NCBI GenBank assembly: GCA_002420105.1
Contig: DIHJ01000038.1
Coordinates: forward strand, 76,504-140,503
Source of the DNA: Nitrospira sp. UBA5699
GTDB lineage: Bacteria > Nitrospirota > Nitrospiria > Nitrospirales > Nitrospiraceae
Length of the DNA: 64,000 bases
Reading direction: 5' to 3'
In this document: piece by piece, positions 1 to 64,000 of the stretch
Layout of the letters: each line of letters begins with the position of its first letter
Numbering within the stretch: the first letter of the stretch is position 1
Notes under the pieces: generated by a model
Database searches by the model: none
What the model was told of the DNA's origin: nothing
What the model saw: the letters and a program-made list of their open reading frames with translations, nothing else
Made by a program: the position numbers and the translations under genes

Positions 1-3
1 GAG

Positions 4-840
4 GTGGGAGAGGCAGGCGAGGGTTCCTCTTGCCCCTTTCCTCGTGCCGCTAGCCTGGAGGTTTACATGGGCATGCAAGGGGATTTTTTTCAGCTGCTGA
101 AGGAGCAGGGTTATCAGTTCGGCGCGCCGGCGACGGCCGGATCGGATCTCGAGATGCCGAACGCCACGACGATTCTGGCGTTCAAGTATCGGGACGGGGT
201 TCTGGTGGCGGGAGACCGTCGCGCGACCGCCGGCAATATGGTCATGTACGACCGCACCGACAAGGTGCTCGAGATCGACCGCCACAGCGTGATGGCCATC
301 GCGGGCGTGCCGGCGACGGCCTACGAGATGGTGCGGGTGCTGGAACATTCGTTCAAGTACTATCGGCGGACCCAGCTTCAAGAATTGAGTTTCGAGGGCA
401 AGCTCCGGGCGGTGTCGAAGCTGTTGAAGGAAAACGTGGCGGCGGCCCTGGCGGGAACGGGAGCGGTCGCGCCCATCTTCGCCGGATACGATTTCGAGCA
501 GGAGTCGGCCAAGATTTATTTCTACGACATTCTCGGCGCGGAGTTCGAAGGGGTCGAGTACGCCGTGTCGGGATCCGGCTCCCCGACGATCCGGGGAATC
601 CTGCACTATCTCAATACGTGGGGCGAACAGCCGTTGAGCGCACTGTCCGAAGAGCAATCGACGGTGCAGGCCCTGCGGCTGCTGACGAGCGCGGCGGAGT
701 TCGACAGCGCGACCGGCGGCGTCAATCGCGAAGCCAACCTCTATCCCGTGATCAAGTTCATTACGGCGGGCGGAGTCCGCACCATGCCGGACGCGCAGCT
801 GAAACCGCTGTTCGAAGCAAAGGTCGTGCGCCATGTATGA
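4..840 (+). CDS. prcB: 20S proteasome beta subunit (long propeptide before the Thr nucleophile)
   Basis: The motif ATTILAFKYRDGVLVAGDRRAT is a typical mature N-terminus (Thr1) of an Ntn-hydrolase proteasome beta subunit. The gene overlaps prcA by 8 nt. The start is uncertain: GTG at 4, or ATG at 67 or 73. The window edge may hide upstream context such as pup. Confidence 0.85.
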   Translation: MGEAGEGSSCPFPRAASLEVYMGMQGDFFQLLKEQGYQFGAPATAGSDLEMPNATTILAFKYRDGVLVAGDRRATAGNMVMYDRTDKVLEIDRHSVMAIAGVPATAYEMVRVLEHSFKYYRRTQLQELSFEGKLRAVSKLLKENVAAALAGTGAVAPIFAGYDFEQESAKIYFYDILGAEFEGVEYAVSGSGSPTIRGILHYLNTWGEQPLSALSEEQSTVQALRLLTSAAEFDSATGGVNREANLYPVIKFITAGGVRTMPDAQLKPLFEAKVVRHV

Positions 841-1648
841 AGAACCGTACCGCTGGGTCGAAGCCGTCGGCAACCGCCGCCAATATCTCGACGAACAATT
901 CAAGCAGGGCAGCCCGGTCGTGGCGCTGGCCTACGAGCAAGGCATCGTGCTGCTGACGGTGAGCAAAGGAACGCCGAAGCTCTACGAGATCTATGACCGC
1001 CTGGCTCTCGGAGGGATGGGCCATCCGGCTGATCTGGAAAAGCTGCGCTTCAGTCTGTTGGAAATGGCCCATGTGGAAGGCTTCAACCGCTCGCCCTCGG
1101 ATGTCACCGGGAGCCGTATGGTGAAATACGGGATCGCGCCGGTGATCAAGCAGGCGTTCGAGGAGGTCTTCAAGGCGCCGTTCATCGTCAAGATCCTGCT
1201 GGCCGAGCTGGGCCCGAAAGCCGGCAGGGACGCGTTCCTCGTCATCAACTATGACGGGACCTTCGAGGAAGGCAGCGGCTGCGCCGTGGTCGCGGCGACG
1301 CGCCAGGTGGAGCAGGAGATGGCGACCTATCTGCGCGGGCAGTCTTCGATCCCCCTGCCGCTCGACCGGGCGGTCGGGGCGGCGCTCCGCGCCTGGGCCC
1401 TGGGCGATCGGGCTCAACGCCGCGCCGCCGAAGAAACGGGCGGGGGCGAGGAGACCAAGGCAGGAACACAGTCCGGCGCAGCCGATGCCGCAACTCTGGA
1501 TGCGCATTTCAGGCATGCGGCGGCGGAGAAGTCGGTCGAGTGCGCGGTCCTGGATCGAACTCAGCCTGGTTCATCGAAATACAGGACGTTGACCGTCGAG
1601 GAGCTGGGCCGACTGCTTCCCCCGGACGTCAACCTGTCTCTCGAATAA
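833..1648 (+). CDS. prcA: 20S proteasome alpha subunit
   Basis: The sequence has proteasome alpha-type features (YDRLALGGMGHPADLEKLR) and is translationally coupled to prcB through an ATGTATGA overlap. Confidence 0.85.
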   Translation: MYEEPYRWVEAVGNRRQYLDEQFKQGSPVVALAYEQGIVLLTVSKGTPKLYEIYDRLALGGMGHPADLEKLRFSLLEMAHVEGFNRSPSDVTGSRMVKYGIAPVIKQAFEEVFKAPFIVKILLAELGPKAGRDAFLVINYDGTFEEGSGCAVVAATRQVEQEMATYLRGQSSIPLPLDRAVGAALRAWALGDRAQRRAAEETGGGEETKAGTQSGAADAATLDAHFRHAAAEKSVECAVLDRTQPGSSKYRTLTVEELGRLLPPDVNLSLE

Positions 1649-1652
1649 CGCC

Positions 1653-3137
1653 ATGCTCAATCGCATCTTCGGGCTGGAAACGGAGTACGGGCTGCTGGTC
1701 CATCAGGACCGGCCCGACCATTCCCCCACCTGGTTCGCCCACAAGATCCGCGATCATCTGTTCCAGGTCCGCCGGCGGGGCGTGCTGGACCTGCACCATC
1801 GCGGGCACGACGAGCCGCCGGGGAACGGGGGGTTCCTGACCAATGCGGGCCGTATCTATCTCGATATGGGCCATCTCGAATACGCGTCGCCGGAATGCCA
1901 CTCGTTGACCGACGCCGTGGCGACCGATCGGGCGGGAGACGCCATTTTGCAGCAGGCGATCGAGGAGGCGGGCCTGGCCGATCACGTCTCGTTGATCAAG
2001 AACAACGTCGATCATGAGACCGACGCGACGTTCGGTTCTCATGAAAACTATCTGGTCTCCCGCCGGTTCCCGTTCACGCGCCGGGGCCTCGGCCCGCTCG
2101 TGACCTTCCTGGTGACGAGACAGATCTTTACCGGCTCCGGCCGGGTCGGCGCCGCCAGACCTCAGGACGCCTGGATCCAGATGGATCGGCTGATCGTGCC
2201 CCGGGCGGCGACGGGCCAGGGACCGGGCGGTCCGCACCTGCCGTTCCAAATTTCCCAGCGGGCCGATCACATCGTGAACGATTTTTTCGAGTGGGTGCAG
2301 CAGAACCGGGCGATCGTGAACACCAGAGACGAGCCGCTGGCCGATCCGAATCAGTACCGCCGGATCCATCTGTTGCTGGGCGATTCCAACATGGCGGAGT
2401 ATGCCACGGCGCTGAAGCTCGGAACGACCGGGTTGGTGTTGCAGCTGATCGAAGACGGAACGGCTCCGCGGGATCTCGACATCGTCGAACCGGTCGAGGC
2501 CCTGCAGGACATTTCCCAGGACCAGGATCGCCGGTGGCTGGTGCAACTGCACTCCGGGAAGACGATTTCCGCGATCGACATCCAGGAGCAGTTTCTCGAA
2601 GCGGCCGAACGCCGGTACCGGGGGCAGGATGAAGAAACGGACTGGGTGCTGCAGCAATGGCGCTCCGTGCTGCAGGATCTCCGCGGCGACTATGAGCGGC
2701 TCGTCGGGCGCGTGGACTGGGCGTCGAAGCTCTGGTTGCTGGAGTCGTTCCGCGAGGCGGAAAAGCTGGATTGGTCCGATCCGATGCTCAAGAGCCTCGA
2801 CCTGGAATACCACAATCTGCATCCGGGCAAGGGGCTCTATTACGGATTGATGGAGGAGGGCCGGGTTCCGCGCCTGATCACCGACAAAGCCATCGCCCTG
2901 GCCACCGAGCATCCGCCGCGCAATACCCGGGCATTCGGGCGGGGAGAACTTGTCCGTCATCTCCTGGCCTGCGGGTCGCCTCCGGAGGCGGAGCATTCGA
3001 AGCCGGACGAGCGCTACTTTCCTTCCTACGTCATCAACTGGTCGATCTTTCAACTGCGCGGACAGGCGCCGTTTCCCATGCCGGATCCTTTCCGGACATA
3101 TGTGCAAGAGGTTCGCGACCATCTGTCGCTCGCCTGA
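1653..3137 (+). CDS. Pup ligase / depupylase family protein (PafA/Dop family, paralog not resolved)
   Basis: The N-terminus (IFGLETEYG), FLTNAGRIYLDMGHLEYASPEC, GSHENYL, TGSGRVG, NTRDEPLAD and HPPRNTRA blocks match the carboxylate-amine ligase fold of PafA/Dop. The gene sits 4 nt after prcA. Confidence 0.8.
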   Translation: MLNRIFGLETEYGLLVHQDRPDHSPTWFAHKIRDHLFQVRRRGVLDLHHRGHDEPPGNGGFLTNAGRIYLDMGHLEYASPECHSLTDAVATDRAGDAILQQAIEEAGLADHVSLIKNNVDHETDATFGSHENYLVSRRFPFTRRGLGPLVTFLVTRQIFTGSGRVGAARPQDAWIQMDRLIVPRAATGQGPGGPHLPFQISQRADHIVNDFFEWVQQNRAIVNTRDEPLADPNQYRRIHLLLGDSNMAEYATALKLGTTGLVLQLIEDGTAPRDLDIVEPVEALQDISQDQDRRWLVQLHSGKTISAIDIQEQFLEAAERRYRGQDEETDWVLQQWRSVLQDLRGDYERLVGRVDWASKLWLLESFREAEKLDWSDPMLKSLDLEYHNLHPGKGLYYGLMEEGRVPRLITDKAIALATEHPPRNTRAFGRGELVRHLLACGSPPEAEHSKPDERYFPSYVINWSIFQLRGQAPFPMPDPFRTYVQEVRDHLSLA

Positions 3138-3275
3138 TCCGGCCGTGCAATTCTCCGGATTCCTCTCCGGATTCGCTTCTCCAACTCGTTGATTAAAGGC
3201 CTGAAAAGATGAAAATGCTATGCTTTTCCATGGCTCAGCCGGAGTGCGAACGATCAGGGCTGAAGGGAGGTTCCT

Positions 3276-3737
3276 ATGAAGGCGCGTCAATGGATGATGC
3301 AATACGGAGTGGCCGTGATCCTGGCTGCGTGCTTTGCCGCGGCGTTGGGACACCTGCCGCTGTTCCGCGGCACGACCGTCGGCAAGCTGCACGCGTCCGA
3401 TCTGGTTCAATTTCTCGGATACGGCGGCGCCATGGTCGTCGCCTGGTTCGGCGCCCGCGAGTTGGCGGCCGAACCGCCGGAAGACTGGAAGTGGTTGATG
3501 CCCTACCGGGCGCTGGTGCTTCCGGTCGTGACGCTGCTGATGACGGCTCTGGCCTATGGCGTGCTGCTCTACGTCTGCGAACCGTTCCTCGGCAAGGCGG
3601 GGAAGGGGGTGTACAACTGGATCTTCGTCATCGGCATCGTGAGCGCCAGCGTGTGGCTCATCCTCACCTGGGTGCAGAAATGCGCGCCTCACGCCGCGGT
3701 TGCGGGTTCGCGCCGAGTGAAAAAGCAAGCGGCCTAG
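3276..3737 (+). CDS. Hypothetical integral membrane protein (about 4 TM helices)
   Basis: A GGGAGG RBS lies 6 nt upstream of the ATG, and the protein has four hydrophobic stretches. No recognisable family. Confidence 0.5.
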   Translation: MKARQWMMQYGVAVILAACFAAALGHLPLFRGTTVGKLHASDLVQFLGYGGAMVVAWFGARELAAEPPEDWKWLMPYRALVLPVVTLLMTALAYGVLLYVCEPFLGKAGKGVYNWIFVIGIVSASVWLILTWVQKCAPHAAVAGSRRVKKQAA

Positions 3738-3753
3738 ACCGGTTCTGCCCGCC

Positions 3754-3787
3754 GGCTGCCTCGCGCTGCGGGGCAGCCCCCTTTTCC
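3754..3787. terminator. GC hairpin between convergent genes (candidate intrinsic terminator)
   Basis: GGCTGCC (3754-3760) pairs with GGCAGCC (3772-3778) and is followed by CCCTTTTCC. Confidence 0.35.
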
Positions 3788-3789
3788 CG

Positions 3790-4794
3790 TCACCGCCGAT
3801 TACTCACGATCTCAACGATGCGGTTCTCCGCCCAATAACGGTCTTCGTTCGCCCGCCGCCGCTGAAAAAATCCGCAATGACCTCCCTGCGGGGGCGCGAT
3901 CAGCCTGATGCGGGAATTCCGCCTGATGGCGGGATGAGAGAAGATCGGGAACGGGATGAACGGATCGTCCTGGGCGGTAATGATGGTTGTCGGCACGGTG
4001 ATCGCGTCGAGGACATGCCGCGACCCCGCACGGTCATAGTAGTCGGCGGCGTTCTTATAGCCGCCGTCCGGTGCGGTATAGCGGTCGTCGAATTCGCTGA
4101 TCCGTACGATGCCGTCGAGACCGGCGAGATCCCATCTGCCGGGAGAGAGCGCCGCCTTGCGACGCAGGCGCGCCTTGAGGCTGGTGAGGAAGTGCCGGTG
4201 ATAGAGCCAGTTGCGGGGTGCTTCCAGCGCGGTGACGCACGGCGTCGGATCGATATTCGGACAGACGGCGACGGCTCCGGCCAGGGCTGACTCCGTCCGG
4301 CCCAATTCGCCCGCCGCCTTGAGTATGAGATTGCCTCCCATCGAATAGCCGACCAGCCAGATCCGCTCCGCCCGATCGACGCGCGTCAGTTCCTGAACGA
4401 CCACCCGATAATCCTCGCTGAGCCCGCTGTTGTAGAGCGTCGGCGTGAGGTGTTCCGTCCCGCCGCAGGTCCGCTGGTTCATGCGAACGACGTTCAGGCC
4501 CGCGCGGTAGGCTTTCGACGCGATTCCGAGCATGTAATGCGATTCGCTGCATCCTTCGAGCCCGTGCACCAGCACCAAAGTCTGGGCCGATCGACGGTCC
4601 GGCTGCCAGTGGCAATAGCCGAGGAGCTGTGTATCCGGTGCCGTGGCGAAAAGACGGGGTTCGACCGGTACGCCGGTCAAGAGGTTCACCCGGAACCAGT
4701 AACCGGGGATGACCGTCATGAGATGAGAATTGCGAAGGAAGCGTGCCGGCTCGAAGTGTGCTCGTGCAGACGTCATGGCGCTCATCATAACCAA
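3790..4794 (-). CDS. Alpha/beta-fold hydrolase (YheT/ABHD-like)
   Basis: The protein has the GYSMGGN nucleophile elbow (GxSxG), an HGLEG block and a C-terminal GGHCGF His region. Confidence 0.75.
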   Translation of the reverse strand: MVMMSAMTSARAHFEPARFLRNSHLMTVIPGYWFRVNLLTGVPVEPRLFATAPDTQLLGYCHWQPDRRSAQTLVLVHGLEGCSESHYMLGIASKAYRAGLNVVRMNQRTCGGTEHLTPTLYNSGLSEDYRVVVQELTRVDRAERIWLVGYSMGGNLILKAAGELGRTESALAGAVAVCPNIDPTPCVTALEAPRNWLYHRHFLTSLKARLRRKAALSPGRWDLAGLDGIVRISEFDDRYTAPDGGYKNAADYYDRAGSRHVLDAITVPTTIITAQDDPFIPFPIFSHPAIRRNSRIRLIAPPQGGHCGFFQRRRANEDRYWAENRIVEIVSNRR

Positions 4795-4987
4795 AAGTCC
4801 CCGTTCTCCCTACCGACAAATGCGTCGCAACCAGTCCGCCACAGGCTGAGGCAGGTTGGATGGATTCCCCGACGATTTTCAAGAACAGTGGGAAATCGCC
4901 GGCTGTAAATTCAATGACTTAGGATGCATCTCCTCTGTGAGCAATGGCACTGGGATTGCACTCTGCGCCATACCCTTTCTTAAGACT

Positions 4988-7900
4988 ATGACACCATCAC
5001 TTCTCAGACGCGAAAAGTTCGTCACCAGACTGTCGCTCGCCGTGACCGGCGCCGCGGCGCTCCTGTTGGCCTGGTCCGTCGGGACCGTGGCCGGCACTGC
5101 GGCCGATGAAGGGCGATCGCTCGCGGTGGCAGAGGCCATCCTGTTCGGCCTGTTGGCGGGGTTCCTCGTGTACGGGAACGCCTGCTACCAGGTGGCCAGG
5201 CTGGGATATCTGTCTCGTCTCGGCCGGCATCAAGCGCGCTGCGAGAACGACGACGCGCCCGAGAGGGAAGGCCCGGCTCCCGGCCTTACCCTGTTGGTCC
5301 CCTCGTACAAAGAAGAAATCGACGTGATCCGGCAGACGCTCTGGTCTGCGGCGCTGCAAACCTATCCGAACAAGCGACTGGTTCTGCTCCTCGACGATCC
5401 TCCCCAGCCGAAAACTCCGGAAGACCGTGAAGCGCTTCTTGCCGCCAGGGCGCTGCCTGCGACCATGCAGGCGGCGCTGGACGCACCGCGACGAGTGCTG
5501 GCCGAGGCCCGCGCGGAATTCGACGGGCGTCGCAGCGGCGGCTCCGTGAATCTTTTCAGAGAATGCGCCGAATTGGCCGACTGCTATCGGCGGGTGGCCG
5601 ACTGGTTTTCGTTCCAGGCGAAACACTCTTCTACGGGAACCCATACCGACGTCTGGTTCGCCGAGCACATCTTCGGCCGGCCGGCCGAGGCTTATCTGGA
5701 ACAGGCCGCGCAATGGGCTCAGAGGAGAAAGCGTATCGCCGACTTCCACGCCGATGCGCTCGCGGCCGAAATCGAACGGGCGTATGCCGCGCTGGCCGGT
5801 CGTTTTCAGGTGGAGATCGAAGTGTTTGAGCGGAAGCGGTACCGGAATCTTTCCCATGAGCCGAACAAGGCGATGAACCTGAACAGCTATCTGGGGCTCA
5901 TGGGGAGGCGGGTGCGCGTCGTCGAAGAAAGCGGTCACCTCACCCTTTCGGAGACGGCGGAGGTCGAGCAGAGCCGGGTGATCCCGGAGAGCCCCTACGT
6001 GATCACGCTCGATGCGGACAGCCTGCTGCTGCCCGATTACGCCGAACGTCTGATCCGGATCATGGAACGGCCGGGGAACGAACGGATGGCGGTCGCGCAG
6101 ACCCCCTACAGCGCCTTCCCCAATGCGCCGGGCCCGCTGGAACGAACGGCCGGCGCGACGACGGATATTCAGTATCTGGTTCATCAGGGCTTTACCGAGT
6201 ACGGTGCCACGTTCTGGGTGGGCGCGAACGCGCTGCTCCGGAAAACGGCGCTGGACGAGATCTGTGTCGAAGAACCGGCCGGCGGCGGAATCATTCGCCG
6301 GTACATCCAGGACCGGACCGTGATCGAGGATACCGAATCGACCGTGGACCTCGTCGCCAAGGGCTGGACTCTGTTCAACCACCCCGAGCGGTTGGCCTAC
6401 AGCGCCACGCCCCCCGATTTCGGATCCTTGATCATTCAACGCGCGCGCTGGGCCAACGGCGGCCTGATCATTTTCCCCAAGCTGCTGTCCTTCCTGCGCC
6501 GGGCGCCGAAGACCGCGGCGACGGCGGTGCAGGGCTTGTTGCAGACCCATTACCTGACGTCGCTCGCGATGGCTCCGCTCAGCGTGCTGCTGCTCCTGGT
6601 CATTCCCTTTTCGTCGGAATTGATGACGGTCTGGATGCCGTTGGCCGCGCTGCCGTATTTTGCCCTCTACGCGCGCGATCTCTCATTGAACCGGTACCGG
6701 CCGGGGCGGGATCTCCTGCGCGTGTACGCGCTGAATTTGTTGCTCATCCCGATTCACCTCGGCGGAGCGTTGAAGTCGCTTCAGCAGGCGGTCACGGGCG
6801 GCAAGATTCCGTTCAAGCGCACGCCCAAGGTCGCCGGCCGGACCGGTACGCCGGCGCTGTACCTGCTTCTGGAGTACGGACTGATGCTGGGCAGCCTCGC
6901 CCTTGCCGCGGGGTACGGCGCGAGCGGCCGTTGGATCTCCGCGACGTTTGCCTTGCTCAACGCCGCGCTCATGCTGTACGGTATCCGTCAGTTTGTCGGG
7001 TTTGCCGAAAGCGCGGAGGACATCCGCGCAAGCTGGTTGCTGAGGTGGAGAGGCATGCAGGAGAGCCTGTCTTCCCTTGCGGTGACACGGTCGGTCAACC
7101 GGCTGCTCGCGGACTCGATCCAATCCCTCCAACGGCTGCTTCCCCGCACATCCCCTTCGCGGTTTTTTTCGATTCCGCTTGTCTGGTGGTGCGTGGCGCT
7201 GGTCGAAGTGCTGGCGCCGGCGGGGGTACTGGGCGGGGATGGCGCGTCGCCCAATCCGATTGTGCTCGAAAACCGGAAGAGCGGAACGACGTCGTGGATC
7301 ATTTCGACACCGGCCCGACGTCACGAAATCGAAGGGTATGCGTCGGCCACGAGCGTCAACCGGGGAGACTCGATCAAACTGTTCGTGCACACGGAGGCGC
7401 CGGCCTATGTGGCGACAATTTACCGCATGGGCTGGTACGGAGGCGCCGGAGCCCGGGAAGTCGTCGCCCCGTTGAGACTGGAGGGGCGTCGCCAGCCGCC
7501 GCCCGTCGTCGATGCGACGACAGGGCTGGTGGAATGCCGATGGGAAAACCCGATCGTCCTGCACATTCCCGCTCAGGGACCCGATGCCGCCGACTGGTTG
7601 TCGGGCGTCTATCTGACCAAACTGACGGCCGAGCCGACGGGAGAGAGCAGCTACATCCTGTTCGTCGTCCGTGACGACGCGCGGCCTTCCGACTTCCTGT
7701 ATCAGTCGAGCGTCACGACGTTTCAGGCCTACAACAACTGGGGCGGCAAGTCGCTCTATGACTACAACAGCGAGCAGGGCGGGGCCGTCATGGTGTCCTT
7801 CGACCGCCCGTACGCCATCGGGCGGGAGCCCGTGGACGCGCTATCCGTCGGTGCGGGCGCGTTCCTCCAGGGGTGGGAATACAACATGGTGCGGTGGCTG

Positions 7901-8689
7901 GAGCGGGAGGGTTACGACGTCACCTATGCGACCAATCTCGACGTCCATCGCGACCCCGCGCTGCTGTCGTCCCATCGGGCGTTTCTCTCTGTGGGACACG
8001 ATGAGTACTGGACCGGCCGGATGCGCCGTCATGTCGAGCAGGCGCGCGATCGGGGAGTCCATCTGGCGTTCTTCTCCGCCAACACCTGCTATTGGCAGAT
8101 CCGCCTGATGCCGAGCCGGCTGACCGGCGTGCCGGACCGGATCATCGTGGCGTACAAGGGCAAGGCTCCCTGGCAGGATCCCGTACTGTTCGACGGAGAT
8201 CCGGCCAACGACCGCCTCGCGACGACGAGATGGCGCTCGGCTCCGGTCAATCAACCGGAAGCCGCTCTTCTCGGCGGGATGTATCTGGAGGGCGAAGAGG
8301 CTGTGGACGGCAATCTGGTCGTGGTCAACTCATCCCATTGGATGATGAACGGGACCGGGCTCAAGCAGGGAGACGTCCTGCCCGGTTTGCTGGGGTACGA
8401 AGTGGACGGCGAGGATAGCACCTCTCCGCCGAACCGGGTCGTGCTGACCCGCTCGCCCGTCGGATCCCGCATGGCGACCTCGACGCTGTACGAGGCAGCC
8501 AGCGGCGCGCTCGTATTCAACTCCGGATCGATGCAGTGGATCTGGGGGCTCGACGATTTCCACGTGGACGGGCGGGGCGAGCCCCGGACGCATCCGGGGC
8601 TGCAGCAGATGACGCGGAACCTTCTCAGCCGGCTGGGGCAGCCGGTTTCATCGGTCCTGGCACAGGGGCGATCCGGCGATGGCAGATAG
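4988..8689 (+). CDS. Membrane glycosyltransferase family 2 (cellulose-synthase-like) fused to a C-terminal N,N-dimethylformamidase-large-subunit-like domain
   Basis: Two N-terminal TM helices are followed by a GT2 core with DAD (6011-6019), IEDTES (ED at 6326-6331) and QRARW (6437-6451). About 6 TM segments follow, then a roughly 480-aa soluble domain from about 7250 with FQAYNNWGG and GHDEYW (7994-8011). The ORF opens at 4856, but the ATG at 4988 directly precedes the first TM. Confidence 0.8.
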   Translation: MTPSLLRREKFVTRLSLAVTGAAALLLAWSVGTVAGTAADEGRSLAVAEAILFGLLAGFLVYGNACYQVARLGYLSRLGRHQARCENDDAPEREGPAPGLTLLVPSYKEEIDVIRQTLWSAALQTYPNKRLVLLLDDPPQPKTPEDREALLAARALPATMQAALDAPRRVLAEARAEFDGRRSGGSVNLFRECAELADCYRRVADWFSFQAKHSSTGTHTDVWFAEHIFGRPAEAYLEQAAQWAQRRKRIADFHADALAAEIERAYAALAGRFQVEIEVFERKRYRNLSHEPNKAMNLNSYLGLMGRRVRVVEESGHLTLSETAEVEQSRVIPESPYVITLDADSLLLPDYAERLIRIMERPGNERMAVAQTPYSAFPNAPGPLERTAGATTDIQYLVHQGFTEYGATFWVGANALLRKTALDEICVEEPAGGGIIRRYIQDRTVIEDTESTVDLVAKGWTLFNHPERLAYSATPPDFGSLIIQRARWANGGLIIFPKLLSFLRRAPKTAATAVQGLLQTHYLTSLAMAPLSVLLLLVIPFSSELMTVWMPLAALPYFALYARDLSLNRYRPGRDLLRVYALNLLLIPIHLGGALKSLQQAVTGGKIPFKRTPKVAGRTGTPALYLLLEYGLMLGSLALAAGYGASGRWISATFALLNAALMLYGIRQFVGFAESAEDIRASWLLRWRGMQESLSSLAVTRSVNRLLADSIQSLQRLLPRTSPSRFFSIPLVWWCVALVEVLAPAGVLGGDGASPNPIVLENRKSGTTSWIISTPARRHEIEGYASATSVNRGDSIKLFVHTEAPAYVATIYRMGWYGGAGAREVVAPLRLEGRRQPPPVVDATTGLVECRWENPIVLHIPAQGPDAADWLSGVYLTKLTAEPTGESSYILFVVRDDARPSDFLYQSSVTTFQAYNNWGGKSLYDYNSEQGGAVMVSFDRPYAIGREPVDALSVGAGAFLQGWEYNMVRWLEREGYDVTYATNLDVHRDPALLSSHRAFLSVGHDEYWTGRMRRHVEQARDRGVHLAFFSANTCYWQIRLMPSRLTGVPDRIIVAYKGKAPWQDPVLFDGDPANDRLATTRWRSAPVNQPEAALLGGMYLEGEEAVDGNLVVVNSSHWMMNGTGLKQGDVLPGLLGYEVDGEDSTSPPNRVVLTRSPVGSRMATSTLYEAASGALVFNSGSMQWIWGLDDFHVDGRGEPRTHPGLQQMTRNLLSRLGQPVSSVLAQGRSGDGR

Positions 8690-9971
8690 ATCTGGCCGGG
8701 AACCGGACGATTCCGGGCTTCCGGCGTCGAATGATGACGGCTGGCTCATTGCGTGGGGACTCGTCTGTTTGATGGGGCTCATCGTGATGGCGGCGGTCAT
8801 TGCGACGGCCCACTCGGCGGTGCCCTATCTCTGGCTCGCCGTCGCCGCCGGAACCATGTTCATCCTGGCAGCCTGTCTCAGTCCCGGTGCGGTGGGAAAA
8901 GCGCTCTGGATCAATCTGGCCGTCATCGCCCTGACCCTCGGGATTCTGGAGGGATTCTACTGGCTCAAGGAACCGCCGGACCGCCAGATGGAGTACAGCG
9001 AAGGGTTCTTCGTCCTCGACGATCTTCTCGGATACGGGCCGGCGCGCGGCCGATCGGTCTCGCACGTGGCGAAAGTCCTGGACCGCCTCCTCTATCGCGT
9101 CACCTATACGATCGACGATCACGGATTGCGGGTTGCCGGGCCGCCGGACGCGTCGTCTGCACAGACCGATGCCTGTCTGGTGTTTTTCGGCGATTCGTTC
9201 ACCTTCGGCGAAGGCGTGCCGGACGAAGCCACGATGCCCTATCGGGTCGGGCGAAAGCTGCGGGACAGTTTCCGAACGGTCAATTTCGGATTTCTCGGAT
9301 ACGGACCGCATCAGATGCTGGCCATCCTGGAGGAGGATCGCGTCGACGCGATAGAATCCTGCCGTCCGCGCCTCATCGTGTACCAGGCGATTCCGGCTCA
9401 CGTGTCCCGTGTGGCCGGATTGGAGCCCTGGGACCAGCATGGACCGAGGTACGTGCCGACCGGGGACGGTCGCGTGAGGCGGGCGGGACATTTCGACGAC
9501 ACCCCTCCGGAAACCCTCCTGGATGCGTTCCGCCGGTTCCACCACGGCCTGACGATCACCTGGCAACGGCGATTGGAGCAGAGCGCATTGTATCGCATGC
9601 TCCTCCGCTCCCATCGGCCGGTGACCGAGCGGGATATCGAGTTGTTCGCCGGCGTGATCGGCACAGCCGGGCAGACCGTGCGTGAGCGGTACCCGGACGC
9701 CGCCTTTCACGTGCTCCTGTGGGATTTTGAGAAGGACCGGGCCCTGCTCCCCGCGATCGAACGGGGGCTCAAGAAACAGGGCCTGCCGGTTCATTCGATG
9801 TCCGCCATTCTTCCCGGCTTTCGCACCCAGGAAGCCGAGTATGAGATCAGCCCCTACGATCAACATCCCAACGAGCGGGCTCACGAACTCATCGCCGAGT
9901 ACGTGGTCAATTCCATCGCCACCCCCGTATCCCGCATGACGGTGGCGGCCCTTCCCCGGCTCTCCCAATAG
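8679..9971 (+). CDS. Membrane-anchored SGNH/GDSL-family hydrolase or acyltransferase
   Basis: Three N-terminal TM helices are followed by the block I motif FFGDSFTFGEG (GDS at 9189-9197). The start overlaps the GT2 fusion stop by 11 nt. Confidence 0.65.
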   Translation: MADRSGREPDDSGLPASNDDGWLIAWGLVCLMGLIVMAAVIATAHSAVPYLWLAVAAGTMFILAACLSPGAVGKALWINLAVIALTLGILEGFYWLKEPPDRQMEYSEGFFVLDDLLGYGPARGRSVSHVAKVLDRLLYRVTYTIDDHGLRVAGPPDASSAQTDACLVFFGDSFTFGEGVPDEATMPYRVGRKLRDSFRTVNFGFLGYGPHQMLAILEEDRVDAIESCRPRLIVYQAIPAHVSRVAGLEPWDQHGPRYVPTGDGRVRRAGHFDDTPPETLLDAFRRFHHGLTITWQRRLEQSALYRMLLRSHRPVTERDIELFAGVIGTAGQTVRERYPDAAFHVLLWDFEKDRALLPAIERGLKKQGLPVHSMSAILPGFRTQEAEYEISPYDQHPNERAHELIAEYVVNSIATPVSRMTVAALPRLSQ

Positions 9972-10072
9972 CGCGGAGAGATCGAGTCATCCCCGAGTCG
10001 AAGCACCGGCTCCGCAGGAACCGGAACGGTCAAAACGACGAATTTCTGGCAGGTTGTTGGCGGAATTATTAG

Positions 10073-10105
10073 GGGGAAGGTCGCCTTCTACGGGCGACTT
10101 TCCCC
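10073..10105 (-). terminator. Strong hairpin 18 nt downstream of the tRNA-Asn 3' end
   Basis: GGGGAAGGTCGCC (10073-10085) pairs with GGCGACTTTCCCC (10093-10105), 13 bp with one G-U pair. The flanking T tract is only weak. Confidence 0.35.
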
Positions 10106-10164
10106 TTATGCTGTGGCTATGATTGGCTCCCCGGGCAGGACTCGAACCTGCGACCAGCCGGTTA

Positions 10165-10719
10165 CAAGTGCCCCAGTCTTTCGACCGGGCTTGGACTATC
10201 TCTTCACCCGCCTGAATTTCAGGAGAGGGTGTCGGGCGCTGGTGAGGCGTTATCGGATTGGCTCCTCAGCCTCTAGTCTCTGCACGTTCCTGCCTACACC
10301 ATCTCTCGATGGGCCGTTCGGCAGGCTTCGCTCAGGATTACCGTTCCGCATATGCGGAGACGGCTTCCCTGAATTCACCCGATGTTTCAACCACAGTTTC
10401 CTGTGGAAGCTGCAGATGGGAGTGAACCTCTCGGTGACAGTTCGCGCACAAGAGCATACATTTGTCTAGTTCTTCGCGGATCTTCGACCAGCTTCGCGTG
10501 TAGCCTTTGCTGGATATCCCAAAGTCCTTGCGAGAAGAAGTCAGATGATGAAACTCCAGTGCTTCCATACAGCGGTCATAGCCGCATCTTTCACAACGCG
10601 CGCCCTTGTAAGCCAACGCCTTTTGTCTGATGACTTTTCGGCGTTTGCGGACGGCCTCGATCAGATAGCTGCGACGATCCGCGTATGAACGTCGCTCTGC
10701 CACCGGTTCCCTCACTCCT
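10165..10719 (-). mobile_element. Group I intron (555 nt) in the tRNA-Asn anticodon loop, between nt 35 and 36
   Basis: The 5' exon ends in U and the intron ends in G (10165). The IGS CCGGTGGCAG (10706-10697) can pair with 5' exon CUGU (P1, with a G-U pair) and 3' exon ACCGG (P10). The R box is GTGCAGAGACTAGAGGC (10285-10269) and the S box is AAGAGATAGTCC (10204-10193), with GACTA/TAGTC forming P7. P4 is CCTGCC/GGCAGG, P5 is CCATC-GAGA-GATGG (10312-10299) and P9 is CCCGGTC-GAAA-GACTGGG (10189-10172). Confidence 0.75.
10338..10715 (-). CDS. Intron-encoded HNH endonuclease (candidate homing endonuclease)
   Basis: CERCGY...EFHHL (HH codons at 10550-10545)...LLCANCHREVH forms an HNH/zinc-finger motif. 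The track ORF (10338-10790) runs into exon 1. The in-frame GTG starts inside the intron are at 10715 and 10703. Confidence 0.7.
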   Translation of the reverse strand: MREPVAERRSYADRRSYLIEAVRKRRKVIRQKALAYKGARCERCGYDRCMEALEFHHLTSSRKDFGISSKGYTRSWSKIREELDKCMLLCANCHREVHSHLQLPQETVVETSGEFREAVSAYAER

Positions 10720-10778
10720 ACAGCCGGCTGCTCTACCAACTGAGCTACCGGGGAACGGTATTCAGCGAAAGCTGCTGC

Positions 10779-10787
10779 ATTGTAGCA
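10779..10787 (-). promoter_or_regulatory. Candidate extended -10 promoter for tRNA-Asn
   Basis: The minus strand reads TGCTACAAT (TGn plus TACAAT) about 25 nt upstream of tRNA position 1. There is no good -35. Confidence 0.3.
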
Positions 10788-10856
10788 CAATTGATGTGGA
10801 TCAAGGCGAGCGTTTTTTAACGAGCGAAGAGGAAATCAGGTGAATTATTTCCCCAT

Positions 10857-11126
10857 TTAGACGTCGAAATCTTCGGTCTCGTCCTCGTCGGATGAGGCGT
10901 CGGAGTTGCCTTCCGCCAGGGCCGCGTAGTGCTTGGCCCAGGTCAGATACAGGTTGCCGCTGTCCCGCATGGTGTCGGCGGCCTTCACGAGCTTTTCGAC
11001 GAGCTCGGGGTCTTTGCCCGCGGCCTGGATGACGGCGGCCCGGCGCTCGATCGCTTTCGGGTACTCGTTGATCAGGCCGGCGATTTCGCCGAGCAGTTCG
11101 TTGAGGATGTTGTCTTCGTTTTCCAT
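10857..11126 (-). CDS. Small hypothetical protein with an acidic C-terminal tail, last gene of the OFOR cluster
   Basis: The ATG at 11126 is preceded by an AGGAGC RBS. The 89-aa product ends in SDASSDEDETEDFDV. It is co-oriented with, and lies downstream of, the ferredoxin-like subunit gene. The track ORF start at 11171 is less likely. Confidence 0.5.
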   Translation of the reverse strand: MENEDNILNELLGEIAGLINEYPKAIERRAAVIQAAGKDPELVEKLVKAADTMRDSGNLYLTWAKHYAALAEGNSDASSDEDETEDFDV

Positions 11127-11199
11127 CGCGCTCCTGTGCCCCAACAAAAAACCCCATAGCGCGGACGCCATGGGGTTCTTGACGGTGAACCCGCTCGGT

Positions 11200-11478
11200 T
11201 TAGCCCTGATAGGCTTGGCCGAGGGCTGCGGATTCGCCTTTTTTCGACATGAGCTGTCCGGTCGCGCTGACGGCCTGCATGACGATCGCCTCGTGCTTGG
11301 CGGCGTTGCAGACTACGACGCAGAGTTCGCAACCCTTGCAGCGGTCGATGTTGACTTCCGCCACCATCTTGGCCGAATTCAGGTCGAGGCAGTTGGCCTC
11401 CGGGCAATACATGATGCAGAGCCGGCAGCCCTTCTTGGCGGTGCACTTCTCGTCGATGACTTGCGCTACGTTATACAT
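11200..11478 (-). CDS. 2-oxoacid:ferredoxin oxidoreductase, 2x[4Fe-4S] ferredoxin-like subunit
   Basis: Two Cys clusters are present: CTAKKGCRLCIMYCP and CKGCELCVVVC. Confidence 0.8.
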   Translation of the reverse strand: MYNVAQVIDEKCTAKKGCRLCIMYCPEANCLDLNSAKMVAEVNIDRCKGCELCVVVCNAAKHEAIVMQAVSATGQLMSKKGESAALGQAYQG

Positions 11479-11499
11479 GCGACGTGGTTCCTTCTCTCG

Positions 11500-12207
11500 T
11501 TACGCAGCCACGGCCGGATTGCCGACTCGCAACTCAACGTGGTTCTTCTCGGCCCATTCGCTGGCGATCTCATAGGCCCGCTTGACGGTCGCCAGGTTTT
11601 TCTGGAGCAGCATTTCCTTCTTGGCGAACTTCTTCTTGATGGCTTCGTCCAGCGAGGCCGTGCCGCCCGATGCGACGAACTTCTTGCCGAACCGTTCCTG
11701 CAGCGCGCCGTCGAGGGCTTCCATCGACACGCACTTGGTGATGCCCGCCACCGATCCGATCATCGTCATGTTGGTGGACAACTCGGTGCCGGCGATCTCG
11801 ATCGCGAGCTCGGTCCCGGCAATGTAGAATGTGGCGACATTCAGATCCTTGAGGCGTTGAATGTCTTCTTCCGACAGCAGCGGCTGCGCGGAGTTGATGA
11901 TGACCACGCCGCCTTCCTTAATGCCGGAATAGAACGGCATCGTATAGCTCTTCCCCATCGTGATGACCTGAGGATGGAAGACCTCGATCACATCCGGGAA
12001 GACCAGTTCGCCGCGGTCATAGATCCGCTCGATGCCGATCCGGCAGTAGCTCTCGGCCGGCGCCATGCGCTTTTCCGCGCCGAAGAACGGATTGGAAATG
12101 GAAAATTTGCCGTCCCGGTTGGCGGCCATGGCCATGACGTGGGCGGCCGTGACGGCGCCCTGTCCGCCCAAGCCCGACATCCGGATATTCAGTCTTTTCT
12201 TGATCAT
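11500..12207 (-). CDS. 2-oxoacid:ferredoxin oxidoreductase, gamma subunit
   Basis: MSGLGGQGAVTAAHVMA is typical of OFOR gamma domains. The gene overlaps the beta subunit gene by 4 nt. Confidence 0.85.
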   Translation of the reverse strand: MIKKRLNIRMSGLGGQGAVTAAHVMAMAANRDGKFSISNPFFGAEKRMAPAESYCRIGIERIYDRGELVFPDVIEVFHPQVITMGKSYTMPFYSGIKEGGVVIINSAQPLLSEEDIQRLKDLNVATFYIAGTELAIEIAGTELSTNMTMIGSVAGITKCVSMEALDGALQERFGKKFVASGGTASLDEAIKKKFAKKEMLLQKNLATVKRAYEIASEWAEKNHVELRVGNPAVAA

Positions 12208-12225
12208 GAGTGGCCTCCGGTTCCT

Positions 12226-13128
12226 TTAGGCCTGTCCTGCCAACTGCTTGGCGGCGGCTTTCCGTTCCTTGTCCTTGGCGGCCAGTTCCGCCAGGAGCTG
12301 CTTGGCCGGCTCGCTGATGTATTCCTTGTACGCGAACCGTTCGGTCGGCTTCTCCGAATCGCGCATTTCCTGGAGGCCTTCCATGCTGTTCTTGCCGATC
12401 TCGAGAATACAGGGCGTGTAGAGCTGGAGATAGGTCGGCCCGATTTCGCGGGCGATGTGCACCGCATTCCGGATGACCTTTTCCACGAGCGACGGCTTGC
12501 TGACCGTGCAGTTGACGACGTAATGGCAGCCGGACTCGCGGGCGATTTCAGGCAACCGGACCTTGTCGAAGAGTTTTCCGACCGGGGCCATCTTGGCGAC
12601 GAAGCCCTTCTGCATGAGGCCGCTCTCCTGTCCCCCCGTGTTGGCATAGAGCTCGTTGTCGAAGCAGATGGTCGTGAACTTCTCCTGGCGGAACCAGGCT
12701 TGAAGCGTCATGTCGAGGCCGATGTCGACGGTGGCGCCGTCGCCCGCCAGGACGACCACGTCCTTGACGCGACCCGGGAACCGGACGCTGAGGGCGCGCT
12801 TCAGACCCGACGCGATGGCGTTCTGGTTGCCGAAGAGCGAGTGAATGTTGTGGACCGCCACCATGGGGAACACCAGGCTGGTGCAGCCGGTGGAGCCGAC
12901 CATGACGGTGTCTTCCGGGTTCGGCAGGGAGGCCAGGATGTACCGGAACGCCATGGACTCCGGGCAGCCGGCGCAGAGCGAATGCTGCTCGATGAGTTCC
13001 TTGGTGTTCCCGATGTCCTTCCAGCCGCGGTCTTCCTTGCCGTAGGTCGCGTTCTTCACGAGATCCTGATAGTCCGACGGCATGATGTCGTAGAGGGCTT
13101 CGGAGATTTGAATGCGTTCTTTGCTCAT
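12226..13128 (-). CDS. 2-oxoacid:ferredoxin oxidoreductase, beta (TPP-binding) subunit
   Basis: The protein has CAGCPE Cys ligands, the GDGATVDIG TPP motif and YANTGGQ. Confidence 0.85.
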   Translation of the reverse strand: MSKERIQISEALYDIMPSDYQDLVKNATYGKEDRGWKDIGNTKELIEQHSLCAGCPESMAFRYILASLPNPEDTVMVGSTGCTSLVFPMVAVHNIHSLFGNQNAIASGLKRALSVRFPGRVKDVVVLAGDGATVDIGLDMTLQAWFRQEKFTTICFDNELYANTGGQESGLMQKGFVAKMAPVGKLFDKVRLPEIARESGCHYVVNCTVSKPSLVEKVIRNAVHIAREIGPTYLQLYTPCILEIGKNSMEGLQEMRDSEKPTERFAYKEYISEPAKQLLAELAAKDKERKAAAKQLAGQA

Positions 13129-13182
13129 TAGGGCCTCCTCGGTTTCGCTCGCGGGAGCGAACAGGTTCAGAGTGTATGCTGC

Positions 13183-14394
13183 TCAGCTTCCACGACCGGC
13201 CAGGGAGAAGGTCTTCATCCCGAGGGCCGTCTTGATTTCCGACACGATGATTTCCGGCGGCATCGTCATGCCTCCGCAGACGTGCGGACCGGCATGTACG
13301 CGATGGTGGTTCGGGATCGTGGCCTTGATTTCCTTCGCCAGCCAGCCCGTCACGTTGAACTCCGGCACGAAGATGTGCTTGGCGTTCTTGGTGGCTTCCC
13401 GGATTTCTTCCTCCGGCCAGGGGCGAAGGGTCTTGACCTTCACCAATCCGCAACGCACGCCTTCATCTTCCAGCAAGCGGATCGCTTCACGCCCTTGCGA
13501 GACGGCCGTCCCGGACGCCACGATCATGATCTCCGCGTCGGTATTCTCGGCGTCGATCAGGCCGTTCAGCCACTTGATGGAATGTTTGCGGGAGCGTTCC
13601 ACGGCGGCCCAGATTTCCTGCTGCCAGCTCGCGTGGGTGGCGTAGCTGATATAGTTGCTCTTCATCACGAACGGGTCACGCATCATCCGGACCGGAGGAC
13701 ATTCCATGTCCATGCAGGGGACCGGCGAACGATAGGGATCGTACGGAGGCAGGCACATGTCGGCCGGCGTCAGGTTCACGACGTCCTTGGTGTGCGTGAC
13801 GAAGAAGCCGTCACAACAGAGGGCCAGCGGCAAATGCACGTCCGGTTCCTCGGACACCATGTAGCCTTTGAGAATCCAGTCGAAAAAGTCCTGAGCGGTT
13901 TCCGCATGCCAGACGAGCATGCCGGTGTTCAACAGATAGGCGATTTCGAGCGTGTCCGGCTGAATCGACAGCGGCGAGTTGATGCCGCGACAGGTGACGA
14001 TCATCTGGATCGGCAGGCGCGCACCGGCCCACATGGGAAAGTTTTCCATGGCGCGCATCGTGCCGGGTCCGGCGGTCGTGGTGAACACCCGCGCTCCGCC
14101 GAAGGCGGCGCCGGCGCACTGCGACATGACGGCGAATTCGCTCTCGCCGCGGAAATAGTCGCCGATGTACCCTTCGGCAAAGAGTTCGCCGATGAGCGCA
14201 GCCGCTTCGCTCTGAGGCGTGATCGGATACGCGATCATCACGTCGCATGAGGCGCGACGGATGGCTTCCTTAATGACTTCGCTCCCGGTATAAAACGACG
14301 GCGTACGGGGAGCTTCGTTCATCATTTTCCAGGTGTCTGTATAGGTTTGACCCTTCTTATTTTTCGTGCCGATGACTGAGTGTGTTTCCGCCAT
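13183..14394 (-). CDS. 2-oxoacid:ferredoxin oxidoreductase, alpha subunit
   Basis: AYPITPQSE, GARVFTTTAGPG and the overall OFOR alpha architecture are present. Confidence 0.85.
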   Translation of the reverse strand: MAETHSVIGTKNKKGQTYTDTWKMMNEAPRTPSFYTGSEVIKEAIRRASCDVMIAYPITPQSEAAALIGELFAEGYIGDYFRGESEFAVMSQCAGAAFGGARVFTTTAGPGTMRAMENFPMWAGARLPIQMIVTCRGINSPLSIQPDTLEIAYLLNTGMLVWHAETAQDFFDWILKGYMVSEEPDVHLPLALCCDGFFVTHTKDVVNLTPADMCLPPYDPYRSPVPCMDMECPPVRMMRDPFVMKSNYISYATHASWQQEIWAAVERSRKHSIKWLNGLIDAENTDAEIMIVASGTAVSQGREAIRLLEDEGVRCGLVKVKTLRPWPEEEIREATKNAKHIFVPEFNVTGWLAKEIKATIPNHHRVHAGPHVCGGMTMPPEIIVSEIKTALGMKTFSLAGRGS

Positions 14395-14435
14395 GGACCC
14401 AGCCTCCTTTCACTACGTACAGAGCTTCCGACGGC

Positions 14436-15071
14436 TTAGTTCGAAGCTCCGCTTTTGGCTGATGTCAGCCGTGGTTGGACCGTCCCTTTTAACTTTCTGA
14501 CCCAATCGGCCAGCTTCATGATTTTTTCAACCGACGCGTCGCGGAACGACAGCATCGCGTCCTCGTGGCCGGCCTGGGCGCACATTGCGATCGTGTAGCA
14601 CGAGGTTCCACCCCGGATGATCTTCAGCGACAGGTTCGCTTGGTGGCAATGCACGCCGATGAACATGCAGCAGTCGATCTTGTTATGCCAGATCGTCAGG
14701 TTGGGGTGATTCGGATTGATTTCAACTTCGGGATTGATCTTCGGATACTTGGGGCGGTAGTCCGGCATGGGAATCAGCATCGGCTTCTGGCCGGGCTGCA
14801 CGCATTCTTTCAACGTGTTATACAGATGTCGAACTGCCGTGGCTTTCTTCGCCGCTTTTTCATTCCAGGCCCACAGCACCAAGGGGCCGGGGAATATGGT
14901 CGGGACTTTGGCCATGAGGAACTGCTTTGCCGCTTCCTCGTAGGCCTTGTCTTCGGGCACGATCACGCCATTGATGTGGGCTTCGCCCGGATTGGGCAAA
15001 TAAATCCCCATCGAAGCCGCTGCGGGAGGAAGGAAATGCTCGGGTCCTGGCAACACACGGTATTGACTCAT
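14436..15071 (-). CDS. Fifth OFOR subunit (CdhB/epsilon-like accessory subunit of Hydrogenobacter-type five-subunit enzymes)
   Basis: This is the first gene of the cluster. At 211 aa with a Cys-rich centre (CCMFIGVHCH) it resembles the extra D-type subunit of five-subunit POR/OGOR. The assignment is from memory of that family. Confidence 0.55.
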   Translation of the reverse strand: MSQYRVLPGPEHFLPPAAASMGIYLPNPGEAHINGVIVPEDKAYEEAAKQFLMAKVPTIFPGPLVLWAWNEKAAKKATAVRHLYNTLKECVQPGQKPMLIPMPDYRPKYPKINPEVEINPNHPNLTIWHNKIDCCMFIGVHCHQANLSLKIIRGGTSCYTIAMCAQAGHEDAMLSFRDASVEKIMKLADWVRKLKGTVQPRLTSAKSGASN

Positions 15072-15297
15072 TACGACTTACACTCCGCGTAAAGGGTTAA
15101 TGACGTGAGATTTCCGATATATCAATGCGCTCGGCCCAGGCACAATCTAAGCTTTTCACGGGATATCTGCAACCTCACAGAAGGCCCAACGTAGGGAAAT
15201 AATGGGCTATCGGACAAGACCGGATTAGGCCTTTTGTCCCAATGATCTGAAGGAAGCCGATGTCCTCGCAAATTGCACGGCCAGAGGTTGAATGGCA

Positions 15298-15327
15298 ATT
15301 ATAGGAGGGCACATTCTGCGAAGTCAA
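15298..15327 (-). promoter_or_regulatory. Near-consensus sigma-70 promoter for the OFOR cluster
   Basis: The minus strand reads TTGACT (15327-15322), an 18-nt spacer, then TATAAT (15303-15298). This implies a leader of roughly 220 nt before the start at 15071. Confidence 0.5.
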
Positions 15328-15417
15328 ACCGCTTTCCGGGTGGAAGCGGGCGGCGGATGACTCCTGGAGAGTAACCTCTGAATGTCTTAGATTCTAACGG
15401 GTTAGCCGGAATGAGGC

Positions 15418-16686
15418 CTAGGGAAGTTGTTCGCAGGCGGGAATCGAACCCAGCACGCAAGCACGTTCGAAATCGTCTTTGGCCAGCCGGCCTTGAGACC
15501 GGTTGCGATAGAGATTGGCGCGAGTGGCCAACGCTTCCACATTGGTCGGATCGACCCGTATGACCGTCGACAGGTCTTCCAACGCTTCTTCCTGGCGGTT
15601 CAGTTTGAGCAGGATGTCGCTTCGAAGCAGATAGGCTTCTTTTTGATAGGGAATCCAGCTGTCGGGGGTCTGCGCGTCGAGAAGCTTCTTGAGCGTGGCC
15701 AGCGCCTGCTGCCAGCGCTTTCCCTCCGCCTGCCGGCGGGCCTGGGTCGTGTAGACCCCGATCAGGCGCTGGCGCGCGATATCAAAGAACGGGTCCAGGG
15801 CAAGAGCTTGCTCATAGGAACCCGCCGCCTCGTCCGTTTGCTTGAGCCAGGTCTGCACATCGCCTTTCCCCACCCAGCTCCACGGGTTCTTGCCGTCAAG
15901 TTGCACGGCGCGCTCGAAGTCCGCTTTCGCGCTCTCGACGTGTCCGGCATATTCCTCCGGTTTCGCGCGCTGGGAGTAAGCCAGTGAGACGAGGCGCAGG
16001 TAGGTTTGCCCCCTGACGATCAACGGCTCCACCGAGGCCTGATCGAGACGGAAGGCCTCGCCGGCGAGCTGGATCTTTTCCCGCAGGTCCTGCGTGTGGA
16101 GTGCCGTGTCGAGCAGACTCTTCGCCCGTTGAGCCGGTTCGGATCTGCCGCCAGGCTCGATCGTCAGCATCCGGACGCCCACGGGCTGTTGCTGCAGCTC
16201 TTCGAGTTGCATACGCAGTTGCCGGTTCTCCTGCTGGAGGTGACGAAAATGCTCCGCAAGCTGCGCCTCCGACCTGAGCCTTCGAACGGCTTCGGCCAGG
16301 TTGCGCAAGTCGACGGTGGCCCGGATCCGCACGAAAAAGACGGGGCGATCGTTTTCGAAAGAGCGGCGCGATTCGAGGATCTCGGTCTCCGTGATGGCGG
16401 CGGCGATGGTGCGAATTTCCAGGGAGGCCGTGCGGACCGTTCGCCCCGATGATTCCCTTTCGAAATCGTGGAACGTCGATTCGAGATAGATGCCGGCCTC
16501 TTCCACCGCTCGGCGCTGGGCGCGCTGAAGCACCTTTTCTTCCGCCCCGGCCAGCGTGTCGCCATCGGCCATTACATACCGGGCTTCGGCTACCACGACG
16601 TTCCCGCCGGCAACCGAGACGGTCGGGCTCCACAGAAGAACCAGCGGGAGCATGGCGGCGAATGGCGGCAAGCCACGGGAATTCAT
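15418..16686 (-). CDS. Secreted TPR-repeat protein with a coiled-coil segment
   Basis: The ATG at 16686 gives a signal peptide (MNSRGLPPFAAMLPLVLLWSPTVSVAG). The C-terminal half carries TPR-like repeats. Confidence 0.7.
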   Translation of the reverse strand: MNSRGLPPFAAMLPLVLLWSPTVSVAGGNVVVAEARYVMADGDTLAGAEEKVLQRAQRRAVEEAGIYLESTFHDFERESSGRTVRTASLEIRTIAAAITETEILESRRSFENDRPVFFVRIRATVDLRNLAEAVRRLRSEAQLAEHFRHLQQENRQLRMQLEELQQQPVGVRMLTIEPGGRSEPAQRAKSLLDTALHTQDLREKIQLAGEAFRLDQASVEPLIVRGQTYLRLVSLAYSQRAKPEEYAGHVESAKADFERAVQLDGKNPWSWVGKGDVQTWLKQTDEAAGSYEQALALDPFFDIARQRLIGVYTTQARRQAEGKRWQQALATLKKLLDAQTPDSWIPYQKEAYLLRSDILLKLNRQEEALEDLSTVIRVDPTNVEALATRANLYRNRSQGRLAKDDFERACVLGSIPACEQLP

Positions 16687-16822
16687 GTTGTTAACTATAC
16701 CGCCGGTCGGAAGCCTCAGCAATGCGGCGAAAGGTGGGACTCATGACCGGAAGGCGAGAAGGCGTCGGCTTGAAATCGATTCTAGAACAATGACTTGTGT
16801 AAATTCATGTTCGATCGGCGCG

Positions 16823-17101
16823 TTAGCGTGGTTTGGGAAAAACCTGGGTGAAGGGATGAACTTCCACCCGCTCGAACACCCCGTTGACCGTATAAGGATC
16901 CTCCCGGGCAAACCGTTGAGCCTCTTCCAGGGAGTCCGCCTCAATCACGATGAGGCTTCCGGTCTTGTCGGTCAAGGGGCCGGCCAGCACGACCCGACCC
17001 TGTTGGTCGAGCGGCTCCATGTTGGCCAGATGGGCCGGACGGTGGATCTTACGTTTGGCTTCGCCGTCAGGGCCGTCGAAACCGAGAATGACGAACTTCA
17101 T
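16823..17101 (-). CDS. YciI-family protein
   Basis: The 92-aa product has YciI-like blocks: HLANMEPL, GPLTDKTGSLIVIEADSLEEAQRFAREDPY. Confidence 0.7.
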   Translation of the reverse strand: MKFVILGFDGPDGEAKRKIHRPAHLANMEPLDQQGRVVLAGPLTDKTGSLIVIEADSLEEAQRFAREDPYTVNGVFERVEVHPFTQVFPKPR

Positions 17102-17127
17102 AATAAGCGGAGCACACGAACTTCCCG

Positions 17128-17541
17128 TTACTGGACGGAGTCTTCAAGAGGACAACGGTCCTTATAACCCGTGGTCGTCTCATGCCACCACCTGATCTCT
17201 TGTTCCCCGAGTTTCCAACAGAGAAAGACCACACGGCCGTCTCGAAGATGCGGAAAGTCGCAAAGGCCGAGCTCAAGGTCCTTCACCAGAACGCCGAACT
17301 CCTGGATCGCCTGGAGGTTGGTGCTGATCTGCTGCAGGCTCGCGATATACAAGGGGCCGAGCGCGCTTCCCCCTCCGTATTCGGCCTGGGCGCTGGCTTT
17401 CCGGATGTCCTCCTTGGTCCGGCCCAAGACGGCTTTGGCCTGACGGACGGAAGTCAGCCGCGTATTGAGTTGAGGAATGAGATGATTGGCCTCCGCCAGT
17501 GTGAAGAGCCGGTCATGTTCCTGATCGTCATCTCGCGCCAT
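17128..17541 (-). CDS. DUF2203-like hypothetical protein
   Basis: FTLAEANHLIPQL...VLVKDLELGLCDFP...VFLCWKLGE resembles DUF2203. This rests on recollection only. Confidence 0.5.
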   Translation of the reverse strand: MARDDDQEHDRLFTLAEANHLIPQLNTRLTSVRQAKAVLGRTKEDIRKASAQAEYGGGSALGPLYIASLQQISTNLQAIQEFGVLVKDLELGLCDFPHLRDGRVVFLCWKLGEQEIRWWHETTTGYKDRCPLEDSVQ

Positions 17542-17687
17542 GGGATACTCCTGCGACCAGGGCTCTTTAGCACACCGGTCTTTCTTCCTGCAACCTGAGC
17601 CGGCCCCGCAGGCTCCTTCGGAGGAGGGGCAGGCTCCTTACTCCCGCCGATCTCGACGGGCCGGTTTGGGGGGAACAGGTTTCTCTG

Positions 17688-17716
17688 TTGACAACCATGG
17701 CTCTGCGCGGTATGCT
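17688..17716 (+). promoter_or_regulatory. Candidate sigma-70 promoter upstream of rho
   Basis: TTGACA (17688-17693), a 17-nt spacer, then TATGCT (17711-17716). This implies a leader of about 300 nt. Confidence 0.4.
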
Positions 17717-18029
17717 CCCTCCAACGTTTCAATTCGGGTCTGCGTTCTCTCCACACACAAGACTTCCGGGGCATCTCTCGAAACACGCTACATGATCCGG
17801 TGAGTACGGGCGGATGAGTTCGGCTTTGGTTCCAGCGTACAAGATGATCCACGACTCAAAGACGGATACGTCCTTCACGACACATCCTCTCTAGCCAAGA
17901 TACAATCGCCAACTCATTATCGGGCAGTTATTGCGCATCGTTTCATGGTTGATCACGTTCAGCACTTATCCTTGACCATTTAGCCGCGAGCGTAAGGGGA
18001 TATCTATGGCACAAACTAAGGGAGAGGTT

Positions 18030-19277
18030 ATGCATCTTGCCGAGTTGAAGCAGAAAACCATCGCCGATCTGAACGACGTCGCGCGCGATCTGAAGATCGA
18101 GGGCGCGGCCAATCTCCGCAAACAGGAGTTGATTTTCGCGATCCTCCAGGCGCAGACGGAAAAGAACGGTGTGGTCTTCGGCGAGGGAGTCCTGGAAACC
18201 CTTCCCGACGGATTCGGTTTCCTGCGGGCCCCTGATTCCAACTATCTTCCCGGTCCGGACGACATTTACATTTCCCCGTCTCAAATCCGCCGCTTCAACC
18301 TCCGCACCGGCGACATTGTGTCGGGGCAGATTCGGCCTCCCAAGGAGAGCGAACGTTACTTCGCGCTGCTCAAAGTCGAGAAGGTCAATTATGAGGATCC
18401 GGAAGTCGCCCGGGACAAGATTCTCTTCGACAACCTGACCCCGCTGTATCCGGAAGAACGGCTCAACCTCGAGTTCGATCGCGAGGAATACTGCACCCGG
18501 GTCATGGATCTGACTACGCCGATCGGCAAGGGCCAGCGCGGATTGATCGTCGCGGCGCCCCGAACCGGAAAGACCATGTTGTTGCAGGCCATCGCCCGCG
18601 CCATTCTCAAGAACCACAAGGAAGTGACGCTGATCGTGCTGCTGATCGACGAGCGGCCGGAGGAAGTCACCGATTGGCAACGCCAGGTCAAGGCCGAAGT
18701 CATCAGTTCGACGTTCGATGAGCCGGCGCAACGCCACGCCCAGGTGGCCGAAATGGTTCTGGAAAAGGCCAAGCGGCTTGTCGAGCACAAGAAGGACGTG
18801 GTCATTCTTCTGGACAGCATCACGCGGTTGGCCCGCGCGTACAACACGATTGCGCCGCCGAGCGGCAAGGTCCTGTCGGGCGGTCTGGACTCCAACGCGC
18901 TGCAGCGGCCCAAGCGGTTCTTCGGCGCGGCCCGCAATATCGAGAACGGCGGCAGCTTGACGATTATGGCGACCGCGCTCGTCGATACGGGCAGCCGCAT
19001 GGACGACGTGATCTTCGAAGAATTCAAGGGGACCGGCAATATGGAAGTCCATCTCGACCGCCGTCTGGCCGACAAGCGTATTTTCCCGGCCATCGACATC
19101 AGCCAGTCCGGCACCCGCAAGGAGGAATTGCTGGTGGACAAGGACCGGCTCAACAAGATGTGGATCCTGCGGAAGGTCCTCAGCCCGTTGGGGACGATGG
19201 AAGCCATGGAGTTCCTGATGGACAAGGTCCAGGGGACCAAGACCAATCAGGAGTTCCTGCAGTCCATGAACCGGTAA
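18030..19277 (+). CDS. rho: Transcription termination factor Rho
   Basis: [14 protein letters not shown] aligns with the Rho N-terminus, and an AAGGGAGAGG RBS precedes the ATG at 18030. The Walker A motif is APRTGKT and the RNA-binding domain shows GFGFLR. Confidence 0.95.
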
Positions 19278-19367
19278 CATCCACTTGTATCTGATCGGCC
19301 AGACAGGGTACAGTGACGGGCCTTCGAATGGGCGAAGGTCGATGGATCTGACGGTAGGAGTAGGATC

Positions 19368-19574
19368 ATGAAGAAGGGCATTCATCCGTTGTATCGGGAA
19401 GCCACGGTGCACTGCGCCTGCGGCAACAGCTATAAGACGCGGTCGACCGTCGGCGACATCAATGTCGACATTTGCTCCAGTTGCCATCCGTTCTTTACGG
19501 GGACGCAAAAGATCGTCGATACCGAGGGACGTGTCGAGCGGTTCAAGAAGAAGTACGCGAAGAAGGGCAAGTAG
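19368..19574 (+). CDS. rpmE: 50S ribosomal protein L31
   Basis: MKKGIHPLY...CxC...[10 protein letters not shown] is the zinc-binding type A form. Confidence 0.95.
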
Positions 19575-19590
19575 CGGACCAGCAGTACAT

Positions 19591-19635
19591 AGAAGAGACC
19601 CTGCTTCGCTGAGGGGCAGGGTCTCTTCTTTTTTT
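19591..19635 (+). terminator. Rho-independent terminator after rpmE
   Basis: A perfect 14-bp stem, AGAAGAGACCCTGC/GCAGGGTCTCTTCT, is followed by a T6 tract. Confidence 0.85.
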
Positions 19636-19675
19636 GTGCCGAATCACGGGGCGCGCGGAGCGGAGTAGGGGACGC

Positions 19676-20758
19676 ATGGACGCGGGATTATTGAAAAAAT
19701 GGGAACTGCTTGCCGGCCGGTACGATGAGCTGACGACCCAGCTCATGGACCCTTCCGTCATCGGTCAGTCCACGCTGCTGGTGAAACTGACGAAGGAACG
19801 GACCGAGATCGAATCGGTCGCGCAGCTGTTTCACCGGTATCAGGAGATCCTCAAGCAGCTCGACGAAGCGGCTCACCTGCTCGCGGACCCGTCCGCCGGC
19901 GCCGAGCTGCAGGCGTTGGCGAGTGAAGAAAGCGCGCAGCTGGAGGCGGAACGAGGGCAGCTGGAGGCTCAGGTACTGGAGCAGCTGACGCCCAAGGACC
20001 CGCGCGACGAAAAGAACGTGTTTCTGGAAATTCGAGCCGGGACCGGCGGAGACGAAGCCGCGTTGTTCGCCGGCGATCTGTTCCGCATGTATGTGAAATT
20101 TGCGGAACGGCACAAGTTGAAGGTGGAAATCGTCGAGGCTTCCGAGACCGGCAAGGGAGGCTACAAGACGGTGATCGCGGTGATCGAGGGTAAGGGCGGA
20201 TACGGCCTGTTCAAGTACGAGAGCGGCGTGCACCGGGTCCAACGTGTGCCCGTCACGGAAGCGGCTGGCCGGATTCATACCTCGACCGTCACCGTGGCCG
20301 TCATGCCGGAGGTCGACGAGGTCGACGTGCAGATCGACCCGAAAGACCTGCGCATCGACACGTTTTGTTCGTCCGGCGCCGGCGGACAGAGCGTGAATAC
20401 GACCTACTCGGCGGTGCGCATCACGCACATTCCGACGGGGGTGGTCGTGTCCTGTCAGGATGAGCGATCGCAGTTGAAGAACCGGACGAAGGCCATGCGG
20501 ACTCTGCGGGCCAGAATCGTCGAGGCGGAGAGGGAAAAACAGGAAGCGGAAATCGCGCAAAGCCGGAAGGCTCAGGTCGGGACCGGCGATCGCAGCGAGA
20601 AGATTCGCACGTATAATTTTCCGCAGAATCGCGTGACCGACCACCGGGTCGGCGTGACGTTGCATAAGTTGGAGCAGGTGCTGGCCGGCGACATGGACGA
20701 ACTCGTCGAGGCGTTGCGTGCCCAACGGGATCATGCGGCCGTGGCGGAGGCTTCGTGA
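19676..20758 (+). CDS. prfA: Peptide chain release factor 1
   Basis: The protein has a GGQ motif (SGAGGQSVN) and a PVT tripeptide (RF1-type PxT). The ATG at 19676 gives a 360-aa product. Confidence 0.95.
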   Translation: MDAGLLKKWELLAGRYDELTTQLMDPSVIGQSTLLVKLTKERTEIESVAQLFHRYQEILKQLDEAAHLLADPSAGAELQALASEESAQLEAERGQLEAQVLEQLTPKDPRDEKNVFLEIRAGTGGDEAALFAGDLFRMYVKFAERHKLKVEIVEASETGKGGYKTVIAVIEGKGGYGLFKYESGVHRVQRVPVTEAAGRIHTSTVTVAVMPEVDEVDVQIDPKDLRIDTFCSSGAGGQSVNTTYSAVRITHIPTGVVVSCQDERSQLKNRTKAMRTLRARIVEAEREKQEAEIAQSRKAQVGTGDRSEKIRTYNFPQNRVTDHRVGVTLHKLEQVLAGDMDELVEALRAQRDHAAVAEAS

Positions 20759-21654
20759 CCACAGGAAACGCCCCTTGTCTTACCGGAGAGACCTGCACGA
20801 TCGGCGCGCTCCTTACGGAGATTCGTCGGCGACTTCTGGCCGCGGGAGTGGAGTCGGCCGATCAGGAAGCCCTGTGGTTGGTGGAGCATGCCCTTGGATT
20901 GTCCGGCGTCGCGCTGATCGTCGACGGCCGGCGGATGTTGTCCGGCCGCGAAGTCGCGACGGTGCAGAAGGCGGTCGCCCGGCGAGTCGGGCGGGAGCCT
21001 CTGCAATACATCTTGGGCACGCAGGAATTCTGCGGGCTGGAATTCGAAGTAAACCCGTCCGTCCTGATTCCCCGTCCCGAAACGGAATTGTTGGTCCGTG
21101 AGACGATTCGCCGGCTTCCGCGACGCCGCGGGGCGGTGCTGGTCGACGTGGGAACCGGCTCTGGTTGCCTGGCCGTGACGCTCGCCCGGTCGGTTCCGCA
21201 GGGACGAACCCTGGCGATCGACCTGTCCGACCGTGCGCTGGAGACGGCGAAACGGAACGCCCGCCGGCACGGCGTCGAGAGCGCGATTACATGGCTGGAA
21301 GGGGATCTCCTGGCTCCTCTGGCCGGGCGGGGGCTCGAGGGAACGGTGACGGCAATTCTGTCCAATCCGCCCTACATTCAAGCATCCGATTGGCCGACGC
21401 TCCAGCCGGAAGTGCGGTTCGAGCCTCGCACGGCGCTGATCGCCGGTCTCCGTGGGACCGAGCTGCACGAGCGGCTGTTGGACGAGGCGGTGCCGTTCCT
21501 GATGCCCGGCGGGCTGCTCGTCCTGGAACTGGGACGGGGACAGAGCGCGGCGCTCCGCCGGAAGGTCGGGACCATGCCGGCCTACAAGCCGGCGGACATC
21601 GTGTCCGACGACGCCGGCATCGACCGCGTGTTGATCGTCGAACGGGCCGGATAG
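20755..21654 (+). CDS. prmC: Release factor glutamine N5-methyltransferase
   Basis: The protein has an NPPY motif (SNPPYI) and a SAM-binding VDVGTGSG block. Its start overlaps the prfA stop as GTGA. Confidence 0.9.
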
Positions 21655-21659
21655 ATCCG

Positions 21660-22919
21660 ATGGACAAGATCGTCATTACAGGCGGGCCGTCGTTGCGGGG
21701 CGAAGTGCAGGTCAGCGGCGCGAAGAATTCCGCGCTTCCGATCCTGGCGTCGACGATTCTCGGCGGGGGCGAATGCGTCATCACCAACGTGCCGCGCGTA
21801 GTGGACGTCGTGACGATGGGGAAGCTGCTCGGTATCCTGGGCGCGACGGTCCATCATGAGGGCAACCGCGCCGCGATCAAAGCGGACGTGATTCACTCGA
21901 CGCAGGCGCCCTACGAACTGGTGAAGACGATGCGGGCCTCGGTGCTCGTGCTGGGTCCGCTGCTAGCCCGCTGGGGAGAAGCGACGGTATCGCTGCCGGG
22001 CGGGTGCGCGATCGGGTCCCGTCCGGTGAATCTGCACCTGGCCGGCCTGGCCAAGCTGGGCGCGGAGGTGTCCATCGAGCACGGCTACATTCGCGCGAAA
22101 GCCAAACGCCTGAAGGGGGCTCCCATCTACTGCGACGTGCCCACGGTGACCGGGACGGAAAATCTGATGATGGCCGCTTCGCTCGCGCAGGGGACCACGG
22201 TCATTGAAAATGCCGCAAAAGAACCGGAGATCGTCGACCTTGCGGACTTTCTGACCAAGCGCGGCGCTCGCATCAGCGGCGCCGGAACCGACATCATTAC
22301 GGTCGAAGGGGTGCGGGAACTCCGCGGGAGCGACCATGAGGTGATCCCGGACCGCATCGAGGCGGGCACGCATCTCGTCGCCGGCGCGATTACCAAAGGA
22401 TCGGTGTTGGTGAGCCGCTGCCGTCCGGAGCATCTCGAGCCGCTGCTGAACAAACTTCGGGAGGCCGGGGCCCGGATTCGGGTGGAAAAGGAACAGGTGC
22501 ATCTCGATGCCACGAAGACCGCCCGGTTGAAAGGCGTGGACGTGCGGACGCTGCCCTTCCCGGGTTTTCCCACCGACATGCAGGCGCAGATGGTCGCGCT
22601 TATGTCCGTGGCGGAAGGGACGAGCGTCGTGACCGAAACGGTGTTCGAAAGCCGTTTCATGCACGTCGAAGAGCTCCGCCGGATGGGGGCGGATATCCGC
22701 GTCGAAGGGAACCGGTTGGTGATCACGGGGCGGGAACAGCTGACCGGCGCGCCGGTGATGGCGTCGGATCTGCGCGCCAGCGCAGGGTTGATCCTGGCCG
22801 GTCTGGCGGCGGAGGGCATGACCGAAGTGCTGCGCGTCTACCATCTGGATCGCGGCTACGAGCGGATCGAGGAAAAACTACGCGGACTGGGGGCCGTCAT
22901 TGAACGACGGAAAGAGTGA
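21660..22919 (+). CDS. murA: UDP-N-acetylglucosamine 1-carboxyvinyltransferase
   Basis: [27 protein letters not shown] and the active-site GCAIGSRPV are present. The longer track ORF (from 21165) overlaps prmC and is rejected. Confidence 0.95.
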
Positions 22920-22922
22920 CCG

Positions 22923-23627
22923 ATGCTGACCGTTGCGCTCTGCAAAGGCAAGTTGATCGAACCGACGCTCGAGCTCTTCTCGCGGGCGGGATACGGCGCG
23001 GCGCGGCTGGCGACCGACAGCCGCCGCCTGGTGTTCTCCTGCCCCGAGATCGGGATCACGTTCCTGATCGTCCGGCCCACCGACGTGCCCACCTACGTGG
23101 AATACGGGGCGGCGGACCTCGGCATCGTCGGCAAAGACGTCCTGCTGGAGCAGGACAGCGACGTCTACGAGCCATTGGATTTAGGGTTCGGAGCGTGTAG
23201 AATTGCCGTCGCCGCGCTCCGGGGGCAGGAATCTCGCGACCGGCTCTCTTCAAAAATCCGGATCGCCACCAAGTATCCGAAGATCACGGAGCGCTATTTC
23301 AACCAACGCGGCGTGCCGGTCGAAATCATCAAGCTCTACGGTTCGATCGAACTGGCCCCGATCGTCGGTCTGGCCGATCGGATCGTCGATCTGGTCGAGA
23401 CCGGCAACACGCTGAAGGCGCATGATCTGGTCGAAGTGGAGTGTATCGCGTTGTCCACTGCGCGCCTGATCGTCAATCGGGCCAGCCTCAAATTGAAGCA
23501 CCGGGCCGTGACGGAGTTGGTCAAAAAACTGCGCGCAGCATGTGCCGCATCGAAACGGCCGGGCAAGGCCGCTTCACCGAAGATTTCACGTGAGGCGGGC
23601 CGCAGGAAGAAACGGACGCGTGTATGA
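22923..23627 (+). CDS. hisG: ATP phosphoribosyltransferase (short HisG form with a basic C-terminal tail)
   Basis: The HisG catalytic-domain blocks RPTDVPTYVEYGAADLGIVGKD and LVETGNTL are present. There is no C-terminal regulatory domain. Confidence 0.9.
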   Translation: MLTVALCKGKLIEPTLELFSRAGYGAARLATDSRRLVFSCPEIGITFLIVRPTDVPTYVEYGAADLGIVGKDVLLEQDSDVYEPLDLGFGACRIAVAALRGQESRDRLSSKIRIATKYPKITERYFNQRGVPVEIIKLYGSIELAPIVGLADRIVDLVETGNTLKAHDLVEVECIALSTARLIVNRASLKLKHRAVTELVKKLRAACAASKRPGKAASPKISREAGRRKKRTRV

Positions 23628-24907
23628 AGATAGTCGTCTCCACAGATCGAGCCTTCGGTCCCGCGCTCAAGAAGGTCGCGTCGCGCGCGCGGGTACAGGG
23701 GGCGGCGGTCGAGAAGCCGGTCAGGGCGATCCTGCAAGCCGTCGAACGGGGCGGCGACAAGGCGATGCTCCGCTTCACCAGGCAATTCGACAAGGTCTCG
23801 CTCAAACCCGAGCAGTTGAAAGTCACCCCCGAAGAAATCAAAGAGGCGTATTTCCACATCCGCAAGGATGAGGGCGATGCGCTGCGGTTCGCCGCCGAGC
23901 GGATTACGGCCTTTCATGAACGGCAGCGGACCAAGACCTGGATGTATCAGGACGGAGCCGCGACCTTGGGGCAGGTGGTGACGCCCATCGATGCGGTCGG
24001 GGTGTACGTGCCGGGCGGGAAAGCGGTGTACCCCTCGACGGTGCTGATGAGCGCCATCCCGGCCAGGGTGGCCGGCGTGCCGCGGATCGTGATGGTCACG
24101 CCGCCGCAAAAAGGGGGGATCAATCCCTATCTGCTCGTGGCGGCGGACATCGCCGGAGTGACCGACATCTACCGGGTCGGCGGGGTTCAGGCGATCGGTG
24201 CGCTGGCATTCGGCACGAAGACCATTCCCAAGGTCGACAAGATCGTCGGCCCGGGGAATATCTACGTCGCGACGGCGAAACGGATGCTGTACGGAACGGT
24301 GGGGATCGACATGGTGGCCGGCCCCAGCGAGCTGCTCGTGGTGGCCGATGACGAGGCCAAGCCCGCGCACGTGGCGGCCGACCTGCTCTGCGAAGCCGAA
24401 CACGACGAAGACGCGCAGGTCTGGCTGGTAACGACCTCCGCCTCGTTGGCCAAGGACGTGGTCCGGTTGGTCGAGAGTCAGCTCAAGGGATTGCAGCGCG
24501 AGAAGATCGCGGCCAAGTCGGTCGCGCGGCATTCGGTGGCGTTTGTCGTCACGACGCTGGACGAAGCCATCGACGTGGCCAATGAGATTGCGGCGGAACA
24601 CCTCACGTTGTCCGTCGACGAGCCGTTCGATTACCTGGAAAAAATCCGACACGCGGGCGCGCTGTTCCTGGGCCGCTATACGCCGCCCTCGGTCGCGGAC
24701 TATATCGCCGGGCCGAATCACGTGCTGCCGACGGGCGCGACGGCCCGGTTTTTCTCCGCGTTGTCGCTGCACGACTACACGAAGATCAGCAACATCGTGC
24801 ATTACACGAAGGAGGAACTGAGCAAAGTGAAGGATCACCTTGTCCGGCTCGCTCACATTGAAGGGTTCGACGCGCATGCCAAGTCGGCCCAAAGCAGGTT
24901 CTCATGA
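23624..24907 (+). CDS. hisD: Histidinol dehydrogenase
   Basis: The blocks [24 protein letters not shown] and [10 protein letters not shown] are present. The gene overlaps hisG by 4 nt. Confidence 0.95.
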
Positions 24908-25512
24908 AAAAGAACGGCGCGGCGCCCAGGCAGGCTTCTCTGCATCGTGCGACGAAAGAAACGGACATTCGCGTCGAATGGACGCTCGACGGGAGCGGGC
25001 AGGGAAAGATCGACACCAGCATCCGGTTTCTCGATCACATGCTCGAACTGCTCGCGAAACACGGGTTTTTCGATCTGACGGTGCAAGCGAAGGGCGACAT
25101 CGACATCGACGAGCATCACACGGTCGAGGATGTCGGCATCGTCATGGGCAAGGCGCTGCATCAGGCGCTGGGCGAGAAGGCGGGCATCAAGCGGTTCGGC
25201 TTCGCCTCGGCGCCGCTCGATGAAACGCTGGCGCAGGTGACGGTGGATCTCAGCGGCAGGCCGTTTCTCGTCTACAACGTCAACCTGCCCGATCGGAAGA
25301 TCAAATCCTTCGATCTGGGGTTGTTCGAAGATTTCTTCCAAGCGTTCGTGACGCACGGCGGGCTGAATCTCCACGTGAATCTGCTGTACGGCCGCAACCC
25401 GCACCATATTATGGAGGCCATCTTCAAAGGGCTGGCCAAGGCGCTGGACCAGGCGACCATGCCGGAGGACCGGCTGGCGGGAAAGGTTCTGTCGACGAAG
25501 GGGACGTTGTAG
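24904..25512 (+). CDS. hisB: Imidazoleglycerol-phosphate dehydratase
   Basis: The blocks [19 protein letters not shown] and [12 protein letters not shown] are present. Confidence 0.95.
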
Positions 25513-25541
25513 GCGGAGGACGTTGCAGAATACACAACGAA

Positions 25542-25577
25542 GGGGCAGGCTGCCGGTGCGGCCTGCCCCTTTTTGTT
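25542..25577 (+). terminator. Rho-independent terminator after hisB
   Basis: GGGGCAGGC (25542-25550) pairs with GCCTGCCCC (25561-25569) and is followed by TTTTTGTT. Confidence 0.7.
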
Positions 25578-25698
25578 GCGGAGAGGGGAGTGGCAGGTTG
25601 CAGCCGGTTGCGGTATGGTTACGGCCTTACGGCTAAGCATGGGGCAAGAGGTGAGAGGCATTAGGGTGCCTCGAACCTCGCACCTTTACGAAGTGGAT

Positions 25699-26310
25699 AT
25701 GATCGCGATTATCGATTACGGTATGGGGAATCTGCGGAGTGTCTCCAAGGCCTTCGAGGCGGTGGGACACCGGGCGGCGGTGACGCGGGACGCGGCTGCG
25801 ATCAGGAACGCCAGCCATGTGGTGCTGCCCGGCGTCGGGGCGTTCGGCGACTGCATGGGGAATCTGGAGCGTTTCGGCCTGGTCGAGTCCATTCGATCGA
25901 CGATTCAGTCCGGGAAGCCGTTCCTCGGCATCTGCCTGGGCCTGCAACTGCTGTTTACCGAAAGCGAGGAATTCGGCCTGCACAAGGGACTCGACATCGT
26001 GCCCGGGCGGGTCAGAAAGTTCACGGTCGATCCCGGGTTGAAAGTGCCCCACGTGGGATGGAATCAGGTCGAGATGCAGCGGGCCTGCCCCCTGTTCGAG
26101 GGCATTGCGGACGGGTCGAACTGGTACTTCGTGCATTCCTATTTCGTGGACCCCGCCGATCGCTCGGTTGCGGCGACCACGACGACCTACGGCTTCCCGT
26201 TCGTCTCGAGCATCTGGCGGGACAACGTCGTGGCCTGTCAATTCCATCCGGAGAAGAGCCAGTCGGTGGGGTTGCGATTGATCAAGAATTTTGGAGTCTG
26301 GCGTGCATAG
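25699..26310 (+). CDS. hisH: Imidazole glycerol phosphate synthase, glutaminase subunit
   Basis: MIAIIDYGMGNLRSV, the catalytic Cys in GICLGLQ, and QFHPEKS are present. Confidence 0.95.
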   Translation: MIAIIDYGMGNLRSVSKAFEAVGHRAAVTRDAAAIRNASHVVLPGVGAFGDCMGNLERFGLVESIRSTIQSGKPFLGICLGLQLLFTESEEFGLHKGLDIVPGRVRKFTVDPGLKVPHVGWNQVEMQRACPLFEGIADGSNWYFVHSYFVDPADRSVAATTTTYGFPFVSSIWRDNVVACQFHPEKSQSVGLRLIKNFGVWRA

Positions 26311-26341
26311 CCGTCCGGCCGGGAGAGGGACCGGAGACACG

Positions 26342-27100
26342 ATGGCGCCGCGACCGAAGCAGGCGGTCGCCTTGCGGCTGACGCTGTGCGGGCTCGCGCT
26401 GGCGGGGCTCGTGCTGACGGGAGCCGGGTGCAGCGGCTCGAAGGTGACGACGCAGGCCTCGAATGAACTCCCGCGCTATCAGGTTCGTACGGTCGCGTTG
26501 GTGCCGTTCACCGCTCTGGCCACGCCCCAGGTCCGTGACGTTGGAGATCAGGTTCTGTCCACTCCCCAAAGCGTGCGGCGATCGGATATTTCGCTGGGTG
26601 TCCCCTCGAGTGCGGAGCCGCAGCTTCGCCAGACCGTCACGGTCCCGGCGCATGCCGCGGAACAAGTGACGCAGCTGTTCTGGAGCAGACTGAAGAATCG
26701 TCGGGATGTCGTGATCCTGTCGCCCGGCGAATCGGCCAAACTTGCGGTTCCGGCGACAGGCGATGCGGTGAAGGCGACGCCGGAGTCGATGGCGGCCGCC
26801 CTGGCCAAGAGGATGAAGGCCGATGCCGCGCTGATCGGGCAGGTGCTGGTGTATCAGGAGAGGGTCGGGAGCCGGCTCGGAGCGAACCCTCCCGCAACCG
26901 TGGGATTTGAAGTGAAGGCCGTCGCGGCGGACGGACAGGTCTTGTGGGTCGGCAATTACTACGAGCGTCAGCGGCCGATGACGGAAGATTTCCTGGGATT
27001 TGTGCAGCGCTGGGGAGTGTTCGTCACCGCGGAGGAATTGGCGCGGTATGGAGTCGACGAGATCATGAAATCGTTTCCGTTCGGCACGGCGGAGGAATAA
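26342..27100 (+). CDS. Hypothetical lipoprotein inserted between hisH and hisA
   Basis: The protein has a signal peptide with the lipobox LTGAGC. No catalytic motif is recognisable. The alternative start at 26291 overlaps hisH. Confidence 0.6.
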   Translation: MAPRPKQAVALRLTLCGLALAGLVLTGAGCSGSKVTTQASNELPRYQVRTVALVPFTALATPQVRDVGDQVLSTPQSVRRSDISLGVPSSAEPQLRQTVTVPAHAAEQVTQLFWSRLKNRRDVVILSPGESAKLAVPATGDAVKATPESMAAALAKRMKADAALIGQVLVYQERVGSRLGANPPATVGFEVKAVAADGQVLWVGNYYERQRPMTEDFLGFVQRWGVFVTAEELARYGVDEIMKSFPFGTAEE

Positions 27101-27104
27101 CAGC

Positions 27105-27833
27105 GTGTTGATCATTCCGGCGATCGATTTGAAGGACGGGCGTTGTGTCCGGTTGCGTCAGGGGGATATGGCGGCGGAAACGGTGTATTCCGAGGATGTG
27201 CCGTCGGTCGCGCGCAAGTGGCAACAGGCCGGGGCGGGCCTGATTCATGTGGTCGATCTGAACGGGGCCGTGGACGGAGAGCCGAGAAACCTCCCGCAGA
27301 TCGAAGCCGTGATGCAGACGGTGAGCGTGAAGGTGCAGGTCGGCGGCGGGATCAGAACCATGGCCACCGTCCGCCGTTATCTCCAGGCCGGCGTTTCCCG
27401 CGTCGTGTTGGGGACCGCCGCCCTGACGGATCGTGCTTTTCTGGAACAGGCCTGCAGGGAATTCCCCCGACGCATTCTGCTGGGGTTGGACGCGCGCGAC
27501 GGGAACGTGGCGATCAAGGGCTGGACCGCGGTGTCCGAGACCAGGGCGATCGATTTGCTCAAGGAACTCGCCGGCTACGAGATCGGGGCCGTGATCTATA
27601 CCGATATCTCCCGGGACGGCATGTTGAGCGGGCCGAACATTCCCGCGTTGAAGGAAGTGGCGGCGTACACCTCCTTTCCGGTCATCGCATCCGGCGGGAT
27701 CACCCGCGTGGAAGATCTGCAAGCCGTACGATCGCTCGGGCCGCGTATCGAAGGCGCGATCGTGGGCAAGGCGTTGTACGACGGGAAGCTGGACCTGCGC
27801 GCGGCGATCATCGCCGCCAGCGCGGGAGGCTAG
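27105..27833 (+). CDS. hisA: ProFAR isomerase
   Basis: A GTG start is followed by LIIPAIDLKDGRCVRL and GGGIR, ending with SGGI...GAIVGKALY. Confidence 0.95.
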   Translation: MLIIPAIDLKDGRCVRLRQGDMAAETVYSEDVPSVARKWQQAGAGLIHVVDLNGAVDGEPRNLPQIEAVMQTVSVKVQVGGGIRTMATVRRYLQAGVSRVVLGTAALTDRAFLEQACREFPRRILLGLDARDGNVAIKGWTAVSETRAIDLLKELAGYEIGAVIYTDISRDGMLSGPNIPALKEVAAYTSFPVIASGGITRVEDLQAVRSLGPRIEGAIVGKALYDGKLDLRAAIIAASAGG

Positions 27834-27924
27834 GGGTTATGGGCGATGGGTTAAAGGCGCCAGGTGTTTGGCCCCTTGCCCATAACCTCTTGCCCAGTGC
27901 CTTGAGGGAGCGTAGCGAGCGAGC

Positions 27925-28707
27925 ATGTTGACCAAGCGCATCATCCCCTGTCTCGACGTCAAAGACGGCCGCGTCGTCAAAGGCGTGAGTTTCGTCAACC
28001 TCCGGGATGCGGGGGATCCGGTCGAGGTCGCGACGGTCTACGATCGCGAGGGGGCGGACGAACTCTGTTTTCTCGACATCACCGCGTCCCATGAAAACCG
28101 GAAAACGATCATCGACGTGGTCGAGCGGACGGCGGCGCGCGTGTTCATGCCCGTGACGGTCGGCGGAGGCGTCAGAACGCTCGACGACATCAGGGATCTG
28201 CTGAATGCCGGAGCGGACAAGGTCAGCATCAACACGGCGGCGGTCCAACGGCCGGAGTTCGTGAAGGAGGCCGCCGAACGGTTCGGCACGCAGTGTATCG
28301 TCGTGGCCATCGACGCGAAGCGGAAACCCGTGCCGAATCAATGGGAAGTCTTCACCCACGGAGGGCGCAAGCCGACCGGCCTCGACGCGGTGGAGTGGGC
28401 GGAACGGATGGAACACTACGGCGCGGGAGAAATCCTGCTGACCAGCATGGATCAGGATGGTCAGCAGAGCGGCTACGACCTTGGTCTCACCGCCGCCGTG
28501 TCCGGGCGCGTGTCCATCCCGGTGATCGCCTCGGGCGGCGTCGGCGCCCTGGAGCATCTGTACGACGGATTCGTCACCGGCAAGGCGGACGCCGTGCTGG
28601 CCGCCTCGATTTTTCATTTCAGGACGTATACGATTCCCCAGGCGAAAGCGTATCTCCGGGAGCGCGGGGTGCCGGTGCGTCTCGAACCGGCCGCGCAGAT
28701 CGTATAG
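27925..28707 (+). CDS. hisF: Imidazole glycerol phosphate synthase, cyclase subunit
   Basis: The blocks [22 protein letters not shown] and ASGGVG are present. Confidence 0.95.
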
Positions 28708-28709
28708 CC

Positions 28710-29378
28710 ATGGCACCATCGGCGACGGGCAACGTGAAATTCGACGAGCAGGGGCTGCTCCCCGCCGTGATCCAGGACTGGCTGGACGGGACGGTGCTCA
28801 TGCTCGGCTACATGAACCGGGAAGCGATCGAAAAGACGCTGGAGACGAAATCCGTTCACTTCTGGAGCCGTTCGCGCAAGCAACTCTGGCAGAAGGGGGA
28901 AACGTCCGGCCACACCTTGCAGGTGAAGGCGCTCTTCATCGATTGCGATCGCGATACGATCCTGGTGAAGGCCCAGCCGATGGGCCCGACCTGCCATACC
29001 GGCGAGCGGGCGTGTTTTTTCTCGCGGTTCGACGAACAGGGCGTACGCGAGCAGGAGAAGACCGCGGACGCGTCCGGGGGAATCCTCGAAGGCGTGCTGC
29101 GAACCATCCGCGATCGCCGGGCCAATCCGCAACCGGGGTCCTATACGACGAAGCTGTTCGAGGGCGGACACGACAAGATCCTCAAGAAGGTGGCCGAAGA
29201 AGCCGGTGAAGTGCTGATCGCGGCAAAGGGCGGAAAGAAAGACGAGATCGTCTACGAAGTGGCCGATCTGTTCTTCCATACCCTGATGGTGCTGGGCTAT
29301 CACGATCTCACGCTTCAGGAGATCTACCAGGAATTGGGCAAACGGTTCGGAAAGTCCGGTTTGAGGCCCGAGAAGTGA
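28710..29378 (+). CDS. hisI: Bifunctional phosphoribosyl-AMP cyclohydrolase / phosphoribosyl-ATP pyrophosphatase
   Basis: LLPAVIQD...DCDRDTILVKAQPMGPTCHTGERACF is the HisI part, followed by the HisE part EEAGEV...EVADLFFH. The longer track ORF from 28293 overlaps hisF and is rejected. Confidence 0.9.
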   Translation: MAPSATGNVKFDEQGLLPAVIQDWLDGTVLMLGYMNREAIEKTLETKSVHFWSRSRKQLWQKGETSGHTLQVKALFIDCDRDTILVKAQPMGPTCHTGERACFFSRFDEQGVREQEKTADASGGILEGVLRTIRDRRANPQPGSYTTKLFEGGHDKILKKVAEEAGEVLIAAKGGKKDEIVYEVADLFFHTLMVLGYHDLTLQEIYQELGKRFGKSGLRPEK

Positions 29379-29388
29379 GGAACAGACG

Positions 29389-29733
29389 ATGAGCGATTGC
29401 CTCTTCTGCAAGATCGTCGAAAAGAAAATTCCGGCCAAGATCGTTCACGAAGACGACCGGATGCTGGCCTTCGACGACATCCATCCGCAGGCTCCGGTCC
29501 ATACCCTGGTGATTCCGAAAAGGCACGTGGCGTCTATCCAAGACTGTGGCGCCGAGGATCGGGATTTGCTGGGCGGGCTTCTGCAGACCTGCACGAAGGT
29601 CGCGAAACTGAAGGGGTTGACGGAATCCGGCTACCGGCTTGTGGCCAATACGGGAGCCGACGGCGGGCAGACGGTGTTCCATCTGCACCTCCATGTGATG
29701 GGCGGACGTCATATGGGCTGGCCCCCCGGCTAG
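29389..29733 (+). CDS. HIT-family (histidine triad) protein
   Basis: CLFCKI... and the HLHLHVMGG triad are present. Confidence 0.9.
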   Translation: MSDCLFCKIVEKKIPAKIVHEDDRMLAFDDIHPQAPVHTLVIPKRHVASIQDCGAEDRDLLGGLLQTCTKVAKLKGLTESGYRLVANTGADGGQTVFHLHLHVMGGRHMGWPPG

Positions 29734-29876
29734 CCCGATCGAAAGCCGCTCCGAGGCCGCTCCCTCGCATTGACAGATTTCCTTCCCGTCTGTTAACCTG
29801 AACGGTCAATTTTTTCGATCACTTAGGGTTCGTGCCCCCACCGCTGTGCGGCGGGGAAAGAGGAGCTGCGACTCCG

Positions 29877-31691
29877 GTGGGTCGAGGCCTGATTTCTGAA
29901 GACGTCATCAATCAAATCAGAGACCGGATCGACATCGCGGAGATCGTCGGACAGCACGTCAGTTTGACCAGGGCCGGCCAAAATCTGAAAGGTCTGTGCC
30001 CGTTCCACCAGGAAAAGAGCCCGTCGTTCACCGTCAGCCCTTCCCGTCAAATCTTCCATTGCTTCGGCTGCGGAGCAGGAGGGAACGTCTTTACGTTCCT
30101 CACGCGGATTACCGGGGCGAGCTTTCCGGAAACGGTGCGGGAACTGGGACGGAAGGTCGGGATTGAAGTTCCGGAATCCTCCGGCGGGCCGGGAACTCAC
30201 GCCGCTCAGACCGGGCGGATCGAGCAAGTGAACCAGGCCGCCGCCGCATGGTTCCAGCAACAGCTGCGCGATGACCGGGGAGGCGCCGAGGCGCGCGAGT
30301 ATCTGGCGGGCCGGGGCATCCGGCAGGCGACCATCGATCGATTCGGGATGGGGGTGGCGCCGGCGGAATGGGACGGGTTGATCAAGTCGCTGACCCGGCA
30401 GGGGTTCTCGCAGAGCGACCTGGCTTCGGCCGGGTTGATCATTGCGCGGGACAACGGCAGCGGATATTACGATCGGTTTCGCGGGCGGGTCATGTTTACG
30501 ATCACGGACCTGCGCAAGCGGGCGGTGGGATTCGGCGGCCGGGTGCTCGGCGACGGCACGCCGAAGTACCTGAACTCGCCCGACACGCCGCTGTTCAGGA
30601 AGGGCCAGACGCTCTTTGCGCTCGATGCGGCGCGGGAGGCGGTGACGCGCACGAAGACCGTCATCGTCGTCGAAGGCTATTTCGACGCGATCGCCCTGCA
30701 TCAGGCGGGATTGACGCAGACGGTTGCGACGTTGGGCACGGCGCTCACGCCGGAGCACATCCAGGTCCTGCGGCGCTTTGCCTCGAAGGTCGTGCTGCTG
30801 TTCGATCCCGATCCGGCCGGCGTGCGCGCGGCGCTGCGCGGGCTGGATCTGTTCGTGAACAGCGGGCTCGGAGTGAAAGTCGTGACGCTCCCCGACGGCG
30901 ACGATCCGGATACCTATGTGCGGAAGGAAGGCGTTGAATCGTTCGCCCGTCTGGAAGAGCAGGCGCCGAGCCTGCTGGATTTCGCGTTGGAGCACAGTCT
31001 GAAAACCGCGGAGGCGAGCACGATCGAAGAGCGCATTCGCAGCGTGGACGAAGTGTTGCGGATTCTGCAGAAGAGCGGGCATCCCATCGAACGGGAAGAG
31101 CGGATCCGGCTTGTGGCCGAACGGCTCGGGATCAATCAGCAGCGGCTCATCGAACGGTATCCCGCGCTGCTCGCGAAGGACGGTTCGGGACCCGTCGCCC
31201 GAAAATCCGAAGCCCAGCCGGGCCCATCGTACAAGGGCGCCCCGGAGGAACGCGATCTGGTCTATCTGCTGCTGCACGGCGAGCTGACGCCGGTCGACAT
31301 CCGTCGGCTGCGACCCGATGCGTTTTCGGTCCCGGCCTGCCGGGTCCTCGTCGAAAAGGCCCTGGCGCACCTCGGCCAGGACGGCCGGGTGGGACTGCGC
31401 CATCTGCTCGATACGGTCGTGGACGACCCGGATTGCGGCTCGCTGGCGACGGAGTTGTCGATGCGGGAAGAGCATTTTGACGATGTGCGCGCGCACATTC
31501 AGGGCTGTCTGGACACCCTCGATCGCAAACGCGCGGAGGCGGCGCTGCGCGACTTGATCGCGCAACTCAAGGCCGCCGAACGGGAGGGGCGCGTCGAGGA
31601 TGCGCACGCGTTGAATGCGCGTGTGAATGAGTTGCGGATGCAGAAGGCCGGCCGACCTGCGGCCGGCGTACTTTCTTTGGTCAAGGAGTAG
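29877..31691 (+). CDS. dnaG: DNA primase
   Basis: The zinc finger is [11 protein letters not shown]...CFGCGAGG and the TOPRIM domain shows VVEGYFD and DPD. The GTG at 29877 has an AGAGGAG RBS, while the ORF opens at 29832. Confidence 0.9.
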
Positions 31692-31693
31692 GT

Positions 31694-33505
31694 ATGGCGA
31701 AACAAGAGTTGCTCGTGGAAGTGAAGAAGCTGATCTCGATCGGGAAAGAGAAAGGCTTTCTCACGTACGACGAGTTGAACAGCACGTTGCCCGCGGAAGT
31801 CGTGTCGTCGGAACAGTTCGGCAGCATCATGACGATGTTCGGCGAGATGGATATCGAGATCGTCGATGCGCCGGACGGCGAGCGCCAGCCGAAAAGCCGC
31901 GGAGGCGACCAGGACGAATCCGGGGAGGAAGCGGACGAGGGCGAGGCGGGCGAAGACAACGAAAAGGAAATCGACCTGACGCCGGGCGCGCTGAGCCGCA
32001 CGGACGATCCGGTCCGGCTCTATCTGAAGGAAATGGGCAGCGTGGCGCTCTTGAGCCGTGAAGGCGAAATCGAGATCGCCAAGCGCATCGAGGAAGGGAA
32101 ACGGGACATCGCCTTCGTCATCTACGGGATGCCGATGACGATCGAGTTCATCCTGTCGCTGCGTGAACAGCTCAAGAACGGCAAGATCGACGTACGGGAG
32201 ATCGTCCCGATTCAAGAGACCGAGGAGGACTTCGAAGAGGAAGAAGTCGAGCGGGACTACGAGGAATTGCGTCTCAAGACGCTGGAGGGCCTGAACTGCG
32301 TCCGAAAGGTGTCGACGTCCTTGAAAGGGCTCTACGAGAAGTCGCGTCAGGCGGCGAAGGATCCGGCCAAGCTCAAGAAGATCAAGAAACAGATCGACGC
32401 GATCCGGGAACAGGTCGTGGAAAAGATGGAGGCGGTGAACCTGCACGGCGTGCTGAAGGACCGGATGGTTCAGCGCGTCCGGGAGATGGCGATCCAGATC
32501 CGCACGGCGGAGCGCGAAATGCTCAGCTGCCAGCGCCGGCTGGGCGTCGGCGGCGAGGCCGGAGCCGAGTTGCTGCGCAAGTTGTGCCGCGACAAGAAGG
32601 ATTTCCTGGCCGTCAAGCGGAAAACCGGCGTCTCGGAAGACAATCTGCAGGATATCAAGCGGGTCTATCAAGCCGCCAAGAGCCGCATCCGCCAGCTGGA
32701 AACGGAAGAGGCGCTGGTGTCCGGCGACGAAATCAAGGATGCCGTCAGGCATCTCGACGTGGCGGAGGAGAAGGTCAAGCGCGGCAAAGCCGAACTGGTG
32801 GAGGCGAACCTCCGTCTCGTCGTGAGCATCGCCAAGAAATACACGAACCGCGGTCTCCAGTTCCTGGATCTGATCCAGGAAGGCAACATCGGATTGATGA
32901 AGGCGGTCGACAAGTTCGAGTACAAGCGGGGGTACAAGTTCAGCACCTATGCAACGTGGTGGATTCGTCAGGCGATCACGCGCGCCATCGCGGACCAGGC
33001 GCGCACGATCCGCATTCCGGTTCACATGATCGAGACGATCAACAAACTGATCCGTACCTCCCGCCATCTGGTGCAAAAGCTCGGACGCGAACCGACCCCG
33101 GAGGAGATCGCCGAGCGCATGGATCTTCCCCTCGACAAGGTGCGCAAGATTCTGAAGATCGCCCGCGAGCCGATTTCGCTGGAAACGCCGATCGGCGAAG
33201 AGGAAGACAGCCATCTGGGGGACTTCATCGAGGACAAGAAGGCGATTTCCCCGTTGGAGGCGGCCATCCGGTACGATCTCCAGCGGCAGATCAACAGCGC
33301 CCTGGAAACGCTGACGCCGCGCGAGGAGAAGGTCTTGCGGAAACGGTTCGGCATCGGCGAAGCGACCGATCATACGCTGGAGGAGGTCGGGCAGGACTTC
33401 GAAGTCACGCGCGAACGCATCCGTCAGATCGAGGCCAAAGCCTTGCGCAAGCTGCGCCATCCGAGCCGGAGCAAGAAGCTGCGGAGTTTCGTCGAAAGCC
33501 TCTAG
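31694..33505 (+). CDS. rpoD: RNA polymerase sigma factor RpoD (sigma-70)
   Basis: An acidic region 1 is followed by region 2 ([27 protein letters not shown]) and region 4 ([28 protein letters not shown]). Confidence 0.97.
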
Positions 33506-33521
33506 CGCGGCATCGCGCGAT

Positions 33522-33550
33522 TTGACTCCGTCTCCGGGTCGGCCTAGAAT
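33522..33550 (+). promoter_or_regulatory. Candidate sigma-70 promoter upstream of tRNA-CAU
   Basis: TTGACT (33522-33527), a 17-nt spacer, then TAGAAT (33545-33550), about 100 nt upstream of the tRNA. Confidence 0.45.
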
Positions 33551-33651
33551 CGCCTCGAGGTCGAGGCTTAGGTTAGGCTGAGGCTGATGGTCGCGGCCGG
33601 GTCCGGTCGCGAAGCTCGACCGAACCCTGAGTCTGAACCTTGCTGCTGCAG

Positions 33652-33728
33652 GGGCCCATAGCTCAGGTGGTTAGAGCGGCTGACTCATAATCAGCTGGTC
33701 CTAGGTTCGAGTCCTAGTGGGCCCACCA
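33652..33728 (+). tRNA. tRNA with anticodon CAU (elongator Met or lysidine-modified Ile2, not distinguishable by eye)
   Basis: The acceptor stem is GGGCCCA/TGGGCCC, the anticodon arm is GCTGA-CTCATAA-TCAGC, the T arm is CTAGG-TTCGAGT-CCTAG, and CCA is encoded. Confidence 0.9.
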
Positions 33729-33784
33729 GTGGACCGGCGACTGGCAGCCGGGCTGGATGCGCGGATAACGCCGGCGGGAGAGCA

Positions 33785-34558
33785 TTGAACCAGAATCTGT
33801 CCCCCCTCATCGAACTGCAGCGGCTCGATCTCCGGATTATGGAGATCAACGAGCAACGCCGAAAGATCCCCGAGCGACTCCATGCCGTCGAAGCCCCGCT
33901 ACGCGAAGCGAAACAGTTGCTCCAGGACACCAATTCGTCGATCGACGCGCTGGTCAAGGAGCGCCGCGCCCATGAGAAAGACGTGGAAGCGCAGGATGCG
34001 CACACGGACAAGATGCGTGCGCGCCTGTCCGAACTGAAAACGAACAAAGAGTATCAGGCCCATCTGTTCGAACTGCAGATGGCCAACAAGAAAAAATCGG
34101 AGATCGAGGACAAAGTGCTGGCCTGCATGGAGAAGATCGAGCAGCTGCAGCGCACGGTCACGGAAGCGCAGGACAAAGTCCGGTCGGCCGAACAGGCGTT
34201 CGCACAGGAAAAACGCGTGCTCGATGAATTGGATCAGAAGCTGTCGGGGGAGTTGGCCGTGTTGGAGGCGCAGCAGCGGGACCGGTCGGCCCAAGTCGAG
34301 CGAACCCTGCTGGCCCGCTATACGAAACTCAAAGCCTCAAGAAAGGATCAGCCGCTGGCCGCCATCAAAGGGGGCATGTGCTCCGGCTGTCGCCTTCAGA
34401 TTCCGCCGCAGCTGATCGCGGAGGTCAAGCGCTCGCAGGATCTCCACACCTGCCCCTACTGCCATCGCATGCTCTACTGGGACGGCGATCTGCCGGTCGA
34501 GCAGAAACCCCAGGATCAGGCGAAAGCCTCGGATCTCGAAGTCGGCGAGTCCGTCTAG
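33785..34558 (+). CDS. Coiled-coil protein with a C-terminal C4 zinc ribbon (COG1579-like)
   Basis: A TTG start follows a GGGAGAG RBS. A long heptad-rich region is followed by CSGCRLQ...CPYCHR. Confidence 0.7.
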   Translation: MNQNLSPLIELQRLDLRIMEINEQRRKIPERLHAVEAPLREAKQLLQDTNSSIDALVKERRAHEKDVEAQDAHTDKMRARLSELKTNKEYQAHLFELQMANKKKSEIEDKVLACMEKIEQLQRTVTEAQDKVRSAEQAFAQEKRVLDELDQKLSGELAVLEAQQRDRSAQVERTLLARYTKLKASRKDQPLAAIKGGMCSGCRLQIPPQLIAEVKRSQDLHTCPYCHRMLYWDGDLPVEQKPQDQAKASDLEVGESV

Positions 34559-35208
34559 GCGGTCGGTTCCTCCAAGACGGCCTTCGTGGTCTTGAAGTGG
34601 AGCTTGGCCACGGTCCCCAGCCGCTCCCGCCCGTGTTTCTTCACGATCATTTTCCCGGCCAGTTCCACCGCGGGCGAGGCCCCCTTTGGCAGCGACGTGC
34701 CGATTTCATCGGAAAGGCGTTTGAGGCGGAGCAGGAACTCGGCGCGTGCGACGATGGAGGCGGCGGCGACGGCCAGATCCGCTTCCGCCTTGGGGCGCTG
34801 CTCGAGGACGATCTTCCGCCCCTTTTCCTGCAAGGCGTTGAGGATGAGCCGTTCGTCGCCGAACTGGTCCGAGATCGCCCGTGCGCATGAGACCCGTTCG
34901 AGCAGGTTCTCCAGCGCTTTGGCATGGCCCCAGGCGAGCAGACGGTTGAGATTGCGAATCTTGGCGTACAGTTCGTTGTATTTCTGGGGCCCGATCGCAA
35001 TGACGCTGTGGGGGCAGATGATTTTGATGTCCGGAGCCATTTCCAGAATGCGGCCGTCGGAGATTTTCTTGCTGTCCCGGACCTGCATGAGCGCGAGTTC
35101 GCCTTGCGTCGTCGCGTCCACGAAGACGGCCGCAATGACGAGCGGGCCGAAATAGTCGCCTTTCCCCGATTCGTCGATTCCGATTCTTTCGATGGCGGTG
35201 GAGGGCAT
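34555..35208 (-). CDS. Type 2 ribonuclease H, RNase HIII-like catalytic domain without the N-terminal domain
   Basis: GIDESGKGDYFGPLVIAAV resembles the RNase HIII signature rather than the DEAGRG of RNase HII. The product is only 217 aa. Its stop overlaps the convergent gene's stop in a shared CTAG. Confidence 0.7.
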   Translation of the reverse strand: MPSTAIERIGIDESGKGDYFGPLVIAAVFVDATTQGELALMQVRDSKKISDGRILEMAPDIKIICPHSVIAIGPQKYNELYAKIRNLNRLLAWGHAKALENLLERVSCARAISDQFGDERLILNALQEKGRKIVLEQRPKAEADLAVAAASIVARAEFLLRLKRLSDEIGTSLPKGASPAVELAGKMIVKKHGRERLGTVAKLHFKTTKAVLEEPTA

Positions 35209-35309
35209 GCGGCGGCGTGCGCGGGATCCCAGTGGAAAATGTTGCTGCGGGGCGTTAATTTAGCAGAGCATCCGCAAGCGGTCAATTTGGAGAGCGGCCG
35301 ACTGACGGC

Positions 35310-36197
35310 ATGAGAGGGAGGGCGGCGATGCGCGCATCTTGGAAGCGGGTTCAATGTGTGCTGGCGACGGGAATGATCCTCGGTCTGCTCGCGCTGACGA
35401 GCGGCTGCGAGACGAATCCATATACCGGCCGGTCGCAACTGCTGATGACCTCCGTTGCGGAAGAAATGCAGATGGGGGCGCAGGCGTACAATCAGGTGAA
35501 GAGCGATCCCAAAATGAAGGCGTCGCAGGATCCGCGGGAGGTCGAGCCGGTCAAGCGGGTCGCCGCCAGAATCGTCGAGGCCGCCAAGCGATCGAAGTAT
35601 GCCGAGATGGCACAGCAGTTTCAGTGGGAAGTGACCGTCATCAAGGATGATAAAACGATGAACGCGTTCGCGCTTCCGGGAGGCAAGATGGCCGTCTATA
35701 CCGGCATTTTCCCGGTCGCCAAGACGGAAGCCGGACTGGCCGCCGTCATGGGGCATGAAGTGGTGCATGCGTTGGCCCGCCATGGAGCCGAGCGCATGAG
35801 TCAAGGGCAACTGACGAACGCGGCCTTGCAGGTCGCCGGTGCGGCGGCAGGAGCCGGCGGAGGGGGCGGCCTCATGTCGCAGGCGGCGATGGCGGCTCTC
35901 GGTGTCGGCGCCCAGGTCGGCGTCCTGCTCCCCTTCAGCCGGAAGCATGAATCGGAAGCGGACTATATCGGTATCCTGCTCGCTGCCGATGCGGGATACG
36001 ATCCCAGGGAGTCGGTTCATCTCTGGGAACGAATGGAGCAGTTGTCCAGCGGGGGTGGACCGTCAGAGTTCCTGTCGACCCATCCCGGGCATGACACCAG
36101 AATCGAGCAGCTCAAGAAGTGGATGCCGGAAGCGATGGCCATCTACCAAAAGCGACAGCCCCTGCCGACCGCAGAACTTCCGCCCGTCGGACGATAA
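35310..36197 (+). CDS. M48-family zinc metallopeptidase, lipoprotein
   Basis: The lipobox is LTSGC. The HEVVHAL (HExxH) motif and a downstream ESEADYIG are present. Confidence 0.85.
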   Translation: MRGRAAMRASWKRVQCVLATGMILGLLALTSGCETNPYTGRSQLLMTSVAEEMQMGAQAYNQVKSDPKMKASQDPREVEPVKRVAARIVEAAKRSKYAEMAQQFQWEVTVIKDDKTMNAFALPGGKMAVYTGIFPVAKTEAGLAAVMGHEVVHALARHGAERMSQGQLTNAALQVAGAAAGAGGGGGLMSQAAMAALGVGAQVGVLLPFSRKHESEADYIGILLAADAGYDPRESVHLWERMEQLSSGGGPSEFLSTHPGHDTRIEQLKKWMPEAMAIYQKRQPLPTAELPPVGR

Positions 36198-36383
36198 CCC
36201 CTTTTCCGCGCCCCGGTGTACCGGAATGGGGGCGCGGAAAATCTAGAATTATCACATAAAGTCAACTGGTTGCATGCATCCGCTGAGACGGGTTCTCCGG
36301 GGCCGCCATCCTTTTGTAGGATGGCGGAAGGTCGTGAGGGACGGGCATAATCACGTCAGTCAACCGTTGGGGAGGCTGATCCG

Positions 36384-36713
36384 ATGATCACTCGATACGG
36401 ACCTCGCGTGTCAGTCACATGTTCAGCGGCCCTGACCGGAGACGATGCAGTCGGCACAGGTCGGGTGTTGGATGTCTCTTTGCCGGGCTGTCGCCTGGAG
36501 TATCCCCGGGGGCTTCGGGTCGGTGACTATGTGCAACTGCGGCTCTTCCTCCCGGACCGGGCCAATCCGATGACGGTTCAGCTGGCCGCGGTGCGCTGGG
36601 TGATGGGGACTCTCGTCGGGCTGGAGTTCATCCGGTCCACCCGACAGGACCAGAGACGTCTGGCAGATTTCGTTCACAGCCGCATGCCTGCGCCGGATCT
36701 CTCTCCGACATGA
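36384..36713 (+). CDS. PilZ-domain protein
   Basis: The RxxxR motif (RYGPR) and the DxSxxG motif (DVSLPG) are both present. Confidence 0.7.
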   Translation: MITRYGPRVSVTCSAALTGDDAVGTGRVLDVSLPGCRLEYPRGLRVGDYVQLRLFLPDRANPMTVQLAAVRWVMGTLVGLEFIRSTRQDQRRLADFVHSRMPAPDLSPT

Positions 36714-36809
36714 TGTGCGGCGAACCCGCCGTCTGCGGTTCCCTGCGGTAGGCATCCGCCCGATCCACGCAACCCTCCTCAGTATTCGCCTGCGCCATCG
36801 ACGGAGTCC

Positions 36810-36838
36810 TTGCATCCCGAGCGATCGTTTCTTATACT
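36810..36838 (+). promoter_or_regulatory. Candidate promoter of rnpB
   Basis: TTGCAT (36810-36815), a 17-nt spacer, then TATACT (36833-36838), about 14 nt upstream of the predicted P1 stem. Confidence 0.45.
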
Positions 36839-36851
36839 CATCCTGCGCGAG

Positions 36852-37276
36852 GGAGAAGACCGGGTGACCGTTCGTTGCGGCAACGTGGCGAGAGGAAAGT
36901 CCGGACTTCATGGGCAGGGCGCTGGGTAACACCCAGGCGGAGCAATCCGACACCCGCACCACAGAGAACAGACCGCCGATGGCCAAGGCGATGGGACCCC
37001 AATCTAGTCGCTGCGGATCAGGTAAGGGTGAAACGGTGGGGTAAGAGCCCACCGCGGGGATGGTGACATCACCGGCAGGGTAAGCGTCGCTCGATGCAAG
37101 GCCAAATAGGAAGACACCTGTCGTTTCCCGTTTCGGGGAGCGGCGACCGGCTGGCCCGGCTGAGGTCTTCGGGTAGGTCGCTTGAGGCTCGGGGCAACCC
37201 GGGTCCCAGAGAAATGATCACCCCCGTCCGGGAGCATATCCCAGGCGGGACAGAATCCGGCTTATAGGTCTTCTCC
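36852..37276 (+). ncRNA. rnpB: RNase P RNA, bacterial type A
   Basis: The P1 stem is GGAGAAGACC/GGTCTTCTCC. The conserved blocks GAGGAAAGTCCGGAC, ACAGAGAACAGACCGCCGATGGCC, ATCAGGTAAGGGTGAAA, GCAAGGCCAAATAGG and ACAGAATCCGGCTTAT are all present. Confidence 0.95.
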
Positions 37277-37508
37277 ACCGCGCTTTTTTGATCGCACGCC
37301 GTAAGTCGCCTTCCGTGATCTTCCCCGAGCACTCCTCGATTCCGTCGATCAGGACGACCGGGACTCTGGCTCCATAGCGGGCCAGCAGTTTCGGATCGTC
37401 GTCGGCGCATTGTTCGGTGATTTCAATCGGGAACTCCGCCCGGAGAAGGAACGCCATGCGGGAAATCACGTCGCAGAGGTGACAGTCTGCCCGGGAGACA
37501 ACGGTCAT
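37218..37508 (-). CDS. Glutaredoxin-like / thioredoxin-fold small protein (DUF836-like)
   Basis: The ATG at 37508 is followed by the CHLC redox motif and VPVVLIDG. The C-terminal 19 codons are antisense to the rnpB 3' end. Confidence 0.55.
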   Translation of the reverse strand: MTVVSRADCHLCDVISRMAFLLRAEFPIEITEQCADDDPKLLARYGARVPVVLIDGIEECSGKITEGDLRRAIKKARWRRPISRILSRLGYAPGRG

Positions 37509-37605
37509 GTGCAAGGGAGTTGTCCTCCGGTTCGACAGGCGCATGGCCTGAGACAGTAGCACGTCCCCTTCCGGTCTGTCATAGGGAGGTGCGCAAGAGG
37601 CGCAC

Positions 37606-37634
37606 TTGACCTGTCAGGGGCAGGATGGTAGGAT
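37606..37634 (+). promoter_or_regulatory. Candidate sigma-70 promoter of the ilv cluster
   Basis: TTGACC (37606-37611), a 17-nt spacer, then TAGGAT (37629-37634). Confidence 0.4.
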
Positions 37635-37766
37635 CTCGCATCTTTCCCCTTGATTTTTCAGAAGCTTCTGAATGACCAGGGGGAGGGTGTCTGCTATTGA
37701 TTCCACGGACAAGTGTTTCGTATCTCCGGTCGCTCGCCGTCGGCGGACGAGGAGAGGAGGTTCCGG

Positions 37767-39542
37767 ATGAAACTCACAGGTGCTGAAATCTTTATCGAAT
37801 GCCTCAAGCGCGAAGGCGTGAAAACGATCTTCGCGCTTCCCGGCGGAGTCGTGCTGAAGATTTTCGACATGCTCCATCAACAGAAGGACATCGAAGTGGT
37901 CCTGACCCGGCATGAGCAAGGCGCCGGACATATGGCCGAGGGCTATGCGAAGGCCACCGGCAAGGCGGGTGTATGCCTCGTGACGTCCGGGCCCGGCATG
38001 ACCAACGTCATCACCGCGCTGGCCGACGCCTACATGGATTCGGTGCCGCTGGTCTGTTTCAGCGGACAGGTTCCGACGAGTTTGATCGGCAATGACGCAT
38101 TTCAGGAGGCGGATAATATCGGCCTGAGCCGTCCCTGCACGAAATACAACTTTCTCGTGAAGGATGTGAACGAGTTGGCTTCGACCATCAAGGAAGCCTT
38201 CTACATCGCCACGACCGGTCGTCCGGGCCCGGTGCTGGTCGACATTCCCAAAGACGTTTCGATGGAGAAAGCGGAGTTCAATTATCCCAATTCGGTGTCG
38301 ATTCGCGGGTATAACCCGACCTACGACGGGAACAAGTGGCAGATCAAGCAGGCGGCCGAAGCGATTATGAAGGCCAAAAAGCCCATCCTCTACGTCGGAG
38401 GCGGGGTCATCTTCTCCGGCGCCTCGCAGGAATTGATCGAACTGGCCGAACTGACGCAGATTCCCGTGGATATGACCCTCATGGGCCTGGGGGCCTTCCC
38501 CGGCGAGCATCCGCTCTCGATGGGCATGCTGGGCATGCACGGAACCTATCAGGCCAACATGGCCATGCATTATTCGGATCTCGTCATCGCGATCGGGGCC
38601 CGGTTCGATGATCGCGTGACGGGTAAGGTGGCCGAATTCTGCCCCCATGCAAAGATCATCCACGTCGACATCGACCCGACGTCGATTCGGAAGAACATCC
38701 ACGTCGACATCCCGATCGTGGGTGACTGCAAGGCGGTGCTGCGCGAGTTGAACCAGATTCTCAAGGCGACCGTCAACGGCGAGCAAAAGGAACTCCGGAA
38801 GGCCTGGTGGGATCAGATCCGCGAATGGGAACGTGCGCATCCCCTGAGCTATCAACAGGAAACGGACGGTCCCATCAAGCCCCAGTATGTGATCAAGCGG
38901 CTGTATGAGTTGACGAAAGACCGTGACCCGATCGTGTCGACGGACGTCGGTCAGCACCAGATGTGGGCCGCCCAATACTTCAAGCTGGCGAAGCCGAATC
39001 GGTGGCTGACCTCCGGCGGGCTCGGGACGATGGGATTCGGATTCCCGGCTGCGATGGGCGCGCAAGCGGCCTTCCGGAACCGGTTGGTGCTGTGCATCGC
39101 CGGCGACGGGAGCATTCAGATGAACATGCAGGAGATGGCCACGGCGGTGGTCAGCAAGCTGCCGGTCAAGATCATCGTGTTGAACAACCGGTTCCACGGC
39201 ATGGTGCGTCAGTGGCAGGACCTGTTCTATGAAGGACGCTATGCGTCGAGTTACCTGGATACCACCCCGGATTTTGTGAAACTGGCCGAGGCCTACGGGG
39301 CCGTGGGACTGCGCGCAGGCAAGGTGGGCGATCTCGACGGCGTGCTCAAAGAGGCGATCGCGATCGAGAAGCCGGTCATCGTGGACGTGCCGACCTATCC
39401 CTACGAAAACGTCTACCCGATGATTCCGGCCGGCGGCTGCAACCACCAGATGATTCTGGAAGATCCGCCGGAGTTGAAGAACAAGCAGGCGGGAGTCGGG
39501 CAGGCGAGTCCGAAGGATTCCGACACGATTCTTACGGCCTAG
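37767..39542 (+). CDS. ilvB: Acetolactate synthase large subunit
   Basis: MKLTGAEIFIECLKREGV, HEQGAGHMAEGYA and the TPP motif GGLGTMGFGFPAAMGA...GDGS are present. A GGAGAGGAGG RBS precedes the start. Confidence 0.95.
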   Translation: MKLTGAEIFIECLKREGVKTIFALPGGVVLKIFDMLHQQKDIEVVLTRHEQGAGHMAEGYAKATGKAGVCLVTSGPGMTNVITALADAYMDSVPLVCFSGQVPTSLIGNDAFQEADNIGLSRPCTKYNFLVKDVNELASTIKEAFYIATTGRPGPVLVDIPKDVSMEKAEFNYPNSVSIRGYNPTYDGNKWQIKQAAEAIMKAKKPILYVGGGVIFSGASQELIELAELTQIPVDMTLMGLGAFPGEHPLSMGMLGMHGTYQANMAMHYSDLVIAIGARFDDRVTGKVAEFCPHAKIIHVDIDPTSIRKNIHVDIPIVGDCKAVLRELNQILKATVNGEQKELRKAWWDQIREWERAHPLSYQQETDGPIKPQYVIKRLYELTKDRDPIVSTDVGQHQMWAAQYFKLAKPNRWLTSGGLGTMGFGFPAAMGAQAAFRNRLVLCIAGDGSIQMNMQEMATAVVSKLPVKIIVLNNRFHGMVRQWQDLFYEGRYASSYLDTTPDFVKLAEAYGAVGLRAGKVGDLDGVLKEAIAIEKPVIVDVPTYPYENVYPMIPAGGCNHQMILEDPPELKNKQAGVGQASPKDSDTILTA

Positions 39543-39566
39543 CGGGGTCGGGAGCAAGCGGAAAGC

Positions 39567-41154
<1,588 letters not shown>

Positions 41155-41167
41155 GATTGAGGAATCT

Positions 41168-41818
41168 GTGGCCGATCGTGCCGTCGGTATTCCCTTTGCC
41201 AAAGAGGGATTTCCCTTCATCGGAGCTGCGGCCGGCGTTACACTGCTGGCAGGGTGGCTGGGGTGGACCGTCGCGGCGGCCGGGGCCGCGGGGTTGACGC
41301 TCTTTGTGTCCTGGTTCTTCCGGAATCCCGCGCGGGTCATCCCTCAGGGGGCCGGGTTGGTCGTGGCGCCGGGCGACGGAAAAGTCATCGCCATCGAAGA
41401 GGAATTCGAGCCGCGCTACCTCAAGGACCGCAGCATTCGGGTCACGATTTTCCTGAACGTGTTCGATGTACACATCAACCGGATGCCCTGCGAAGGGATC
41501 GTGGAAGATGTACAATATCAGCCGGGGTTGTTCCTGGTCGCCAGCAAGCCGGACGCGACGATCAAGAACGAGCAGAATGCCCTGATGATCAAAACGGCGA
41601 AGGGCGCCAAGGTGCTCTGCGTACAGGTGGCCGGGTTGATTGCCCGGCGGATCGTCTGCTGGGTGTCTCCCCAAGACAGGGCCGTCCGGGGAGAACGGTT
41701 CGGGCTCATTCGCTTCGGTTCGCGGATGGACACCTTTCTTCCGGTGGGAACGGCGATTACGGTGGCCGTCGGCGATCGTGTGAAGGGCGGGGAGACCATT
41801 CTGGGGGAATTGCGATGA
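41168..41818 (+). CDS. psd: Phosphatidylserine decarboxylase proenzyme (short type)
   Basis: A GTG start is followed by PGDGKV, HINRMP and the self-cleavage region FGSRMD. Confidence 0.85.
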   Translation: MADRAVGIPFAKEGFPFIGAAAGVTLLAGWLGWTVAAAGAAGLTLFVSWFFRNPARVIPQGAGLVVAPGDGKVIAIEEEFEPRYLKDRSIRVTIFLNVFDVHINRMPCEGIVEDVQYQPGLFLVASKPDATIKNEQNALMIKTAKGAKVLCVQVAGLIARRIVCWVSPQDRAVRGERFGLIRFGSRMDTFLPVGTAITVAVGDRVKGGETILGELR

Positions 41819-42621
41819 AGACCACAGCGCTGCGACAATCCTTCGCCAAGGGCGGCAAGCGGCACAAGGCCGCCATGCATGTGATCCCGAATCTCTTTAC
41901 CACCGGCAATCTGTTTTGCGGGGTGTTCGCGATCCTGTCGGTCTTCAACGCGAACTACCTGGCCGCGGCGATTGCCATTCTGGTCGCGATGGTTTTCGAT
42001 GTGCTGGACGGCAAGTCCGCGCGATTGACGAACAGCACCAGCCACTTCGGTCTGGAGTACGATTCCCTCTCAGACGTGGTGTCGTTCGGAGTCGCTCCGG
42101 GATTCCTGATCTACTCCTGGGCGCTCAGCGGGCAGGGGACCTTCGGCATCGCCGTGATGTTCGCCTACGTGGCGATGGGCGCGGTGCGGCTCGCCCGCTT
42201 CAACTCGACGGTTGCCGTGTCGGACGGCAAGTACTTTACGGGACTGGCGATTCCCGCGGCCGCGGGGGTCGTGGCGTCCCTGGTGATTTTCGACCACCAT
42301 ATCGTGCGGATGGGCGCGGAAGTGAAGCCGGTGTTCGTTCTGGTCATCACGCTGGTGTTGTCCTTCCTGATGGTCAGCACGATCAAGTATCGCAGCTTCA
42401 AGGATATGAAGTTTCGCGGGGGCCAGCATATTACGTATTTGGTCTGGGGCATCCTCGGACTGGTCCTGGTGGCAGCCTGGCCCCAGGTTATGTTATTTGT
42501 ACTCTTCGCCGGGTACGCCTTGCTCGGGCCTGTCGAGCGCATCATCGGGATGTTCGGCAAACTCGGCGGGAAACAGGCTCAGTCGAAGAGGGAACAGTCC
42601 GCAGTCGAACAAAAGTTCTAG
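41815..42621 (+). CDS. pssA: CDP-diacylglycerol--serine O-phosphatidyltransferase
   Basis: The CDP-alcohol phosphatidyltransferase motif is DVLDGKSARLTNSTSHFGLEYDSLSD. The start overlaps the psd stop as ATGA. The longer track ORF from 41254 is rejected. Confidence 0.9.
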   Translation: MKTTALRQSFAKGGKRHKAAMHVIPNLFTTGNLFCGVFAILSVFNANYLAAAIAILVAMVFDVLDGKSARLTNSTSHFGLEYDSLSDVVSFGVAPGFLIYSWALSGQGTFGIAVMFAYVAMGAVRLARFNSTVAVSDGKYFTGLAIPAAAGVVASLVIFDHHIVRMGAEVKPVFVLVITLVLSFLMVSTIKYRSFKDMKFRGGQHITYLVWGILGLVLVAAWPQVMLFVLFAGYALLGPVERIIGMFGKLGGKQAQSKREQSAVEQKF

Positions 42622-42632
42622 CGGCGACGACG

Positions 42633-42883
42633 AGGAGTAGTACGCAGACCGCCCGGTCATGGAGAGAGCTGGTGGATGGTGCGAACCAGCCCGGGTCATG
42701 CCGAACTCGCCTCCGAGCCAGAACCCGTGAAATCCGAGTAGTGGGTTCCGCCTCGCCCCCGTCACGGGCCGAACGAAGGGCATGGACAGCGGTCGTGTTG
42801 TCCGTGCCGAATCAGGGTGGTACCACGGAGCCGTCTGAAGCCTCCGTCCCTGGGCCTGAGGGATGGAGGCTTTTGCATTTTTT
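42633..42883 (+). promoter_or_regulatory. T-box leader (Leu specifier CUC) with a terminator hairpin, upstream of leuA
   Basis: Stem I carries the AGUA (about 42639-42642) and GAA S-turn halves, the specifier CUC (42706-42708) followed by G, and an AGAGAG bay (42662-42667). The T-box sequence is AGGGTGGTACCACGG (42814-42828), including UGGU. The terminator stem is AAGCCTCCGTCCCT/AGGGATGGAGGCTT, followed by TTGCATTTTTT (42838-42883). Confidence 0.75.
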
Positions 42884-42903
42884 GAGCGGAGAGAGGTGAG
42901 ACG

Positions 42904-44451
42904 ATGACACGCATGATCAGAATTTTCGATACGACGTTGCGCGACGGAGAGCAGTCTCCCGGCGCGAGCATGAACGTGGAAGAAAAGGTCATGGTGGCCA
43001 AACAGCTGGCGCGGCTCGGCGTGGATATCATCGAGGCGGGGTTTGCCTACAGTTCGCCCGGCGATTTCGAAGCGGTGCGCCGGATCGCGCGGGAAGTCGA
43101 AGGGCCCACGATCTGCAGCCTGGCCCGCGCCCGCCCGGAGGACATTGATCGGGCCTGGGAGGCGCTGAAAGGCGCGCCCAAGGTCCGCATCCATACGTTC
43201 CTGTCGACCTCCGACATCCATTTGAAGCATCAGTTCCGGATGACGCGCGAGGAGGCGAAAGCGCGCGCGGTGGACATGGTCAGGCGGGCGAGGGGCTATG
43301 TCGAGGATGTCGAATTCTCCCCGATGGACGCCAGTCGATCCGATCCGGCCTACCTGTATGAGGTGATCGAGGCCGTGATCGCGGCCGGTGCCGGGACGGT
43401 GAATATTCCGGACACCGTCGGCTACGCCATTCCACAGGAGTTCGGCCGGCTCATCAGGGGAATCAGGGAACATGTTCCCAATATCTCCAAGGCGGTGATC
43501 TCCGTGCATTGTCACAACGATTTGGGGCTTGCGGTGGCGAACAGCCTGGCCGCGGTGATGGAGGGGGCCGGGCAGGTCGAGTGCACCATCAACGGAATCG
43601 GCGAACGGGCGGGCAATACGTCGCTGGAAGAGGTCGTGATGGGCTTGCGGACCCGCAAGGATCTCTATCAGGCCGACACGAAGATCCACACGGAGGAAAT
43701 CTCGAAGACCAGCCGGTTGGTCAGCAAGATTACGGGCATGGTGGTGCAGCCGAACAAGGCGATCGTCGGGGCGAACGCGTTCGCCCACACCTCCGGCATT
43801 CATCAGGACGGCCTGCTGAAAGACAAGACCACGTACGAAATCATGCGGCCCGAGTCGATCGGGTTGGTCGAAAGCAAGATGGTCATGGGCAAGCTCTCGG
43901 GACGGCATGCGTTCCGCCAGCGGCTCGAGGAATTGGGGTACAAACTGACGGATGAAGAAGTCAACCATGCCTTCGAGCGGTTCAAAAAGCTCGCCGACCA
44001 CAAGAAGGAGATCTACGAAGAGGATCTCGAAGTGATCGTGTCGGAGGAGCTGGCCAAGATGGCGGATCGCATCACCCTGAAGTCCTTCCGGGTTCAAAGC
44101 GGAACGGATCAGGTTCCGACCGCGACGGTCGAACTGGAAATCGACGGAAAATCCATCGTCCAGACCGGTACCGGAGACGGACCGGTGGATGCCGTCTATC
44201 GGACCATCGCCGCGATTACTCAGACCAAGAGCAAACTGCTCATGTACGTGGTCAAGGCGATTACGGGGGGTACCGACGCGCAGGGCGAAGTCTCCGTCCG
44301 CGTACAGGAGGACGGACGGACCGTCTCGGGCCACGGGGCCGACACCGACATCATCACGGCCTCGGCGCGCGCGTATTTGAGCGCGTTGAACAAGCTGGCC
44401 TATCTGGCGGCGAAACAGGCGCAAGGCGAGCAGAAGGTGAACTTGATTTAG
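42904..44451 (+). CDS. leuA: 2-isopropylmalate synthase
   Basis: [30 protein letters not shown] and a C-terminal LeuA dimerisation/regulatory domain are present. Confidence 0.97.
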
Positions 44452-44513
44452 CCGGGACCCCCACGGTACAGTGACCGGTTCGCAAGCATTGCGGCGGGCA
44501 TGCGGGGGCATTT

Positions 44514-44876
44514 GTGTTGAAGGTCACGCTGTCAGATCGTCCCGAGTTTCTGGCCGGCGATCATACGCGTCTGCGGGAGATCTTCCACCCGGCCAAGCAT
44601 CAACTGAAACTGGGTTATAGCCTGGCCCACGGGACGCTGGCCCCGGGGCAACGGTCGAAACGGCACGTCCTGGTCTCGTCGGAAGTCTATTACTTCATCG
44701 CGGGCCGGGGACGGTTCACGGTCGACGGCGAGGTCGTGTCGGTCGAGGCCGGCGCCACGTTGTACGTGCCGCCGGGGGCGACGCAGTCGCTGGAGAACAC
44801 GGGCGACAGCCGGATCGAGTTTCTCTGTCTGGTGGATCCGGCCTGGAAAGTCGAAGACGAAACAATCGTGGAATAG
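44514..44876 (+). CDS. Cupin-domain protein
   Basis: The 120-aa product shows a cupin beta-barrel pattern ([13 protein letters not shown]...[15 protein letters not shown]). Confidence 0.65.
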
Positions 44877-44908
44877 CTGATCGCACAGTAACGAAGGAGT
44901 GGCGCGAC

Positions 44909-45982
44909 GTGAAGGCGAAGATTGCGGTGCTGGCGGGAGACGGCGTCGGGCGGGAAATCGTTCCCGAAGCGGTGAAGGTGCTGAAGGCGGTGGCCGAGAA
45001 GTTCGGCCATCAGTTCGAGTTTGCGGCCGGAGACGTCGGAGGGCAGGCGATCGACAAGGTCGGCGTGCCGCTCCCGCAGGATACGCTCGCGTTGGCCAAA
45101 CAGAGCGATGCCGTGCTGTTGGGCGCCGTCGGCGGCCCGAAATGGGAGGGACTCGAGTACAGCCTGCGTCCCGAGCGCGCGCTGCTGGGCCTGCGTGAGC
45201 AGTTGGGGCTCTATGCGAACCTCCGCCCCGCGAAGTTGTACGGCGTGCTGGCCGATGCCTCGACCCTCAAGAAGGAAGTCATCGAGGGCATCGACATCCT
45301 CGTGATCCGCGAGCTGACCGGCGGCATCTATTTCGGCAGGCCGAAGGGCATCGAGAAGCTTCCCAACGGCAGCGAGCGCGGCGTCAACACCGAGATCTAT
45401 ACCACCGAGGAGATTCGTCGCATCGCGAAGGTGGCGTTCGAAGCGGCGCGCAAGCGAAGGAAGAAAGTCACGTCGGTCGACAAGGCGAACGTCCTCGAGT
45501 CTTCCGAGCTGTGGCGGCGCGTCGTCATCGACGTCCACAAGGACTATCCCGATGTGGAGTTGCATCACATCTACGTCGATAATGCCGCCATGCAGTTGGT
45601 CCGCAATCCCCGTCAGTTCGACGTGATGCTGTGCAACAACATTTTCGGCGACATTCTCAGCGATGAAGCGGCGATGTTGACCGGCTCCATCGGCATGCTC
45701 CCCTCCGCCAGCATCGGCGCCCAGGTCGGCTTGTTCGAGCCGATCCACGGGAGCGCTCCCGATATCGCCGGCAAGAACATCGCCAACCCCATCGCGACCA
45801 TCGCCTCGGCGGCGATGATGCTGTCCTATGCGTTCAAGCTGGATAAGGAAGCGGAAGTGATCGAACAGGCCATCGTGAAGACCCTCGATCTCGGCTATCG
45901 CACGAAGGATATTCAGAGCCCGGGGGCTCGGCTCGTGGGGACTACGGAAATGGGCGACGCGATTCTGAGGAATCTGCACTAA
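44909..45982 (+). CDS. leuB: 3-isopropylmalate dehydrogenase
   Basis: A GTG start is followed by [24 protein letters not shown] and [25 protein letters not shown]. Confidence 0.97.
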
Positions 45983-45993
45983 CCGATGGGTGG

Positions 45994-47202
45994 ATGATGC
46001 CGACCGAAGTCAACGCCGGCACGATCCGCACGGCGGCTGGAAACGGCGACTGCGGAGCAACGGGCGATGGCGCGCTCGCCGTCGCGGCCTGTCTCAACGA
46101 GCCCAAAGGGGTGACGATCGACGGGCAGGGAAACCTCCTTATCGCGGACTCGGAGAATCACCTCGTGCGGAAAGTGGACCGCGCGACCGGCCTGATCGCC
46201 ACGATCGCCGGCTGTGCGGGCGCTCTCGAGCCCCGGCTCGAAGTCGTGAAGCCTGGTCCGGCGCCGGAGGGGGACAATGACGATCCGTTTTCGGACGCCG
46301 GTACCATGGGAGAACGGGCGTTCGCCCAGCAGACCGATTTGAGCGGAACGGTTCGCTATGTGGTCAACGGCGCCGGAGTCGTCAAGCGATTCGGCGGCGA
46401 CGGCGGCTCGGCCGGGCAGGCGTTCTTGAATTTTCCGACAGCGGTGGCCGTCGACGGCGCGGGGCACGTATACATTGCCGACACCATGAATCATCGGGTC
46501 CGCCGTGTCGAGGCCGGCACGGGGGTGATCACGACGATCGCCGGTGTCGGGCAACCGCGATTCGGCGGCGACGGCGGCCCGGCCGTGGCGGCGGGCCTGA
46601 ACGAGCCGGCCGCGTTGGCCGTGGACGAGAGGGGGACGTTGTATATCGCGGATCAGAGCAACAATCGCGTCCGGGCGATCGATTTGTCGACGGGAATCAT
46701 CCGTACGATCGCCGGGACGGGCTCCGCCGCGTACGACGGAGACGGGATGAAGGCGACCGAGGCAAGTCTCGCGGGCCCCAGCGGCCTGGCGCTCGGCCCG
46801 GACGGCACCCTCTACATCGCCGACACCTTCAACGGACGCATCCGTGCCGTGCATCCTGTGAGCGGTGTGCTCAGTACGGTTGCGGGCGACGGAGGTGAAT
46901 ATCGTTATCAGGGGGCCGTCGAACCGCCTTCGACGAGCTTGTCCAGACCGTCCGGAATTGCCCTTGACGCAGCGGGGAATCTGTTTATCACCGATTCCGA
47001 CAATCATCTCGTCAGGCGCTGGGACCGGGCCAACGGACGTCTGGAGCGTCTGGCCGGCGTCGGGGTGGCCAATTTCGGCGGCGACGGCGGAACGGCCCTG
47101 GAGGCCAGCCTGAATTATCCGTTTGGCATCGCGCTGAATCGCGAGGGACACGTGTTCATCGCCGATACGTTTAATCATCGGATCCGTGAAATCATTTTAT
47201 AG
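45994..47202 (+). CDS. NHL-repeat beta-propeller protein
   Basis: Six repeats follow the pattern LN.P.G(V/L)A.D..G.LYIAD..NHR(I/V)R. There is no obvious signal peptide. Confidence 0.8.
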   Translation: MMPTEVNAGTIRTAAGNGDCGATGDGALAVAACLNEPKGVTIDGQGNLLIADSENHLVRKVDRATGLIATIAGCAGALEPRLEVVKPGPAPEGDNDDPFSDAGTMGERAFAQQTDLSGTVRYVVNGAGVVKRFGGDGGSAGQAFLNFPTAVAVDGAGHVYIADTMNHRVRRVEAGTGVITTIAGVGQPRFGGDGGPAVAAGLNEPAALAVDERGTLYIADQSNNRVRAIDLSTGIIRTIAGTGSAAYDGDGMKATEASLAGPSGLALGPDGTLYIADTFNGRIRAVHPVSGVLSTVAGDGGEYRYQGAVEPPSTSLSRPSGIALDAAGNLFITDSDNHLVRRWDRANGRLERLAGVGVANFGGDGGTALEASLNYPFGIALNREGHVFIADTFNHRIREIIL

Positions 47203-47212
47203 GTAGCCTCGT

Positions 47213-48235
47213 ATGCTGCAGAAGAAATCGGGATATGTGGTGGCGATTCTCGGCGCGACCGGTGCGGTGGGGAAGGAAACGCTCGAGATTCTCGAAGAGC
47301 GGAAGTTTCCTCTGGCCTTGCTGAAACTGTTCGCCTCGAAGCGGTCTGCGGGCGAAGTGCTGGCCTGTCAGGACAAGGAATGGAAAGTCGAGGAGTTGAC
47401 GCCCGACGTGTCGTTTGCCGGGGTCGACATCGCGCTCATCTCGGCGACCGACGCGATCAGCCGCGAATACGGGCAACGACTCGGTGCGGCCGGCGTGGCG
47501 GTGATCGACGACAGCGGCGTCTTTCGCATGGAAGCCGACGTTCCCTTGGTGGTGCCGGAGGTCAACGCCCATGCGCTCCGCGCGATGCCCCGCGGCATCG
47601 TTTCGATTCCCAATTGTACGACCACTCCGCTGGTGATGGCGCTCAAGCCGCTGCAAGATTCAGTCGGGGTGAAGCGCGTCGTGGTGACGACGTTCCAGTC
47701 GGTTTCAGGGACCGGCGCCGCGGCGATGGACGAACTGCTGACCCAGACGAAAGATCTGATGGCCTTCCGCGACGCGAAGGCCGAAGTGTATCCGTATCAG
47801 ATCGCGTTCAATCTCCTGCCGCACATCGGTTCCTTCAACGAGGGAGGAGACTGTTCCGAAGAGGTGAAGATCGCCAACGAGACGAGGAAGATTCTCGGCG
47901 CCCCCCGGCTGCGCGTGACGGCGACGACGGTCCGGGTGCCCGTGTTGCGGTGTCATTCCGAGGCGGTCAACGTCGAATTGGAACGTCCGCTCACGCCGAA
48001 CGAAGCCCGCGCGGCGCTGGCCGCCATGCCGGGCGTCATCGTCTACGATGACCCGGGCAGGAAACTCTACCCCATGCCGTTGGACGCGACCGGCAAGGAC
48101 GAGGTGTATGTCGGCCGCATCAGAACCGACGAATCGATCGCCAACGGCCTGAACCTCTGGGTCGTGTCGGACAATCTCCGCAAGGGAGCCGCCCTCAATG
48201 CGGTGCAGATTGCCGAGTGTCTGGTGAAAGGCTGA
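47213..48235 (+). CDS. asd: Aspartate-semialdehyde dehydrogenase
   Basis: ILGATGAVG and the active-site SIPNCTTTP are present, with the overall Asd layout. Confidence 0.95.
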   Translation: MLQKKSGYVVAILGATGAVGKETLEILEERKFPLALLKLFASKRSAGEVLACQDKEWKVEELTPDVSFAGVDIALISATDAISREYGQRLGAAGVAVIDDSGVFRMEADVPLVVPEVNAHALRAMPRGIVSIPNCTTTPLVMALKPLQDSVGVKRVVVTTFQSVSGTGAAAMDELLTQTKDLMAFRDAKAEVYPYQIAFNLLPHIGSFNEGGDCSEEVKIANETRKILGAPRLRVTATTVRVPVLRCHSEAVNVELERPLTPNEARAALAAMPGVIVYDDPGRKLYPMPLDATGKDEVYVGRIRTDESIANGLNLWVVSDNLRKGAALNAVQIAECLVKG

Positions 48236-48489
48236 TGACCGAGTGGGGAACTCTGGGAAAACTCTTCGTCGGGATCGGGACGGTCGTCGCGGTGCTGGGC
48301 GTGCTGTTGCTGTTGGCCGACCGCGTGCCCGGCGTCGGAAGTCTGTTGGGTTGGTTCGGTAAGCTGCCGGGCGATATCTCCGTCAAGCGCGACCAGTTCA
48401 GTTTTTATTTTCCCCTCGGGAGCAGCATCCTCCTCAGCATCGTCCTCAGTCTGCTATTCTATTTATTGTCATGGCTATTCCGCCGGTAA
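48235..48489 (+). CDS. DUF2905-like small membrane protein
   Basis: The start overlaps the asd stop as TGATG. The motif GKLPGDISVKRDQFSFYFPLGSSILLS is present. Confidence 0.65.
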   Translation: MTEWGTLGKLFVGIGTVVAVLGVLLLLADRVPGVGSLLGWFGKLPGDISVKRDQFSFYFPLGSSILLSIVLSLLFYLLSWLFRR

Positions 48490-49700
48490 AGGCAGTGTAT
48501 CGTCGATTGGCCCTTGGGCTCACGGTCTGGCTGTTTCTGCATGCCGGGGCGACCTGGGCGGAGGGTGCGCAGTCTCTCCGCGTCCTCCTCTCGGCCGACG
48601 TGCACAGGCTGGATGTGCAGGCGGAGGGAGCGGTCTGGGTCACCGACGCAAGCCGCCAGGGCCGTGCCATGCATTCGGGCGTGCACATTGTGCCCTACGG
48701 GAAGGGCTTCCTGGTGAACGGCATCCGTATGCCCCATGAGCGGCTGACGATGAGGGCGGGCGACCAGGGCCTGACCCTGCTGTTGGCCAGGCCGAACGGA
48801 AAGGTCCAGGGAGCGTCCAGGCCGGCGAACGAATTCCGCCTCGCCGTGCCGGTCAGCGGGCTCGTGCACGTGGCCAGGAAAGGCAAAGGGTTTCTCGTCA
48901 TCAATCAAGTCGATCTGGAGGAGTACGTCAAGGGTGTGGTTCCCGCGGAAGTCAACTCGGCCTGGCACCCGGAGATGCTGAAGGCCCAGGCCGTGGCGGC
49001 GCGCACCTACGCGCTCTATCAGCAGATGCTGAGCGCGACCCGAGAATACGATGTGGCGGCGACCGTGCAGGATCAGGTGTACCGGGGAAAGAACGGGATC
49101 GATGCGGCGGTCCTCCGCGCGGTCGAGGAAACCAAGGGCCTCGTGCTGACCTACCAGAATGCGCCGATTTATGCGGCCTTCTCTTCTACGGCGGCGGGAC
49201 TGACCGAAGATGCGCTCAACGTGTGGTCGAAGGAATATCCCTACCTCAAAGGCGTGGAATGTCCGTTCGATCTGGAGTCCCCCCACTATCAATGGAAGGC
49301 CTCATTCCGAATGGACACGCTGGAGCAGAATCTTCGGCAGCAGGGATTCGCCGTCGGGACCATCGTGTCGATGACTCCCCTGAGCTTCAGCCGCGGCGGC
49401 CGTGTCGCGAAGCTGCGGCTGGTGCATTCGGAAGGGGAGCTGATTCTGCGGGGCGAGGATCTCCGCAAGGCGGTGGGATACATGGTCGTGCCGAGCACGC
49501 AGTTTACGATCGATTCCGTGGGCCGCGAGATCGTGCTGTCCGGTTACGGCGCCGGTCATGCGGTCGGGATGTGTCAATGGGGTGCGAAGGAGCTGGCCGA
49601 GCTGGGCTATCCGTTCTCAACGATTCTGCTGTACTACTATCCCGGCACCGAATTGCAGGACATGTCGCTGACAAAAACGCCGATCCCTCCGACGTCCTGA
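48471..49700 (+). CDS. SpoIID/LytB-domain protein (secreted)
   Basis: A signal peptide is followed by EEYVKGVVPAEVNSAWHPEMLKAQAVAARTYAL and GHAVGMCQWGA. Confidence 0.85.
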   Translation: MAIPPVKAVYRRLALGLTVWLFLHAGATWAEGAQSLRVLLSADVHRLDVQAEGAVWVTDASRQGRAMHSGVHIVPYGKGFLVNGIRMPHERLTMRAGDQGLTLLLARPNGKVQGASRPANEFRLAVPVSGLVHVARKGKGFLVINQVDLEEYVKGVVPAEVNSAWHPEMLKAQAVAARTYALYQQMLSATREYDVAATVQDQVYRGKNGIDAAVLRAVEETKGLVLTYQNAPIYAAFSSTAAGLTEDALNVWSKEYPYLKGVECPFDLESPHYQWKASFRMDTLEQNLRQQGFAVGTIVSMTPLSFSRGGRVAKLRLVHSEGELILRGEDLRKAVGYMVVPSTQFTIDSVGREIVLSGYGAGHAVGMCQWGAKELAELGYPFSTILLYYYPGTELQDMSLTKTPIPPTS

Positions 49701-50743
49701 TGCAGCTCTCCGAGTTCAATTTTCCCTTCGATGCGGCCCTGATCGCGAACGAGCCGGTCCTCCCGCGCGATCAGGCCAGGCTGCTCGTCATGAATCCGTC
49801 CGACCGATCGCTGCTCCACAAGCGCATCGTCGATCTTCCGGACCTGCTGGCGCCGGGCGATCTGCTCGTCGTGAACGATACGAAGGTCCGGTCGGCCCGC
49901 GTCGTCGGCCGGAAGCCGGCTTCCGGCCGGCCGGTCGAGATCCTGTTCGTCAAAGCCGTCGCCGACCGCATCTGGGAAGTCCTGATGAAGGGCAAGTGGC
50001 GTCCGGGAGAACGCATAGACATTGACGCCCGGACGGTCGTGACGGTGGTCAGCCGGGACGACGGCCGGACCGTCGTGCGCATCGAAGGGTCGGTGCCGGT
50101 GCCGGAATTCTTCCGGCTGCACGGCCGCATGCCCCTGCCTCCCTACATCAAGCGGCCGCCGACCGACCGGGATCGCGAGTGGTATCAAACCGTCTTTGCC
50201 CATGACGAAGGGGCGATTGCCGCGCCGACCGCCGGGCTTCATTTTACTCCCGCGCTGTTGACCCGATTGGCGGCTCGGCACATCGTCCTGGCGACGGTGA
50301 CGTTGCACGTCGGCCTCGGCACGTTCAAGCTGGTGACGGTGGATCGTATTGAAGATCATCGGATGGCAGCCGAATGGATCGACGTGGGGACGGATACCGC
50401 GGATGCGATCGCGCGCACCAAGAATGCCGGAGGAAAGGTCGTGGCCGTCGGGACTACGGTCGTGCGGGCGCTGGAAACGGCCGCTCGTGAACGTGGCGCG
50501 GTCGCGCCCTATCAGGGAGAAACCAGCCTGTTCATCACGCCGGGGTTTCCTTTTCGCGCGGTCGATGCCGTCCTGACGAACTTTCACCTGCCGCAGACCA
50601 CGCTGCTCATGCTGGTCTCCGCCTTCGCCGGAGTCGATCTGCTCAGAGCGGCTTATGAGGAAGCCGTGCGGGAGCGGTACCGGTTCTACAGTTACGGCGA
50701 CGCGATGCTGATCACGGAAATGGCAAGAGGCAAAGGGCCATAG
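49700..50743 (+). CDS. queA: S-adenosylmethionine:tRNA ribosyltransferase-isomerase
   Basis: MQLSEFNFPFD...IANEP, PLPPYIKR, AAPTAGLHFT and SYGDAMLI are present. The start overlaps the preceding stop as TGATG. Confidence 0.93.
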   Translation: MQLSEFNFPFDAALIANEPVLPRDQARLLVMNPSDRSLLHKRIVDLPDLLAPGDLLVVNDTKVRSARVVGRKPASGRPVEILFVKAVADRIWEVLMKGKWRPGERIDIDARTVVTVVSRDDGRTVVRIEGSVPVPEFFRLHGRMPLPPYIKRPPTDRDREWYQTVFAHDEGAIAAPTAGLHFTPALLTRLAARHIVLATVTLHVGLGTFKLVTVDRIEDHRMAAEWIDVGTDTADAIARTKNAGGKVVAVGTTVVRALETAARERGAVAPYQGETSLFITPGFPFRAVDAVLTNFHLPQTTLLMLVSAFAGVDLLRAAYEEAVRERYRFYSYGDAMLITEMARGKGP

Positions 50744-50801
50744 GCAAGTGGGACGCCGGAGCCGGCAATTGCCTCTTGCCTCGGACCTCGCGCCGTGTCT
50801 G

Positions 50802-51500
50802 CTACAGCAGTTCGCGGCGGATGTTGATGGGGATGGTGGTCTTGAGCGACTGGGTGTAGGCCATAAGGGCCCGTTGTTGCTTTTGGAACAGCACTTCCTG
50901 GACGGCGCGTTCTTTGGCGGCGGCAGCCTTGGCCGGATCCGCTTCTGCCTGTCGGAGGGTCAGGGCCTGCGCTTCGGCAAGTTCACTCGGCGTCAATGCG
51001 ACGGCATCGCTGACGATCATCCGCGCCCGGTTGCTGAGAATTTCTTTGGTTTCCATCGCTTCGAAGACGGCGGGAGTCAGATGGTTGGCCGCCAGAAGGC
51101 GCTGATACTGTTCCGGATCGAAAGTGCCGTTCTTCTGGAACTCCGGAATCTGCATGATGACCTCGCGCAGGTCTTCGTCGGCGACCGTGAGGCCCATATT
51201 CTTTGCCGCGATCAGCCACACCCGGTTGTCCACCAGCTGTTCGACGACGTACTGCTTGATCGTTTCATCCTTGAACTCTCCGGGAACCTTGTCCTTGTAG
51301 AAGCGATAGGTGTTTTCGTAGGCGCGTTTGAACTCATCCTGCGAAATGGTGAGGTCTCCGACCGACGCCACGACGGTGCCCGGCTGTTCGCCGAATCCCC
51401 ACCATCCCATCCCGACGACGAACGTGACGGCGATGAAGCCGATGGTCAGCGCGAGAAACCAGGGATACTTTTCGTTGGCAAACCGCAGCACTTTGATCAT
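50802..51500 (-). CDS. Membrane-anchored SurA-N/PpiD-N-like chaperone domain protein (no parvulin domain)
   Basis: An N-terminal TM helix is followed by a PpiD-like N domain (VGDLTISQDEFKRAYE...). The product is only 232 aa. Confidence 0.6.
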   Translation of the reverse strand: MIKVLRFANEKYPWFLALTIGFIAVTFVVGMGWWGFGEQPGTVVASVGDLTISQDEFKRAYENTYRFYKDKVPGEFKDETIKQYVVEQLVDNRVWLIAAKNMGLTVADEDLREVIMQIPEFQKNGTFDPEQYQRLLAANHLTPAVFEAMETKEILSNRARMIVSDAVALTPSELAEAQALTLRQAEADPAKAAAAKERAVQEVLFQKQQRALMAYTQSLKTTIPINIRRELL

Positions 51501-51675
51501 GGCACGGCATCCTCGAGAAGGTTACAACAAGGGGCGAATTGTACTCAGAGATGTCGTCAAAGGCAAGGTGCGGGAAGTCGTGACGGAGGGGCTTTCAGAA
51601 GCCGGCGATCCGGTCGGTCAAAGATTGGTGATTCGTTTGTGCCAGATTCTCGAATTTGTTATACTTTGCCACTAA

Positions 51676-52146
51676 TTGCAAGGAGATCCCTTGGCGGAGC
51701 AGGTTGGGGTCCATCCATTGGGTGTCGGGATCTACCCCAAGGCGCAGGTCCTCAACCGGTTTATCGCCAAACTGATCGACCTGTTCCTCGCAGCTGCAGC
51801 GGCCGAAGTGATTGTTCCGGTTGGATTTCTCGCGGGGTTGGCCTATCTGCTCATTGCCGACGGGTTTGCGGGCGGTCGGAGCATCGGAAAACGGTTGATC
51901 GGCCTCCAGACGATTCTTCCGGACTCACGTGAGCCAGCAGGGTTTCGGGAATCCATCATCCGGAACATTCCCTTTGCCGTGGCCCAGTTGGCGTTTGCGG
52001 TTCCCTATGTCGGGTGGCTGGCGGCCGCAGCGGTTGTCGTCTTCGAAGCGATCTTGATCATCGGCAACGAACAGGGACGTCGTCTCGGGGATGAACTGGC
52101 CGGCACGCAGGTGTTGGATATCGGGCGGCTGGCACTTCCGGACTGA
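51676..52146 (+). CDS. RDD-family membrane protein
   Basis: NRFIAKLIDLFL plus three hydrophobic segments resemble the RDD family. The gene has a TTG start, and the exact start is uncertain. Confidence 0.55.
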   Translation: MQGDPLAEQVGVHPLGVGIYPKAQVLNRFIAKLIDLFLAAAAAEVIVPVGFLAGLAYLLIADGFAGGRSIGKRLIGLQTILPDSREPAGFRESIIRNIPFAVAQLAFAVPYVGWLAAAAVVVFEAILIIGNEQGRRLGDELAGTQVLDIGRLALPD

Positions 52147-52189
52147 GGGCATTTCCCCGGCGAGGTCGCACCGGGTGCTAGGAATTTGA

Positions 52190-53257
<1,068 letters not shown>

Positions 53258-53275
53258 CGGTTCCATCCCTTACTC

Positions 53276-54157
53276 ATGTGGATGGTCAATGTGCGTTCTC
53301 CCCACGGCGGTAGGCGTCTGGCGCTAGGATTGTTTGCCTTTTTCCTGGCCGCCCTCTTCCTGTTCCCCGGACAAAGTCAGGGACTCCTGGAGTATCTCGA
53401 CGGCCCGGTCGGCCAACTGGTCCGCCTGCCGCTTGAAGCCGTCTCCTCGCTTGATAAGGGGATCTCCGGTCTGTGGGGGGACTATGTGGCCTTGCAGGGG
53501 ATGGCCGAAGAGAATCGCCGGCTGCGGCAGGACATCGAGTGGCTCCGCGGCCAGAACAATCAATTGCGTGAGGCGGCGGCCTCGACCGAGCGCCTGGCCG
53601 CTCTGCTGCAGTTCAAGGAACAGGCGCTGCCCGCCATGGTGGCGGCGCAGGTCATCGGGCGGGACGCCAGCAACCGATATCGGGCGGTGATTCTGAACAA
53701 GGGAGACAGCGACGGCATCCAGCCCGACATGGGCGTCATCACGCCGTCGGGGGTCGTGGGGCGCGTGGTCAAAACCACCGGCGCGACGTCGGTGGTGCTG
53801 CTGGTCACCGACCCCAATAATGCCATCGCAGGGTTGATACAGCGCACGAGAGACGAAGGGATCGTGGAAGGCACGCCGCAGGGGCGGGTCCGGATGAAAT
53901 ATATTCCGATGCTCTCGGGGGTACGGGACGGCGATCGGGTCGTGACGTCGGGGTTGGTCGGCGGTTTTCCCCGCGGCCTGGCGATCGGGACGATCACCGG
54001 CATCGATAAGGAAGAGGGGGCGCTCTTCCAAACGGCGGAACTGGCGCCGGAGGTCGATGTCAATCATGTGGAGGAAGTGCTGGTCATTCAATCGCCTCAG
54101 CCCCAGTCCGTCGAACCTGAGGCAAAGCCGGCCGGAGGAGGCAAATCCCGGCCATGA
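53276..54157 (+). CDS. mreC: Rod shape-determining protein MreC
   Basis: An N-terminal TM helix and a coiled coil (ENRRLRQDIEWLR) are followed by GVVGRV and TSGL.GGFPRGL. Confidence 0.9.
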   Translation: MWMVNVRSPHGGRRLALGLFAFFLAALFLFPGQSQGLLEYLDGPVGQLVRLPLEAVSSLDKGISGLWGDYVALQGMAEENRRLRQDIEWLRGQNNQLREAAASTERLAALLQFKEQALPAMVAAQVIGRDASNRYRAVILNKGDSDGIQPDMGVITPSGVVGRVVKTTGATSVVLLVTDPNNAIAGLIQRTRDEGIVEGTPQGRVRMKYIPMLSGVRDGDRVVTSGLVGGFPRGLAIGTITGIDKEEGALFQTAELAPEVDVNHVEEVLVIQSPQPQSVEPEAKPAGGGKSRP

Positions 54158-54657
54158 AGCTGTTGCTCTATCTCGGGCTCGTGCTGCTGCTCGTCCCCGT
54201 GCAAACGACCCTTCTGACGCACGTCAGTATCTGGGGCATCAAGCCCGATCTCGGGCTCGTGATCGCCGCGGTGATCGGGCTCGTGGCCGGCGAACTTGAA
54301 GGCCTCCTGGTCGGCTTGACCGTCGGGTGGGTGCTCAATCTGTATTCCGCCGGGGATTTGTGGTTAAGTCTAGTGACGACCGGCGGCGCCGGATTGTTTG
54401 CCGGGCTGTTGGGGCGACAGGTGGCGCAAGTCACCCCCACGATCCTGTGCATCGGCCTGCTGGCGCTGTCGTTGGCGGGCGGGCTGGTGGCGGCGTTCAG
54501 CATGAAGAATGCGACGATGTCCGATACGTGGTGGATGGTGCAGTCCATCGTGCTGCCTCAGGCCTGTTTCGATGCGGTGCTGGGGGCGGGGCTGCTCTGG
54601 TTGATGGAGCGGCGATTTGCGGTGCAACGATGGAAAACGTTCGACCGGATCTTCTAA
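54154..54657 (+). CDS. mreD: Rod shape-determining protein MreD
   Basis: The product is a polytopic small membrane protein, and the gene overlaps mreC by 4 nt. Confidence 0.8.
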   Translation: MKLLLYLGLVLLLVPVQTTLLTHVSIWGIKPDLGLVIAAVIGLVAGELEGLLVGLTVGWVLNLYSAGDLWLSLVTTGGAGLFAGLLGRQVAQVTPTILCIGLLALSLAGGLVAAFSMKNATMSDTWWMVQSIVLPQACFDAVLGAGLLWLMERRFAVQRWKTFDRIF

Positions 54658-54678
54658 GGACGACGGGTTACGACGGCG

Positions 54679-56553
54679 ATGGCGACAGCCGGTCTTCACG
54701 ATTCTGAACTGGGAGAACTTCAACGCCGGCTGGTGGTGCTGCGCGTAGGGCTCCTGCTGGTCGTGGCGCTGTTGGCGCTGCGCCTCTGGCACCTGCAAAT
54801 CCGTGAAGGCCCGTACTACCGGGATCTTTCGGAAAACAACCGCACGCGCTCGGTCATTCTGGAGCCGGCCCGGGGTCTGATCTACGATCGCAACGGTATT
54901 CTGCTCGCCAACAATGTGCCCAGTTTCAGCCTGTACGTCTCGCTCGAAGACGTCAAGGACCGGGAAGCGTTGGTCGACACACTCACCGAATTGATCGGGT
55001 TGGATCCGGCGTTGGTCAGAAAGAAGCTGGCCGTGCGAGGGGCCAAGCAGTTGCCTCGCAAGATCAAGGACCGCCTGACGCTTCGCGAAGCGACGTTGAT
55101 CGAGTCGCATCGCCTGGATTTGCCCGGCGTCATGATTCAGGTCGAGTCGCAACGGAACTATCCGAGCGGGGTGACGGCGTCTCACGTCTTGGGCTATGTG
55201 GGCGAAGTGTCGGCCGAGCAGCTGGAAAAACCGGAGTTCGCCGAGTTGCATCAGGGAAGCATCGTCGGCCAATACGGCGTCGAAAAGTTTTTCGATCACA
55301 TCGTGCGGGGGCAGGCGGGGCAGAAGAGCGTCGAAGTCGACGCGCTGGGCCATGAAAAGCGCACGGTCATGGTGGATCAACCGCATGCGGGAGACGATCT
55401 TTACCTCACGATCGACGCGCGGTTGCAGAAGGTGGCTGAGGATCTCCTGGGGCAGGAATCGGGGGCGATTGTCGCGCTGGACCCGACGAAAGGGGACATT
55501 CTGGCGATGGCGAGCCGGCCCGCGTTCGACCCCAACATCTTGTCGCGCGAACTGACGGGGAAGCAATGGGTCGAAATCGTGCAGGACGAAGGCCGCCCCT
55601 TGAACAACCGCGCCTCACAGGGGCAATACCCGCCGGGCTCGACGTTCAAGGTGCTGATGGCGGCGGCGGCGTTGGAGTCGAATACGGTGACCCCGTCCTC
55701 GACGGTCTTTTGTTCGGGCGGCTACCAGTTCGGGAAGCGCGTCTATCACGACTGGAAAGCCAGCGGGCACGGCTATGTCGATCTCCGCAAAGCGCTGATC
55801 CATTCCTGCGACGTGTATTTCTATACGATCGGACAGCGGATGGGCATCGACACCATGGCCTCCTATGCCCATCAGTTCGGATTGGGGGAGGAGACCGGCG
55901 TCGAACTGCCTTCCGAACGGGTCGGCATCGTTCCATCGACGGCCTGGAAGCTGAAAGTCAAGCGGGAACCCTGGCTGCCGGGCGAGACCATTTCAGCCGC
56001 CATCGGGCAAGGCTATGTGACGGTCACGCCGCTGCAGATGGCGAGCCTGATCGGCACGGTCGCCAACGACGGGGTGACGTATCGTCCGCGCCTGGTGCAG
56101 GGCATCATGGATCGGGCGACGGGACAACGGCAGGAGCTGCCGGCGGTGCCGAAGTCCAAGCTGGACCTCAGGCCGGATACCCTGAAACTGATTCGTGAGG
56201 CGTTGGCGGGGGTTGTCACGGAAGGGACCGCGACGAGAGCGAAGTCGTCCCTTGTGACGATCGCGGGGAAAACGGGCACGGCGCAGACGGCGGCGCTCCG
56301 TACCGGTCCGGAGAAGGACATTCCCAAGAAGTTGAGGGACCATGCCTGGTTTGTCGCCTTCGCGCCCGTGGAGAACCCGACGATCGCCGTTGCCGTGCTG
56401 GTGGAACACATGGGGCACGGAGGTTCGGCTGCGGCTCCTCTGGCGAAGGAAGTCATCGAAACCTATATGAAGCTGAAGGCCGGCGGTCCGGGGGGAGGCC
56501 CGGAGGCTGCCGCGTCGGCGGCGTTGCAGGGGACGGGGGGCAGGTCTTTATGA
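54679..56553 (+). CDS. mrdA: Penicillin-binding protein 2 (elongasome transpeptidase)
   Basis: The SxxK motif (GSTFK) and KTGTA are present, with a PBP dimerisation domain. Confidence 0.93.
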   Translation: MATAGLHDSELGELQRRLVVLRVGLLLVVALLALRLWHLQIREGPYYRDLSENNRTRSVILEPARGLIYDRNGILLANNVPSFSLYVSLEDVKDREALVDTLTELIGLDPALVRKKLAVRGAKQLPRKIKDRLTLREATLIESHRLDLPGVMIQVESQRNYPSGVTASHVLGYVGEVSAEQLEKPEFAELHQGSIVGQYGVEKFFDHIVRGQAGQKSVEVDALGHEKRTVMVDQPHAGDDLYLTIDARLQKVAEDLLGQESGAIVALDPTKGDILAMASRPAFDPNILSRELTGKQWVEIVQDEGRPLNNRASQGQYPPGSTFKVLMAAAALESNTVTPSSTVFCSGGYQFGKRVYHDWKASGHGYVDLRKALIHSCDVYFYTIGQRMGIDTMASYAHQFGLGEETGVELPSERVGIVPSTAWKLKVKREPWLPGETISAAIGQGYVTVTPLQMASLIGTVANDGVTYRPRLVQGIMDRATGQRQELPAVPKSKLDLRPDTLKLIREALAGVVTEGTATRAKSSLVTIAGKTGTAQTAALRTGPEKDIPKKLRDHAWFVAFAPVENPTIAVAVLVEHMGHGGSAAAPLAKEVIETYMKLKAGGPGGGPEAAASAALQGTGGRSL

Positions 56554-57671
56554 TTGATCGGGTCATGGACCGCCGCGGGTTCGATAACTTCGACCTGAGG
56601 TTCCTCGGTCTGATATTCATCATTCTCGGCATCGGGGTGCTCTCGATCTACAGCGTCACGCACGATCAGGGCGGATCCGGGCTCCCGTTCTATGCAAAGC
56701 AATTGGTGTGGATTCTGCTCGGGACGGTGGCCTTTCTGATCATGCTGGTCTGGGACTATCACCGCATCGCCCGTTTAGCGTATCCTGCCTATGCGATCAT
56801 CCTGATCCTGCTGGCGGTGGTGCTGTTCGAAGGGAAGACAAGCCGGGGGGCCCAACGGTGGATTCCGATCGGACCGTTCGCGTTTCAGCCGTCGGAGTTC
56901 GCGAAGCTCGTCCTCATCCTGGTGATGGCGCATTATTACTCGAAGGCGCCGCGGGTCGGCTGGCTCCAGCGGGTGGTCATCCCCGGGGCCTTGATGCTGC
57001 CGGGGCTGCTGTTGATTCTCAAGCAGCCGGATCTCGGCAGCGGCTTGAGCTTCATGGCGGTTTATGCGGCGATGCTATTGATGGTGGGAATGCGATCGCA
57101 AGCCTTGGGCGTCGTCCTCCTGTTCTCGCTGATGCTCTTCCCCTTCGCCTGGGAGGTCATGTGGGGTTCGTTGCACGATTATCAACGTCAACGCGTCATG
57201 GCGTTCGTCGATCCGAACTATGATCCCGGGGGCAAGGGCTATCATGCGCTGCAGTCGCGTATCGCCATCGGCGCGGGCGAATTGACGGGCAAAGGGTTGT
57301 ACGGCGGCACGCAAAGCCAATTGAAATTCCTGCCGGAGGGGCATACGGATTTCGTGTTTTCGGTCTTTGCCGAAGAATGGGGGTTCATCGGCGTGTTGAT
57401 CCTGCTGCTCCTGTTCGTGGCGCTGATCTGGCTGTCGCTGGAAATCGCGAGCCGCGCAAAGGATGAACTCGGCGCGCTGCTGGCGGTCGGAGTCATCTCC
57501 ATGCTCTGTTTTTGCGTAGTGGTGAACATCGGCATGACCGCCGGGATGTTCCCGATCGTCGGCATTCCCCTGCCTCTGATGAGTTACGGCGGCAGCGCGA
57601 CCATTATGACGATGGCGTCTCTCGGCTTGCTGCTGAACGTGAAACGGCGGCGATTGAGTTTGTTTTATTAA
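56550..57671 (+). CDS. rodA: Peptidoglycan glycosyltransferase RodA (SEDS family)
   Basis: The polytopic protein shows SEDS blocks (QPSEFAKL, PEGHTDFVFS, PLPLMSYGGS). Confidence 0.93.
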   Translation: MIDRVMDRRGFDNFDLRFLGLIFIILGIGVLSIYSVTHDQGGSGLPFYAKQLVWILLGTVAFLIMLVWDYHRIARLAYPAYAIILILLAVVLFEGKTSRGAQRWIPIGPFAFQPSEFAKLVLILVMAHYYSKAPRVGWLQRVVIPGALMLPGLLLILKQPDLGSGLSFMAVYAAMLLMVGMRSQALGVVLLFSLMLFPFAWEVMWGSLHDYQRQRVMAFVDPNYDPGGKGYHALQSRIAIGAGELTGKGLYGGTQSQLKFLPEGHTDFVFSVFAEEWGFIGVLILLLLFVALIWLSLEIASRAKDELGALLAVGVISMLCFCVVVNIGMTAGMFPIVGIPLPLMSYGGSATIMTMASLGLLLNVKRRRLSLFY

Positions 57672-57834
57672 ACGGATGTTGGCGCGGGGGCGAATGGCTC
57701 GACCCCGCCTGCGTAACAGGATTCATTGTGCGGACGATCGACTCGACAAGGAATTGAGTGACATCGGAGCCTGGGCCGTCCCGCGTTCCTCCCTCATGTC
57801 GAATCGGGTCGTCCGCTGAACGGAAGGAGACAGT

Positions 57835-59340
57835 ATGGGTGTTGAAATTGCGATAACGGTCGCACGGGAAGAGACCCGTGTGGCGGTGCTGGATAACGGA
57901 GTGGTCACCGATCTGTTCGGAGATCGCGCGAAACACAAGGACTTCGTCGGAAACATCTACAAAGGGAAAGTGGCGAAGGTGCTGCCCGGCATGCAGGCGG
58001 CGTTCGTCGATATCGGCCTTGAGAAGGCGGCCTTCATGCACGTGTCGGATCTGTCGCTGGATGCCGAGGGGGGAGACACCCTGCTCGATTCGGACGAAGA
58101 GGACAAGGACAGCGACGATCTCCGCCCCCGGAGGGAGAGTTCGAAACCCATCGAACAGCTTCTCAGCGAGGGCCAGGAGGTGATGGTGCAGATCTCGAAG
58201 GGGCCCATCGGCACCAAGGGACCCCGCGTCACGAGCTACGTGTCGCTGCCGGGCCGCTATCTCGTCTTCATGCCGAACGTCGAACACATCGGCGTCTCGC
58301 GCCGCATCGCGCGGGACGAAGAGCGTGGCCGGCTGAAGGACATCATGAAACGCGTCCGGCACCCGGGGTGCGGGTATATCGTGCGGACGGTCAGCGAAGG
58401 GGTGAAGGAGGATGAGCTGCGCTCCGACGTGGATTTCCTGCATGTGCTGTGGCAGGACATCCGGAGCAAGGCCGAGCAGCAGCCGGCTCCGGCGTTGCTG
58501 CACACCGATCTGAGCCTGAGTTTCCGGGTCGTCCGCGACTTGTTCGGCAAGAAAGTCGAACGCTTGTGGATCGATTCGCGCCAGGAATACGACGCCGTCC
58601 GCGACTTCGTGCAGCGCTTCTCGCCGGAGCAGACGTCGCGGATTCATTTTTACGACAAAGACGAAAGCCTCTTCGACTATCTCGGCGTCGAGCAGGAAAT
58701 GGCGCGGGCCCTCAGCCGGAAGGTCTGGCTGAAGTCCGGGGGGTATCTCGTGATCGATCATACGGAGGCGATGACGGTCATCGACGTCAACACCGGCCGG
58801 TTCGTCGGCAAGCGCGACCAGGAGGAAACGATCCTGCGCAACAATCTGGAAGCGGCGAAGGAAGTCGCCTATCAGGTCAAATTGCGGGGAATCGGCGGGA
58901 TCATCATCGTCGATTTCATCGACATGGAACGGGAGAAGAATCGGGACAAGGTCTACCATGCGCTGGTCGATGCGATGTCGTCCGACAAGGCCCGCACGAG
59001 GATTTCACGGATCTCCGATCTGGGGTTGATCGAGATTTCCCGCGAACGGGTGCGGGAGGACCTGCTGCGCTCCCTGTCGGAACCCTGCCGGTACTGCGAA
59101 GGCCGGGGCTACACGAAGTCCCCGACCACGGTGGCCTACGAAATCTTCCGCGAGATCAGAAAGATCGGCGGCGGCGACCAGCAGCGGATCGTCGTGGGCG
59201 CGCATCCTTCCGTGGCGGGGCTGCTGCAGGATGAGGAACGCCAGGGATTGGAAGCCCTGGAGCGGGAATGTGCGGCGAAAGTGATCGTGATGCCGGACGA
59301 GCACCTGCATCTGGAGCAGTTCGACCTCGCTGTGGTGTAA
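57835..59340 (+). CDS. rng: Ribonuclease G/E family endoribonuclease
   Basis: The S1 domain reads GNIYKGKVAKVLPGMQAAFVDIG. The catalytic blocks VIDHTEAMTVIDVNTG and IIIVDFIDM are present. Confidence 0.92.
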   Translation: MGVEIAITVAREETRVAVLDNGVVTDLFGDRAKHKDFVGNIYKGKVAKVLPGMQAAFVDIGLEKAAFMHVSDLSLDAEGGDTLLDSDEEDKDSDDLRPRRESSKPIEQLLSEGQEVMVQISKGPIGTKGPRVTSYVSLPGRYLVFMPNVEHIGVSRRIARDEERGRLKDIMKRVRHPGCGYIVRTVSEGVKEDELRSDVDFLHVLWQDIRSKAEQQPAPALLHTDLSLSFRVVRDLFGKKVERLWIDSRQEYDAVRDFVQRFSPEQTSRIHFYDKDESLFDYLGVEQEMARALSRKVWLKSGGYLVIDHTEAMTVIDVNTGRFVGKRDQEETILRNNLEAAKEVAYQVKLRGIGGIIIVDFIDMEREKNRDKVYHALVDAMSSDKARTRISRISDLGLIEISRERVREDLLRSLSEPCRYCEGRGYTKSPTTVAYEIFREIRKIGGGDQQRIVVGAHPSVAGLLQDEERQGLEALERECAAKVIVMPDEHLHLEQFDLAVV

Positions 59341-59389
59341 CGGGAAAACCGCCCATGCGGCCGGATCAATCGCGTCGTCACATCGGGTC

Positions 59390-60562
59390 ATGTCGGGCCG
59401 CTTCCGCGGGGCCGGTGTGACGCGGGCAGCGGGCCGGCGCCCGGCCACCGCCACGCTCGAAGCGTGGATGAGGCTCCGGGCCATCGACGGCGTCGGCGAC
59501 CAGACCGTCCTCGCCCTGGTCCACGAATGGGGCGTTCCCGATGCCGTGCTGAGCGCCTCGACCGACGAGTTGATTCAGCGGGGCTGCAGCGTGCGGCTGG
59601 CCGAGGCGATCAGGCAGGGGCCGGACGCCGCGATCCGCCGGACCATCGACCGCGAGCTGAACGCGATCCGAGAACGGCAGATCGAAGTGCTGACCGTTCT
59701 CGACGACGCCTATCCCGCCCGTCTGCGGATGATCCCCGACCCTCCGCCGCTCCTCTACGCGACCGGGCGATTGACCGTGCAGGACGAACTGGCCGTCGCG
59801 GTCGTCGGCTCACGGAACGCCACCGCCAAAGGGCGACTCATGACGGAGGAACTGGCGGGGCACCTGGCCGGTGCGGGATTCACGGTCGTCAGCGGGCTGG
59901 CACGCGGCGTCGATGCCGCGGCGCATCGCGGCGCGCTCGCCGCAGGCGGCCGTACGATCGCCGTGCTCGGCTGCGGGATCGACCGCACGTATCCGCCCGA
60001 ACATGAACGACTGCGGTCCGAGATCGACGCGTGCGGGGCGGTCCTCTCCGAGCTGCCTCTCGGCTCGGCGCCTCACCGCGCGCATTTCCCCCGGAGAAAC
60101 CGGATCATCAGCGGGCTGGCGCTCGGGGTCGTCGTCACCGAAGCGGCCATCAACAGCGGATCGTTGATCACCGCTCAACTGGCGGCGGAGCAGGGGCGGG
60201 AGGTCTTCGCGGTGCCGGGATTCGTCAAGGACGATATGAGCCGCGGAACGAACGCGCTGCTCAAGGAGGGCGCGACGCTGATCGAACGGGCGCAAGACGT
60301 GATCGACGCCCTCGCGCCGCAATTCGAATTGCCGTTGCGGGCGACGGCGCCGGGTCCGCCGTCCGATGCACGTTCCGGTGATCGCTTGGGAAATCAGGAA
60401 CAGCTGGTGTATGATGCCCTCTCGTACGATCCGCGGACCGTGGACGATCTTGTCGAACAAACCGGGCTCGCGGTGCCCGCGGTCATGGCGTCGCTCTTGT
60501 TCCTCGAGCTGCATCAGCGCGTGCGGCAACTGCCCGGACAACGGTATCTCAAAGTGTCGTAG
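59390..60562 (+). CDS. dprA: DNA processing protein DprA
   Basis: The Rossmann-like blocks VVGSRNAT, SGLARGVDAAAHRGAL and RNRIISGL are present. The exact start is uncertain. Confidence 0.88.
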   Translation: MSGRFRGAGVTRAAGRRPATATLEAWMRLRAIDGVGDQTVLALVHEWGVPDAVLSASTDELIQRGCSVRLAEAIRQGPDAAIRRTIDRELNAIRERQIEVLTVLDDAYPARLRMIPDPPPLLYATGRLTVQDELAVAVVGSRNATAKGRLMTEELAGHLAGAGFTVVSGLARGVDAAAHRGALAAGGRTIAVLGCGIDRTYPPEHERLRSEIDACGAVLSELPLGSAPHRAHFPRRNRIISGLALGVVVTEAAINSGSLITAQLAAEQGREVFAVPGFVKDDMSRGTNALLKEGATLIERAQDVIDALAPQFELPLRATAPGPPSDARSGDRLGNQEQLVYDALSYDPRTVDDLVEQTGLAVPAVMASLLFLELHQRVRQLPGQRYLKVS

Positions 60563-60646
60563 CTCCTGCGAAGGCGGGCAAGTTGCACTGAACTGCTTTA
60601 TCTGGTACGGATGTTAGGGTAAGGTGTTCGAGACGTTGGAGTCGAT

Positions 60647-62986
60647 ATGGCGAAGTCGTTGATCATTGTCGAGTCACCCACCAAGGCCAAGACCATCACC
60701 AAGTATCTGGGCCGCGGCTATACCGTGATGGCCTCGGTCGGTCACGTCAAGGATCTGCCGACCAGCAAGCTGGGTGTGGATCTCGACCATGATTTCAAGC
60801 CGCAGTACGTCACCATCAAGGGCAAATCCAAAGTCCTGGCCGAAATCAAGAAAAAAGCCGAAGAGGCCGACAAGGTGTTTCTGGCGCCGGACCCCGATCG
60901 CGAAGGAGAGGCCATCGCCTGGCATCTTGCCGAAGAGCTCAAAGGCAAGTCGAAGAAGAAGAGCGACGGGAAGATCTTCCGCGTCCTGTTCAATGAAATC
61001 ACCGAGCGGGCGATCAAACAGGCGTTGCAGTCGCCCGGCCAGATCGACATGAAATTGGTCAACGCCCAGCAGGCGCGACGGGTGCTGGACCGGATCGTCG
61101 GCTACCAGGGCAGTCAGCTGTTGTGGAACAAAGTCCGGCGCGGCCTTTCGATGGGACGGGTCCAGTCCGTGGCGGTCCGGTTGATGTGCGAGCGCGAGCA
61201 GGAGCGGGAAGCGTTCCGGGCGGAGGAATATTGGTCGGTGACCGCCCTCTTGGCCGGCGCGAATCCCCCGCCGTTCGAGGCGAAGCTTCACAGCATCAAT
61301 GGAGAAGAAGCCTCGATCGGGACCGCCGACGCCGCGCAGAAGGTGGTCGACGCCATCAAAGGGAAGCCGTTCGTCGTCACGGCGATCGAACGGAAGGAAA
61401 AAAAGCGGAACCCGGTCGCGCCGTTCATCACAAGCCGGCTCCAGCAGGAGGCCGCGCGGAAGCTGCATTTCACTCCGAAGAAAACCATGACTCTTGCGCA
61501 GCAGCTCTACGAGGGAATTGAAATCGGGGCGGAAGGCCCGACCGGGCTCATCACCTACATGAGAACGGATTCCCCGAGAATCTCCCGGGAGGCGATGGCG
61601 GACGCGAGGCAGGTGATTCAGGAGCGTTTCGGAGCGGACTATCTCCCGGCGACGCCGAATGTCTATAAGACGCAGAAGGCGGCGCAGGAAGCCCACGAGG
61701 CGATACGTCCGACCTCCGCGGCCAGGGATCCGGAATCCATCAGGCAGTACCTGGAGCAGGATCAATACAATCTGTACAAGCTGATCTGGAACCGGTTCAT
61801 CGCGTCGCAGATGGTGCCGGCGATTCTCGATGTGACCCGTGTGGAATCGAAGCCGCTCGAGACACGGGAAACCTATCTGTTCCGCTCCAGCGGCACGATC
61901 GTGAAGTTCCCCGGCCATACGATCGTCTACATGGAGGGCGTGGACAAAGAGCTGTTCGCGCAGAAGCCGAAGCAGGAGGAAGAGGTCGATGACGGTTCCG
62001 AGCGGCAATTGCCGCCGCTGACCGAGGGCGAGCGTCTGCGGCTGGTGGAACAGGCCGAGCAGACGGTTCCCGGCGTGACCTCGAAGCAGCATTTCACCCA
62101 GCCGCCCCCGCGATACAACGAAGCGCTGTTGATCAAGGAACTGGAAGAAAAAGGCATCGGCCGGCCGTCCACCTATGCGGCGATCATCTCCACGATTCAA
62201 GACCGGAAATATGTGGAAAAGATCGAAGGGCGCTTTATCCCGACCGAAACCGGCCGCACGGTGAACGACTTCCTCATCAAAGGATTCCCCAAAATCGTCA
62301 ACGTCGACTTTACCTCCCATCTTGAAGAGGAGCTCGACGAGGTGGAGGAAGGGAACAAGCCCTGGGTCGAAGCCGTGCGCGACTTCTACGATCCGTTTAC
62401 CCAGGAAATGGAGCGGGCCAAGGCTATTCCGGGGCCGAAAGACACGGTCGAACCGCCCACGGACATTCCCTGCGAAAAGTGCGGCAGGATGATGGAAATC
62501 AAGTGGGGGAGAAACGGAAAGTTTCTCGCCTGCCCCGGGTACAAGGACGATCCGCCCTGCAAGAACACCCAGAACTTCGAGAAGCTGCCGGACGGCACGA
62601 TCAAAGTGGTGCCGAAGCAGGACGTCACGACGGATCAGGTGTGCGACAAGTGCGGGAGCCCGATGGTCATCAAGACCGGGCGCTTCGGCAAATTCATCGC
62701 CTGTTCGGCCTATCCGCAATGCAAGACGACCAAACCGCTGGCGTTGGGCGTCAAGTGTCCGCAGCCGGACTGCGGCGGCGACCTTGTCCAGAAACGCACC
62801 CGCAAGGGGCGCTCGTTCTTCGCCTGCAGCAACTATCCGAAATGTGAGTTTGCGCTCTGGGACCGTCCGGTGAACAAGGCTTGCCCGACCTGTCAGGCGC
62901 CGTTCCTGGTCGAAAAGGTCAGCAAGCAGGCCGGGCGCAGCGTGCAGTGCCGCAACGAAGAATGCGGCTATCGTGAAGCGGGCTGA
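60647..62986 (+). CDS. topA: DNA topoisomerase I
   Basis: The TOPRIM domain reads IVESPTKAKTI and the catalytic Tyr lies in ITYMRTDS. Four C-terminal C4 zinc ribbons are present. Confidence 0.97.
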   Translation: MAKSLIIVESPTKAKTITKYLGRGYTVMASVGHVKDLPTSKLGVDLDHDFKPQYVTIKGKSKVLAEIKKKAEEADKVFLAPDPDREGEAIAWHLAEELKGKSKKKSDGKIFRVLFNEITERAIKQALQSPGQIDMKLVNAQQARRVLDRIVGYQGSQLLWNKVRRGLSMGRVQSVAVRLMCEREQEREAFRAEEYWSVTALLAGANPPPFEAKLHSINGEEASIGTADAAQKVVDAIKGKPFVVTAIERKEKKRNPVAPFITSRLQQEAARKLHFTPKKTMTLAQQLYEGIEIGAEGPTGLITYMRTDSPRISREAMADARQVIQERFGADYLPATPNVYKTQKAAQEAHEAIRPTSAARDPESIRQYLEQDQYNLYKLIWNRFIASQMVPAILDVTRVESKPLETRETYLFRSSGTIVKFPGHTIVYMEGVDKELFAQKPKQEEEVDDGSERQLPPLTEGERLRLVEQAEQTVPGVTSKQHFTQPPPRYNEALLIKELEEKGIGRPSTYAAIISTIQDRKYVEKIEGRFIPTETGRTVNDFLIKGFPKIVNVDFTSHLEEELDEVEEGNKPWVEAVRDFYDPFTQEMERAKAIPGPKDTVEPPTDIPCEKCGRMMEIKWGRNGKFLACPGYKDDPPCKNTQNFEKLPDGTIKVVPKQDVTTDQVCDKCGSPMVIKTGRFGKFIACSAYPQCKTTKPLALGVKCPQPDCGGDLVQKRTRKGRSFFACSNYPKCEFALWDRPVNKACPTCQAPFLVEKVSKQAGRSVQCRNEECGYREAG

Positions 62987-63082
62987 TCGCAGCCGCTCGT
63001 GTTCTTTCCGCTCCCGTTGATCCCCGTCAGCCAGTCTCAGATATTGAGAAGCAATGTCGTCGTACGCCTCGCCGTCCGAGAG

Positions 63083-63111
63083 TTGACGAATCCCCTTGCG
63101 CCGTCGATAAT
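63083..63111 (+). promoter_or_regulatory. Candidate sigma-70 promoter of the bfr pair
   Basis: TTGACG (63083-63088), a 17-nt spacer, then GATAAT (63106-63111). The palindrome AATGCATT (63109-63116) overlaps the -10. Confidence 0.45.
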
Positions 63112-63204
63112 GCATTGCCTCGCCCGGCGCGATATCATAACAACAAATCCACCACCTGAGCCCCTGAGTTGAGGGCCTGCCTTCTCCAGAAAGGGAGGTG
63201 ACCG

Positions 63205-63681
63205 ATGAAAGCCAAAGAAGGGGTCATCAATCTCCTGAACAAGATCCTCACCGCCGACCTGACCGCCATCAATCAGTATTTCGTGCATGCCAAGATGTGC
63301 GAGAACTGGGGCTACGAGCGCCTGCATCACAAGGTGCGGGAGCGCAGCATCGACGAGATGAAAGATGCCGACGAGTTGATCGGGCATATTCTCTATCTCG
63401 AAGGCGTGCCGAACGTGCAGCGCATGAACACGGTACATGTGGGGGAGACCGTTCCGGAGCAGTTGAAGCTGGATTTGAAGGCCGAGGAGGAGATGCTGGC
63501 CATCCTGAGCGACGGCGTCGTGCATTGCACCAAGGTGGCCGATTTCACGACCCGGCATATGCTGGAAGATATGGCCAAGGATGTCGATGCGCACATCGAC
63601 TGGATCGAAACCCAGATGGAGACGATCAAGCAGATCGGACTGGAAAACTACCTCGCCGAACAGATCAAGAAGGAGAGCTGA
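63205..63681 (+). CDS. bfr: Bacterioferritin paralog, heme-ligand type (Met52 present, ferroxidase ligands degenerate)
   Basis: The sequence aligns without gaps to E. coli Bfr over the N-terminus. M52 is kept (SIDEMKD), while E18 is D, H54 is D and E127 is V. Confidence 0.9.
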   Translation: MKAKEGVINLLNKILTADLTAINQYFVHAKMCENWGYERLHHKVRERSIDEMKDADELIGHILYLEGVPNVQRMNTVHVGETVPEQLKLDLKAEEEMLAILSDGVVHCTKVADFTTRHMLEDMAKDVDAHIDWIETQMETIKQIGLENYLAEQIKKES

Positions 63682-63689
63682 CCACGATC

Positions 63690-64000
63690 ATGAAAGCCAA
63701 GGAAGGCGTCGTCGACCTGCTCAATCAGGTGCTGAAGGCCGAGCTCACGGCGGTGCACCAGTATCTGCTGCATGCGGCCATGTGCAAGAATTGGGGCTAT
63801 GAACGGCTGCACGAACATTTCGCCCATCTTGCCCAGGAGGAAGTCGGCCATTCGTCGGGATTGATCGACCACATCCTGTATCTCGAAGGGGCTCCCGCGG
63901 TCGAGCCTCTCGATTCGGTTGCCCGGGGAAACAGTGCGGAAGCCCTGTTTACGAAGGATCTCGAATTTGAGCGCGAGGACGCCGAGTTGCTTCGGAGAGG
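63690..64000 (+). CDS. bfr: Bacterioferritin paralog, ferroxidase type (partial, runs off the window end)
   Basis: I translated this directly from the sequence (ATG at 63690): MKAKEGVVDLLNQVLKAELTAVHQYLLHAAMCKNWGYERLHEHFAHLAQEEVGH... E18, E51, H54 and E94 are kept, and position 52 is Val. The ORF is not in the track because it has no stop in the window. Confidence 0.85.
   Translation, partial: MKAKEGVVDLLNQVLKAELTAVHQYLLHAAMCKNWGYERLHEHFAHLAQEEVGHSSGLIDHILYLEGAPAVEPLDSVARGNSAEALFTKDLEFEREDAELLRR

Follow-up and report, generated by a model that had tools for sequence, protein, structure and literature searches.

A gene on the forward strand of a Nitrospira sp. UBA5699 contig (4988..8689 of the 64,000-nucleotide stretch analysed here, called the window) was found to encode a single 1233-residue protein, in which a GT2 synthase, a linker and a transmembrane (TM) anchor are joined to a DMFA2_C domain resembling N,N-dimethylformamidase (DMFase). 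On balance we favour, with modest confidence, a two-gene operon that is driven by sigma-54 and makes a GlcNAc-type exopolysaccharide, in which the fused domain is a de-N-acetylase comparable to that of MatB or of the pair IcaA and IcaB, and the overlapping gene supplies a membrane-anchored SGNH partner. No description of a GT2 synthase paired with a DMFase-like domain was found in our literature searches. An earlier note on this DNA had called the architecture an uncharacterised synthase-plus-modifier fusion, an idea that would fail if the fusion were a frameshift artefact or if the C-terminal region were a common carbohydrate-binding or Bcs-type domain. Both were checked and neither was the case, which supported this description.

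The frame at 4988-8689 was open without stops over 1233 aa, and both domains were recognised by Pfam. The closest homologues, which are likewise 1233 aa long, also start at the position of the ATG at 4988. A perfect sigma-54 promoter lies 28 nt 5' of this ATG, so that a longer start at the TTG at 4856 was considered unlikely. The promoter itself (-24/-12 type, TGGCAC-N5-TTGCA, 4945..4960, forward strand) was matched perfectly only once in the 64 kb window against a chance expectation of 0.05, and GG-N10-GC was kept upstream of the orthologues in the loci L001, L003 and L004. A CHASE2/sigma-54 activator was encoded immediately 5' of the synthase in most Nitrospira relatives, and was absent within the 64 kb window. 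The suspicion that assembly error or a frameshift had merged two genes can practically be dismissed, as the same continuous ORF (approximately 1211-1285 aa) was present in 65 or more protein clusters drawn from independent assemblies of Nitrospira (NCBI, ENA, JGI and Logan; 56-83% identity) and in the genomes of eight Nitrospira species. The junction, comprising the linker and the TM helix, was also alignable across the fusion homologues, and nothing in favour of an artefact was found.

Pfam placed Glyco_trans_2_3 at residues 337-560 (E 9e-31), and alignment to BcsA confirmed the signature set of processive GT2 enzymes proposed in the earlier note, with LLLDDPP at residues 133-139, LDADS at 341-345, IEDTES at 446-451 and QRARW at 484-488. 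The cytoplasmic GT-A catalytic domain (5270..6502, +), which aligned to BcsA (4hg6/5ej1), contains D136/D137, K294AxN297 (NKAMNLN), D342xD344 and E447-D448, and Q484RARW488 is placed on the interface helix. The D, DxD, (T)ED and QxxRW motifs of the BcsA/HAS/CHS type were thus all present, and they were kept, as was K294AxN297, in all 38 GT2-containing rows of the homologue alignment with the exception of D137 (30 D, 8 N and 1 E). In the AF2 secondary structure, the membrane channel (6515..6997, +) consists of four TM helices, the interface helix IF3 and the gating loop FKRTPK (residues 609-614, 6812-6829), whose F609, T612 and K614 were kept in 38/38 rows. This helix order is presumably that of TM5-TM8/IF3 and the FxVTxK loop of BcsA, judging from the known BcsA structure and Foldseek. 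Foldseek matched the fusion protein to 4p00 and 4hg6 with an E-value of 1e-10, as well as to CesA and HAS; together with the TM helices and the gating loop, this identified the channel and fold of processive membrane GT2 synthases.

While the protein resembles BcsA (4hg6, 4p00) in its GT-A core, catalytic motifs, TM channel and fold and in having a gating loop of the FxVTxK type, it lacks PilZ and BcsB, and is further set apart by a helical insertion, one more TM helix and a predicted periplasmic enzyme domain. Pfam found no PilZ match anywhere in the 1233-aa protein. The top-scoring models for the GT2 part were those of cellulose synthase (CelA, E 7e-21; BcsA, E 1e-10), and the best NCBIfam similarity was to CelA rather than to PgaC, both far under the cut-off. 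Assignment to the c-di-GMP-regulated, UDP-forming BcsA was rejected (TIGR03030, 73.9 bits against a cut-off of 699.1; no PilZ and no adjacent BcsB), and so was assignment to the PgaC/IcaA PNAG synthase (TIGR03937, 28.7 bits against 422.3). The long helical insertion that had been noticed in the sequence was resolved by AF2 into four long helices with pLDDT above 90 (residues approximately 144-272, 5417..5803, +; helices 111-150, 156-180, 186-215 and 222-239 in model numbering, +33). The insertion is located between DDPP and NKAMNLN, is approximately 110-140 aa longer than its BcsA counterpart, and contains near-invariant residues.

Where two N-terminal and about six further TM helices had been expected from the sequence, hydropathy and AF2 gave two N-terminal helices, four plus an interface helix after the GT domain, and a final one at residues 728-748. 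The first two form a hairpin (residues 13-66, 5024..5185, +) with hydropathy peaks and charges fitting an N-in orientation. The final helix (7169..7231, +; hydropathy 1.92) is preceded by a cytoplasmic Arg-rich linker (residues 671-727, 6998..7168, +; K+R 8 vs D+E 5), which stands where BcsA has its PilZ domain and whose helices were of low confidence in the AF2 model. Topology predicts that helix 728-748, also present in the CE4-fused and truncated variants described below, is a signal anchor taking the C-terminal domain across the membrane. On which side this domain lies was a check proposed in the earlier note; a periplasmic location is indicated by the BcsA-like helix order plus one TM helix and by loop charges that obey the positive-inside rule. 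A signal-like hydrophobic segment also precedes the DMFA2_C module in 92 of 132 relatives, some being of the Tat type. The AF2 model of the fusion protein was moderate overall (mean pLDDT 76.5, pTM 0.56).

The DMFase-like module (residues 756-1233, 7253..8686, +) comprises a beta-sandwich and an alpha/beta/alpha domain. PF20254 DMFA2_C matched residues 810-1189 with an E-value of 3e-115, scoring 385.9 bits where the cut-off is 27 and spanning 367 of the 374 profile positions, and the motifs FQAYNNW and GHDEYW are located at 912-918 and 1003-1008. The family profile matched the structures 6lvb (DMFase, E 1e-17) and 8huy (N-acetyl-(R)-beta-Phe acylase, E 2e-17), and the Foldseek search of the AF2 model, suggested as a check in the earlier note, also returned DMFase/acylase structures. 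Residue-level alignment equated the predicted Fe ligands Y915, Y924 and E1006 with Y399, Y440 and E521 of DMFase, and the predicted catalytic H1004, N1032 and E1138 with H519, N547 and E657, the roles of the DMFase residues being those given in PMC7686228. The 2-Tyr-1-carboxylate ligands and the His/Asn/Glu set of the PF20254 family were thus complete as in the Paracoccus enzyme; Y915, Y924, H1004 and E1006 were kept in 26/26 DMFA2_C rows, and N1032 and E1138 in 25/26. From this sequence agreement we infer that the domain binds iron. The domain is no more than approximately 14-17% identical to DMFase and the acylase, and a conserved metal site could serve other hydrolytic chemistry.

Both solved relatives cleave small N-formyl or N-acetyl amides. 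The Paracoccus DMFase large subunit (6lvb; PMC7686228) and the Burkholderia acylase (8huy) share PF20254, the alpha/beta/alpha domain and the full site with the domain studied here, but they are soluble proteins of approximately 770 aa acting on small xenobiotic or amino-acid amides, whereas here an extracytoplasmic domain of approximately 480 aa is tethered to a polysaccharide synthase. A bona fide N,N-dimethylformamidase was rejected, as no small-subunit gene is adjacent, only the approximately 480-aa module is present, the identity is approximately 17%, and the prediction is extracytoplasmic. DMFase requires its small subunit (alpha2-beta2, with a full large subunit of approximately 760 aa) and serves cytoplasmic DMF catabolism.

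In sister lineages of Nitrospira, the slot of DMFA2_C is taken by a CE4 polysaccharide deacetylase that looks intact, and stubs of the old domain are left behind. The CE4-fused variants P0074, P0079 and P0090 keep the TM anchor and the first approximately 25 residues of the DMFA2 module, and in L003 the last approximately 105 DMFA2 residues persist on their own in a stub that shares 63% identity with the window protein. Their CE4 domains retain T[VI]DD (SVDD in P0079), HTFSH and RYPY. Truncated variants without the C-terminal domain were found in several Nitrospira lineages. Profiling across Nitrospira, as the earlier note had advised, gave a GT2 tree in which the DMFA2_C forms make up the backbone and the CE4 and truncated forms are repeatedly nested inside. 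The replacement could alter the polymer instead of preserving it.

These variants bear on two other views of the domain. A catalytically inert periplasmic scaffold or carbohydrate-binding platform, guiding the chain as BcsB does, would agree with the dependence of BcsA on periplasmic BcsB and its carbohydrate-binding domains, BcsB being absent here, and the truncated variants imply that the domain is dispensable for synthesis; the full catalytic set was nevertheless strictly kept across the Nitrospira fusions, which is unexpected for a purely structural module and makes this view very improbable. The domain might instead be a periplasmic polymer hydrolase acting on a non-amide bond, either glycosidic, like BcsZ, PgaB-GH153 and PelA, or an O-ester. 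A glycosidase or lyase is part of all well-studied synthase-dependent systems, and neither was seen in this operon. In L086, a DMFA2_C protein and a CE4 share one cluster, so the two need not be equivalent, which suggests non-redundant roles, and the fold belongs to the functionally diverse ThuA/GATase-like group (PMC7686228). We nonetheless regard this hydrolase as unlikely, since the metal site for amide hydrolysis is kept in all six of its residues, both characterised relatives are amidases, and the in-situ substitute is a deacetylase, not a glycosidase.

For the fused architecture, the closest precedent is Streptomyces MatB and not cellulose synthase. MatB, a PNAG synthase found with matA, consists of a GT2, a TM helix and an extracellular CE4, and the icaC-like AT3 gene SCO2961 lies 3' of it (PMC5972031). 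In both cases, here by predicted topology, an intracellular GT2 is connected through a TM helix to a polymer-modifying hydrolase outside the cell membrane within one chain, and a downstream IcaC-like AT3 gene is found in most Nitrospira relatives. The two differ in that MatB has a CE4 modifier and a PgaC-like GT2, whereas here the modifier is a predicted DMFase-like Fe amidohydrolase and the GT2, which contains a four-helix insertion, is of another family; the locus also has an SGNH partner and sigma-54 control. Pfam found no CE4 in the window protein, which is thus not a MatB-type synthase-deacetylase; its modifier is analogous, not homologous. IcaADBC and PgaABCD follow the logic proposed here, in that a synthase is combined with a partial de-N-acetylase outside the cytoplasm and with an enzyme for O-acyl modification, although no CE4, IcaD/PgaD or PgaA was found within the window. 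IcaC belongs to the AT3 family.

The absence of partner genes claimed in the earlier note held for BcsB and PilZ but not in general, as a conserved gene (8679..9971, +) overlaps the synthase stop by 11 nt. Its 430-aa product was predicted by AF2 (mean pLDDT 89) and Foldseek to contain three TM helices, a beta-sandwich and an SGNH hydrolase fold, and orthologues of 49% identity are encoded 3' of the synthase in L001 and L003. Foldseek matched SGNH esterases at E-values of 1e-5 to 1e-3, among them CE2 acetyl-xylan esterases and the SGNH domain of OafA, while the Pfam GDSL score was under threshold (17.6 vs 32.9). S173 in FFGDSFTFGEG was invariant, and D394-x-x-H397 is found in YDQHPN, with D394 and H396 (alignment numbering) near-invariant. 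The fold, the block I GDS and the block V DxxH identify the product as a member of the SGNH hydrolases. An AT3 acyltransferase gene adjoins the synthase in most relatives, on its 3' side in the Nitrospira relatives; neither an AT3 gene nor an outer-membrane exporter was found within the 64 kb window.

The four-helix insertion is kept in homologues from other phyla, whose matches span residues 1-646, and is a hallmark of this GT2 family, which was detected at 582 or more loci in many phyla. PgaB-like CE4+GHL13 genes adjoin it, as a further likeness to PgaABCD, in 6/6 Chlorobiota loci (L041, L042, L046, L047, L049 and L061), GH18-like+CBM5/12 genes in approximately 10 Actinomycetota loci, and a separate or fused CE4 in approximately 10 loci. 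The GT2 family and DMFA2_C are also associated independently in one Burkholderiaceae operon of the order HlyD-MacB-OEP-GT2-MBOAT-x-DMFA2_C, in which DMFA2_C is a separate gene with a Tat signal and intact catalytic residues. Every one of the phylum-specific partners of the GT2 family suggests a GlcNAc-type polymer. A non-aminosugar product such as a beta-glucan, with the C-terminal domain acting off the backbone on peptidoglycan, an N-acyl substituent or a small periplasmic amide, would fit the finding that the GT2 domain scores best against cellulose synthase models, the similarity of the SGNH partner to CE2 enzymes, and the breadth of CE4, which also covers peptidoglycan deacetylases and acetyl-xylan esterases. 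The PgaB-like, GH18+CBM5/12 and CE4 neighbours across the family and the covalent tether at the synthase exit, which favours the nascent chain as the target as in MatB, render it improbable.

In the favoured GlcNAc-type system, the product would be a synthase-dependent exopolysaccharide, most likely of N-acetylhexosamine and poly-GlcNAc-like. The first 670 residues would polymerise a UDP-sugar in the cytoplasm as a BcsA-type processive GT2 and thread the chain through their own channel, and control would apparently be transcriptional via sigma-54, PilZ being absent. The linker and the extra TM helix are predicted to set the last approximately 480 residues in the periplasm beside the channel exit, where this putative mononuclear-iron amidohydrolase of the DMFase/N-acetyl-beta-Phe-acylase family may partially de-N-acetylate, or otherwise de-N-acylate, the nascent chain. 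In PNAG systems, de-N-acetylation is carried out by the CE4 enzymes IcaB, PgaB and the C-terminal domain of MatB. The translationally coupled SGNH-fold membrane protein would add or remove O-acyl groups, probably together with the adjacent AT3 acyltransferase in most relatives.

DMFase is, to our knowledge, known solely for breaking down a man-made solvent. The evolutionary context of its fold was called unclear in PMC7686228. The secreted DMFA2_C subfamily amounts to approximately 9,000 clusters at 50% identity, 2,594 of them at E<1e-30, and its members frequently carry carbohydrate-binding modules and occur in polysaccharide loci; the near relatives of the C-terminal domain are secreted proteins with malectin, F5/8-C, BACON, LamG or PKD modules, and the two secreted examples inspected were both located within polysaccharide gene clusters. 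We tentatively propose, as a possibility worth serious consideration, that this subfamily represents overlooked iron-dependent polysaccharide de-N-acylases, a carbohydrate-esterase-like family interchangeable with CE4 in synthase-dependent exopolysaccharide systems, of which the xenobiotic DMFase is a recent offshoot. The fusion physically links the DMFase fold to a polysaccharide synthase, and its repeated exchange with CE4 deacetylases suggests, for thousands of secreted proteins that are still uncharacterised, a concrete natural function that can be tested. Widespread, unstudied synthases are likewise represented by the GT2 family that carries the helical insertion. Nitrospira are key nitrite oxidisers that form dense aggregates in wastewater treatment and soils, and the operon is a candidate for their matrix production under sigma-54 control.

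The open reading frame at 4988-8689(+) was translated as 1233 codons in one uninterrupted frame, and its start codon (ATG at 4988) was the same as that of the closest 1233-aa homologues. A protein search covering 5.8 billion proteins identified at least 65 clusters of relatives with both the GT2 and the DMFA2_C (PF20254) domains (1211-1285 aa, 56-83% identity), which stemmed from NCBI, ENA, JGI and Logan assemblies. All of the source-named clusters were labelled Nitrospira, the best homologues likewise came from Nitrospira, which places the window in this genus, and the fusion was also found in eight Nitrospira genomes of a species-genome collection. As the gene was continuous in these clusters from several assembly sources and in the eight genomes, with a junction region alignable throughout the relatives, a frameshift or assembly artefact, by which the earlier note had considered that the fusion might fall into two genes, was ruled out. 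Public annotations of such proteins read 'DMFase beta-subunit family' or 'cellulose-synthase-like', and literature searches found neither an account of the fusion nor any carbohydrate role ascribed to PF20254.

In the synthase half, Pfam detected a GT2 domain (PF13632) at residues 337-560 (E 9e-31). All of the motifs named in the earlier note were located, namely LLLDDPP (133-139), LDADS (341-345), IEDTES (446-451) and QRARW (484-488) in this half and FQAYNNW (912-918) and GHDEYW (1003-1008) in the C-terminal domain. The synthase half matched BcsA by both sequence (E 1e-10) and Foldseek (1e-10), with plant CesA, hyaluronan synthases and chitin synthases as the next matches. D136, KAxNxN (NKAMNLN, 293-299), DxD, ED, QRARW and FKRTPK (609-614) were kept in all 38 GT2-containing rows examined, and D137 was variable (D in 30 rows, N in 8 and E in 1). 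The loop FKRTPK corresponds to the gating loop FxVTxK of BcsA. Membership of the cellulose synthases or of PgaC was rejected, as the partial matches to the NCBIfam CelA model (73.9 bits vs a cut-off of 699) and PgaC/IcaA model (28.7 bits vs 422) scored far under both cut-offs. Another polymer or another substrate, for example a glucan backbone or peptidoglycan, was considered quite unlikely. The Pfam scan of the fusion and its neighbourhood detected no PilZ, BcsB or other classical Bcs partner, as had been read from the sequence before.

The AF2 model, spanning residues 34-1233 with a mean pLDDT of 76.5, placed four long confident helices (approximately residues 144-272) within the GT-A core between DDPP and NKAMNLN, which bore out the long helical insertion previously proposed. 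This insertion, encoded at 5417-5803 in the window and predicted with very high confidence, contained near-invariant aromatic and charged residues, e.g., R181, E192, W206, H219, D221, W223, W243 and R246, and could be regulatory, or serve for dimerisation or for the binding of a partner. It is characteristic of a far broader GT2 family: a pattern scan turned up no fewer than 582 related loci, with residues 1-646 matching at 43-55% identity, in Proteobacteria, Chlorobiota, Planctomycetota, Actinomycetota and others. The GT2 with this insertion (4988-6997 in the window; compared across the loci L005-L084) thereby represents a widespread uncharacterised synthase family with neighbours that vary by phylum. 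A CE4 gene, separate or fused, accompanied the GT2 gene in about ten loci of several phyla, including Rokubacteria, Binatota and Acidobacteria, and a PgaB-like CE4+GHL13/GHL10 protein was present in all six Chlorobiota loci. About ten Actinomycetota loci encoded a GH18-like protein with chitin-binding CBM5/12, and PMT_2 or TPR/beta-barrel (outer membrane) proteins adjoined the GT2 in Proteobacteria. Among the cultured hosts of this family, Arthrobacter sp. MYb23, Demequina spp., Halomonas aquatica and Haloactinopolyspora alba might be used for genetics.

The predicted order of segments in the fusion corresponded to that of BcsA, with TM1-2, the cytoplasmic GT domain, the QRARW interface helix, two TM helices, the interface helix IF3, the cytoplasmic gating loop and two further TM helices. 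At the point where BcsA runs on into PilZ, the fusion instead has an Arg-rich linker (residues 671-727; eight K+R and five D+E), followed by one more TM helix (728-748). Since the TM order is that of BcsA with an extra helix, and the loop charges obey the positive-inside rule throughout, the C-terminal domain is predicted to be periplasmic. The start of the DMFA2_C module with NPIVLEN at residue 756 and the location of the same module directly after a signal-like hydrophobic segment in 92 of 132 relatives agreed with this prediction. Some of these signals were of the Tat type, as observed for some free-standing relatives (locus L060, 9640-11622, and protein P0131), which fits the export of a folded, metal-loaded enzyme.

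The C-terminal domain had been likened to the large subunit of N,N-dimethylformamidase (DMFase), and indeed Pfam detected a nearly full-length DMFA2_C at residues 810-1189 (E 3e-115; 385.9 bits vs a cut-off of 27). The best Foldseek matches of the whole model were the Burkholderia N-acetyl-(R)-beta-phenylalanine acylase (8huy, 8i5a) and the Paracoccus DMFase (6lvb), at E about 1e-11. The PDB search with the full-length sequence missed the DMFase structures and that with the C-terminal domain detected the acylase only; a family profile of 52 relatives was needed to reach DMFase (E 1e-17; acylase, E 2e-17) and to map residues. The position counts along the profile alignment reproduced the numbering of the DMFase paper, in which Y399, Y440 and E521 are the Fe3+ ligands and H519, N547 and E657 are essential (PMC7686228). 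The residues Y399/Y440/E521/H519/N547/E657 aligned to Y915/Y924/E1006/H1004/N1032/E1138 of the fusion. Y915, Y924, H1004 and E1006 were present in 26 of 26 DMFA2_C rows and N1032 and E1138 in 25 of 26, and all six were invariant or near-invariant across the wider subfamily. As the six residues align and are conserved, the domain is predicted to have the full catalytic apparatus of the DMFase/acylase family, and a non-catalytic guide role for it appears very unlikely. Both characterised members of the family hydrolyse small N-formyl or N-acetyl amides, and another hydrolytic chemistry of the domain on the polymer is considered unlikely.

The DMFA2_C family comprised 8,982 clusters at 50% identity with E<1e-3 and 2,594 with E<1e-30. 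The closest relatives of the domain (approximately 50% identical) were secreted multi-domain proteins carrying PKD, LamG, BACON, F5/8-type-C, malectin and Ig modules, and another fusion to GT2 was found in none of the 52 scanned relatives and in none of the eight with a C-terminal module. In one Burkholderiaceae MAG, DMFA2_C was encoded by a separate gene, with a Tat signal and all catalytic residues, in the operon HlyD-MacB-OEP-GT2-MBOAT-x-DMFA2_C, which is an independent association of GT2 with DMFA2_C. Two secreted free-standing relatives were located in polysaccharide clusters: one cluster (L085) contained three GT4s, a hexapeptide transferase, a WecA-like GT, an MBOAT and a methyltransferase on the same strand, and the other (L086) contained GT4 and CE4. 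The L085 relative, at the end of its cluster (8001-12104), was a secreted 1367-aa protein in which the DMFA2_C module occurs twice, along with Ig-like domains.

In sister Nitrospira synthases, whose GT2 parts were 55-64% identical, a CE4 polysaccharide deacetylase domain took the place of DMFA2_C. These CE4 domains kept T[VI]DD (SVDD in the Nitrospira variant P0079), HTFSH and RYPY, and the variants retained the anchor helix and the first approximately 25 residues of the DMFA2 module. In the related locus L003, the CE4-fused synthase gene was followed by a 125-aa remnant ORF, corresponding to the last approximately 105 residues of DMFA2_C (63% identical to the window protein), and then by the SGNH partner gene. 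The retained anchor and module start, together with this remnant, indicated that CE4 replaced DMFA2_C within the same slot. In the GT2-core tree, the Nitrospira clade had a backbone of DMFA2_C-fused forms, inside which CE4-fused and truncated forms were nested repeatedly; the well-supported branches force at least nine changes, and one DMFA2_C form was sister to a CE4 form with branch lengths below 0.1.

The partner gene (8679-9971(+)) shares its first 11 nt with the end of the synthase gene, stop codon included. As Pfam gave only GDSL matches under threshold, its fold was assigned by structure prediction and fold search, which revealed three TM helices, a beta-sandwich and an SGNH fold (AF2 pLDDT 89) matching CE2 acetyl-xylan esterases, TesA and the OafA SGNH domain. 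S173 was invariant in the GDS block, and the DxxH block was present. Orthologues (49% identity) were located downstream of the synthase in the loci L001 and L003, and tblastn also detected the gene downstream in L005, L008 and L038. Every source-named member among 293 matches was a Nitrospira or Nitrospiraceae hypothetical protein, which suggests a family mostly restricted to genomes of the Nitrospira type; weaker relatives adjoin GT2 in other phyla. Most Nitrospira relatives have an AT3 acyltransferase gene between the synthase and the partner, and the two resemble a split OatA/OafA-type O-acylation pair. Directly upstream, most of these relatives also encode a TPR protein and a CHASE2/sigma-54 activator (L001, 6996-9614, among them). 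The AT3, TPR and activator genes were not found in the window by tblastn. A match to the sigma-54 promoter consensus, TGGCAC-N5-TTGCA, was located at 4945-4960, 28 nt upstream of ATG 4988; it was the only perfect one within the 64 kb window (chance expectation 0.05), and GG-N10-GC was conserved upstream of three orthologues. The promoter is kept in the window, and the activator and TPR genes of most relatives are absent from its whole length. The flanking genes encoded proteasome subunits, Pup ligase and a five-subunit oxoacid:ferredoxin oxidoreductase. Upstream of the operon were a divergent alpha/beta hydrolase gene (3790-4794(-)) and two putative ORFs of 209 and 152 aa with no Pfam match (3209-3838(+) and 4450-4908(+)), and the gap after it held a small HNH-endonuclease ORF (10338-10790(-); Pfam HNH, E 3.6e-4).

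The closest precedent is Streptomyces MatB, in which an intracellular GT2 is joined through a TM helix to an extracellular CE4 for PNAG synthesis, with an icaC-like AT3 gene downstream (PMC5972031). The Nitrospira protein shares this logic, with a modifier domain non-homologous to the CE4 of MatB. Because of this shared logic, we somewhat favour the reading that the fusion is a synthase for a GlcNAc-type exopolysaccharide, in which an Fe-amidohydrolase, tethered to it in the periplasm, would remove part of the N-acetyl groups from the chain as it emerges. The low identity to the solved enzymes was counted against this reading, as was the occurrence of DMFA2_C and CE4 together in one cluster. 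Synthase-modifier fusions as such are already known, and what is new here is one with a new modifier. With this fusion, a natural function that can be tested is proposed for an enzyme family that is very large and uncharacterised.

Follow-up and report, generated by a model that had tools for sequence, protein, structure and literature searches.

A group I intron with an HNH endonuclease gene inside the anticodon of a tRNA-Asn(GUU) gene from Nitrospira

According to reviews from 2014, group I introns in bacterial tRNA genes are confined to the cyanobacteria and the alpha- and beta-proteobacteria, and the host tRNAs named in the literature are those for Leu, fMet, Ile and Arg. The cyanobacterial tRNA-fMet intron, as it is summarized in later work, encodes its own endonuclease (Bonocora & Shub 2001, in PMC3984707), and a plastid tRNA intron is reported to self-splice, aided by the anticodon stem (Zaug et al. 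1993). In collaborative, or trans, homing, a free-standing endonuclease gene lies beside a gene whose intron is ORF-less (Zeng et al. 2009; Bonocora & Shub 2009; PMC3984707). Phage T4 SegB is a free-standing homing endonuclease encoded in a tRNA gene cluster (PMC2330249). Closed genomes of the candidate phyla radiation (CPR) were reported to encode tRNAs for every amino acid, of which some had been difficult to recognize owing to group I introns; that report leaves the intron-bearing tRNAs unspecified. A search of full texts and supplements, covering openly readable papers, gave no account of tRNA-Asn being interrupted by a group I intron, in agreement with an earlier reading of the present DNA from its sequence only, which was not aware of one either. 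Here we describe a split tRNA-Asn(GUU) gene in a 64,000-nt stretch of Nitrospira DNA (referred to as the window), which very probably is a working gene carrying a mobile group I intron between nucleotides U35 and U36 of the anticodon.

The two exons lie on the minus strand, as do all features described below. The 5′ exon (tRNA nt 1-35; 35 nt, positions 10754..10720) ends in ...GCCGGCUGU at U35, while the 3′ exon (tRNA nt 36-76; 41 nt, positions 10164..10124) reads UAACCGGC...GGGGAGCCA and includes the discriminator G73 and an encoded CCA at 10126-10124. The joined exons were recognized by ARAGORN as tRNA-Asn(GTT) of 76 nt with a U1-A72 pair; the cloverleaf, the anticodon GUU and G73 were also evident by direct reading. 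When introns were allowed, ARAGORN scored the genomic locus as tRNA-Asn i(36,555). Neither ARAGORN at its default settings nor the Rfam tRNA model detected the split locus, and genomes with this intron appear to be without tRNA-Asn because standard tRNA finders miss the split gene. Only one other tRNA gene, that for tRNA-Met, was present within the window. The sequence-only reading had given the exon coordinates exactly. Its 76-nt cloverleaf with U1-A72, discriminator G and anticodon GUU, and its 555-nt group I intron splitting the anticodon loop, with U at the end of the 5′ exon and G at the end of the intron, were likewise borne out by ARAGORN and by the Rfam group I intron model RF00028.

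The intron (555 nt, 10719..10165) begins with AGGAG and finishes with CACUUG; its limits are those given by ARAGORN, and 77 related loci share the same junction. Its terminal G (omega-G) is position 10165, a column that is invariant in 73 sequences. A search with RF00028, one of the checks proposed in the sequence-only reading, matched the full model at 10434..10172 with 75.4 bits (E 2.4e-17), over the gathering score of 50 bits, and 15 relatives tested against the same model scored 54-104 bits. The region had also been called AT-rich. Its GC content is indeed lower than that of the flanks, modestly so (0.52-0.57 versus 0.60-0.66).

The helices of the catalytic core were assigned from the window sequence and an alignment of relatives. 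P2 is a hairpin with a GNRA loop, CCACAG-GAAA-CUGUGG (10406-10391), in which all six pairs show compensatory changes and 99.8% of the cells in the alignment are paired. Covariation also defines the 5′ strand of P3 (10382-10375) and its 3′ strand (10239-10232), P4 (10372-10367 with 10337-10332) and the P5 hairpin (10364-10340). P6, P6a and P6b occupy 10331-10284, with compensatory changes in one of three pairs of P6 and six of six of P6a. The ‘R’ box contains the 5′ strand of P7, G-A(bulge)-GACUA (10280-10274), which is invariant in 73 sequences, and the equally invariant ‘S’ box (10204-10193) consists of J8/7 (AAGAGA) and the 3′ strand of P7 (UAGUCC, 10198-10193); the GACUA/UAGUC pairing proposed from the sequence is present. 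P8 (10231-10205) and P9, CCCGGUC-GAAA-GACUGGG (10189-10172), show compensatory changes in four of five and six of seven pairs, respectively. This P9 corresponds to the GAAA-capped 3′ hairpin of the sequence-only reading, whereas its ‘P5’ with a GAGA loop turned out to be P6b. Over the whole core, 95.1% of pair cells are paired, with compensatory changes in 32 of the 49 pairs. Covariation scored 0.481, compared with 0.149 in shuffled alignments (none of 500 shuffles reached 0.481) and at most 0.086 when the partners were slid as a control. The canonical order from P3 to P9, including the P3/P7 pseudoknot, is maintained across relatives, P7 itself being invariant and hence uninformative for covariation. 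In the window, as in most of the family, L2 and L9 have the GNRA form. Receptor motifs resembling CCUAAG...UAUGG are found in P5 and P8 of many members, and the window has only a variant of them. Between P7 and P3′ lies an extra P7.1-like helix, GAGGC...GCCUC (10273-10241), with a covarying stem. This type, which we call A, covaries in 38 relatives; two hairpins take its place in 26, and five have none. Introns of subgroup IC3 are compact and lack extra helices at this place. One or two such helices, which covary, are present in the window and in 63 other members, and the intron was therefore not assigned to IC3.

The internal guide sequence is GCAGCU at 10413-10408, which would make up the 3′ strand of P1 by pairing with GGCUGU, the last six nucleotides of the 5′ exon (G30-U35, 10725-10720), with a wobble between U35 and G at the splice site. 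GCAGC is invariant in 73 sequences, the sixth position being U or C, and the exon strand never varies; covariation in P1 is thus impossible, since the partner in the anticodon loop is invariant. The family alignment likewise shows no variation in P7, in J8/7 or at the terminal G. In the ORF-less introns of two related loci, L064 and L100, GCAGCU lies 7-8 nt past the splice site. A convincing P10 was not found in these sequences. The three nucleotides 5′ of GCAGC (UCU, GUU, ACG and others), considered as a P10 strand, do not pair with UAA of the exon.

About two-thirds of the intron (intron nt 17-382) is taken up by a gene of 121 codons, absent from the sequence-only reading, for an HNH endonuclease, presumably a homing enzyme. 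The ORF runs from a GUG start at 10703-10701 to a UAA stop at 10340-10338, and an alternative GUG is found at 10715. A putative Shine-Dalgarno-like GAGGGA (10712-10707), read from the sequence, is situated 3 nt 5′ of the start, and in relatives an aligned ATG or GTG lies 15-22 nt past the splice site. The body of the ORF lies in the P1 loop, and its last ∼25 codons overlap the guide, P2, the 5′ strands of P3 and P4, and P5, so that it extends ∼75 nt into the catalytic core. The protein matches the Pfam HNH model PF01844 at 22 bits, barely above the cut-off of 21.4 bits, and PHROG 2255 at E 5.6e-29; nothing useful came from a search of NCBIfam. Among its 768 homologues, the best 120 are 67-89% identical to it. 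C37/C40, H52/H53, C86/N88/C89 and H94 show little or no variation, giving the conserved His/Asn/His and the two CxxC zinc-binding pairs that, together with the profile match, characterize the HNH (beta-beta-alpha-Me) enzymes. The median dN/dS was ∼0.11 for 53 unsaturated pairs, synonymous sites being saturated in most pairs. AlphaFold models residues 1-96 as a folded unit, with strands at 49-53 and 82-86 and a helix at 87-94, and gives residues 97-121 a pLDDT below 50; the HNH core is thus predicted to be folded and the tail encoded by the ribozyme to be disordered. Sequence matches in the PDB were weak (E 0.002-0.03), and Foldseek gave no match to the PDB at E ≤0.001. The top fold matches, all with E >0.05, were almost all HNH nucleases, including the Gme HNH nicking endonuclease, and the enzyme probably acts as a nickase. 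We also observed that protein databases contain ‘HNH’ ORFs of 148-150 aa whose N-terminus is the translated 5′ half of the tRNA. The HNH gene of one relative, L035, has an in-frame stop, and some copies are accordingly decaying.

The sequence around the gene provides candidate expression signals. TGcTACAAT (10787-10779), found by eye ∼25 nt 5′ of the tRNA start, resembles an extended -10 promoter. A scan for consensus promoters and terminators called nothing on the minus strand, this motif included, and its assignment rests on conservation across related loci: TGnTAnA(A/T)T stands at this position in 82 of the 97 loci that have no intron and in 15 of the 24 that have one. A GC-rich hairpin with no T run (10105-10073; RNAfold -22 kcal/mol) begins 19 nt past the CCA end. 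The terminator scan did not call it, and it is possibly a terminator or a processing signal.

In species-representative genomes, relatives of the HNH protein are encoded by no fewer than 565 matching stretches. In the best 80 related loci, which come from ∼12 phyla (Nitrospirota, Acidobacteriota, Elusimicrobiota, Omnitrophota, CPR and others), a group I core was found at the ORF in every case. In 77 of these 80 the tRNA is split after U35 with the junction CUGU|...G|UAA; the other three end at contig ends and still match RF00028. The sequence-only reading had suggested looking for an intron-less allele in relatives. Of 120 metagenome contigs whose tRNA-Asn is uninterrupted and identical in sequence, at least 92 share with the window the upstream gene and its strand, and these contigs also carry the POR delta and gamma genes at up to 99% and 98% identity, respectively. 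The same synteny with an intron is found in 16 Nitrospira-type genomes in addition to the window. POR gamma is ∼97-98% identical to that of the window in intron-bearing and intron-less Nitrospira loci alike. With both alleles at the same Nitrospira locus, the intron is polymorphic and, judging from these comparisons, presumably mobile. Two marks of a mobile intron are therefore seen here, namely an intact endonuclease gene under selection (dN/dS 0.11) and alleles with and without the intron at an orthologous site. One locus, L085, was considered as a phage-borne intron and rejected: it is flanked by dnaX and recR to one side and by a serine recombinase to the other, which is a host/prophage junction and not a phage tRNA.

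More than 573 viral homologues of the HNH protein were also found, and those of phages occur as free-standing genes. Among 80 such loci, 78 lie in tRNA arrays, and in 47 an intact tRNA-Asn(GTT) directly adjoins the HNH gene. L064 and L100 have a tRNA-Asn with an ORF-less intron and a free-standing HNH gene next to it. The short introns of L100, L159 and L152 (phage tRNA introns) were not called by Rfam searches, either at the gathering score or by E-value; that of L100 was found with a sequence profile of the family (E 2.6e-11). The candidate introns of L159 and L152 lie in tRNA-Ile(UAU) and tRNA-Lys, respectively, and a further candidate, in L142, lies in tRNA-Leu(UAA). One HNH lineage is thus found in three arrangements: beside an intact tRNA-Asn in phage arrays, beside a tRNA-Asn with an ORF-less intron (L064, L100) and embedded in the P1 loop, in the window as an in-frame fusion with the ribozyme. 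Which arrangement came first is not shown by neighbour-joining of the HNH domains, because intron-encoded and free-standing proteins are not cleanly split; the L064 protein nests among the intron-encoded ones. The three arrangements match all stages of the proposed ‘endonuclease invasion’ route. This match forms part of a wider reading, which we regard as about evenly balanced, that the introns at position 35/36 of tRNA-Asn are a widespread mobile family, in ∼12 phyla and hundreds of species, seeded by a homing endonuclease of phage tRNA genes.

We propose the following mechanism. An extended -10 promoter, conserved and belonging to the gene itself, would drive transcription, and the core would fold into P2-P9 plus the extra P7.1-like helix. 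Splicing, as suggested by the anatomy, would require GCAGCU to pair with exon nucleotides G30-U35 to form P1, with the U.G wobble at the splice site. Exogenous guanosine would attack after U35, and the freed 3′-OH of U35 would then attack past the terminal G at 10165, giving the mature 76-nt tRNA-Asn. The anticodon stem, rather than a P10 helix, probably holds the exons together. The HNH gene in the P1 loop would be translated from its own ribosome-binding site and, having no stop of its own, would continue through the guide and P2-P5 to the UAA in J5/4. Since the ORF reads into the ribozyme, translation and ribozyme folding on one transcript should exclude each other. By analogy with known homing enzymes, the product would nick or cut an intron-less tRNA-Asn near the insertion site, and repair from the intron-bearing copy would spread the intron. 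A counterpoint to splicing is that the ∼75-nt overlap of the ORF with the core should hinder splicing of translated transcripts.

A different anatomy had been put forward in the sequence-only reading, in which CCGGUGGCAG (10706-10697) was the guide forming both P1 and P10 (the latter with ACCGG); on that anatomy the intron would be without protein-coding function. The window sequence by itself does contain the complementarities, GCAG with CUGU and CCGGU with ACCGG. However, the segment consists of the last two spacer bases and codons 1-3 of the HNH ORF, the third in part, and reads GUG GCA GAG in the coding frame. In relatives its GCAG is replaced by GCU G, GCC G or GCG G, a wobble at the third codon position, and CCGG is found only in close relatives; for these two reasons CCGGUGGCAG is not under RNA constraint. 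Moreover, the ORF-less introns are without this segment and carry GCAGCU near the splice site, and purifying selection acts on the ORF that overlaps it. To judge by comparative data this anatomy is already refuted, along with the P10 built on it, and we give it practically no credence; the conserved guide is the one at 10413-10408. It is this position of the true guide that places the HNH gene in the P1 loop, reading on through P2-P5.

Our preferred reading of a working gene with a mobile intron was also weighed against two others. That the locus is a disrupted tRNA pseudogene, with another tRNA-Asn gene serving the cell, would agree with the failure of standard tRNA finders to call it, and our search for other tRNA genes covered the 64-kb window of the genome. 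It is nevertheless very improbable, given that joining the exons yields a perfect cloverleaf at this locus as well as in 77 diverged relatives, that compensatory changes maintain the ribozyme core, that the promoter motif is kept and that closed CPR genomes are reported with tRNAs for all amino acids, some intron-bearing. Somewhat less improbable, though still unlikely, is an intron that splices but no longer moves and is inherited only vertically, the HNH protein being inactive or having another role. The in-frame stop in L035, the overlap of ORF and core, which may limit HNH expression, and the small size of the HNH core (∼97 aa) for a sequence-specific enzyme are in keeping with this idea, and cleavage of tRNA-Asn DNA by the protein is a prediction. 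Against it stand the dN/dS of ∼0.11 at saturated synonymous sites, the invariant or near-invariant catalytic and zinc-binding residues, the presence and absence of the intron among Nitrospira loci equally close to the window (POR gamma ∼97-98%), the occurrence of the same element in ∼12 phyla and the free-standing relatives that stay beside tRNA-Asn genes.

The known range of bacterial tRNA introns is widened here by a fifth host tRNA, a new position inside the anticodon, an HNH endonuclease and uncultured bacteria of many phyla. The HNH genes, free-standing by their presumed target, free-standing by an ORF-less intron and embedded, would offer a natural series for the origin of a mobile intron. 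The overlap of ORF and ribozyme core raises a regulatory question, since translation would compete with the splicing of an essential tRNA. Should the wider reading be true, a homing endonuclease of phage tRNA genes would have given rise to a bacterial mobile intron, and small genomes with single tRNA copies would need RNA self-splicing for all decoding of AAU and AAC.

Among described introns, that of Azoarcus is similar in its compact core, in its GNRA-capped P2 and P9, in receptor motifs of the CCUAAG...UAUGG type, which many tRNA-Asn family members have in P5 and P8, and in its P6-J6/7-P7 and J8/7-P7 strings. Identity to it was 63-72% with a query that we take to approximate the Azoarcus sequence, a value to be used as a lead only. 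The host tRNA differs, and insertion is inside the anticodon (35/36) rather than 3′ of it. The window intron has 555 nt compared with 205 nt and carries an HNH gene in its P1 loop. The tRNA-Asn family has one or two extra helices between P7 and P3′, where subgroup IA has P7.1/P7.2. Azoarcus-type introns are hosted by proteobacteria, those described here by Nitrospirota, Acidobacteriota, CPR and others. The tRNA-fMet intron is also an anticodon-loop group I intron; its endonuclease targets the anticodon region of its own tRNA gene, as is predicted here, and its sporadic distribution likewise suggests lateral transfer. That endonuclease is not known to be of the HNH type, unlike that of the window; the host tRNA, insertion position and host phyla differ as well, and the tRNA-Asn family is far more widely spread. 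The plastid tRNA intron resembles ours in interrupting the anticodon itself, whereas it is ORF-less, ancient, mostly vertically inherited in plastids and placed in another host tRNA.

For the endonuclease, collaborative homing offers the closest parallel. L064 and L100 have its layout for tRNA-Asn, and in the window the endonuclease gene lies inside the intron, as in the end state that has been proposed. The known cases concern phage protein-coding genes, psbA in cyanophages and nrdA in an Aeromonas phage. In the present case a tRNA gene is the presumed target, and one protein family includes every stage. The phage HNH homologues are free-standing inside tRNA arrays as SegB is, although SegB is a GIY-YIG enzyme and the association here is specific for tRNA-Asn (47/80). 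I-HmuI, I-BasI and I-TwoI are likewise HNH-family enzymes encoded inside group I introns. They are larger and reside in introns of protein-coding genes, and the window protein has no detectable sequence relationship to them. Taken with these systems, the mechanism is conventional, while the host gene, the distribution and the natural series appear to be new.

The minus strand carries a tRNA-Asn gene whose 35-nt 5′ half (10754-10720) and 41-nt 3′ half (10164-10124) are separated by 555 nt. When joined, the halves gave a 76-nt tRNA-Asn(GTT) in which the anticodon loop is CUGUUAA, U1 pairs with A72, the discriminator is G73 and CCA is encoded, and ARAGORN with introns allowed reported the genomic locus as tRNA-Asn i(36,555). 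Neither default ARAGORN nor the Rfam tRNA model called the split gene in the 64-kb window; the sole uninterrupted tRNA gene found there by these tools was tRNA-Met(CAT) (33652-33728, plus strand). The window also holds a class A bacterial RNase P RNA that exceeds the model by two large insertions (36852-37280, plus strand; 270.8 bits, E = 2.8e-87). The Rfam group I intron model RF00028, a search proposed in the sequence-only reading, matched in full length at 10434-10172 (minus strand) with 75.4 bits (E = 2.4e-17; gathering score 50). On the strength of the tRNA calls and the RF00028 match, the headline of that reading, a tRNA-Asn(GUU) gene split by a 555-nt group I intron, is real and correct, although the HNH gene within the intron had been missed. 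Its cloverleaf for the joined halves agrees with ARAGORN, and the intron region is less GC-rich than the flanks, as it had noticed (0.52-0.57 versus 0.60-0.66).

We aligned 73 distinct ribozyme cores from introns at the same tRNA-Asn site. Of the 40 pairs that RNAalifold returned, 31 showed compensatory changes. A hand-drawn structure of 49 pairs (P2, P3, P4, P5, P6, P6a, P7, P8 and P9) had 95.1% of cells paired and double changes in 32 pairs; its covariation score was 0.481 versus 0.149 in shuffles (0 of 500 as high), and at most 0.086 when partners were slid by 1-3 columns. P7 (GACUA/UAGUC with a bulged A, the pairing already picked out from the sequence alone), J8/7 and the terminal G showed no variation among the 73 cores. 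Between P7 and P3′, the position occupied by P7.1/P7.2 in subgroup IA introns, a single stem, which covaries, is present in the window and 37 relatives; 26 have two hairpins and 5 have none. Outside this region the core tentatively resembles the Azoarcus tRNA-Ile intron (63-72% identity), with P2 and P9 capped by GNRA loops and with motifs in P5 and P8 that are similar to receptors. On so tentative a likeness, we do not file the intron as IC3.

A single 121-aa ORF fills the 5′ two thirds of the intron (minus strand; GUG start at 10703, preceded by GAGGGA, with an alternative GUG at 10715; UAA stop at 10340-10338). It scored 22 bits against Pfam HNH (cut-off 21.4 bits) and matched PHROG 2255 ‘HNH endonuclease’ with E = 5.6e-29. 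Among 5.8 billion proteins, 768 homologues were found under source names including Nitrospira, Acidobacteriota, Aerophobetes, Elusimicrobiota and others, the best 120 being 67-89% identical. Two CxxC pairs, together with the HH, N and last H of the HNH motif, are invariant or nearly so. The gene is under selection: dN/dS upstream of the ribozyme overlap had a median of 0.11 and a maximum of 0.33 over 53 unsaturated pairs, synonymous sites being saturated in most pairs. In the AlphaFold model (mean pLDDT 74), residues 1-96 form a long basic helix and a beta-beta-alpha unit, and residues 97-121 have pLDDT <50. A PDB fold search with this model gave no significant match; the top hits, none significant, were nearly all HNH nucleases (Cap5, Gme HNH nickase, Cas9 HNH and T4 endonuclease VII). 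One Nitrospiraceae MAG (L035, HNH region ∼1501-1809) has an in-frame TAG directly before the CANCH motif, which looks like a decaying endonuclease gene in an otherwise intact intron. In public protein sets, many 148-150-aa ‘HNH endonuclease / McrA’ entries (including homologues P0005, P0009, P0010 and P0019; window counterpart ORF 10790-10338) start with the translated tRNA 5′ half (...SPVAQLVEQPAV...), and in others the ORF crosses the whole ribozyme and the 3′ splice site (...WGTCNH). Both kinds of entry are artefacts of gene calling, caused by failure to recognise the intron.

The guide sequence had been placed at CCGGUGGCAG (10706-10697). This stretch covers the beginning of the HNH frame, codons 1-3 (GUG GCA GAG); relatives read GCU, GCC or GCG, and CCGG is found only in the nearest of them. 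The invariant element of the family alignment is instead GCAGC(U/C), at 10413-10408 (minus strand), which is complementary to exon G30-U35 (GGCUGU), with U35·G falling at the splice site. L064 and L100 have family introns without an ORF, and there the guide lies 7-8 nt past the splice site, which argues that the HNH gene occupies the P1 loop. Further on, the HNH frame takes in the guide sequence, P2, P5 and the 5′ strands of P3 and P4, and because it runs through conserved RNA structure the C-terminal peptide is near-invariant (LQLPxETVVExSGEFREA). This tail is predicted to be disordered by AlphaFold, and free-standing HNH relatives end directly past the HNH motif without it.

When the HNH alignment was scanned against one genome per species (185,579 species), at least 565 stretches encoding relatives were found. 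The best 80 loci were all in metagenome-assembled genomes, titled Nitrospira/Nitrospiraceae, Acetothermia, Deltaproteobacteria, Clostridia, Aerophobetes, Edwardsbacteria, Acidobacteriota, Elusimicrobiota, Omnitrophota, Binatia, Patescibacteria (four candidate phyla), Planctomycetes and Gammaproteobacteria; these names are record titles and some are doubtful, several ‘Gammaproteobacteria’ MAGs having CPR-type tRNA sequences. In 77 of these 80 loci, ARAGORN called a tRNA with an interruption of 251-670 nt and junctions ...CUGU/intron...G/UAA..., i.e. tRNA-Asn split after U35; where it gave the label ‘Thr’ or ‘Tyr’, it had parsed this same junction in another way. The remaining three loci end at contig ends, yet match RF00028. 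Some introns are longer by 60-120 nt (L029, 655 nt; L047, 619 nt, with the extra sequence in P7.2 and P8; L053, 632 nt; L074, 670 nt), and a simple search did not find the guide region in L029. An Omnitrophota MAG (L059) has a c-di-GMP-I riboswitch (2701-2783, plus strand; 41.9 bits) ∼650 nt downstream of its intron-bearing tRNA-Asn.

Metagenome contigs were scanned for the exact uninterrupted tRNA-Asn (identical 45 nt spanning the junction), yielding at least 120 loci. At least 92 of these intron-less loci have, within 400 nt and in the same orientation, a homologue of the gene that immediately precedes the tRNA in the window; POR (pyruvate:ferredoxin oxidoreductase) delta and gamma come next, with up to 99% and 98% identity. 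The intron-less allele that the sequence-only reading had suggested looking for thus exists in relatives. In sixteen Nitrospira-type genomes these genes are arranged likewise and the intron is present. Intron-plus and intron-minus loci are equally near the window: POR gamma identity was 97.5-97.8% in L009 and L007 (intron) and 97.5-97.9% in L224 and L247 (no intron). Upstream of the tRNA, 82 of 97 loci without the intron and 15 of 24 with it have an extended -10 motif, TGnTAnA(A/T)T (window: 10787-10779, minus strand). The shared synteny and the kept motif point to an expressed gene in which the intron is polymorphic, present at some loci and absent from others, the classic homing-intron picture. 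The delta, gamma and beta genes of this multi-subunit 2-oxoacid/pyruvate:ferredoxin oxidoreductase lie directly upstream of the tRNA (11200-13128 and upstream, minus strand), the beta subunit being identical on GCA_031976475.1 contig DALYLE010000047; locus L001 additionally has the alpha and a CO_dh-like subunit. These genes, a GC content of ∼62% and the best matches all suggest that the host is a Nitrospira.

By analogy with what is established for group I introns and homing endonucleases, the pre-tRNA would be transcribed from its own promoter and P1 would form between G30-U35 and the guide ∼300 nt downstream. Guanosine would attack after U35, and the exons would be ligated past the terminal G at 10165; the anticodon stem probably aligns them, as is reported for the pre-tRNA intron of Anabaena (Zaug et al. 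1993). Either the precursor or the excised intron would serve as message for the HNH protein, which would nick or cut intron-less tRNA-Asn DNA, and repair would copy the intron in. Translation and splicing of one molecule should be mutually exclusive, since ribosomes would traverse P1′-P5.

Viral contigs encode at least 573 HNH relatives, the best 80 being 40-65% identical; these phage genes align to the HNH core only, without the ribozyme-encoded tail. The endonuclease lineage tracks tRNA-Asn: tRNA arrays host 78 of these 80, and for 47 of them the closest tRNA on the same strand, at up to 400 nt, is an intact tRNA-Asn(GTT); tRNA-Asn makes up only 78 of the 743 tRNAs across those loci. On L100, a phage-like contig with a CCA-adding-enzyme gene, the HNH gene abuts a tRNA-Asn carrying a ∼206-nt ORF-less family intron. 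L064 (Ca. Saccharicenans) has a 251-nt ORF-less intron in tRNA-Asn and a free-standing 97-aa HNH gene 150 nt downstream. A rough HNH tree showed no order of arrangements; the L064 protein nests among intron-encoded ones. L085 at first looked like the full intron carried by a phage but is a host/prophage junction. A large serine recombinase gene (3491-5224, minus strand) lies immediately past its intron-bearing tRNA-Asn, with dnaX and recR on the opposite side, which suggests a prophage integrated at or beside the tRNA-Asn gene. With introns allowed, ARAGORN also reported interrupted tRNAs in phage arrays: Ile(UAU) (L159, 342-625; 210 nt), Lys(UUU) (L152, 2387-2705; 244 nt), Leu(UAA) (L142, 1624-2395, minus strand; 687 nt) and Ser (L087, 2002-2771; 681 nt). 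These may be further phage tRNA introns; L142 partially matched the family profile (E = 7.7e-6), and Rfam did not call the L159 and L152 interruptions.

Reviews from 2014 list no group I introns in bacterial tRNAs outside cyanobacteria and alpha- and beta-proteobacteria, and one of them puts all then-known phage introns in protein-coding genes. The tRNAscan-SE 2.0 paper gives fMet and Ile2 only, and another paper states, without detail, that some tRNAs of its closed genomes hold group I introns. Searches of openly accessible full texts turned up no tRNA-Asn group I intron, in keeping with the earlier remark that none was known. The mechanism is conventional; the finding stands out for how widely the family is spread, for its new insertion site, for an HNH gene fused to the ribozyme and for the occurrence of both free-standing and embedded HNH forms. 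Intronless and collaborative homing are described arrangements (PMC3984707), and those of the phages, L064 and L100 match them, while the window corresponds to the composite end state, with the HNH gene embedded in the intron.
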